25,359 bases of DNA from assembly GCA_030916785.1 (NCBI GenBank), contig JAUPVY010000001.1:1-25359 (forward strand), read 5' to 3'. Made by a program: the position numbers and the translations under genes. The notes under the pieces were generated by a model. It was not told where the DNA came from. It saw nothing but the letters and a program-made list of their open reading frames with translations, and made no database searches. This DNA is from Patescibacteria group bacterium. Lineage in GTDB: Bacteria > Patescibacteriota > Minisyncoccia > Phycocordibacterales > DATDWN01. Positions 1 to 25,359 of the stretch are shown here, in pieces (the first letter of the stretch is position 1; the number at the start of each line of letters is the position of its first letter).

Positions 1-99
1 CTGTTCCGTGTCCGCCCTCGCCCCCTCCGCCGTATCCATGCAAGGTTTGTTTCGCGCGGATTCCTTTGGATTGGTATGGAGACGGAGGGGCTCGGGCGG
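1..99. repeat. GC-rich palindromic repeat, exact inverted copy of 9248-9346 (may extend before the window start)
   Basis: The reverse complement of 1-99 matches 9248-9346 base for base; identity stops at 100/9247. Confidence 0.95.
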
Positions 100-192
100 G
101 TTTCCTCTAAGGAGGAAACTGGCAGAATTCCTAGTGGTGATGTGACGCTGTGCTGTGCTACTGACATTTTAGCATGAATTGTTTCTCCGTGG

Positions 193-232
193 AGCCTAAC
201 GGCTCAAATGGCAGGAGATGAGCCGTTAGGCT
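193..232. other. Perfect 14-bp stem-loop
   Basis: AGCCTAACGGCTCA (193-206) and TGAGCCGTTAGGCT (219-232), 12-nt loop. Confidence 0.85.
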
Positions 233-287
233 TTGTTGTCTCGGGCACCGCTTTTGTTTGACGTCCGTGGGTGCACCCTCGGCATCC

Positions 288-546
288 GCCTCGGGCATTT
301 CCGCTATGGCTACGAGCGCCTAGATGCCTAGGTGTCCTGCTTATTCCTCCGCTTCGCTTCGGAATGCAGGACACCTGTTTGGGGAGAGGAAGGAATCCTC
401 TCCCCAGCTTCGGTCTCCTCCTCGCACAACCCCTCTTCTCTTTTTCATTTAAGAGATAGCGGTGTCGCTTTCGCTTCCGATTTATGTGACTTCTTTTTCG
501 GCGGCGCTCGTCAGATACCGGACGCCATAGCGGAAATGCCCGAGGC
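288..546. repeat. 259-bp element with perfect 23-bp terminal inverted repeats and nested hairpins (MITE-like or structured RNA)
   Basis: GCCTCGGGCATTTCCGCTATGGC (288-310) is the reverse complement of 524-546; inner IR 312-320/503-511; internal stems AGGTGTCCTGC/GCAGGACACCT and GGGGAGAGGA/TCCTCTCCCC. Confidence 0.75.
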
Positions 547-605
547 TACATTTTGTGTGTTTGACCCACCCGCCCATTCGCGCACACGAGTACATACTCC
601 CCATA

Positions 606-614
606 TTATCCACA
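606..614 (+). promoter_or_regulatory. Consensus DnaA box
   Basis: TTATCCACA, exact match. Confidence 0.5.
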
Positions 615-642
615 CAAAATTAATGTTGACTTTTGAATTTTG

Positions 643-651
643 TGTTATAAT
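643..651 (+). promoter_or_regulatory. Extended -10 sigma70-type promoter
   Basis: TGtTATAAT. TTGACT at 626-631 is only 14 bp upstream, so the -35 is doubtful. Confidence 0.55.
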
Positions 652-907
652 AAAGTTAACTCTCGTTTTACCGCGAGAGGGACTTATCAGCTAACTAGCA
701 AAATTATGTTAGGAAAGTTGTTAAGAGGTACCTTGAATTGCTAGGCATAGGCTGTGCCTAGACATCGTAGGTCTCAGTAAGTCAGTACGATTAGTGAACA
801 CGAAAAAGAAGTTTTGGTATCCACCAGAATTTCCTATTTTGGGAGAAAAGATTAGCCATCAGATCAAACAAAATTGTAGTGTAAAAACAATTCTTAATGA
901 CTGAAAG

Positions 908-936
908 CAAAAGTCTCCTTGGATAGGAGACTTTTG
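908..936. terminator. Intrinsic terminator, probably bidirectional
   Basis: CAAAAGTCTCCT-tggat-AGGAGACTTTTG, 12-bp stem with A/T runs, downstream of the minus-strand wHTH gene. Confidence 0.8.
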
Positions 937-991
937 TCGTTTTACCGCTACATATATTCTAGCAAATATTCTTTAAAACAATATGAAGTGC

Positions 992-1000
992 TGTGGATAA
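992..1000 (-). promoter_or_regulatory. Consensus DnaA box
   Basis: TGTGGATAA, the reverse complement of TTATCCACA. Confidence 0.5.
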
Positions 1001-1001
1001 A

Positions 1002-1595
1002 TTATATTTTTATGTAACTCACACCTTTTCCAGTTTTTCCAACTTGTTTGATTTTGTTTTCTTTTTCCAGAATTTCTAAATATCTGGTCACAGTAGCATC
1101 GGAAACATGAAGTAGCTCTACAACTTGGTCGTTAGTTATGTTTGTTCGCTTCGCGAACAAAGTCATCACACGATCTAACTTTTTTCTTTTTCGAAATTGA
1201 ATTGCTTGTTGTGCTTTTGTAAACAGTTCGCGAATTATATTTTTTGGCTGTGGGACAGAAACCGGTGTTGATTCTGGAACAATCGGCTCAACTGGTTTCT
1301 CCAACGGCTCATTTCCTGCCGATTGAGCCGTTCCAGTTTCGGGAACAGAAACCGACTCTGATTCTGGCCATATTTGCCTGTCCACCAAAGCTTCAGCAGG
1401 ATCGAGAGCCACCTGGACAGGTTCGACTATCTGGCTCTCTGGTGGATTTTGGCTCAAATTATCATCTTTGACCGGGGGCGGGGTAACTGGGCTCTTAGAG
1501 GCTTCTGGGACCCCAGAAGGCATAGTGACCTGCTCAGAAACTGTTGGATTTGAGGTATCTGGCATAGGAGTGTTTTGTGTTGTTTCGTCAGACAT
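1002..1595 (-). CDS. Protein with Pro/Glu-rich disordered N-terminus and C-terminal winged helix-turn-helix (DeoR-like HTH)
   Basis: C-terminal ITNDQVVELLHVSDATVTRYLEILEKENKIKQVGKTGKGVSY is an HTH plus wing pattern. Confidence 0.75.
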   Translation of the reverse strand: MSDETTQNTPMPDTSNPTVSEQVTMPSGVPEASKSPVTPPPVKDDNLSQNPPESQIVEPVQVALDPAEALVDRQIWPESESVSVPETGTAQSAGNEPLEKPVEPIVPESTPVSVPQPKNIIRELFTKAQQAIQFRKRKKLDRVMTLFAKRTNITNDQVVELLHVSDATVTRYLEILEKENKIKQVGKTGKGVSYIKI

Positions 1596-1611
1596 AAAAT
1601 TTTACTACTTT

Positions 1612-2403
1612 TTAGTTTATTAAACTTTTCCAATATTCTACCGCTTTATCTTTTTCTTCTTCGGTTACCGTACCTTTTATGGATGGGTTTATGATGTTTT
1701 TGTTCCACAATCCATATTCCCCATCATTAAATACAACTTTCACCAAATCGGAATAGATTTTGAATTTTTCGGAAACTGATTGAGCCTTTACGCATGACAT
1801 ATACAGATTATAAAAAGTTGGGTCGTTTACCTTTAAATATCTCATCACTTGTTTTTCACCCCTCCAAGGAATGTTTCTGAATTCAAAATATGCCATTAGA
1901 AGATTGTAAGTATCCTGCAAAAGTTTTATCTCTAAAAGCTCGTGATATTCCAGATTATCAGAATTAAAATATCTTTTGTTTGTTATATAAGCAGAATTAA
2001 TCCAAGATTCAAATTTTTTCATTTCTATATTTGGAACTTTCATTTTTGCTTTCACTTTTTGGATATCTTTTTTCAATTTTGAAAGAGTGCCAGACTTGTC
2101 AAATTCTATGTTTGCATTTTCTAGCCAGTTTATCAAAACACCATCCATCGTGTTTGCTGGAATTTCCTGATCATTCATCAATTTTTCCAATGTTTGAATA
2201 TCGTAGAAAAAGATATCGGCTGGTTTGTCATCTATAAACTGGAACAATGAAAATAGTTTTTGTGTATTTTCTTTGAAGATAACAGCTAGATCAATATCAC
2301 TATATGTTTTTTCTTCACCTATACCTTGAGAACCAACTACACACAGAGCGTCCACATTATCATTATTTTTTAAATTTTCTATTAGATTTTTTAGAGTTTG
2401 CAT
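1612..2403 (-). CDS. Pol-beta superfamily nucleotidyltransferase domain protein (263 aa; start moved to MQTLKNL)
   Basis: VVGSQ...YSDIDLAVI (GS..DxD) motif. ATG at 2403 lies 6 nt after TGtTATAAT, and the longer ORF-track start overlaps the next gene. Confidence 0.8.
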   Translation of the reverse strand: MQTLKNLIENLKNNDNVDALCVVGSQGIGEEKTYSDIDLAVIFKENTQKLFSLFQFIDDKPADIFFYDIQTLEKLMNDQEIPANTMDGVLINWLENANIEFDKSGTLSKLKKDIQKVKAKMKVPNIEMKKFESWINSAYITNKRYFNSDNLEYHELLEIKLLQDTYNLLMAYFEFRNIPWRGEKQVMRYLKVNDPTFYNLYMSCVKAQSVSEKFKIYSDLVKVVFNDGEYGLWNKNIINPSIKGTVTEEEKDKAVEYWKSLIN

Positions 2404-2459
2404 AGGTTGATTATAACAGAATAAGTTATTCTTTGTTATAAAATAAAAAGCTACTACCC

Positions 2460-2489
2460 TTGACAGATTAAAGTTTATGTGTATATAAT
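2460..2489 (+). promoter_or_regulatory. sigma70 promoter of the lipoprotein gene
   Basis: TTGACA-18 bp-TATAAT; SD GAGGAGG just before ATG 2528. Confidence 0.7.
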
Positions 2490-2527
2490 ATACCCGGTAG
2501 TACCAAAACACATTTAGAGGAGGCGCC

Positions 2528-3217
2528 ATGCGCAATAAGCTGACCATCATGTTTCTGACTGCATTTCTCGTCGTTTTGACGGCGTGCAGTTCAACCAAGC
2601 AGGTTTCCGACAACAAGAAGATGTCGCCCATCGTGGACGACGCTAAGACCCAGAAGGTCAACGAGTTGCGGAGTCGCTTCGAGACCCTAACCACCAACAA
2701 GTCCATGATCGCCAACGCGGCGATGCTTGGCGACACAGTCGACGGCCCATGCACGCTCTACTATGAGTGGCAGTCGCTCAACACCGTAAAGGCCGCATAC
2801 GACAAGCTGGAATACGGGTTGACCGATTTCTCCGCTAACCTCAACGAGGCGGTGAAGACGGCGGCTCAAAAGGCCACGACTGCGGCGTACGAGCGGATGA
2901 AGAACGGCAAGACTCTTTCCTGCAAGGGATTGACGAATGACCGGCTTACTCTGTTCGGCAACATTGCCAAGCTCATGGACGAGTATGGCAGGCCGGCTGA
3001 CACGGAGGCGTTCGACCCAGCAATTCTGCGGGCTGCCTGTCTTCGGGAGATCAAGCCCGAAGTCCAGGAAATCCTGGCGACAATCAAGAAGTACGACGCC
3101 AACAGTGACACACTCGGCTGGCTCGCGAACTATGTCGAGAGCGTCAAGACCACCTGGCACTTCACTCCCGAGGAGATCGGGGTGCCCAAGGCTCTGATCA
3201 CTCGCCTCGACCTCTGA
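2528..3217 (+). CDS. Hypothetical lipoprotein, largely alpha-helical, GC-rich codon usage
   Basis: Signal peptide with lipobox LTAC, strong SD, C/G-rich third codon positions. Confidence 0.75.
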   Translation: MRNKLTIMFLTAFLVVLTACSSTKQVSDNKKMSPIVDDAKTQKVNELRSRFETLTTNKSMIANAAMLGDTVDGPCTLYYEWQSLNTVKAAYDKLEYGLTDFSANLNEAVKTAAQKATTAAYERMKNGKTLSCKGLTNDRLTLFGNIAKLMDEYGRPADTEAFDPAILRAACLREIKPEVQEILATIKKYDANSDTLGWLANYVESVKTTWHFTPEEIGVPKALITRLDL

Positions 3218-3243
3218 ATCGCCGTCTGCAAGGACGTCCAATT

Positions 3244-3268
3244 GGGGAACAGTTAATTTCTGTTCCCC
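3244..3268. terminator. Stem-loop after the lipoprotein gene (weak terminator or processing site)
   Basis: GGGGAACAG-7 nt-CTGTTCCCC; no strong U-tract follows. Confidence 0.5.
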
Positions 3269-3273
3269 AGGAT

Positions 3274-3302
3274 TTGAACTCGGCAAACGGTTTTGGTAAA
3301 AT
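3274..3302 (+). promoter_or_regulatory. sigma70 promoter upstream of two peptide genes
   Basis: TTGAAC-17 bp-TAAAAT with an extended TG. Confidence 0.65.
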
Positions 3303-3326
3303 TGTAACCAGACAAAGGAGGGTATC

Positions 3327-3431
3327 ATGGGACAATTCGGTTCCAAGGGCGGATTGCAGAGAATGGTTCCGCTCAAGACCAATCGCAAAAAGGATGCCGA
3401 TAAAAAGGCACCCGAGAAGGTCATCAAGTAG
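3327..3431 (+). CDS. 34-aa basic peptide MGQFGSKGGLQRMVPLKTNRKKDADKKAPEKVIK (not in the ORF track)
   Basis: Hand-translated; SD AAAGGAGG 5 nt before ATG; N-terminal motif shared with the next ORF. Confidence 0.7.
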   Translation: MGQFGSKGGLQRMVPLKTNRKKDADKKAPEKVIK

Positions 3432-3440
3432 GAGGACCAC

Positions 3441-3557
3441 ATGGCAGGCTTCGGTTCGCGTGGTGGTTTCCGAAAAGTCGGAGTATCCACTCCGAAACAA
3501 GTCCAGCCCCCAAAACCCGTGCCACAAGCACCGACTACTACCAAACCGAAGTCGTAA
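3441..3557 (+). CDS. 38-aa basic Pro-rich peptide MAGFGSRGGFRKVGVSTPKQVQPPKPVPQAPTTTKPKS (not in the ORF track)
   Basis: Hand-translated; SD AGGAGG overlaps the previous stop codon; tandem TAA TAA stop. Confidence 0.7.
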   Translation: MAGFGSRGGFRKVGVSTPKQVQPPKPVPQAPTTTKPKS

Positions 3558-3593
3558 TAAATCGGTTTAATCCTCAAGAAAGGAGGTAAAAAC

Positions 3594-3624
3594 GGCTCGC
3601 ACTACGGTGTGAGCCTTTCGTTTT
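3594..3624. terminator. Terminator between the peptide genes and the convergent LIV operon
   Basis: GGCTCGCAC-TACG-GTGTGAGCC stem with a UNCG-type loop, followed by TTTCGTTTT. Confidence 0.75.
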
Positions 3625-4345
3625 ATATATTTCCCAAAAATACTTTTTCCAAAATACCGGAATCCATTAAATTTTTTGGTATTCCTTCTGCTACAATGTT
3701 TCCTTTGTCTAAAACATATGTTCTATGAGCAATTTCGTTCACTGATTTCAGATTGTGCTCAACTATCACTATTGATGTTTTTCTCGCTTCGTTTATATGA
3801 CGAATCTTTTCAAAAACTTCTTTAACTATTTTTGGTGCAAGTCCGATTGACGGTTCATCGAGTAGCAAAACTTTCGGATCAGTCATCATGCCTCGGGCAA
3901 TGGCAAGCATTTGCTGCTGGCCGCCGGATAGGTGTCCAGATAATTCTTTCATTTTTGATTTGAGTATAGGAAACAAATCCAATACTTCAGCAATCCTTTC
4001 TTTTATTTCATTCCTTGATTCCACTGTGTATGCTCCAATTTCTAGATTTTCTTTAACTGTTAGACTTGAAAAAACTCGTCTGCCTTGTGGTACATATGAA
4101 ATTCCTCTACCTATCATTTCTCGAGTCTCAGGTAGTATTTCTTTTTCATGCCAAAACACTTTACCAGATTCGATTGGAATAAGTCCAAAAACAGCTTTCA
4201 GTATTGTAGATTTTCCTGCACCATTTGGTCCCATAAGCGCTACAATCTCACCCTCGTCAATATACAAAGAAATACCGTGTAAAACTTTTAGACTTCCATA
4301 ACTGACATGCAAATTATTCAGTTGTAATAATTTTTCTTTGTCCAT
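3623..4345 (-). CDS. livF: Branched-chain amino acid ABC transporter ATP-binding protein (LivF-like)
   Basis: Walker A GPNGAGKST, signature LSGGQQQML, Walker B LLLDEP; operon context. Confidence 0.9.
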   Translation of the reverse strand: MDKEKLLQLNNLHVSYGSLKVLHGISLYIDEGEIVALMGPNGAGKSTILKAVFGLIPIESGKVFWHEKEILPETREMIGRGISYVPQGRRVFSSLTVKENLEIGAYTVESRNEIKERIAEVLDLFPILKSKMKELSGHLSGGQQQMLAIARGMMTDPKVLLLDEPSIGLAPKIVKEVFEKIRHINEARKTSIVIVEHNLKSVNEIAHRTYVLDKGNIVAEGIPKNLMDSGILEKVFLGNI

Positions 4346-4356
4346 TTTTGATATTT

Positions 4357-5109
4357 TTATTCGCCCAAGTATGCGTCCATTACTTCTCTTTTTGATAATA
4401 CATCACTTGGAATGCCTCCAGCTAACAACTTTCCGTTGTCTAAAACAATTATATGATCACAAAGTTCACGAATAATATCTATGTTGTGTTCTACAAGAAT
4501 AACAGTTTTTCCTTGTTCTTTTAGGTGTCGGATTACCCCAATAACAATTTTTCTCATTTCCGGAAAAAGTCCGGCAAATGGCTCGTCCAAAAAGAAAATA
4601 TCACTGTCATCGCCGAAGCCATTGGACATTGCCAACATTCTTCCAACTTCCAGTAGTTTTCGCTGACCATATGATAAATTTTTTGCTAAATCATTTCTTT
4701 TTTTCCACAAGTCAACTTTTTTCAAAACTTCTTCTGCTCTTTCCAAGTGGAATTTTTTGTGTGTTTCAAATAGAGAAGAAAAAACATTTCTTTTTGTTAG
4801 AACAACAAGAATATTATCAATAACCAGCATTTGTTCAAACAATCTGACTTCTTGAAATGTTCGCGTAATGCCATAATCAGAAACTTCGTGCGGTAAAATT
4901 TTTATGACTTCTTCTTTAGAAGAAATAACAACAGAGCCGGCGTTAATTTGAATAACACCTGTAAGTAAATTTATGAGTGTTGATTTTCCTGATCCATTTG
5001 GTCCGATAAGTCCAGTGATTTTTCCTTTTTCAAAACTAACAGAAAGTCCATCAACAGCATATACTCCGTCAAAATGTTTCGTTATTTTTTTGGTTTCTAG
5101 AATATTCAC
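4357..5109 (-). CDS. livG: Branched-chain amino acid ABC transporter ATP-binding protein (LivG-like), GTG start
   Basis: GPNGSGKST, GITRTFQEVRLF, LSYGQRKLLE, FLDEP. Confidence 0.9.
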   Translation of the reverse strand: MNILETKKITKHFDGVYAVDGLSVSFEKGKITGLIGPNGSGKSTLINLLTGVIQINAGSVVISSKEEVIKILPHEVSDYGITRTFQEVRLFEQMLVIDNILVVLTKRNVFSSLFETHKKFHLERAEEVLKKVDLWKKRNDLAKNLSYGQRKLLEVGRMLAMSNGFGDDSDIFFLDEPFAGLFPEMRKIVIGVIRHLKEQGKTVILVEHNIDIIRELCDHIIVLDNGKLLAGGIPSDVLSKREVMDAYLGE

Positions 5110-5111
5110 AT

Positions 5112-6242
5112 TTATTTAATCTCAACAAACTGATTATTTGTAATTGTTTTCATTATAAATGTCACATCTTGAAGTTGTCCTTGTGGACTAAATGATAAAT
5201 CTTTTGATCCAACTCCTGGGACATTGACTCTATTTAATGCGTCTCGAATTTCTGTACCAGTTCTTGCACCACCTTTCAAAACCTCAAATAACATTGTTGC
5301 GGCGTTATACGCATTCACGAATGATGGTCCCTGAGAAGCACCAGCGCCATATTTAGATTTTAAACGATCAACAAGCGCATTATATGATGAGTCTTGTCCA
5401 TATGATGGAAAAGCATAGAGAATACCATCAAATGCATTTGGAAATTTAGTTATGTTGTCTGTATTTTCAGCATCAGGGGTTGTATACACTTTTATATTCA
5501 CATTCTGCTCTTTGAGTTGCTTCATAAAAGGCCCCATAGTTGATGTATCAGTCACCTGAATAAAAACCGCTTCTGGTCTATTTGATTTAATTTTTGCAAT
5601 AATAGTACGAAAATCCTTTACTCCAACGGGAAACATTTCTCTGGATACTACTGAAATTTTTCCATTAGCTTCTATATTTTTTTTAAGACTATCAGTAATT
5701 TCTATATCAAAAGGATCTTGGTCATTAACAATAGCTAAGCGTTTTATATCAGATAAATTCATATGATCTATAAGAGTATTTATCTCGGAAGTTTGTGGCC
5801 ACCATGTTGAGAAAAAATAAGTAAATTTCTCCTTATTTTTTAGAGTTTCAATTGCAGCACTTGGACTTATCATTGCTATTCCTTTTTGCTCAGCGATAGG
5901 CATTCCACCCTGATAACTATCGCCCCATGTTGGACCAATTATTGCCTGAACATGATCTATTTCAATTAATTTTTTTACTGCAGAAACCGTGCCAACATCA
6001 TTGCCTTTTGTATTTTCTATAATCAATTCAACCGGCTGACTAATTTTATCTTTATACTGATCGAGTGCTAATTGAACCGCCTTAACCTCTCCCTCTCCCC
6101 AATTTGCAGCATATCCACTTAAATCAACAGCTACTCCAATTTTTATTATACTTGTATCTTTTGGGGTTTTATTTTTTGTAATAATAAAAATAAGACCTAT
6201 TAATACTACTATCACTATAATTATGTAAATTATTTTTTTCAT
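5112..6242 (-). CDS. livK: LivK/LivJ-type ABC substrate-binding protein (copy 2)
   Basis: N-terminal membrane anchor, IKIGVAVDLSG and AIIGPTW periplasmic-binding-protein class I patterns. Confidence 0.8.
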   Translation of the reverse strand: MKKIIYIIIVIVVLIGLIFIITKNKTPKDTSIIKIGVAVDLSGYAANWGEGEVKAVQLALDQYKDKISQPVELIIENTKGNDVGTVSAVKKLIEIDHVQAIIGPTWGDSYQGGMPIAEQKGIAMISPSAAIETLKNKEKFTYFFSTWWPQTSEINTLIDHMNLSDIKRLAIVNDQDPFDIEITDSLKKNIEANGKISVVSREMFPVGVKDFRTIIAKIKSNRPEAVFIQVTDTSTMGPFMKQLKEQNVNIKVYTTPDAENTDNITKFPNAFDGILYAFPSYGQDSSYNALVDRLKSKYGAGASQGPSFVNAYNAATMLFEVLKGGARTGTEIRDALNRVNVPGVGSKDLSFSPQGQLQDVTFIMKTITNNQFVEIK

Positions 6243-6252
6243 GTTGTTTTAG

Positions 6253-7119
6253 TTATAATTTATATTCTCCCAACAAACCTTGTGGTCTATAAAGCATTAA
6301 TAATATCAAAATCAAACCATAAGTCACTTGTCGCATTTGAGCGGCAATATCACTTGGGAAACCAACAAAACGCAATGCCTCTGGCAAAATCACCAGACAA
6401 ACCACCCCTAAAACAACACCTTTGTTATTTGCCAGTCCACCGAGAATTATAATTGCCAAAATGAAAATGGATTCTGACAGTGCGAAGCTGGTGGGATCAA
6501 CATATGTAATATACGAAGCAAAAAGTGCTCCTGCAATAGAGGCAATCATCGCTCCAATGGCAAAAATAGTAAGTTTAAAAAATAATGTATTATACCCAAA
6601 AACTTCAATTGCTTTTTCATCCTCTCTTATAGCCTTAAGCACTCGCCCAAAAGATGAATTGGTTATAAATCGCGAAGTAAAATACACAGCTAATGCAAAA
6701 ATGATTACAAGAATAAGAAAAATTATATTTTCACCGAAATCCAATCCGAATAGTGATGGTTTTGAAATACCAGGAATACCAAGTGGTCCGCGAGTCAAAG
6801 ATTGCCAATTCAAAAATATGCTGTAAACAATAATATTAAAACCAAACGAACCGAGAGCAAAATAATCACCGTCAAATTTTGAAAGTACATAACCAATAGC
6901 AAGACTTACTACTCCAGTAATAATCATTCCAACAATAATAGAAAGAAAAAAATTCATCCCGAACGAAGTCAAAAGTATTGCTGTTGCATACGCACCAATA
7001 CCATAGAATGCCGCTTGTGTTATAGAAAGCAATCCTGTATATCCGACAATCAAATTAAGTGATAGTGCGAGTATAGAGTAAATTCCTATAAGGATCGCAA
7101 TATGTATTAAATAATCCAT
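6253..7119 (-). CDS. livM: Branched-chain amino acid ABC permease (LivM-like)
   Basis: SLNLIVGYTGLLS, GDYFAL, FGRVLKAIREDE, IILGG; multiple TM segments. Confidence 0.9.
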   Translation of the reverse strand: MDYLIHIAILIGIYSILALSLNLIVGYTGLLSITQAAFYGIGAYATAILLTSFGMNFFLSIIVGMIITGVVSLAIGYVLSKFDGDYFALGSFGFNIIVYSIFLNWQSLTRGPLGIPGISKPSLFGLDFGENIIFLILVIIFALAVYFTSRFITNSSFGRVLKAIREDEKAIEVFGYNTLFFKLTIFAIGAMIASIAGALFASYITYVDPTSFALSESIFILAIIILGGLANNKGVVLGVVCLVILPEALRFVGFPSDIAAQMRQVTYGLILILLMLYRPQGLLGEYKL

Positions 7120-7120
7120 A

Positions 7121-7990
7121 TTATTGTTTTTTACCTAAAATTCCATTTGGACGAAACAACAGAAAGACAATGAGTACACTAAATGAAATTGCATCTTTCC
7201 ACTCTCCTGAGATTTTCCAAATTCCAAAATTTTCAATAAAACCGAGTAAAAATGATCCGAGTACACCCCCATAAATATTCCCAACACCGCCAATAATAGA
7301 AGCAATTACCCCTTTCAGTAGAAGTGAAAATCCCATTATTGGTTCAATACCAGTATCAAAGCCGACAAGTACTCCTGCCAGTCCAGCAATACATGACCCT
7401 ATAAAAAATACTTTGCTTATTATTCCGTCAGTATTTATACCAACCATCTTTGCTACTTCTGCATCATCTGAAACTGCTTTTATTGCTTTACCAAATTTTG
7501 TAAATCGTAAAGTCAAAACCAGAACAAACATGATTACAATACTAAGTGTAAGTGCTATGAGTTGAACCCCTGTAATTACTCCACCAAAAATTTGAAATGT
7601 TTGTGTATTTATTGTTGCAGGAAAAACTTGAAACTGACTTGAAAATAGAATTGCAATTATTGCCTGAAGTGTAGTCATAACACCGAGAGCAGCAACCATA
7701 AAAACCATACTCGATGCTTTTCTAGCTCGTAGTTTTTTATAAACTATTTTTTCAATTAGATAACCAACAAATCCAGCAACCAAAACTCCTAGAATAATGC
7801 TGATATAAATATTAAATCCAAGAGTACTTGAAAAATAAAAAACAGCGTATCCGCCAATTGCGGTAAGTACGCCATATCCCAGATCAAAAAATTTTGCAGT
7901 ACCGTAGATGAGATTAAAACCGAGAGCAACCATCGAATAAATAGCACCGGCAATAATACTATTCACAATGAGTTGTGGGACGATTTCCAT
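7121..7990 (-). CDS. livH: Branched-chain amino acid ABC permease (LivH-like)
   Basis: GAIYSMVALGFNLIYG, TKFGKAIKAVSDD, SIIGGVGN; multiple TM segments. Confidence 0.9.
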   Translation of the reverse strand: MEIVPQLIVNSIIAGAIYSMVALGFNLIYGTAKFFDLGYGVLTAIGGYAVFYFSSTLGFNIYISIILGVLVAGFVGYLIEKIVYKKLRARKASSMVFMVAALGVMTTLQAIIAILFSSQFQVFPATINTQTFQIFGGVITGVQLIALTLSIVIMFVLVLTLRFTKFGKAIKAVSDDAEVAKMVGINTDGIISKVFFIGSCIAGLAGVLVGFDTGIEPIMGFSLLLKGVIASIIGGVGNIYGGVLGSFLLGFIENFGIWKISGEWKDAISFSVLIVFLLFRPNGILGKKQ

Positions 7991-8028
7991 TACTTAAATA
8001 TAACAAAACTAGCCATTTTCCTCAACAT

Positions 8029-8049
8029 AAAAACCCGCCCGAGGCGAGT
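8029..8049 (-). terminator. Intrinsic terminator after the first livK
   Basis: The minus strand reads ACTCGCC-TCG-GGCGGGT then a T run. Confidence 0.7.
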
Positions 8050-8074
8050 CTTTATGTTTCAAATTTATTAAATT

Positions 8075-9163
8075 TTAGTATTCTGCTTTTACATATTGCT
8101 GATTTTTTGCCATCTGTAATTCAAGTTGGTAAACAACCGTTCTGTCTTCCAAGAAACTAAAGTTTTCAATAGCTGGATTCTTATATTTGTAATTAAAAAC
8201 TGCTGTCTTTGAGCCTTTTCCTGGATTTTCTTCCATAGCCTTAACTACATAAGTAGTCATGTCATAACCTAAAGCAGAAACATAATCTGGAGTGCCACTA
8301 AATTTTGCTTTATACATTGATGTATAATCCGAAGAAAATTGACTTGGAGCAATGCCTGGGGCAAAAGTTCCTTCCCCAAAAGATCCGAATTTCTCTAGGT
8401 TTTTATTGTCAACATCAACGAAAGTAATTGCTGTTCCTTTGAATCCAAGTTCTCGCAACTGTTTTACCACAGTCAAAGCATCAACCGGGTTATCCATCGT
8501 GACAAAAACTGAATCTGCTTTACTGGCAATTATTTTTGTAGCAAAAGTTCTATAATCACCGTTTGCATTTGGCACAAGTTCATTATAAACAACCGTGTAG
8601 CCAGCTGACGGTGCTTTTCTGACCATAGCATCTCGTGAATTTATTCCAAAATCACTGTTTGCATCTACAAGAGCCATCGTTTTAATACCTTTTTTCTGAA
8701 TCATAGGTACAACAGTATCAAGTTGTTTATCCGCGTTTGGGTAACCACAAAAAACGTTTGTGAGAGGCTTAAATGAATCACTACAGAAAGAGAAAGAAAA
8801 TACATCTTTATTTTCTTTCAAGGCAAGTGGGGCAACAGCAATTGTTTCGTCTGGTGAATATGTACCTATAATTACATCAACCTTATCTACATTCAAAAGT
8901 TTTGAAGCAGCACTTACTGCATCTGTTGGCTTTGAGTGGCTATCCTCCACAACAAATTTAACACCTTCCTTTTCTAACTGTGCTTGTGCAAGTTGAACAC
9001 CTTGATACAACTTTTCACCAGTTATAGAAAGATCGCCAGTGAGAGGGAGAATAACTCCAACCTTCAAACCAGATCCTTTAGTTGATGTAGGTTTATTTTT
9101 GAAAAAATAAATTCCTCCAACTACCACCAAAATAATAACTAAAATACCAACTATTTTTTTCAT
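8075..9163 (-). CDS. livK: LivK/LivJ-type ABC substrate-binding protein (copy 1)
   Basis: LKVGVILPLTG, EDSHSKP, VDVIIG patterns; N-terminal anchor. Confidence 0.8.
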   Translation of the reverse strand: MKKIVGILVIILVVVGGIYFFKNKPTSTKGSGLKVGVILPLTGDLSITGEKLYQGVQLAQAQLEKEGVKFVVEDSHSKPTDAVSAASKLLNVDKVDVIIGTYSPDETIAVAPLALKENKDVFSFSFCSDSFKPLTNVFCGYPNADKQLDTVVPMIQKKGIKTMALVDANSDFGINSRDAMVRKAPSAGYTVVYNELVPNANGDYRTFATKIIASKADSVFVTMDNPVDALTVVKQLRELGFKGTAITFVDVDNKNLEKFGSFGEGTFAPGIAPSQFSSDYTSMYKAKFSGTPDYVSALGYDMTTYVVKAMEENPGKGSKTAVFNYKYKNPAIENFSFLEDRTVVYQLELQMAKNQQYVKAEY

Positions 9164-9247
9164 ATTATAATTATAAATAGGTTAGTTAATAAATTATATA
9201 AAATTCTACTAACCAGTATATCAAAAAGTGGACATATTTATCAATGT

Positions 9248-9346
9248 CCGCCCGAGCCCCTCCGTCTCCATACCAATCCAAAGGAATCCGCGCGAAACAA
9301 ACCTTGCATGGATACGGCGGAGGGGGCGAGGGCGGACACGGAACAG
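9248..9346. repeat. Second copy of the GC-rich palindromic repeat; the GC-rich stem-loop zone continues to about 9420
   Basis: Exact inverted match to 1-99; internal pairing GTCCGCCC/GGGCGGAC; next hairpin CCGAGCACCGG-tact-CCGGTGCTTGG. Confidence 0.95.
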
Positions 9347-9473
9347 CGGGAACGGAGCCGAGCACCGGTACTCCGGTGCTTGGGCGGAGTGGACGCTGTG
9401 CCGTGGCGGAATTCCGTCGTTACATTTTAAAATTTTGTCGGAAATAGTTTCTAACTTGGTCGTATAGAGTAGC

Positions 9474-9554
9474 CCTTCGTCACTTTGTTCCTCATGGCCT
9501 TCGGCCGTGAGATATAAGTGAGACGAAGGTACTGATGCTGAGCAACGCGAAGCA
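9474..9554 (+). repeat. REP-like compound hairpins directly upstream of the GIY-YIG gene
   Basis: CCTTCGTC (9474-9481)/GACGAAGG (9522-9529) with inner stems, then TGCT-GAGCAACGCGA-AGCA. Confidence 0.6.
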
Positions 9555-9584
9555 GAAGTATCTTCCGGTTTTTATATCCTCCCT

Positions 9585-9830
9585 ATGTACTATACATACA
9601 TTCTAGAATGTGCGGATAAATCTTTTTATGTAGGTAGTACGAATGATTTGAATAGAAGGATTTTCCAACATAATAACAGTAAAAGTGGAGCACATTATAC
9701 AAAAATAAGAAGACCAGTCATTCTAATATATTCAGAAAAGTTTGATACACTGATTGAAGCCCGAAGGCGAGAATCTGAAATCAAAGGTTGGCGCAGAGAA
9801 AAGAAATTGAAATTAATAAAGTCTGGCTAG
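9585..9830 (+). CDS. Small GIY-YIG nuclease family protein (UPF0213-like)
   Basis: YYTYIL...FYVGST, conserved R and HN, AHYT, ARRRESEIK. Confidence 0.9.
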   Translation: MYYTYILECADKSFYVGSTNDLNRRIFQHNNSKSGAHYTKIRRPVILIYSEKFDTLIEARRRESEIKGWRREKKLKLIKSG

Positions 9831-9966
9831 TCATCCTGTAAGTTGTTCAAGACCTATCAATATAATGCACATACTTAAAACAGGTATTGAGTGTTTACAA
9901 GAGATTATATTGTATTTATGGTGCTTAATAAAAAGAACATGGGAATCCTTTTCTTTTATCAAAATT

Positions 9967-10584
9967 ATGAAAAATAAATTAATTATCAAAACTGTAGTTA
10001 TTTTTTTCTTTATTATTTCTTCCTTTTTGATGATGTATCCTGCATGTAAATCTTTAGTCATTAATGGTGGTTTAGGTTCTGGTAATTCTGTGGTTTTTTC
10101 TGTTAATTCACAAAATATTCAATCTATTCTCCGTCCGGTTGGTTTTCCAATAATATCAGAATTTGAAAGTTACAATATTGATATCTCTAATCTAAATAAT
10201 AAATATGATATTTCTTACATACTAACCTTCGATGATAATGATCCTATATTAAATTATATAGATAATATTGCCAGTTCATCAGAAGTAGGTATGACTGATA
10301 AAATAAATTTTCCAATAGCCCCTGGAAAATCTTACAAGGTCAAAGATATACCAATAAATATAGCAATGACAGATAAATTCGGAAGTCTGTCATTATGTGG
10401 GTTTAATTCTGCTACATCTAATTGTCCAAATAATCTAGAACAACTTATGGAAATAAGTCAAAAAAATATAAAAATTTTTGCTTGCCCTAATATTGAGCAT
10501 AGAATCTTAATTGTTGAGTTTATCTTAATTTGTGTGTTTTGGGTTTTGGCATTTAATAGTTTTTATGAATTTTTGAAGAATTAA
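9967..10584 (+). CDS. Hypothetical membrane protein with N- and C-terminal TM helices (start probably MKNKLII)
   Basis: Open AT-rich frame with two hydrophobic segments; start chosen before the first TM helix. Confidence 0.55.
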   Translation: MKNKLIIKTVVIFFFIISSFLMMYPACKSLVINGGLGSGNSVVFSVNSQNIQSILRPVGFPIISEFESYNIDISNLNNKYDISYILTFDDNDPILNYIDNIASSSEVGMTDKINFPIAPGKSYKVKDIPINIAMTDKFGSLSLCGFNSATSNCPNNLEQLMEISQKNIKIFACPNIEHRILIVEFILICVFWVLAFNSFYEFLKN

Positions 10585-10588
10585 AATA

Positions 10589-11203
10589 ATGGAAGATTAC
10601 TGGTATTACACCCTAAGTGCCATTCCTCAAACACTTGCTGCGGTAATTGCGTTGGCCGCTGCTTTTACTACACTGAAACTAGATTATATTTCAAAAATAA
10701 TAAAAGAAACCAGAATAGATTTACGTAGGTTTATATTGTTAACAACATCAAAGTTAGATATAAAAGAAATACACACAATTGAGCCATTAAGTGATAAGGA
10801 GTTTCTTAAAGTTTTTAAGGAGGGCCTATCATCCTTAGATGAGCACAATCATCAATTAGGATTAACATCTGACATGTTTAATAAGTATTCAGATGAAATG
10901 TTTAGAATAATCAATAAAGATTGGAACAGTAGATATGGTCCAGATGATTTTAGAGTTTTCGGTTATTTAAAGATGAAAAAGGAAATTTTTGAGAAATTGA
11001 TAGAACAAAAAGATGAGATAATTTATTTGATGACATCTAGTTTAATTTTAGTTGGTTTTGTAATAACAGTATCACTGATAATATTACCATCCTACAATTG
11101 TTTTAATGGTTCAAAATTATTAGTGTATGGTATTGTTACAGGCTCTGTTATAAGTATTATAGTAACAATATTGAGTATTTTGAAAATAGTGAAGAGTGAG
11201 TAG
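10589..11203 (+). CDS. Hypothetical membrane protein (1 N-terminal and 2 C-terminal TM helices)
   Basis: 204-aa ORF starting 4 nt after the previous stop; hydrophobic segments at both ends. Confidence 0.7.
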   Translation: MEDYWYYTLSAIPQTLAAVIALAAAFTTLKLDYISKIIKETRIDLRRFILLTTSKLDIKEIHTIEPLSDKEFLKVFKEGLSSLDEHNHQLGLTSDMFNKYSDEMFRIINKDWNSRYGPDDFRVFGYLKMKKEIFEKLIEQKDEIIYLMTSSLILVGFVITVSLIILPSYNCFNGSKLLVYGIVTGSVISIIVTILSILKIVKSE

Positions 11204-11213
11204 TAGAAATAGG

Positions 11214-11371
11214 AAATAGGGATAAGTCCAATTTAATAACAAAATCTGTGGCATATTAATTTAATATCAGAAATACTAGAAGTTCCTATTTGGTTAATAC
11301 AGTAAAGAAACAGGGAAGACCGAAAAAATCATGACACTTAGAATGACAAATAATTGGACTTATCGCTATTT
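11214..11371 (+). mobile_element. 158-bp MITE-like remnant with 20-bp terminal inverted repeats and a transposase-like C-terminal fragment
   Basis: AAATAGGGATAAGTCCAATT vs AATTGGACTTATCGCTATTT (19/20); 11290-11334 translates to LVNTVKKQGRPKKS*. Confidence 0.5.
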
Positions 11372-11438
11372 TCCATTTTCTCGAAAAGCCTTAAAAATAA
11401 GGATATTTTTCAATAACCAAATTACTCAATAAAAATAC

Positions 11439-11467
11439 TTGACAATATATTACTATGGTGGTATTAT
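11439..11467 (+). promoter_or_regulatory. Strong sigma70 promoter
   Basis: TTGACA-17 bp-TATTAT with an extended TG. Confidence 0.75.
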
Positions 11468-11524
11468 TATGTTGGCAAGTTCCTTACAGGACTTCCGAAT
11501 ATACATATATAAAGGAGCAGTATC

Positions 11525-11800
11525 ATGATCGCTACCGCTACGAGTGAATACCTCACCCTGTCGGGAGACACAGTTCACGTTGTCCTTGCTTCCGCAACCT
11601 ACGAGGGTGAAAAAATCCTGGATTGTCAGGAAATCAACGTTCGGCACCAGAAGGATGAGCTCAAGAAGCTCCTGGCTGAAGGTTGGAAACTCGTCACCAT
11701 CGCTTGGGTTCGTGACGAACACACCAATTACGGGCACGAACCTGCTGTCAACCATGTCCTGAGGGCCGTCGTAGTTCAGACGCAGAAGGAAGGAAACTAA
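11525..11800 (+). CDS. Hypothetical 91-aa protein, GC-rich
   Basis: SD AAAGGAG, upstream promoter, coupled to the next gene. Confidence 0.7.
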   Translation: MIATATSEYLTLSGDTVHVVLASATYEGEKILDCQEINVRHQKDELKKLLAEGWKLVTIAWVRDEHTNYGHEPAVNHVLRAVVVQTQKEGN

Positions 11801-11801
11801 C

Positions 11802-12164
11802 ATGGGAAAAGCAGGAGTCGAACCTGAAGTTCGCTACAACGTCCATTGTGTGGATTGCGGCAGTGTCTGGCAGCCACTTACCAAGAGTCCGCTCTGGTGG
11901 GCAGCCAAGCAACGGGCGGAAAAAGGTTTTCTCGATGCTCTTCATGTCAGCGGCAAGAAGTGCGGCTGCGTGAAAGAAGAGAGACAACCCAACGCTCCGT
12001 TCCGAGTCTTCGGCTACGATTTCGAGTGCCGAGACTTTGATATCCCATTCACTAACTTTGTGGGTGCCGTCAAGGCATTCATCGAGGCGAACAAGAACGG
12101 TGATGTCGTGTTTATCCAGGGAGTTTCGAGCTGTGTTGAACAGAGACTCAAGATGATTTTCTAA
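11802..12164 (+). CDS. Hypothetical 120-aa protein with a possible Zn-binding site
   Basis: HCVDC and KKCGC motifs; starts 1 nt after the previous stop; terminator follows. Confidence 0.7.
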   Translation: MGKAGVEPEVRYNVHCVDCGSVWQPLTKSPLWWAAKQRAEKGFLDALHVSGKKCGCVKEERQPNAPFRVFGYDFECRDFDIPFTNFVGAVKAFIEANKNGDVVFIQGVSSCVEQRLKMIF

Positions 12165-12166
12165 AC

Positions 12167-12220
12167 AGCCGCTTCACCACAGAGACCGCTTCATTGCAGT
12201 CTCGGGTGAGGCGGTTTTCT
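12167..12220 (+). terminator. Compound intrinsic terminator
   Basis: AGCCGCTTCACC/GGTGAGGCGGTT outer stem, GAGAC/GTCTC inner stem, then TTTTCT. Confidence 0.75.
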
Positions 12221-12268
12221 GTTGTCTAAAACTGAATTGTTTGAATATTCCTCCAGATGGACAACGCC

Positions 12269-12335
12269 GAATTTTAGCCATATTTCTCACTGTATAATTT
12301 TCTATATGTCCGGTGTTTTGAAACTTTGATATACT
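12269..12335 (+). repeat. Promoter-containing repeat, copy 1 (partial)
   Basis: 12289-12335 matches 14527-14573 at 36/47 by hand alignment; ends in TGaTATACT 6 nt before ATG 12342. Confidence 0.65.
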
Positions 12336-12341
12336 TAGACG

Positions 12342-12803
12342 ATGGAACAGAATCCAGAAATTAAACCACTTACATTTGATACATATCTCGCTGTTATTGA
12401 AAACAGTGTCGGTTCTTATATGTTTAAGAATTTATATATTTCAGTAGACGGAGAGAAAAAAGATGCGACTGAAGACGGATGGCTTTCATGTGCGTTTTAT
12501 GCCTCTTCTATTTTATATTTATTTAAATATATAACAGATATGCATGCGACAGTTAGTTCGACGGTGAAGGATCTGATAGGATCTGGATGGATTGAAATTT
12601 CTGAACCTGTAATTGGGAGTGTGATTGTTTGGAAATCAGGTGAGAATACAAATAATCATCGTCACATTGGTTTTTATGTGGGAGATGGTCTGGCAATAAG
12701 TAATGATTCACAGAAAAAACATCCATGGAAAGGGGATTGGAAATTTAATGGGAAAAGGGAAGTCGAAATGGTTCTTTGGAATCCTGATATTATGAAGAGA
12801 TAA
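12342..12803 (+). CDS. NlpC/P60/CHAP-like papain-fold hydrolase
   Basis: LSCAFY (Cys), GSVIVW and HIGFYVGDG (His) in the expected order. Confidence 0.65.
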   Translation: MEQNPEIKPLTFDTYLAVIENSVGSYMFKNLYISVDGEKKDATEDGWLSCAFYASSILYLFKYITDMHATVSSTVKDLIGSGWIEISEPVIGSVIVWKSGENTNNHRHIGFYVGDGLAISNDSQKKHPWKGDWKFNGKREVEMVLWNPDIMKR

Positions 12804-12851
12804 AGACTCCGTTTTGTGTTAGACGTCCAACCCTTTTATATTGCTGAAAAA

Positions 12852-12941
12852 ATATCTGACCCATATTAAATTAAGAATCTTATCCTTATGTACCAAGGTA
12901 TATTTTTATATCTACCAGATACTTTAGTATTTTGATACAAT
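12852..12941 (+). repeat. Promoter-containing repeat, copy 2
   Basis: 72/90 identity to 14485-14573 by hand alignment; ends in TGaTACAAT 7 nt before ATG 12949. Confidence 0.85.
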
Positions 12942-12948
12942 GTTTAAT

Positions 12949-13569
12949 ATGAATCTAAAAGAAACTTACAATAAATATATGGAACAAATCCTAGGTTTAC
13001 CAAACACTCCAGCAGAAAACTACGAGAAAAAATTTTCAAGATATATGGAATATTTCTCTTTAACTGATGAGGATCTAAATGATTCTATATTAGATGTGGG
13101 TTCGGGTTCTGGAGATTTTATAAAATATGTTAGAAATAAATTTAATAATACTCATGCTTTTGCTGTAGATAAAAGTGAGTCCAGAATGAAGCATGGTGGA
13201 GAGGGTATGGTTATTGCTGACGGCTTATCCTTGCCGTTTCCAGATAATACTTTTCAAACAGTCACGGCAAGAAATTTTATACCAATGTTTGTAAGTGAGC
13301 CAGAAAAGAGTAAAAAAGCAATCTACGAATTGATACGGGTTTGTAAGTCTCAAGGTAAAGTCATGGCTGATATTTCCTTGCCTGAAGGTGAAATTGAAGA
13401 ATCAAATAAAGCAATGTACAAAGGTAACATTAATTTTGCTAATTTTTTTGATGCTCGCATAAAAGGGGGAATAGAACTAGAGATGTTTTTTGAGGATTTG
13501 AAAAAAGAAGGTTATGATCTTGGAATTAAGAAAGGAAAAGAGTTTATTTTAACTATCCATAAACCTTAA
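12949..13569 (+). CDS. Class I SAM-dependent methyltransferase (start probably MNLKETY)
   Basis: ILDVGSGSG motif I, AVD, ADGLSLPFPDNTF. The ORF-track start 12940 overlaps the -10 box. Confidence 0.85.
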   Translation: MNLKETYNKYMEQILGLPNTPAENYEKKFSRYMEYFSLTDEDLNDSILDVGSGSGDFIKYVRNKFNNTHAFAVDKSESRMKHGGEGMVIADGLSLPFPDNTFQTVTARNFIPMFVSEPEKSKKAIYELIRVCKSQGKVMADISLPEGEIEESNKAMYKGNINFANFFDARIKGGIELEMFFEDLKKEGYDLGIKKGKEFILTIHKP

Positions 13570-13610
13570 ACAGGTTCCAACGTCGTACATTTTTTTGATA
13601 TAATAACTAC

Positions 13611-14378
13611 ATGGAAACATTTACATTTAATCCAATTGAATCTCCGGAAAACAAGCCGGTAAAAAAGGGGGAACTTGTGGACATACTCAAAGAAAAAGGT
13701 CCAACAGATCAAGGGGCAAGCACACTTCTTGAGAGATATGGAAATGAATGTGAAGCCCGATATAGAAGTGAAGGAAGAGCAGATGCTCGTTCAGAATCCC
13801 TTCGAGAGATGGCTCATGCATTAAGTCAGGCAGGGTTTTTTCAAGAAGCGATTAGTTATATTGACACTGTTATTGAAATTTCAATACAAGAAGATGATAC
13901 TGAATCTCTGGACGAGGCACAGTGGATTAAAGGAAAACTTGAAGAGAAAATTCGTGAGTCAAAACCGACGGAAACAAGAGAAGAAGTGACTAGTAATGAA
14001 TCTGCCGAGAAAGTCTCTCGAGAAGAGGTTCTGAATGCGTATAAAAAATTAGCAATAAAGGCAGGTGATCCTGCGGGTTTAGATAGGAGTGACCCAGAAG
14101 TGGCGGCTGCCGAAAGACTTGAACAGACATGGCAACAACAGGGAGATGTAGAGACACAAGATGATGAGGATGCACGATTAAGACATAATTTTGAAAAAAC
14201 AATGCTCTATGTTGATGCGGGTTTTCATGACCCTGAATACCTTAAAGATGTTCTTGGTTGGCTTGCTCAGGATGCTGGTGATGCAAATAAAGATACTGAA
14301 AATCCTTCTCGTGTGGCATTAAAACATGATATGGCAGAAGCAATGAATAAAATCAGGTCACTCCTTGGATCTGCTTGA
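13611..14378 (+). CDS. Hypothetical acidic alpha-helical protein, possible TPR-like segment
   Basis: 255-aa ORF with an extended -10 box 6 nt upstream; I recognise no family motif. Confidence 0.75.
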   Translation: METFTFNPIESPENKPVKKGELVDILKEKGPTDQGASTLLERYGNECEARYRSEGRADARSESLREMAHALSQAGFFQEAISYIDTVIEISIQEDDTESLDEAQWIKGKLEEKIRESKPTETREEVTSNESAEKVSREEVLNAYKKLAIKAGDPAGLDRSDPEVAAAERLEQTWQQQGDVETQDDEDARLRHNFEKTMLYVDAGFHDPEYLKDVLGWLAQDAGDANKDTENPSRVALKHDMAEAMNKIRSLLGSA

Positions 14379-14484
14379 GAGTGGTGATGGTGTTTAAGTA
14401 CTCATCCTAGATGACCAGTCAACTCGTGTGATACTTGAGGTGTATCGGAAAAAGAATCTATAAAAATACTAAGACAAATCAAAG

Positions 14485-14573
14485 ATACCTGATCTTATTA
14501 AATTAAGCACTTTACCCTTATTTACCAACGTATATTTTTATATCTATCAGGTGCTTTAGAACTTTGGTATACT
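14485..14573 (+). repeat. Promoter-containing repeat, copy 3
   Basis: Matches 12852-12941; internal IR ACCTGAT/ATCAGGT; ends in TGgTATACT 6 nt before ATG 14580. Confidence 0.85.
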
Positions 14574-14579
14574 GATAAA

Positions 14580-15131
14580 ATGAGTATTGAAATAGAAACG
14601 AGGTTTTTAGAAATAGATAAACAAGAATTAATCTCAAAATTAAAGACTTTTAATGCTATTGATAATGGAGAAGTTAGACTGGATGAAATTATTTTTTATG
14701 ACAAAGATTTGACATGGATGAATGAGAATAAATTTGTCAGACTTAGAAAAAAGAATAAAAATATAAAATTGACTTTCAAAAGTAATAAAGAACAGAAAGT
14801 TGATAGTGCTAAAGAAATAGAATTTGATATTTCTGGTATAGAGGATGCCAGACTGTTTTTGGAAGCAATCGGATTAGTTCAATATAGGATTGTTGAAAAA
14901 TATAGGCATACATTTAGACTTGGTAATGTTACTTTGGATATAGATACTTGGCCAAAAATTCCAGTGTATGTTGAACTTGAAGGTGATTCTGTTGAGGAGT
15001 TAAAGAAAGTTGCAGATATGCTAGGTTTTGACTGGGGGAATCGTTTTGATGCGGACGCTCGATATGTTTTCAAGAAGTATGGCTTTGATTTTGATAATAT
15101 TAAGACTATAACATTTGATGTATTTAAATAA
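14580..15131 (+). CDS. CYTH domain protein (class IV adenylate cyclase/triphosphate tunnel metalloenzyme)
   Basis: N-terminal EIETRF (ExExK/R), VRLR, LTFK, EIE, KYRH, YVELE. Confidence 0.9.
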   Translation: MSIEIETRFLEIDKQELISKLKTFNAIDNGEVRLDEIIFYDKDLTWMNENKFVRLRKKNKNIKLTFKSNKEQKVDSAKEIEFDISGIEDARLFLEAIGLVQYRIVEKYRHTFRLGNVTLDIDTWPKIPVYVELEGDSVEELKKVADMLGFDWGNRFDADARYVFKKYGFDFDNIKTITFDVFK

Positions 15132-15132
15132 T

Positions 15133-15648
15133 ATGGAAGGACCAAAATTTGAAAATCAAAATAGTGAGGTAATAATTGAATCTTCTGATATTATTTTTAA
15201 TCCAGAAAGCGGTTTAGCCATGGTAGTGATAAAACCTGATGCTTTTAAGAATAAAGATCAAATAATAAGAAGGATTGAGAATTCGGGTCTTTATGTGGTT
15301 AGCACAAAGACTCGTAAATTGTCGGAAAGCTTTGTAGCAAATGTCATGTACAAAGATTTACCGACAGGGATAAAAGGAGAAACGATAAAACATTTTAATG
15401 ACGGACCGTCAGAGATTGTATTGGTCAGAGGAGGTGAAGATATTATTCAAAACATTATTTCTTTAACTGGAGAAAAAACAAACCCCCATGAATGTTCACG
15501 GGATAGTATCAGATATATATTTGGTGAACATTTTGGTAGGGAAGTGGGTGATGATAAAAAATATTTTCGTAATGCAATCCATAGAGCAAAGGATACAAAT
15601 GAACAAAAAGATGACCTAGAAAAGTTTAGGGATATATCTTTATCTTAG
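15133..15648 (+). CDS. Nucleoside-diphosphate kinase-like protein with an atypical active-site loop
   Basis: VIKPDA, GP, SIR, RNAIH; the usual HGSD is replaced by HRAK. Confidence 0.75.
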   Translation: MEGPKFENQNSEVIIESSDIIFNPESGLAMVVIKPDAFKNKDQIIRRIENSGLYVVSTKTRKLSESFVANVMYKDLPTGIKGETIKHFNDGPSEIVLVRGGEDIIQNIISLTGEKTNPHECSRDSIRYIFGEHFGREVGDDKKYFRNAIHRAKDTNEQKDDLEKFRDISLS

Positions 15649-15734
15649 GTGGTTGCGAATTTGCTAGAGATTTTTACAGATCATGCTGTTTGGGTTTAAG
15701 ATAATTAGTAATATAATAGATACTATTACATATT

Positions 15735-16250
15735 ATGGCGAATAAAATAGTTGTCGTTACGGATAAAATGCAGAAAAGGTACAGGTACGCTCTTTCCGAA
15801 CCAATGGGTAAACATTTTGATCCTCGGTTTAGACCTGATCTTACTCCTAAACAAATGCTTGCTCTCGGTGTTTTTGGTGGGCGGTATATGCGAGATTGCC
15901 GGAAAGAATTTCCTAAAGATTGGTTTACCCATGCAAAATTTTTGCCCGAGGGGATGAAAAAACCAGATAAAAAGTTGAATTATTTTGGTGTACATGCCTC
16001 ACAGTCTCTGGCAGAATGGAGAAGGAAAGGATGGATTCGTCCACAAGATCCACGAGGATGGTTTCAGTGGTATTGTCGTTACTATATGGGTAGACGGAGT
16101 GATGATGACGAAAGACAAATAAAAAGATGGCGTTTAATCACACGACACGTATCACAAATAGCGAAACATTGTCGAGTGGGAGATGTGTCTTGTCGCCCAA
16201 AACAAAGACAAGCAGTGCTTCATTGGGCGTATGATGCACGAAAGATTTAA
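15735..16250 (+). CDS. Conserved hypothetical basic, Trp/Arg-rich protein
   Basis: LTPKQMLALGVFGG, NYFGVHAS and DPRGWFQWYCRYYMGRR..DDERQIKRW, recalled from an uncharacterised family. Confidence 0.85.
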   Translation: MANKIVVVTDKMQKRYRYALSEPMGKHFDPRFRPDLTPKQMLALGVFGGRYMRDCRKEFPKDWFTHAKFLPEGMKKPDKKLNYFGVHASQSLAEWRRKGWIRPQDPRGWFQWYCRYYMGRRSDDDERQIKRWRLITRHVSQIAKHCRVGDVSCRPKQRQAVLHWAYDARKI

Positions 16251-16258
16251 TCAAATAC

Positions 16259-16510
16259 ATGTCTACAAAAAAACTTTCTACTGGAGCGGTGCATAAAATA
16301 CCAACTGACTTTCGCACAGCGATTGAGTCTGATCCTGTGGTAAAACGTGTTTGGGCAGATATCACACCACTTGCTCGTAACGAATGGATTTGTTGGGTGA
16401 TATCTGCTAAAAAAGATGAAACAAGAGGTCGTCGTATAACAGTCGGTCTTGATAAAATGCGTAAAGGTATGCGCAGTCCATGCTGTTGGGCCGGCTGTCC
16501 TCACCGGTGA
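16259..16510 (+). CDS. YdeI/OmpD-associated family protein
   Basis: IPTDFRTAI...ARNEWICWVISAKKDETRGRRI; C-terminal CCWAGCPHR. Confidence 0.8.
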   Translation: MSTKKLSTGAVHKIPTDFRTAIESDPVVKRVWADITPLARNEWICWVISAKKDETRGRRITVGLDKMRKGMRSPCCWAGCPHR

Positions 16511-16538
16511 TTAATATATTCTATAAATTCAAATTAAT

Positions 16539-16868
16539 ATGAGTAAAATATATAAGATATTTATACATGCACTTCCTGTATTATGTATGGTTGCATTAAT
16601 TCCTGTTGTTACAAATGATTATATTCTCACTTTTATATATATCGGTATCATTATTTTATCCATGAAAATCAAACGGGAGAAGGGTGATTTGATTGTTCTA
16701 TCTTTCGGATTTATAGCAATGATTGTGTTTGAGTATTTATTTGTTAGTACAGGGGTTGAAGTATTTATTAGGAATACATTGTTTGGTTTAATGCCACTTT
16801 GGTTGCCTTTTCTATGGGCATATGGATTTGTCGCGATAAAACGAGGAGTTAAAGTTTTGGGTGAATAA
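16539..16868 (+). CDS. Small multi-pass membrane protein
   Basis: 109 aa, about 4 hydrophobic segments, MPLWLPFLW motif. Confidence 0.75.
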   Translation: MSKIYKIFIHALPVLCMVALIPVVTNDYILTFIYIGIIILSMKIKREKGDLIVLSFGFIAMIVFEYLFVSTGVEVFIRNTLFGLMPLWLPFLWAYGFVAIKRGVKVLGE

Positions 16869-16882
16869 TTTGTGGTGAGAGT

Positions 16883-18154
16883 TTAATAGTTGTGGGATTT
16901 TTGCCCTGCATGCGTGCCTGCGACGTAGCCAGTTGTCCAGCATAACTGCAAACTGTACCCACCTGATGGTCGGTCAATGTTTAATACATCGCCGACAACA
17001 TATAAATTTGGATACAAACGAGAACTCATGGTTTTGAAATCTACTTCTGTGAGATCAATACCACCACTTGATACAATGGCTTTGTCGGCACCAAGCAAAC
17101 CTGAAACTGTCATAGTGAGGTTTTTAAGTGTTGTGATAAGTTTCAATCTGTTGTCACGGGTGATGCTGTGGACGAGGGTTTCTGGATCAACACCAGTCAA
17201 CTCTAATACAATTGGGACAAGTGCAGAGGGGATCATTTCTCCGAGACAATTTTTAATTTTCTTTTTGTTTTGCTGTTTGAAAAAATCTTGCAAATGAAGG
17301 TTGAGTTTGTCATGACCAGAGGCGGGGAACAAATCAAGCGATACGGTTACATCACCGTATTTTAATAATTCACCAATATCTTTACTCATATTCAAAACTG
17401 TCGGTCCGGAAACACCAAAATGAGTAAATAAGATTTTTCCTTTTTTAACACCTTGTTTCTGTCCATCTTGGAGAAGGGTTATTTTGACACTAGGTATTGT
17501 TACCCCTTGGAGTTTTTTAACCCATTCGTCTTTGATAGCAACAGGAACTAATGCGAAACTCGGTTTGATGATAGTGTGACCAATATTTTTAAGCCATGTA
17601 AATCCATCGCCAGTTGAACCTGTTTCCGGTCGGGACAGACCACCCGTTGCAAGAATAAACATTTTGGCTTTGATTTCTGTGCCATCTGCCAGCACCACAG
17701 CACTTATTTTGTTTTCTACTGTTTTTAATTTTGAAACAGGTGAGTGGGACAATACAGTAACATGTTGTTCTCTCAGGTATTCTAAAAGCACATTGAGTAC
17801 AGACTGGGATTTATCGCTTGTGGGGAAGACACGTAACCCGGGTTCTATTTTTGTTTCCATTCCGCGAGAATTAAAAAACTGAAGTGTTTCGGCTACAGCA
17901 AACTGGGCAAATGTAGAGAATAGGAACTTTCCATCAGATTTGAATTTTTCTAATAGTGTTCGTACATCTTGTTCGGCGTTGGTGACGTTACAGCGACCAC
18001 CACCTGTAATGAGTAATTTTTTACCGAGAGCATCATTTTTTTCAAGTAATATAACACGGGCACCGTGTTGCGCTGCTGTTCCTGCGGACATCATGCCGGC
18101 TGGTCCACCACCAATGACTGCCACATCCCATATTGTATTATCTAGATTATTCAT
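16883..18154 (-). CDS. HI0933/YhiN family FAD-dependent oxidoreductase
   Basis: IGGGPAGM, GKKLLITGGGRCNVTN, LATGG, LFTHFGVSGP, GGYSLQLCWTTG. Start at 18154, 6 nt after TGgTAGAAT. Confidence 0.93.
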   Translation of the reverse strand: MNNLDNTIWDVAVIGGGPAGMMSAGTAAQHGARVILLEKNDALGKKLLITGGGRCNVTNAEQDVRTLLEKFKSDGKFLFSTFAQFAVAETLQFFNSRGMETKIEPGLRVFPTSDKSQSVLNVLLEYLREQHVTVLSHSPVSKLKTVENKISAVVLADGTEIKAKMFILATGGLSRPETGSTGDGFTWLKNIGHTIIKPSFALVPVAIKDEWVKKLQGVTIPSVKITLLQDGQKQGVKKGKILFTHFGVSGPTVLNMSKDIGELLKYGDVTVSLDLFPASGHDKLNLHLQDFFKQQNKKKIKNCLGEMIPSALVPIVLELTGVDPETLVHSITRDNRLKLITTLKNLTMTVSGLLGADKAIVSSGGIDLTEVDFKTMSSRLYPNLYVVGDVLNIDRPSGGYSLQLCWTTGYVAGTHAGQKSHNY

Positions 18155-18174
18155 CACGTGATTCTACCATATGT

Positions 18175-18202
18175 TGACAAAATATGTAAGGTGGTATATA
18201 AT
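18175..18202 (+). promoter_or_regulatory. sigma70 promoter of the helicase gene, overlapping the divergent flavoprotein promoter
   Basis: TTGACA-16 bp-TATAAT. Confidence 0.65.
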
Positions 18203-18233
18203 AGTATCAATTGAGTAAGCACTACGTTTCTGT

Positions 18234-18338
18234 TTGAGATTTTGTCTCCAACTGCCTAAAGATATATTTGTCTTTATACGAACGAAGGGGACACTAAAAA
18301 TCTCAATTATTAAAACGTCTTTACTATAAGTACAGACG
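18234..18338 (+). promoter_or_regulatory. Structured 5' leader of the DEAD-box helicase gene
   Basis: TTGAGATTTT/AAAATCTCAA, GTCTCC/GGGGAC, then CGTCT/AGACG stems. Confidence 0.55.
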
Positions 18339-18348
18339 GACAAAAAAT

Positions 18349-19620
18349 ATGGAAACAAGAACAAACAATAGTCCACAGGGACGGGTTTTTAGAAAACCTA
18401 ATTTTAAGAGTGGAGGAAGATCTCATGGAGGATTTTCACGAAATACACGAGGTGGTTATTCATCTCATGCACCCGTCTCGCGAGGGAAGCGAGTAGGGTT
18501 TGGTCGTGGTAAATCAACCCAGATTGATCCTTCACGGTTTATAAACAAAGCGGTGGCAGTTACACCGGCATCTGTATTCGTGCCAGAAAATCAATTTGTT
18601 GATTTTGCTATTGATGCACGTCTCAAAGCAAACATTATTGCTAAAGGATATGTATTGCCAACCCCGATTCAGGACAAGGCAATCCCTGCTGTTTTGTCTG
18701 GTGCAGATGTTGTTGGTATTGCTAACACCGGTACTGGTAAAACGGCAGCATTTTTGATACCTCTCATACATAAAATTCTGACACAACCAAAGGAAAACGT
18801 TCTTATCGTTGTGCCAACTCGTGAACTTGCCATACAAATTGAACAAGAACTGCAAGGGTTTATTACTGGCATGAAATTATATGCAACGTGTGTTGTCGGT
18901 GGGTCACCAATCGGGAAACAGATTAGAGACTTGAAATATAGAAATGAATTTGTTATCGGTACTCCAGGACGTATTAAAGATTTGATTGAACGAAAAGTGC
19001 TTAATCTTGCATTTTTCAAAACGGTTGTGCTTGATGAGGCAGACAGAATGTTGGATATGGGATTTGTAAATGATATGCGGTTTATGATGGCACAAATGCC
19101 ACGTGACAGACATACTCTGTTTTTCTCTGCAACTTTGTCGCCAGAAATTCAGGGTTTGATTAAAGAGTTTTTGTGTGATCCGATTATGATTTCGGTTAAA
19201 ACACAAGATACATCAAAAAATGTTGATCAGGATGTTATCCGGTTGAAAGCCGGTGATGATAAGTTGGACGTGCTTCACAAATTGTTAACTCAAAAAGAGT
19301 TTAACAAAGTATTGATTTTTGGACGGACAAAACACGGTGTTGAAAAGTTGTCAAAAAACCTAACTCAACGGGGATTTATGGCAGAGGCAATTCATGGAAA
19401 TAAAAATCAATCTGGACGACAGCGTGCGCTCAAACTTTTCAAAGAAAATCGAGTTCAAATACTTGTTGCGACAGACGTTGCGGCTCGAGGGCTTGATATC
19501 AACAACGTCTCACACGTTATTAACTTTGATATTCCTGCGACATACGAAGACTATGTTCACCGGATTGGCCGAACAGGTCGGGCGGGTAAAATGGGTACAG
19601 CTCTAACTTTTATTGCGTAG
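18349..19620 (+). CDS. DEAD-box RNA helicase with an Arg/Gly-rich N-terminal extension
   Basis: PTPIQ, TGTGKT, PTRELA, TPGR, DEAD, SAT, ARGLD, HRIGRTGR. Confidence 0.97.
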   Translation: METRTNNSPQGRVFRKPNFKSGGRSHGGFSRNTRGGYSSHAPVSRGKRVGFGRGKSTQIDPSRFINKAVAVTPASVFVPENQFVDFAIDARLKANIIAKGYVLPTPIQDKAIPAVLSGADVVGIANTGTGKTAAFLIPLIHKILTQPKENVLIVVPTRELAIQIEQELQGFITGMKLYATCVVGGSPIGKQIRDLKYRNEFVIGTPGRIKDLIERKVLNLAFFKTVVLDEADRMLDMGFVNDMRFMMAQMPRDRHTLFFSATLSPEIQGLIKEFLCDPIMISVKTQDTSKNVDQDVIRLKAGDDKLDVLHKLLTQKEFNKVLIFGRTKHGVEKLSKNLTQRGFMAEAIHGNKNQSGRQRALKLFKENRVQILVATDVAARGLDINNVSHVINFDIPATYEDYVHRIGRTGRAGKMGTALTFIA

Positions 19621-19738
19621 GCCGATTCCAGACAGTATATCTTTTTCCTAGATGACTTTGTGGGTAGGATATATTTTGGATATGTGGTATACTACGTACA
19701 GTTTTTTTATTTAGAAACTTAACGTTAATATAAATTAT

Positions 19739-19924
19739 ATGCAAGAACTCAAAGCACTATGTATGGCATGTCGAGATGCTAAAAACAAGCCAACAATGCA
19801 GGTTATGAATGACCCAAAGGTTACAGAAAAGAACAATCGTTTTTCTGCAAAAGGAAAATGTGCTAAATGTGGTGGAAACATGTTCAAGTTTCTCTCAAAG
19901 GACGACGCAGCAAAATTGAAATAA
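19739..19924 (+). CDS. Small Zn-ribbon protein (DUF5679-like)
   Basis: CMAC...KGKCAKCGGNMFK pattern. Confidence 0.7.
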   Translation: MQELKALCMACRDAKNKPTMQVMNDPKVTEKNNRFSAKGKCAKCGGNMFKFLSKDDAAKLK

Positions 19925-19930
19925 TTTCTC

Positions 19931-20479
19931 ATGAATAGAGTTGCTTTTATGGTGATTGGCATGGTTTTTTTGCTGTCCATTATATGGGCCGGTTTTCGTG
20001 CGCGACAGGCGGTTGCACCGACAGTTTCGTCATTTGCTGAATGTGTTGCTGCGGGCTATCCGGTTATTATAGAGAATATTCGTCAATGTAAAACCCCGGA
20101 CGGACGTAGATTTGCCGAGGAATTACCAGAAAAAATCACCTATACACATGCGTCAGCAGATTTGATTGTAGTTGAGTTACCGTTTCCCGGGGCGGTGACG
20201 GGTAAAACTTTTTCTGTTATTGGTAAAGCACAGGGGACATGGTTTTTTGAAGCATCATTTCCTGTTGTTGTATTAGATAAAGATGGAAAAGTGATTGCTA
20301 CAAGCATTGCACGAGCAAAAAAGGACTGGATGACCAATGACTTTGTGCCATTTGAAGCGGACTTTAAGGTGCCAGATGACTATATGGGTCCGGCCACGAT
20401 TGTACTCAAAAAAGATAACCCATCTGGCATGGCTGATAAAGACGCATCAATTTCATTTCCTATTACCATAGAGTATTAG
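19931..20479 (+). CDS. Membrane-anchored Gmad2-type immunoglobulin-like domain protein
   Basis: N-terminal TM; SFAECVAAGYPV...C; GTWFFEASFPV and DNPSG patterns. Confidence 0.75.
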   Translation: MNRVAFMVIGMVFLLSIIWAGFRARQAVAPTVSSFAECVAAGYPVIIENIRQCKTPDGRRFAEELPEKITYTHASADLIVVELPFPGAVTGKTFSVIGKAQGTWFFEASFPVVVLDKDGKVIATSIARAKKDWMTNDFVPFEADFKVPDDYMGPATIVLKKDNPSGMADKDASISFPITIEY

Positions 20480-20554
20480 TCAAATACGCAATGTTTTTTC
20501 ACCTGTGTACAACTTTGTTACATAGTATTTTTCTCATTGTAGTATAATATATGC

Positions 20555-21118
20555 ATGGACACGGACCGTGTCAAAGATCAAAAAACCGAGATCGCTGTAT
20601 TTGGAGGAGGGTGTTTTTGGTGCACGGAAGCAGTGTTTTCTATGATTCGTGGGGTAGTAGAAGTTATACCGGCATATACTGGTGGTAGTATTGCTAACCC
20701 AACATATGCAATGGTTTCAGCTGGCACTACGGGACACGTTGAGGTTGTTTCAATAAAATATGATCCGCAACTTGTTCCGTATCGGTTATTGCTCACTATA
20801 TTTTTTGCAAGTCATGATCCCACAACATTAAACCGTCAGGGTAATGATTTTGGTACTCAGTATCGGTCAGTTATTTTTTATACAACAGACGAACAAAGAA
20901 AAGAAGCGGAAGCGTGTATTCGCGAAATAAATACTTCTAATACAAAAGGTGACCGGGTTGTGACCACTGTTGAACCGTTAACGGTTCTGTATCCTGCAGA
21001 GGATTATCATAAAGAGTATTTTAGGTACCATACAGATGCCCCATATTGTCAGTTGGTTATCAATCCTAAATTAGAAAAAATTACAGCTGAATTTAGTGAC
21101 TTTATTAAAAAACAATAA
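20555..21118 (+). CDS. msrA: Peptide-methionine (S)-S-oxide reductase
   Basis: GGCFWC, GHVEVV, HDPTTLNRQGND.GTQYRS, AEDYH. Confidence 0.97.
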   Translation: MDTDRVKDQKTEIAVFGGGCFWCTEAVFSMIRGVVEVIPAYTGGSIANPTYAMVSAGTTGHVEVVSIKYDPQLVPYRLLLTIFFASHDPTTLNRQGNDFGTQYRSVIFYTTDEQRKEAEACIREINTSNTKGDRVVTTVEPLTVLYPAEDYHKEYFRYHTDAPYCQLVINPKLEKITAEFSDFIKKQ

Positions 21119-21144
21119 TACCCATGGCTGTGAGGGTATTATTG
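21113..21144 (+). terminator. Stem-loop terminator overlapping the msrA stop
   Basis: CAATAATACCC/GGGTATTATTG, 11-bp stem. Confidence 0.65.
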
Positions 21145-21516
21145 CTTGGTGGTCTGCCTCCGAGAAAATAGAGGAGAGTCTTTGTGATGAGATATTGTGT
21201 TTCTAATGGGGTGCTCATAACGCCCACATACGCGAAACAATGTCATCTATATAAATTATGTGACAGTCCCTTCCAGGGAGGTTACCTGCAAATATTTTCC
21301 AATGTAGATAATAAAATGTCAATGATTGTATGGTGCATATTCGGTGCATAATATGTGTACAAATATAAAATATGTTGTGTTATATGTTCATAATCATAAC
21401 TATGATTAATTCTAGAAATACCAGTCAGCACTAGTTATCGGTATTCGTCAAGAACGCCTGTTCATTGAATGTTGTGCCATGTGGTATACTTGTGTATATA
21501 TCCTAAATACACATAT

Positions 21517-21966
21517 ATGAAAACCACACCACTATCACTTGAGGAAATAAAAAAAATTAGGACGCCAGTTCGTAATATCAACATTGAGCACAAGGAACAT
21601 TTAACTCGATTGGAATTGTTTGCCCTATGGGTTACGAAAAATATCGGTACGATGGGTTTCTTTTTCTTCATTCTCGCTTTTAATGTGGCATGGATTTTAT
21701 GGAATGTGCTTGCTCCAGGTCAATTTGTTTTTGATGCTGGGTGGAGTTTTCTTATTTTGCTTTTTATAAATAACATATTACAGATTTTGTTTATGCCTCT
21801 TATTATGGTTGGGCAAAATCTGCAGGGAAGGCATTCTGAAGCACGTGCCGAAGCCGATTACGAAGTTAATACAAAAGCAGAGCGGGAAATTGAAACAATT
21901 TTGGCTCACCTCGAAAATCAAAACGATATGATGTTGGAAATACTTGAGAAAATTGAGAAAAAATAG
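21517..21966 (+). CDS. DUF1003-like membrane protein (start MKTTPL)
   Basis: IGTMGFF, two TM helices, PLIMVGQN, AEADYEVN.KAEREI. Confidence 0.8.
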   Translation: MKTTPLSLEEIKKIRTPVRNINIEHKEHLTRLELFALWVTKNIGTMGFFFFILAFNVAWILWNVLAPGQFVFDAGWSFLILLFINNILQILFMPLIMVGQNLQGRHSEARAEADYEVNTKAEREIETILAHLENQNDMMLEILEKIEKK

Positions 21967-21968
21967 AC

Positions 21969-22002
21969 ACTAAAATAGCCACCATATGGTGGCTATTTTA
22001 GT
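21969..22002. terminator. Perfect 34-bp palindrome, bidirectional terminator
   Basis: ACTAAAATAGCCACCATATGGTGGCTATTTTAGT equals its own reverse complement and lies between convergent stops. Confidence 0.85.
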
Positions 22003-22004
22003 AT

Positions 22005-22409
22005 TCATTTTGAGTGGTGATGGGGACGTTCAGACAGTTTGTTTTTTATATCTCTAATATCATGTTCTATTTTATCTAACTCGTTTTCTACTCGTTTTAA
22101 CTCCGATCCTTCGGATTTGATTTCATCTTCAGTTTTTTCAACCAGTTTTTTCTCTCCTTTGAGTCCGCTGATGATAAGACGACTTCCAATAAATGTTGAT
22201 ACAAAAGCACCACTGAGTAGTAACATAATACTTCCAATGATTATAGATGCAAGTGCGCTTATGTTTGCTTCGTCTGCGATATGCCAAACACCTCGCCAGA
22301 AAAGAACAACTCCAATGCCACCAACCAATGCGTACAAAAGAGGGTTTTTACTAAGTTGTGCTCGTATTTTGTCTTCTAATACATCAAAAAAATGAATGAT
22401 TCCTTTCAT
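22005..22409 (-). CDS. Hypothetical membrane protein with a C-terminal coiled coil
   Basis: GGIGVVLFWRGVWH, two TM helices; extended -10 box 7 nt upstream. Confidence 0.8.
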   Translation of the reverse strand: MKGIIHFFDVLEDKIRAQLSKNPLLYALVGGIGVVLFWRGVWHIADEANISALASIIIGSIMLLLSGAFVSTFIGSRLIISGLKGEKKLVEKTEDEIKSEGSELKRVENELDKIEHDIRDIKNKLSERPHHHSK

Positions 22410-22463
22410 GATATATAGTGTAGCATATTTGCGTCAGATGTCTTGCCAGTATAGAATTGAATG

Positions 22464-23585
22464 ATGAAAAATTACATGGTGAAATGCCGAAATGGACTTA
22501 TTCGGTTTGCATATAAAGGTATTTTGAAACCTCTTTTTTTTAGACGAGATCCGGAAGATGTTCATGACGCAATGACGAGGGTTGGTGTTATGTTGGGTGC
22601 ACATGCATTTACTCGTACTATAACTCGATGGAAATTCGGTTATTCCGATTCATCATTACAACAACGTATTTGGGGAATTACATTTCCTAACCCAATTGGT
22701 CTTGCTGCTGGGTTTGATAAAGACGCTGAATTAACATCTATCATACCGTCGGTTGGTTTTGGTTTTGAGGAGATCGGTTCTGTCACTGGACTACCATGTG
22801 CAGGAAACCCCAAACCGCGACTGTGGCGACTTCCAAAGTCTCAGGGTTTGGTTGTGTGGTATGGTCTAAAAAATAAAGGGTCAAAATATATATCAGAAAA
22901 GTTACGAGGCAAAAAATTTCAATTTCCCATAGGTACAAGTGTTGCTATGACAAATTGCTCGGCTAACCTGGACATAACCACGGCTATTTCAGATTATCAT
23001 ATGGCATTTGAAGCATTCACTACTATCGGCGATTACTATACAGTTAACATCAGTTGCCCAAATGTAACCGGTGGGCAACCGTTTGTTGAACCAGAAAAAC
23101 TGGATTTGTTACTGACTGATTTGGATACAATTGTTACCGCCAAGCCTATCTGTATTAAACTGTCACCTGACATCTCGCTTGATGAGCTGGATCAGATTTT
23201 AGTTGTTGCAGAAAAACACAGGGTGCATGGAATTATCTGCGGGAACTTAACAAAAAATAAAGACAATAAGCGCATTATAGACAGTAACCTTTCAGAGCAT
23301 GGTGGTATTAGTGGCAAGCCAACAGAAGAATTATCAAATGCGTTGATTTCGCATATATACAAATCAAAAAAAGACAAGTTTGTGATTATTGGATGTGGAG
23401 GAGTTTTTTCTGCAGAAGATGCATACAAAAAAATCAAATCAGGTGCATCACTTATTCAGTTGATTACCGGGATGATTTTTGAAGGACCTCAGGTTGTAAG
23501 CGAGATTAATTGTGGACTTACTGACTTATTGAGACGTGATGGTTTTTCATCTATTTCCGAGGCGGTTGGGGTTGATTCACGGTAA
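22464..23585 (+). CDS. pyrD: Class 2-like (quinone-dependent) dihydroorotate dehydrogenase homologue with altered substrate motifs
   Basis: RDPEDVH, FPNPIGLAAGFDK, GNPKPRL, KLSPD, GGISGKP, IIGCGGV, GASLIQ. Start is 22461 or 22464. Confidence 0.88.
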   Translation: MKNYMVKCRNGLIRFAYKGILKPLFFRRDPEDVHDAMTRVGVMLGAHAFTRTITRWKFGYSDSSLQQRIWGITFPNPIGLAAGFDKDAELTSIIPSVGFGFEEIGSVTGLPCAGNPKPRLWRLPKSQGLVVWYGLKNKGSKYISEKLRGKKFQFPIGTSVAMTNCSANLDITTAISDYHMAFEAFTTIGDYYTVNISCPNVTGGQPFVEPEKLDLLLTDLDTIVTAKPICIKLSPDISLDELDQILVVAEKHRVHGIICGNLTKNKDNKRIIDSNLSEHGGISGKPTEELSNALISHIYKSKKDKFVIIGCGGVFSAEDAYKKIKSGASLIQLITGMIFEGPQVVSEINCGLTDLLRRDGFSSISEAVGVDSR

Positions 23586-23630
23586 TATATTGTACAGAGA
23601 TTATAAAATAATTATGGTATTATAATTTGC

Positions 23631-24380
23631 ATGAATACAAAAGTAATTGTGTGTGATTTAGATGGAACACTTGCTCCCAGCAAATCCGCTCTTGAACCAA
23701 GCATGGCTCATATTATTTGCCAAGTATTGAAAAAACATCGTTTTGCAATTATTTCTGGTGGGTCACATGAGCAATTTATTAAACAATTTTTGTCGCACCT
23801 CGTGTGTGAAGACAGGTATCTGGCTAACCTTTATTTATTTCCAACAAACGGAAGTGCCTGTTATGTATTTGACTACGAACACAATCTTGGATGGAAAAAA
23901 CTGTACGATGAACAACTAACAGTAGATGAACGAAAAAAAATAAAAGACGCCTTTGGTCGTGCAATTCCTGCATCAGGGGTAGTTACCGAGGAACCTTTTG
24001 GAGAGATTGTTGAAGATCGTGGTGGACAAATAACCTTTTCCGGAAGAGGTCAGGAAGCGCCGTTGGATGTTAAATCTGTTTGGGATCCAGACCAAACGAA
24101 ACGGAGGAAAATTGTTGATTTGTTAAAATTAGAAATTCCTGAATTTGAAATCCGTATGGGAGGTGCGACCTCTATTGATGTTACTCATCCGGGAATTACC
24201 AAAGCGTATGCTATTGGTAAAATCAAGGAAGTTTTGGGTGTTTCAACCGAAGATATCGTTTTTATTGGAGATGCGCTTTATTCTGGTGGTAACGATGAAT
24301 CTGCAAAGGAGACAGGGGTAGAATGCGTTGCGGTTAGTGGTCCAACAGAGACTGAAAAAGTACTGGCTATCTACATATAA
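23631..24380 (+). CDS. HAD subfamily IIB hydrolase, phosphomannomutase-like
   Basis: DLDGTL, ISGG, EDRGGQITFS, GGATSID, FIGD..YSGGND. Confidence 0.8.
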   Translation: MNTKVIVCDLDGTLAPSKSALEPSMAHIICQVLKKHRFAIISGGSHEQFIKQFLSHLVCEDRYLANLYLFPTNGSACYVFDYEHNLGWKKLYDEQLTVDERKKIKDAFGRAIPASGVVTEEPFGEIVEDRGGQITFSGRGQEAPLDVKSVWDPDQTKRRKIVDLLKLEIPEFEIRMGGATSIDVTHPGITKAYAIGKIKEVLGVSTEDIVFIGDALYSGGNDESAKETGVECVAVSGPTETEKVLAIYI

Positions 24381-24419
24381 CCATTGCGTTTTGTATTGCT
24401 TGAATGGTAAAATTTATCT

Positions 24420-24761
24420 ATGAATAGCGCCACAGAAACCCGCCCATGGGGGTCGTTTGTTACATTTGTGAAAAACGAACCGTGCACGGTTAAATTGATT
24501 TATGTAAATAAAGGTGAGTCTCTTAGTTTACAATACCATTTGAAAAGACAAGAATTTTGGAGAGTTATACAGGGCAATCCAGAGTTACTCATTGGAGAAG
24601 ACACACACAACCCAACAGTTGGTGATGAATTTGTTGTTGCGCCCGCAATACATCACCGAATCGCTGCTCCTGTTGATGACGTTATTATTTTAGAGGTTTC
24701 CACGGGTGAGTTTGATGAAGATGATATTGTTCGGGTTGAGGATAAATATGGCAGGGTTTAA
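24420..24761 (+). CDS. Stand-alone cupin, mannose-6-phosphate isomerase type II C-terminal-like
   Basis: RPWG, SLQYH..RQEFW, HRI, LEVSTGEFDEDDIVRVEDKYGR. Confidence 0.85.
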   Translation: MNSATETRPWGSFVTFVKNEPCTVKLIYVNKGESLSLQYHLKRQEFWRVIQGNPELLIGEDTHNPTVGDEFVVAPAIHHRIAAPVDDVIILEVSTGEFDEDDIVRVEDKYGRV

Positions 24762-24776
24762 TGTATAAGGACTACC

Positions 24777-25359
24777 ATGGTATTAGCAAGAAAAAAAACA
24801 AAAAAAGAATCACCAAAGACTGTATCATATAAACAACCTCTTGCTGTTGGATACCATAAGAAAAAAAGTTTTTTGCTGTATAGAAACCTGACCAATAAAG
24901 GACAGAGTTTATGTATAACACCAGCGTCCAAAGACGGTTCATTTGGAACCAAATCATCCGCGGTCTCTATTGTGGATGAGAAAAAGAAAAAAGAAGACAT
25001 TGTTCGTTGCAAGGATTTTCGGTTTGGGGGAGATGATAAAAAATTGGTGATGACATATGTACGGGAAACAGAGTCTGGGTTATCACTTGTGTACGCCACA
25101 ACAACTGACAAAAAAAAGTGGAAAGTAGAACATGTCATATCAAAAATAAAAACAGCAGGTATTGTTCGTCAGATAATTTCTAAAAATAAAACTAAAAAAA
25201 AGACCGTTCCACATATTTATTTTGGTGACCATGTGGTTCGGGTTGCAAAATCAGATAATAAAAAATGGGACGTGGTGGAACCACCACGTGTACCGTACTG
25301 GCATTTTTTTGAAGGAGTGCCTTTTAACGTTGTCGGAGGGGTGCTTACCGATGAAGGAT
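24777..25359 (+). CDS. Partial CDS running off the window (MVLARKKTKK...), possibly a beta-propeller glycosidase/phosphorylase
   Basis: Hand translation shows an open frame from 24777 to the window end. The product guess rests on beta-rich content and the mannose-gene context only. Confidence 0.6.
   Translation, partial: MVLARKKTKKESPKTVSYKQPLAVGYHKKKSFLLYRNLTNKGQSLCITPASKDGSFGTKSSAVSIVDEKKKKEDIVRCKDFRFGGDDKKLVMTYVRETESGLSLVYATTTDKKKWKVEHVISKIKTAGIVRQIISKNKTKKKTVPHIYFGDHVVRVAKSDNKKWDVVEPPRVPYWHFFEGVPFNVVGGVLTDEG

Follow-up and report, generated by a model that had tools for sequence, protein, structure and literature searches.

In our study of an ultra-small bacterium of the Parcubacteria type, copies of one putative promoter region of about 90 bases were found before three unrelated genes that are neighbours, each copy ending at the start codon. 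The genes belong to a one-strand array that follows a left anchor in the window (the whole stretch of DNA analysed, 25,359 nucleotides). The contigs of close relatives, 90–98% identical in the shared parts, were found to carry different gene sets at this locus; these differing gene sets, together with their breakpoints, are new here. We consider it probable, though well short of certain, that the repeat is a reused leaderless promoter within an array of self-expressing genes that is hypervariable, as judged with short conserved flanks (about 0.2 kb on the left and 2 kb on the right). From its sequence, the module looks like a copied promoter and not like a device that moves the genes.

The left anchor of the variable array (9250–9473) was conserved in relatives, being 97% identical to nucleotides 3228–3451 of L036 and 607–787 of L037. 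The co-oriented array (9474–16895, + strand) contained 13 small genes in 7.4 kb, as recognised from open reading frames and Pfam matches. The order of the genes was GIY-YIG, 239 aa, 204 aa, a high-GC pair of 91 and 120 aa, 153 aa, methyltransferase, 255 aa, CYTH and NDK, 171 aa, OmdA, and 109 aa; every gene from 9585 to 16868 was on the + strand, in agreement with the earlier note, which had placed all genes on one strand. A GC-rich hairpin with a T-run (12165–12222, + strand, read from the sequence; terminator-like site 12199–12212) resembles an intrinsic terminator and would end the high-GC two-gene unit that lies 5' of copy A.

Pfam matches identified the SAM-dependent methyltransferase (12949–13569, + strand; Methyltransf_11/25) and the overlapping two-gene unit of CYTH (14580–15131) and NDK (15118–15648; unit 14580–15648, + strand), confirming these three labels of the earlier note. 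Its NlpC/P60-like label for the 153-aa gene (12342–12803, + strand) found support in ESM Atlas neighbours only (cluster 'NlpC/P60 domain-containing', score 0.99), and the protein had no match in Pfam, NCBIfam or PDB searches. Orthologues of the 153-aa protein in relatives shared 96–97% amino acid identity, and a paralogue on contig C28 shared 73.5%. The methyltransferase unit was found in this population only. Its depth was zero in the runs X5, X6, and X11, although neighbouring genes were present there; itself excepted, no close relative of the protein was found among 5.8 billion proteins, and a paralogue on contig C19 shared 47.5% amino acid identity. The 255-aa gene (13611–14378, + strand) had a sub-threshold TPR match in Pfam and nothing else, and its protein was 89–92% identical to those of relatives. 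The unit of the 171-aa gene and OmdA (15711–16510, + strand) shared 96% nucleotide identity with L039 (4010–4807), whereas the flanking HI0933-like and helicase genes shared 90%. A PDB sequence search with three uncharacterised array proteins returned nothing, PHROGs and NCBIfam gave no phage functions and no structural or replication matches for the array proteins, and the proteins downstream of the module copies did not match one another in blastp.

Copy A (12258–12341, + strand) contained an AT-rich distal part and the extended -10 box TGATATACT at 12327–12335, 6 nucleotides before the ATG at 12342; it scored 75.8 bits with a full-length sequence model (R1) and 59.7 bits with a model without the -10 box (R2). 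Copy B (12827–12948, + strand; repeat 12848–12948), found by repeat search and both models, contained the box TGATACAAT at 12933–12941 before the start codon at 12949, and its 5' end (about 12827–12847) was a remnant of the 3' half of a terminator with its T-run. Copy C (14481–14579, + strand; 84.9 and 61.6 bits with R1 and R2, respectively) contained the box TGGTATACT at 14565–14573, 6 nucleotides before the ATG at 14580. The repeat search gave 81% identity between B and C over 84 nucleotides (12864–12947 and 14496–14579), and in blastn across the whole 576-kb assembly, with each copy as query, the B–C match was the only one (E 8e-10). The genome thus contained three copies, all inside one 2.3-kb stretch.

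When compared in register over nucleotides 12269–12335 of A, B and C shared 53/67 positions (79%), A and C 50/67 (75%), and A and B 44/67 (66%). The 77–80% identity given in the earlier note therefore holds for B–C and roughly for A–C but not for A–B. Over the 68 nucleotides 5' of the -10 box the identities were 82, 63, and 57% for B–C, A–C, and A–B, respectively, whereas 83 other leaderless promoters of the genome, used as a null, had a mean of 28–30% and a maximum of 31/68; local-alignment scores ranked the copies in the same order. The core of copy A was 71% identical to C and 73% to a copy in another species (G024, below), and all six pairs among these four copies (38–56/68) were above the null maximum. 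Copy A thus does belong to the family, though as a distant member, and the family as a whole stands far above the null. The proposal that one promoter-bearing repeat precedes unrelated, apparently leaderless genes is thus upheld for A, B, and C. It fails for the 'short version' at 13611, whose scores of 13–18 against the copies equal the null mean; the region 13590–13610 (+ strand), with TGATATAAT at 13596–13604, is a generic leaderless promoter of the 255-aa gene and not a module copy. No small ORF within the repeats was conserved, no Rfam match reached the gathering score across the window, and the tRNA scan of the window was empty.

The gap from box to ATG was 6 nucleotides in A, C, and the gene at 13611, and 7 nucleotides in B, where the start is at 12949 rather than at 12940. 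Among 534 long ORFs of the genome, TGNTANNNT was found at spacing 6 in 39 and at spacing 7 in 18, followed by 9 and 13 ORFs at spacings 8 and 9, respectively, and about 1–3 ORFs at most other spacings. The promoters here had the common pattern TTTGNTATAMT, no Shine-Dalgarno signal was found in a genome-wide check, and most array units appear, on sequence alone, to carry a -10 box of their own, plain or extended, 5–8 nucleotides before the ATG. The extended -10 box 6–7 nucleotides before unrelated genes was thus correctly noticed in the earlier note, yet it is a genome-wide trait, so the 3' end of the repeat is not special. As the box ends 6–7 nucleotides before the ATG, the start codon should coincide with the transcription start, yielding leaderless mRNA. 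We infer that the module acts as a promoter of leaderless transcripts and that genes are normally expressed without a leader in this genome.

In Actinobacteria and Deinococcus-Thermus, leaderless genes are known whose -10 box lies immediately before the start, and our literature search found no paper describing leaderless -10 promoters for CPR bacteria. The genes studied here resemble the known ones in having, genome-wide, a -10-type hexamer that ends 6–7 nucleotides before the ATG and no room for a ribosome-binding site; they appear to differ in the strong TGN extension, in the repeated distal region, and in belonging to a Parcubacteria-type bacterium.

The earlier note had reported an internal inverted repeat with a compensatory change in the two full copies. 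Arms of 12 nucleotides were indeed found in B (12849–12860 and 12914–12925) and C (14482–14493 and 14546–14557), and 89.6% of the cells paired, versus 31–40% with the partner slid. One pair was altered on both sides; a shuffle control gave this in 252 of 500 cases, so the covariation is not significant. The left arm was absent from copy A, from the G024 copy, and from truncated copies in L039 and L051. The folding energy of B was no better than that of shuffles (z −0.3 to −0.6), and in RNA folding of the copies only a sub-fragment of C was significantly stable.

The earlier note had also proposed testing whether the downstream genes vary in identity and order between strains, and gene-sized units did vary in this way between close relatives: gene order differed in L036/L037, L039, and L047–L051, although the eight contigs of the source study had one fixed order. 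The breakpoints were found just after stop codons or 0–44 nucleotides before start codons. The homology of the left anchor stopped at 9473 precisely; in L037 a different gene, of 250 aa, has its ATG immediately after this base. The other breakpoints lay some 27–44 nucleotides 5' of the 153-aa gene, at stop+1 (12804), at −17 (13593), at stop+5 to +30 (14383–14410), at −24 (15711; ATG 15735, start of the homology with L039), and at the OmdA stop (16508). The three arrays (window, L037, and L039) had three different genes before the promoter of the 255-aa gene, and their homology began there, at 13593/13594. The CYTH-NDK unit was absent from the L039-type array; in L039 and in a contig of the independent run X5 the 255-aa gene was joined directly to the 171-aa gene, the X5 contig joining 14384 to 15709. 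In a turnover control with a DUF1003 protein, the nearest long-contig relative was 83% identical and not syntenic.

The breakpoints occurred at the core promoter or stop codon of each gene, whether the module was present or not. In the window and the relatives the module was found only before the 153-aa gene, before CYTH-NDK and, in this genome only, before the methyltransferase, and at least 10 other units had other promoters. The repeat is thus not the common junction element, and with no recombinase domain found in the scanned ORFs its proposed role as a recombination module is not sustained.

The module before the 153-aa gene in relatives was 85–88% like C, and copy A of the window was only 61–62% like it; the 153-aa gene itself, unlike its module, was 94% identical between those lineages. 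The distal part of this module has been swapped between lineages. The L037 orthologue of copy C was 90% identical in the core, and module copies grouped by type and not by downstream gene. The terminator remnant of copy B is that of the terminator ahead of the 153-aa module in L037: copy B matched this terminator-plus-module to a point 21 nucleotides further 5' than it matched C. The co-occurring strain L031 was identical to the window over 4958 nucleotides except for 20 changes in 14738–14909, all of which were the L037 allele; here homologous recombination between lineages was seen directly. An in-register joint of 12902 to 14536 in the RNA run X6 was not counted as a B–C recombinant, since it had only 23 nucleotides on one side and a B/C-like module of relatives would align in the same way.

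Among 41 genomes of the genus, the profile scan proposed with the earlier note added one strong copy to the three found here. It lies in G024, another species, at another locus, behind tRNA-Gln and before a fourth unrelated gene of 162 aa (DUF6886-like). Across the 41 genus and 150 order genomes, weak R1 matches in G004, G095, G114, G079, and G126 were rejected as family members, since R2 recovered none of them. Locus searches with CYTH in genome contigs and with the 153-aa protein in metagenome contigs each gave one distant locus without the module. The other species of the genus were too diverged for synteny comparison.

A C-rich unstructured motif (14386–14438, + strand; core ACTCTCCCAGA..CCAG.CAACTCGTG) was found directly after the stop codon of the 255-aa gene. 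A model search (nhmmer, R3) located it immediately 3' of the stop codons of three genes (255, 83, and 80 aa); it was also present upstream of the 68-aa gene of the relatives and after the 162-aa gene of G024. Its folding was no better than that of shuffles (z +0.6 to +1.9), and good scores within the genus were confined to G000 and G024. One indel breakpoint lies in this motif, which recurs at unit ends; this could point to a site-directed process.

In the reading that we prefer, a reused promoter in an array of self-expressing genes, the family would comprise promoter regions of 65–100 nucleotides, each with an AT-rich distal part, which the 12-nucleotide inverted repeat brackets in some copies, and, 3' of it, an extended -10 box that ends 6–7 nucleotides before the ATG. 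The array would consist of self-contained units (own core promoter, ORF, and short 3' flank), and its content differs between close lineages by whole units. With start signals flush with the ATG, a gene could be gained, lost or replaced at any point from a stop codon to the -10 box that follows, and the neighbours would be spared, which may explain why the breakpoints cluster there. The promoter variant would have been copied or swapped before at least four unrelated genes (153-aa NlpC/P60-like, methyltransferase, CYTH-NDK and, in another species, DUF6886-like) by ordinary recombination, the module being no dedicated recombination site. The candidate routes of spread are duplication within the locus, conversion of one copy by another, and homology-guided exchange with related lineages; the longest exact B–C match was 17 nucleotides, a short stretch for homologous recombination between copies to be efficient.

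Alternatively, Parcubacteria-type bacteria may have a chromosomal exchange site for trading self-expressing leaderless units between lineages. Each unit would be made up of a promoter flush with the ATG, an ORF, and a conserved C-rich 3' motif, with the module and the 3' motif as conserved ends guiding insertion. Such a site would be a functional counterpart of integrons without a common promoter, acting through an uncharacterised recombinase or through none. We hold this to be unlikely.

A somewhat less likely explanation is an integron-like system in which a site-specific recombinase, one that escaped notice or is of a novel kind, acts on the 3' motif or on the inverted repeat of the module. 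Integron cassettes are promoterless and end in a structured attC, with IntI encoded next to attI and a common Pc promoter. The present locus resembles them in its one-strand array of mostly single-gene units, its fixed chromosomal place, and its content, which varies unit by unit among relatives. The 3' motif right after the stops of several unrelated units, the gene of G024 flanked by both motif and module, the CYTH-NDK indel that starts inside the motif, and the restriction of both repeats to the same two genus lineages fit the same explanation. It is opposed by breakpoints at no fixed position relative to either repeat, by many units with neither repeat, by a 3' motif that is unstructured, unlike attC, and by an inverted repeat whose covariation was not significant and whose left arm several copies lack. 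Most units here also seem to carry their own -10 box, unlike integron cassettes. As the earlier note had stated, no attC consensus or integrase was seen in the window: no intI or attI was found, and no integrase, resolvase or transposase domain occurred in the scanned array ORFs and most flanking ORFs of the window. The co-occurring recombinase that it had suggested looking for amounted to a single tyrosine recombinase match (PF00589) on another contig (C72), with no resolvase in the assembly; since this is 73% complete, a recombinase could be missing from it.

No more probable is a shared operator or regulon, in which one regulator and an UP-like element would keep the region of about 90 nucleotides alike, so that its spread would reflect function and not copying. 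The distal part is in register in all copies, including that of the other species, at a level similar to coding DNA between the two genomes, the inverted repeat brackets the -35/UP region, and the genes behind the strong copies are small enzymes. An identity of about 80% over about 90 nucleotides, however, far exceeds what a binding site needs. A CYTH homologue in another MAG (62% amino acid identity) had a terminator and a generic promoter but no module, and lineages whose 153-aa genes are 94% identical have different module variants before this gene, one having been exchanged for the other. The weak full-model matches at the order level vanished without the generic -10 part, and no regulator was recognised.

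An old local duplication without portability, in which the three copies arose once in the 2.3-kb stretch and then drifted, is highly improbable. The location of all copies on one strand in this stretch, with none elsewhere in the assembly, and the fixed gene order in the source population agree with it. It is contradicted by the copy before a different gene at another locus in another species, by relatives that lack the methyltransferase unit yet have modules in front of CYTH and the 153-aa gene, and by copy A, which resembles the module of the orthologous gene less than it does the G024 copy. Chance resemblance is scarcely credible and was refuted for A, B, and C by the local-alignment and in-register null comparisons: the AT content of the region is high, and TTTGNTATAMT is common to all promoters here, the one at 13611 having nothing more, but the six pairwise identities exceed the maximum of the 83 promoters, and the E value of B–C (8e-10) leaves the objection that the similarity is not significant for AT-rich promoters without force.

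The preferred reading of a reused leaderless promoter suggests that, where a promoter ends at the start codon, the gene with about 20–90 nucleotides upstream is a complete portable expression unit. The interval from a stop codon to the following -10 box would then be the place where such units are added in series, replaced or deleted, and the reuse of the module suggests that the promoter part can undergo copying or exchange without its gene. How ultra-small CPR bacteria acquire and express new genes is poorly understood, given their tiny genomes and the scarcity of mobile elements that can be recognised in them. If transcript mapping confirms this reading, leaderless expression would extend to this phylum, and the locus would offer a concrete, testable picture of how accessory genes turn over in the absence of classical mobile elements. 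The morons of temperate phages are autonomous promoter-gene-terminator units inserted between genes, and the units here are like them in being self-contained for expression, with boundaries in intergenic spacers, so that one can come in between two genes and leave both intact; they differ in being chromosomal, serially stacked, and apparently leaderless with an extended -10 box, without phage context in PHROGs.

As described in a commentary (PMC3575422), the survey of putative mobile promoters (PMPs; Matus-Garcia, Nijveen and van Passel, 2012) required an identity of 80% or more over 50 nucleotides or more and covered −150 to −50 from the start codon, mostly missing the -10 box. As in the PMPs so described, highly similar non-coding sequence was found here 5' of unrelated genes in one genome and in another taxon, with no known mobile element attached, and B–C reached this identity before non-paralogous genes. 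Copy A (57–65%) and the G024 copy were below the cut-off, the copies are in tandem inside a variable array, and the repeat reaches the start codon, as the genes look leaderless. The same commentary mentions the promoter-bearing miniature repeats Correia, ERIC, and REPIN (PMC3575422), which, like the module, are short, lie between genes, and carry an inverted repeat and a promoter facing outwards. The module differs from these in having only three copies per genome, internal weak arms, and no target-site duplication or partner transposase; terminal inverted repeats, target duplication, and many dispersed copies, as in MITEs, were not found, and no flanking direct repeats were visible at the ends of the copies.

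Two further features of the locus were observed. The segment 9248–9346, within the left anchor, formed a perfect 99-nucleotide inverted repeat with nucleotides 1–99 of the window. In wastewater relatives the 255-aa gene was 360 nucleotides shorter, in frame, with the joint at 13650–14013 and 2 nucleotides between.

In our study, one promoter-bearing repeat was found in front of unrelated genes, as the earlier note had claimed for the window: the 153-aa gene, the methyltransferase and CYTH in the window (copies A, 12258-12341; B, 12848-12948; and C, 14481-14579) and a 162-aa gene in G024, another genome of the genus. The window is one whole contig (C46) of an assembly of 576 kb (88 contigs, 73.5% complete, about 38% GC) from a freshwater metagenome. 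By the taxon names on its nearest proteins (Parcubacteria, Candidatus Paceibacterota, Candidatus Zambryskibacteria and, in the Atlas, Minisyncoccota), the organism probably belongs to the CPR bacteria of Parcubacteria/Paceibacteria type. A repeat search of the window showed 81% identity over 84 nt between B (12864-12947) and C (14496-14579); with blastn against the whole assembly this match had an E value of 8e-10, and no further repeat copy was found. The identity of the three copies had been given as about 77-80%. Over 12269-12335, 12852-12941 and 14485-14573 it was 79% for B-C and 75% for A-C, in rough agreement, but only 66% for A-B. As the -10 region is common to all promoters here, the null was built from the other leaderless promoters of the genome (n = 83), and the 68 nt located 5' of the TTTG/extended -10 box were compared in register without gaps. 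The number of equal positions was 56/68 for B-C, 43/68 for A-C, 39/68 for A-B and 38-44/68 for the G024 copy against A, B and C; the 83 other promoters agreed with the copies at a mean of 19-20/68 (sd about 4, maximum 31). Local-alignment scores gave the same ranking as the in-register identities, and since both stand above the promoter null, copy A is a genuine but distant member of the family. The "short version" reported before the gene at 13611 scored at the null mean and is a generic promoter only. Searches of the repeats for conserved small ORFs, Rfam families and tRNAs found none.

Across 41 genomes of the genus, the sequence model of the whole repeat (R1) recovered A, B and C and one further, strong copy, G024:C4:11163-11258, which immediately follows tRNA-Gln and precedes the 162-aa gene, a gene with a sub-threshold DUF6886 match. 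In the genome of the window, the model lacking the -10 box (R2) recovered only A, B and C. In the arrays of relatives, the 153-aa gene and CYTH were the only genes preceded by an R2 match, and the window adds copy B before the methyltransferase, a protein with no close relative anywhere in the protein collection searched. Weak R1 matches from the genus and from a search of 150 genomes of the order were rejected as members because R2, without the -10 part, recovered none of them.

The -10 box had been described as lying 6-7 nt before the gene. This geometry was correct, but it is the normal gene start of the organism and not specific to the repeat. Of 534 ORFs, 39 had the end of TGNTANNNT 6 nt and 18 had it 7 nt upstream of their first ATG, against roughly 1-3 at most other spacings. 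No Shine-Dalgarno signal was present upstream of 538 long ORFs, where G was depleted. The genome-wide position of the box implies that transcripts would begin at the start codon, and from this spacing the predicted start of the methyltransferase is 12949, not 12940. No description of leaderless expression or of such arrays in CPR bacteria was found in the literature searched.

Related contigs were located by way of close homologues (96-97% identity) of the 153-aa protein. The expected variation of gene identity and order between strains was present among relatives, whose arrays differ, but 8 Logan contigs from the source study had the same gene order at 99.6-100% identity. With genes named by protein length in aa, the window order is GIY-YIG, 239, 204, 91+120 (high GC), 153, methyltransferase, 255, CYTH+NDK, 171+OmdA, 109 and an HI0933-like gene (minus strand). 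The related contig L037 contained 134, 250, 91, 113 (minus strand), 80, SET, Exo_endo_phos, 134, 153, 83, 248, 255 and CYTH, and L039 contained 68, Exo_endo_phos, 153, 83, 136, 255, 171+OmdA, SET+ASCH and an HI0933-like gene. In L051 the 153-aa gene was followed by one of 64 aa, and the context of L049 (153-aa protein 85% identical) was entirely different. When contigs of other runs were aligned with 9000-17500, wastewater and other populations were 90-97% alike over the 153-aa, 255-aa, CYTH, NDK, 171-aa and OmdA genes, with no cover of the methyltransferase and the high-GC pair; one contig runs straight from the 3' end of the 255-aa gene into the 171-aa promoter. The left anchor (9250-9473) was common to relatives at 97%, and the right flank, consisting of the HI0933-like gene and a helicase, at 90%.

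A perfect 99-nt inverted repeat was found at 1-99 and 9248-9346, its right copy within the anchor block. Left of the anchor, L036 contained a type I restriction-modification system and the window a branched-chain amino-acid transporter. One contig of the source sample follows the anchor up to 9473 and then continues in different sequence, and the contig depth of the GIY-YIG segment (9473-9997) was 8.7 against 12-16 for its neighbours; the array start may be polymorphic within the population. In wastewater relatives (runs X6 and X11), the 255-aa gene was 360 nt shorter, in frame (13651-14012), with 362 nt skipped and 2 nt between at the joint. Within the 171-aa gene, 15816-16099 had a contig depth several-fold above the neighbouring genes and showed numerous partial joints in X1, X6 and X11; many members of the community apparently carry homologues of the 171-aa protein.

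Homology between the arrays broke at 9473, which in L037 directly precedes the ATG of another gene, and again about 27-44 nt ahead of the ATG at 12342. Further breaks were at 12804 (one base past the stop codon), at 13593 (17 nt ahead of the ATG; the upstream gene is a different one in each of the three arrays), from 14383 to about 14410, at 15711 (24 nt before the ATG) and at 16508 (the stop codon). Therefore, the units of change are a core promoter, an ORF and a short 3' flank. The module copies grouped by type and not by downstream gene. The core of the relatives' module before the 153-aa gene was 85-88% like C; window copy A resembled that module at 61-62% and the G024 copy at 73%, although the 153-aa gene was 94% identical. 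Judged from these identities, the distal promoter before this gene has been exchanged. Copy B looks as if it was copied from a terminator-plus-module block, because its homology to the unit upstream of the 153-aa gene in L037 reaches the 3' half and T-run of the terminator. In L039 and L051, the module was shortened to about 65 nt and placed directly after the preceding stop codon.

The internal inverted repeat of the earlier note was present in B, C and the full copies of relatives, where 89.6% of cells pair (31-40% with the partner slid), but its compensatory change was at shuffle level, with one double change among four sequences and a shuffle control of 252/500. The folding energy of the copies was unremarkable, and the left arm was absent from copy A, from the one in G024 and from the truncated L039/L051 copies.

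The junctions lay near the promoter, yet at no fixed position relative to it, and no recombinase domain was found among the window ORFs scanned; a portable recombination module was thus not borne out. The rest of the assembly contained one tyrosine recombinase and no resolvase, at 73.5% completeness. Functionally, the array resembles an integron array or a phage moron stack, and the B-C pair fits putative mobile promoters as defined in the literature (PMC3575422). That an integron-like, site-directed process moves the units is improbable, as the array lacks every integron membership feature tested; it is retained chiefly because of a C-rich motif of about 50 nt (core ACTCTCCCAGA..CCAG.CAACTCGTG) immediately 3' of the 255-aa stop codon (14386-14438). 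In relatives, the motif also followed the genes of 83 and 80 aa and preceded the 68-aa gene (L037, 3265-3320, 6117-6168 and 7850-7899; L039, 710-747 and 2654-2705), and in G024 it came after the module-headed 162-aa gene (locus L009, 2084-2133). The CYTH-NDK indel starts inside the motif and the 248/136 divergence at its end. Genus-wide, good scores were found in the window's own genome and G024 only, and on folding the motif was less structured than shuffles. Speculatively, it may serve as a terminator-type signal, C-rich and unstructured, or as a site of recombination.

Recombination with related DNA, together with selection for intact self-expressing units, is favoured as what would shape the array, the module being a promoter that would be copied and swapped during such recombination. 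It is favoured because of the lack of a recombinase domain among the window ORFs scanned, the visible exchange between lineages and the diverged second copies of array genes. Over 4958 nt, the strain contig L031 is the same as the window except for 20 changes, all within 14738-14909 (a 172-nt tract in CYTH) and all the L037 allele. In this co-occurring strain the segment looks like a short imported recombination tract, and homologous exchange between lineages is directly visible. Second copies elsewhere in the genome were found for the 153-aa (73.5%), 171-aa (67.5%, C70), OmdA (48%), methyltransferase (47.5%) and GIY-YIG (44%) proteins, as expected for imported extra copies.

The two-gene unit of 91 and 120 aa (11439-12222) had 52% GC and expression signals unlike those found elsewhere in the genome. 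Its promoter is a perfect TTGACA-17-TATTAT with TG; the leader measures about 55 nt, GGAG is the ribosome-binding site, and the unit ends in a GC-rich hairpin terminator. The pair was absent from the arrays of relatives, and patches of at least 50% GC sum to about 43 kb across the assembly. The slot behind tRNA-Gln varied between the own genome (G000:C19, 515-1450 of locus L007) and G024 (G024:C4, 1362-1600 of L009). In G024 it contained the module and the 162-aa gene. In the own genome it contained a high-GC insert that starts about 65 nt past the tRNA and in which the 3' end of the tRNA is partly repeated, then a segment of about 130 nt bearing a canonical promoter and a terminator (no Rfam match), and after it a paralogue of the methyltransferase.

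Follow-up and report, generated by a model that had tools for sequence, protein, structure and literature searches.

Class 2 dihydroorotate dehydrogenases (DHODHs; PyrD, EC 1.3.5.2) are membrane enzymes linked to quinone and are represented by the E. coli (1F76), human (1D3G), H. pylori (6B8S) and M. tuberculosis (8OFW) proteins. Their N-terminal helical domain forms the quinone tunnel. Class 1A DHODHs, such as Lactococcus lactis PyrDa and Trypanosoma cruzi DHOD, are soluble, have no N-terminal quinone domain and use a Cys as the acid/base. In the second half-reaction of the class 1A enzymes, the same site reduces fumarate. The Cys then serves as the acid, as does the equivalent residue when DPD reduces uracil.

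Quinone-dependent thiol oxidases are the other relevant group. In E. coli, DsbB hands its electrons to quinone, from which they reach the terminal oxidases or, under anaerobic conditions, fumarate or nitrate reductase. VKOR-thioredoxin fusions and VKOR/MdbA pairs (Synechococcus, Actinomyces oris) likewise join a quinone-dependent thiol oxidase to a redox partner in one protein or operon. Patescibacteria (CPR) are enriched in MdbA-like oxidoreductases, often encoded next to VKOR, which was interpreted as pilin folding; the destination of the electrons is not discussed in that work (PMC6744442). Here we describe a DHODH-like gene of an ultra-small Patescibacteria group bacterium that belongs to a clade with an altered substrate pocket and with repeated ties to VKOR and DsbB. 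No paper on this clade, on CPR or DPANN DHODHs or on VKOR-DHODH fusions was found in the literature, where the matches were ferroptosis papers only.

Overall fold and cofactor site

The gene is located on contig JAUPVY010000001.1, in the stretch of 25,359 nt that was analysed as a whole (hereafter the window), and its open reading frame (ORF) encodes 374 residues (Table 1). The ORF begins with two adjacent ATG codons at 22461 and 22464, the second of which had been taken as the start in the first-pass annotation. The product matches the DHO_dh family (PF01180) with 215 bits and passes both curated NCBIfam equivalogs of the quinone-dependent DHODH, TIGR01036 (288 bits, cut-off 200) and NF003652 (336 bits, cut-off 267). 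Eight sister NCBIfam models score the ORF below their cut-offs. Class 1 models reach only 91–96 bits compared with cut-offs of 269–301, the match to the class 1A DHODH sequence is only about 60–70 bits, and the NCBIfam PreA match is weak (45 bits).

The AlphaFold2 (AF2) model, which was computed from 60 homologues, has a pLDDT of 97.8 and a pTM of 0.95. Superposition on the human, M. tuberculosis and H. pylori DHODHs with Foldseek gives TM scores of 0.88–0.95, and the nearest solved structures are class 2 enzymes from H. pylori (6b8s), rat (1uum) and human. Three helices precede the barrel in the model (residues 2–26, 31–46 and 49–59 by DSSP). These helices, together with His35 and Arg123, which correspond to the quinone-site residues His56 and Arg136 of the human enzyme, satisfy the expectation of a class 2 quinone-tunnel domain. 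Both residues are at least 90% conserved in the variant clade described below and in canonical PyrDs alike. The TIM-barrel flavoprotein features of PF01180 are also present, because the FMN-binding residues Lys87 and Lys233 and the GG motifs are kept. With the Pfam family, the fold and a length of about 370 residues in common, the alignments and the predicted model confirm a DHODH homologue of the class-2 type, whose fold is predicted with high confidence.

Table 1. Features of the DHODH-like gene and positions in the window.
Feature	Position	Strand	Basis or remark
DHODH-like flavoenzyme gene	22461..23585	+	ORF list, PF01180, TIGR01036, NF003652, AF2 model, Foldseek; alternative starts 22464, 22476
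N-terminal helical domain, class-2 type, residues 1-60	22461..22640	+	DSSP of model; alignment to rat and H. pylori DHODH
Lys87 (human K100), FMN/substrate-carboxylate lysine	22719..22721	+	Alignment; kept in the subtype of this protein
Loop VVWYGLKN, residues 131-138	22851..22874	+	Val132 replaces orotate/FMN-binding Asn145; Lys137 replaces Asn150
Ser160 replacing human Asn181, clade-defining	22938..22940	+	Variant rows 80-100% Ser; canonical and Cys-type PyrDs 94-99% Asn
Catalytic loop NISCPN, residues 196-201	23046..23063	+	Cys199 at class-2 catalytic Ser215; Asn196, Asn201 kept
Lys233 (human K255), FMN-binding, invariant	23157..23159	+	Alignment and conservation
NLTK, residues 262-265	23244..23255	+	Asn262 (human N284) kept; Leu263 replaces orotate-binding Thr285

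Substitutions in the orotate pocket

Residues were mapped by HMMER alignments to rat DHODH (1uum) and H. pylori DHODH (6b8s) and are given with human numbering. The roles assigned to them are based on the alignment and on published contacts of human DHODH, without pocket geometry. Three motifs of the substrate site are changed. The INRYGFN loop reads VVWYGLK, with Trp133 at Arg146 and Leu136 at Phe149 in addition to the changes given in Table 1; Tyr134 (Tyr147) and Gly135 (Gly148) of this loop are identical. The NVSSPN loop reads NISCPN, in which Ser215 is replaced and Asn212 and Asn217 are kept, and TNTT reads GNLT. Further substitutions are found at Asn181 (Ser160), Tyr356 (Ile335) and Thr360 (Ile339). 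Lys265, at the end of the NLTK segment, is a new residue that is at least 90% conserved in the clade.

The protein thus shares with class 2 DHODH the N-terminal quinone domain with its His and Arg residues, the FMN lysines and three substrate Asn residues, and it differs by the replacement of Ser with Cys, Asn145 with Val, Asn181 with Ser, Thr285 with Leu and Tyr356 with Ile. Among the orotate/FMN contacts, Asn145, Asn181 and Thr285 are lost and Asn212, Asn217 and Asn284 are retained, and the full class 2 set is therefore not met. Asn145 has been described as a contact of both FMN and orotate and as essential for DHO binding (PMC12534982). The Ser base of the NxSSPN motif is also missing, although this feature is not strictly defining for class 2. 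Nor does the protein qualify as a class 1A enzyme. Despite the shared Cys, it has the N-terminal domain and a VVWYGLKN loop in place of NSMGLPN, whereas class 1A enzymes keep all four Asn residues. Over 60 sequences with 36–64% identity, 25 columns are invariant, including Cys199. Conservation of Lys233, Asn196, Asn201 and Asn262 extends from the clade to canonical PyrDs.

A catalytic-loop Cys also occurs in a second set of proteins with a class-2 scaffold, which we term group B and which carry the motifs INRxGLNN, NISCPN and NTS. One such gene is located between pyrF and pyrC (pyrF-pyrD-pyrC; genome G238). In the free-living Fodinibius, the group B protein is the sole PF01180 match in 3.6 Mb, and in two Bacteroidota MAGs it is the sole strong match. 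Group B proteins are phylogenetically the nearest true PyrDs to the protein in the window, with which they share the scaffold and the Cys; in contrast to it, they keep Asn145, Asn181, Thr285 and Tyr356. The Cys does not mark the clade, since class-2 PyrDs of the Cys type are encoded in genuine pyr operons, and Cys199 was ruled out as proof of new chemistry. The first-pass annotation had proposed a class 2 scaffold with a remodelled substrate pocket. The scaffold is borne out by the two equivalog models and the structural superpositions, and every substitution that it listed (VVWYGLK, GNLT and NISCPN) was recovered in the HMMER alignments. The Cys that it counted as part of the remodelling is indeed present, but is not peculiar to this protein, since it occurs in bona fide class-2-type PyrDs.

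Phylogeny of the variant clade

The altered motifs are widely shared. NxSCPN is found in all of the best 120 homologues from a set of 5.8 billion proteins, nearly all of which also have a [VL]V[YWHN]YGLKN-type loop and xNLT. The best homologues are named in NCBI as quinone-dependent DHODHs of Taylorbacteria, Magasanikbacteria, Paceibacterota and Minisyncoccia. In a scan of species genomes, members from DPANN archaea (Woesearchaeota, Nanoarchaeota/Nanobdellota and Pacearchaeota) are 44–55% identical to the protein in the window, and ordinary class-2 PyrDs start at about 38% identity. Intact homologues number in the thousands.

A total of 283 proteins were aligned and sorted by residues 132, 199 and 263, which yielded 168 variant rows, 73 canonical Ser-type rows and 38 Cys-type rows (group B, with Asn145 and Thr285 kept). 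All 168 variant rows fall in a single clade in a FastTree phylogeny rooted on class 1 (SH-like support 97). The result was repeated with IQ-TREE on 71 rows, in which all 38 variant rows group together (SH-aLRT 95). The protein in the window groups with all variant rows, including 22 that are fused to VKOR, and Val132, Ser160 and Leu263 are common to them. Only these three positions are conserved but different between the clade and true PyrDs (Val for Asn, Ser for Asn and Leu for Thr, respectively), and they cleanly set the 168 members of the clade apart from 106 PyrDs of the canonical or Cys type. The Asn145 position is Val in 92–93% of the clade and Ile in most of the remainder.

The clade is distributed over Patescibacteria, DPANN archaea and a few Thermoleophilia. 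The Thermoleophilia members are basal, and the archaeal rows are nested within bacterial ones (at least three changes). Two subtypes can be distinguished. Subtype C1, to which the protein in the window belongs, keeps Lys87; in subtype C2 Lys87 is replaced with Tyr and Tyr134 with Lys, which, judged from the alignment, looks like a positional swap. The alignments and trees confirm that the motif changes are a clade trait and not a private oddity or chance, and they place the clade as a monophyletic offshoot of the class-2 membrane quinone-linked DHODHs that is centred on CPR and DPANN.

Relation to pyrimidine synthesis

The genome that contains the window comprises 576 kb in 88 contigs and is 73.5% complete. 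Within this assembly, no match to OMP decarboxylase (PF00215), ATCase (PF02729) or dihydroorotase (TIGR00857) was found, and the only pyrE candidate is a generic PRTase motif, which is not credible as pyrE. The absence of other pyr genes, first noted for the window, consequently extends to the available genome. The same genome holds a second copy of the variant on contig C19, which is 56% identical and has the same motifs; both paralogues are intact. Among 41 relatives, the variant is present in 10 genomes, none of which has pyrC or a pyrE above the cut-off. Another of these relatives (G012) has a pyrF-pyrE-pyrD-pyrC cluster with a class-1-like PyrD, and the variant is absent.

A broader sample consisted of 401 evenly sampled genomes of the phylum with at least 85% completeness, of which 63 are carriers of the variant after a motif check. 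The pyrC gene is absent in 50 of the 63 carriers. It is found in 21% of carriers compared with 15% of non-carriers (p = 0.35), which indicates no association. A second PF01180 gene, which encodes a canonical-type PyrD (class-1 or group-B type), accompanies the variant in all 12 carriers with a credible pyrC, and in five of them (G124, G202, G287, G386 and G394) this second PyrD lies within about 2 kb of pyrC. A second PF01180 copy is also present in the two 4-Mb Thermoleophilia genomes that contain basal members.

We considered that the variant could still be a true quinone-dependent DHODH, acting on dihydroorotate scavenged from the host or the environment, making orotate or feeding quinone, with pocket changes that represent tolerated drift. 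The protein passes the cut-offs of both equivalogs; it keeps Lys87, Lys233, Asn196, Asn201, Asn262 and the catalytic loop; a Cys base works in real class-2-type PyrDs; and in G124 the variant lies 4–8 kb from carA, pyrB and pyrC. However, Asn145, which is regarded as essential for substrate binding, is Val in nearly the whole clade, and Asn181 and Thr285 are lost as well. Most carriers lack dihydroorotase, and every carrier with a credible pyrC has another PyrD. Moreover, pyrE and pyrF are absent from the genome containing the window and from most carriers, so that orotate would be a dead end. We regard this explanation as distinctly unlikely.

The pathway context of a class 2 DHODH (pyrB, pyrC, pyrE and pyrF present and no other PyrD) is not met; unlike class 2 DHODH, the clade lacks a surrounding pyr pathway and is an extra copy where the pathway exists. 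The comparative genomics shows that the clade is evolutionarily detached from pyrimidine synthesis and is not its dihydroorotate dehydrogenase, although no enzymology is available. A different substrate is inferred on the same basis. The first-pass annotation had inferred that the flavoenzyme uses another substrate or has a redox function apart from de novo pyrimidine synthesis. The position outside the pathway is now supported by the carriers without pyrC and by the extra copy in all those with a credible one; the different substrate is still an inference. A complete pyr pathway relying on the gene would have refuted this view, and none was found in any genome examined.

Reduced genomes from which the pathway is gone could also leave behind a decaying relic without function. 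We give this possibility hardly any credence: intact homologues exist in thousands and across two domains of life, two intact paralogues are present in this genome alone, 25 columns are invariant over 60 sequences, and the predicted fold has a very high pLDDT.

Fusion and co-occurrence with VKOR and DsbB

An N-terminal VKOR domain is present in 10 of the best 150 representatives at 50% identity, with lengths of 456–578 residues. All six VKOR domains of fusions that were aligned contain both the loop Cys pair and the CxxC motif. A search with the VKOR region identified 8 further 90%-identity clusters, all of which combine VKOR and DHO_dh; the query for this search is encoded on a 536-kb contig and carried the annotation candidate division WWE3. 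Fused ORFs were also found in 5 sampled genomes of the phylum. In total, 23 clade members are fused, and the 22 included in the tree form 12 separate clusters, mostly in C2 and one in C1, which require at least nine gains or losses. Other homologues that appeared longer were rejected, because most of them are eukaryotic fusions or canonical PyrDs that carry low-complexity tails.

Unfused genes can also be close to each other. VKOR is located 0.8 kb from the variant in G075, and DsbB directly adjoins it in G199 and G215. Fusion or adjacency accounts for only about 13% of carriers, and no VKOR or DsbB was detected with our own HMMs within the flanks (1.5–10 kb) of 32 other variant loci. At the level of whole genomes, VKOR or DsbB is present in 57 of the 63 carriers (90%) compared with 148 of 338 non-carriers (44%; odds ratio 12). 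This test ignores shared ancestry, which inflates the odds ratio, and six carriers have neither protein. In DPANN genomes that hold a homologue, VKOR is found in three of five, or in three of the four with a variant-type copy (the copy in L037 is of group B).

The locus in the window has no physical link to VKOR or DsbB. The copy is stand-alone, unlike the VKOR-thioredoxin fusions, and VKOR was not found in its genome. DsbB is encoded on a different contig (C12), immediately after a secreted thioredoxin-like CxxC protein. In known VKOR fusions, the partner is the electron donor on the outside, whereas the fusions of the clade place a cytoplasmic flavoenzyme on the quinone side. None of the five carriers tested has cytochrome bd, and four of the five lack a UbiA-family prenyltransferase. 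Taken together, fusion, adjacency and co-occurrence show that the clade is repeatedly tied to quinone-dependent thiol oxidases.

Gene neighbourhoods and other fusions

The neighbours of the gene in the window encode a DUF1003 protein, a small membrane protein, a HAD/PMM-like protein and a cupin. All-against-all clustering of ORFs detected no conserved neighbour across 34 variant loci. The immediate neighbours are unrelated to each other (DNA ligase, HtrA, methyltransferase and PIN-ATPase), and gene neighbourhood was rejected as a functional clue. The context of the basal Thermoleophilia members (methyltransferase, SnoaL-like protein and CinA) is similarly uninformative. A single family, the heavy-metal P-type ATPase, was seen in six of the 34 loci. 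Minority contexts adjoin glycerate-branch genes, and one-off fusions to glycerate kinase and to ApbA were observed.

Discussion

The question that remains is what a class-2-type flavoenzyme does outside the pyrimidine pathway. We favour a quinone-coupled flavin oxidoreductase that works with DsbB or VKOR, a reading on which our judgement is evenly balanced; the use of quinone, the direction of the electrons and the acceptor are all inferred. In the proposed scheme, VKOR or DsbB, which serve extracytoplasmic disulfide formation, would reduce a membrane quinone that is probably scavenged from the host. The flavoenzyme would then take electrons from the quinol and deliver them via FMN to a small soluble acceptor, and Cys199 would serve as the putative proton donor when this acceptor is reduced. 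The quinone would thereby be regenerated in a cell without a respiratory chain. The reduction of fumarate by class 1A DHODHs is the kind of chemistry that we propose here.

The more specific form of this idea can be put forward only tentatively, and it may well be wrong. According to it, the clade is the terminal enzyme of a minimal two-step chain that leads from extracytoplasmic thiols through VKOR or DsbB and a scavenged quinone to the flavoenzyme and a soluble acceptor, which amounts to a class-2 DHODH that runs in reverse on a new substrate. Re-oxidation of quinol is the most economical scheme, because VKOR and DsbB only reduce quinone and no other quinol oxidiser was seen. A fumarate-like enoate and O2 are only candidates for the acceptor. 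Orotate is an unlikely acceptor on redox grounds. The opposite direction, in which an unknown donor reduces quinone, cannot be excluded.

That direction is the basis of a different explanation, in which the enzyme works in the usual class 2 sense on another substrate, oxidising an unknown small cytoplasmic carboxylate and reducing quinone, for example so that a scavenged pool acts as a membrane antioxidant or supplies an unknown quinol user. Since the canonical reactions of VKOR and class-2 DHODH both reduce quinone, a fusion of the two could mean a shared quinone site or membrane anchor and not a relay. The quinone-tunnel residues are conserved, the altered pocket keeps carboxylate-binding features, and the minority glycerate-branch contexts and the glycerate kinase fusion would fit such a substrate. 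Nevertheless, no quinol-consuming enzyme was identified in the carriers tested, from which cytochrome bd is absent, and DsbB or VKOR, present in most carriers, would stall in a cell where quinone is only ever reduced. There is also no conserved neighbour that points to a donor. We consider this explanation unlikely.

The Cys acid/base, as in DPD and PreA, and the weak PreA match would be compatible with a DPD-like enzyme that reduces or oxidises uracil or thymine, which have no carboxylate, in pyrimidine salvage or catabolism; the loss of polar contacts could suit a non-orotate substrate. However, the protein retains the carboxylate-binding Lys and the G-L backbone loop, and the fold and the N-terminal domain are those of class-2 DHODH and not of PreA. 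Most carriers have no dihydropyrimidinase-type amidohydrolase, an enzyme type that the pyrC model picks up as well, and the VKOR fusions would remain unexplained. This explanation is very improbable.

The coupling to VKOR or DsbB has weaknesses of its own. No quinone has been shown in these organisms, gene context supports no candidate acceptor, and the protein still scores above the cut-offs of two curated DHODH equivalogs. With regard to annotation, thousands of CPR and DPANN genes carry the public name 'quinone-dependent dihydroorotate dehydrogenase', and metabolic reconstructions take them for a step of pyrimidine synthesis or for a sign that a quinone pool exists. Such annotations are wrong if the clade has left the pyrimidine pathway. 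For enzyme evolution, the clade would represent a natural case of retargeting by three active-site changes.

CPR bacteria are rich in DsbB, VKOR and MdbA-type machinery (PMC6744442), without the respiratory chains that normally take the electrons. The clade is a concrete candidate for the missing electron link in CPR disulfide formation. If this is true, disulfide bonds in pili and surface proteins would be made without any respiratory chain.

Distribution of the variant clade

The variant clade comprises class-2-type DHODH homologues typically with Val132, Ser160 and Leu263. The 576-kb genome that holds the window carries a second intact copy (Table), whose motifs (AVWYGLKN, NLSCPN and SNLT) are of the same variant type as those of the window copy. 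Two variant copies are also present in G024, a genome of the same genus. The basal members, which exhibit the motifs NMSCPN, VVCYGVPNEG and INLPAGK, are the second PF01180 gene of their genomes. In the C2 subtype, which accounts for most VKOR fusions, Lys87 is replaced with Tyr and Tyr134 with Lys in the loop VNKGFK (e.g. L111 in G106, L138 in G207 and the database protein P0143); judged from sequence, the active-site lysine has apparently swapped position.

The Cys residue was also observed in class-2-scaffold PyrDs. One is located in a pyrF-pyrD-pyrC operon (L106), and another is the sole PF01180 match of the free-living bacterium Fodinibius. In rooted trees, some of these Cys-type PyrDs branch close to the base of the class-2-like group.

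Table. Coordinates of variant genes and related loci.
Feature	Location	Strand	Remarks
Second variant paralogue, intact, 370 aa	G000 contig C19 = L002:528-1640	+	56% identical to window copy
Basal variant-clade members	L073:9644-11101; L075 around 9992-11104		Free-living Actinomycetota (Thermoleophilia)
Class-2-scaffold PyrDs, Cys replacing textbook Ser	L106:6542-9846 (G238); L042 (Fodinibius), L059, L077, L085		Other contacts canonical
Variant adjoining MOFRL glycerate kinase and/or D-2-hydroxyacid dehydrogenase	L017:1403-3719; L018:11970-14257; L019:11140-13630		Three related loci
Small two-helix membrane protein, coiled-coil tail ending HHH	Window 22005-22409	-	No Pfam match; divergent from DHODH-like gene
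Operon: secreted thioredoxin-like protein and DsbB/BdbC-type membrane protein	L173:1579-2525 (G000 contig C12)

Genomic context of the variants

One of the three glycerate kinase/dehydrogenase loci (L019) additionally contains iPGM, and glycerate kinase is fused to the variant in one database protein (P0271). Further one-off fusions (P0121, P0131, P0272 and P0226) involve an N-terminal PAP2 phosphatase, a C-terminal cytidylyltransferase-like domain and an ApbA-type reductase; the remaining one bears a 360-aa C-terminal extension without a Pfam match. A homologue of the small membrane protein lies at 11793-12200 in L021, 0.7 kb downstream of the variant, and this pairing could be plain synteny.

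Thiol oxidation and partial pyrimidine pathways

In the L173 operon, the thioredoxin-like protein has the motif FWCPHC, and the DsbB/BdbC-type protein has CDLC with a second Cys pair. Neither a quinone prenyltransferase nor cytochrome bd was detected in G000. Several relatives (G004, G011, G014 and G033), in which searches with the query protein detected no PyrD of any kind, retain only an adjoining pyrE-like and pyrF pair, which would serve orotate salvage.
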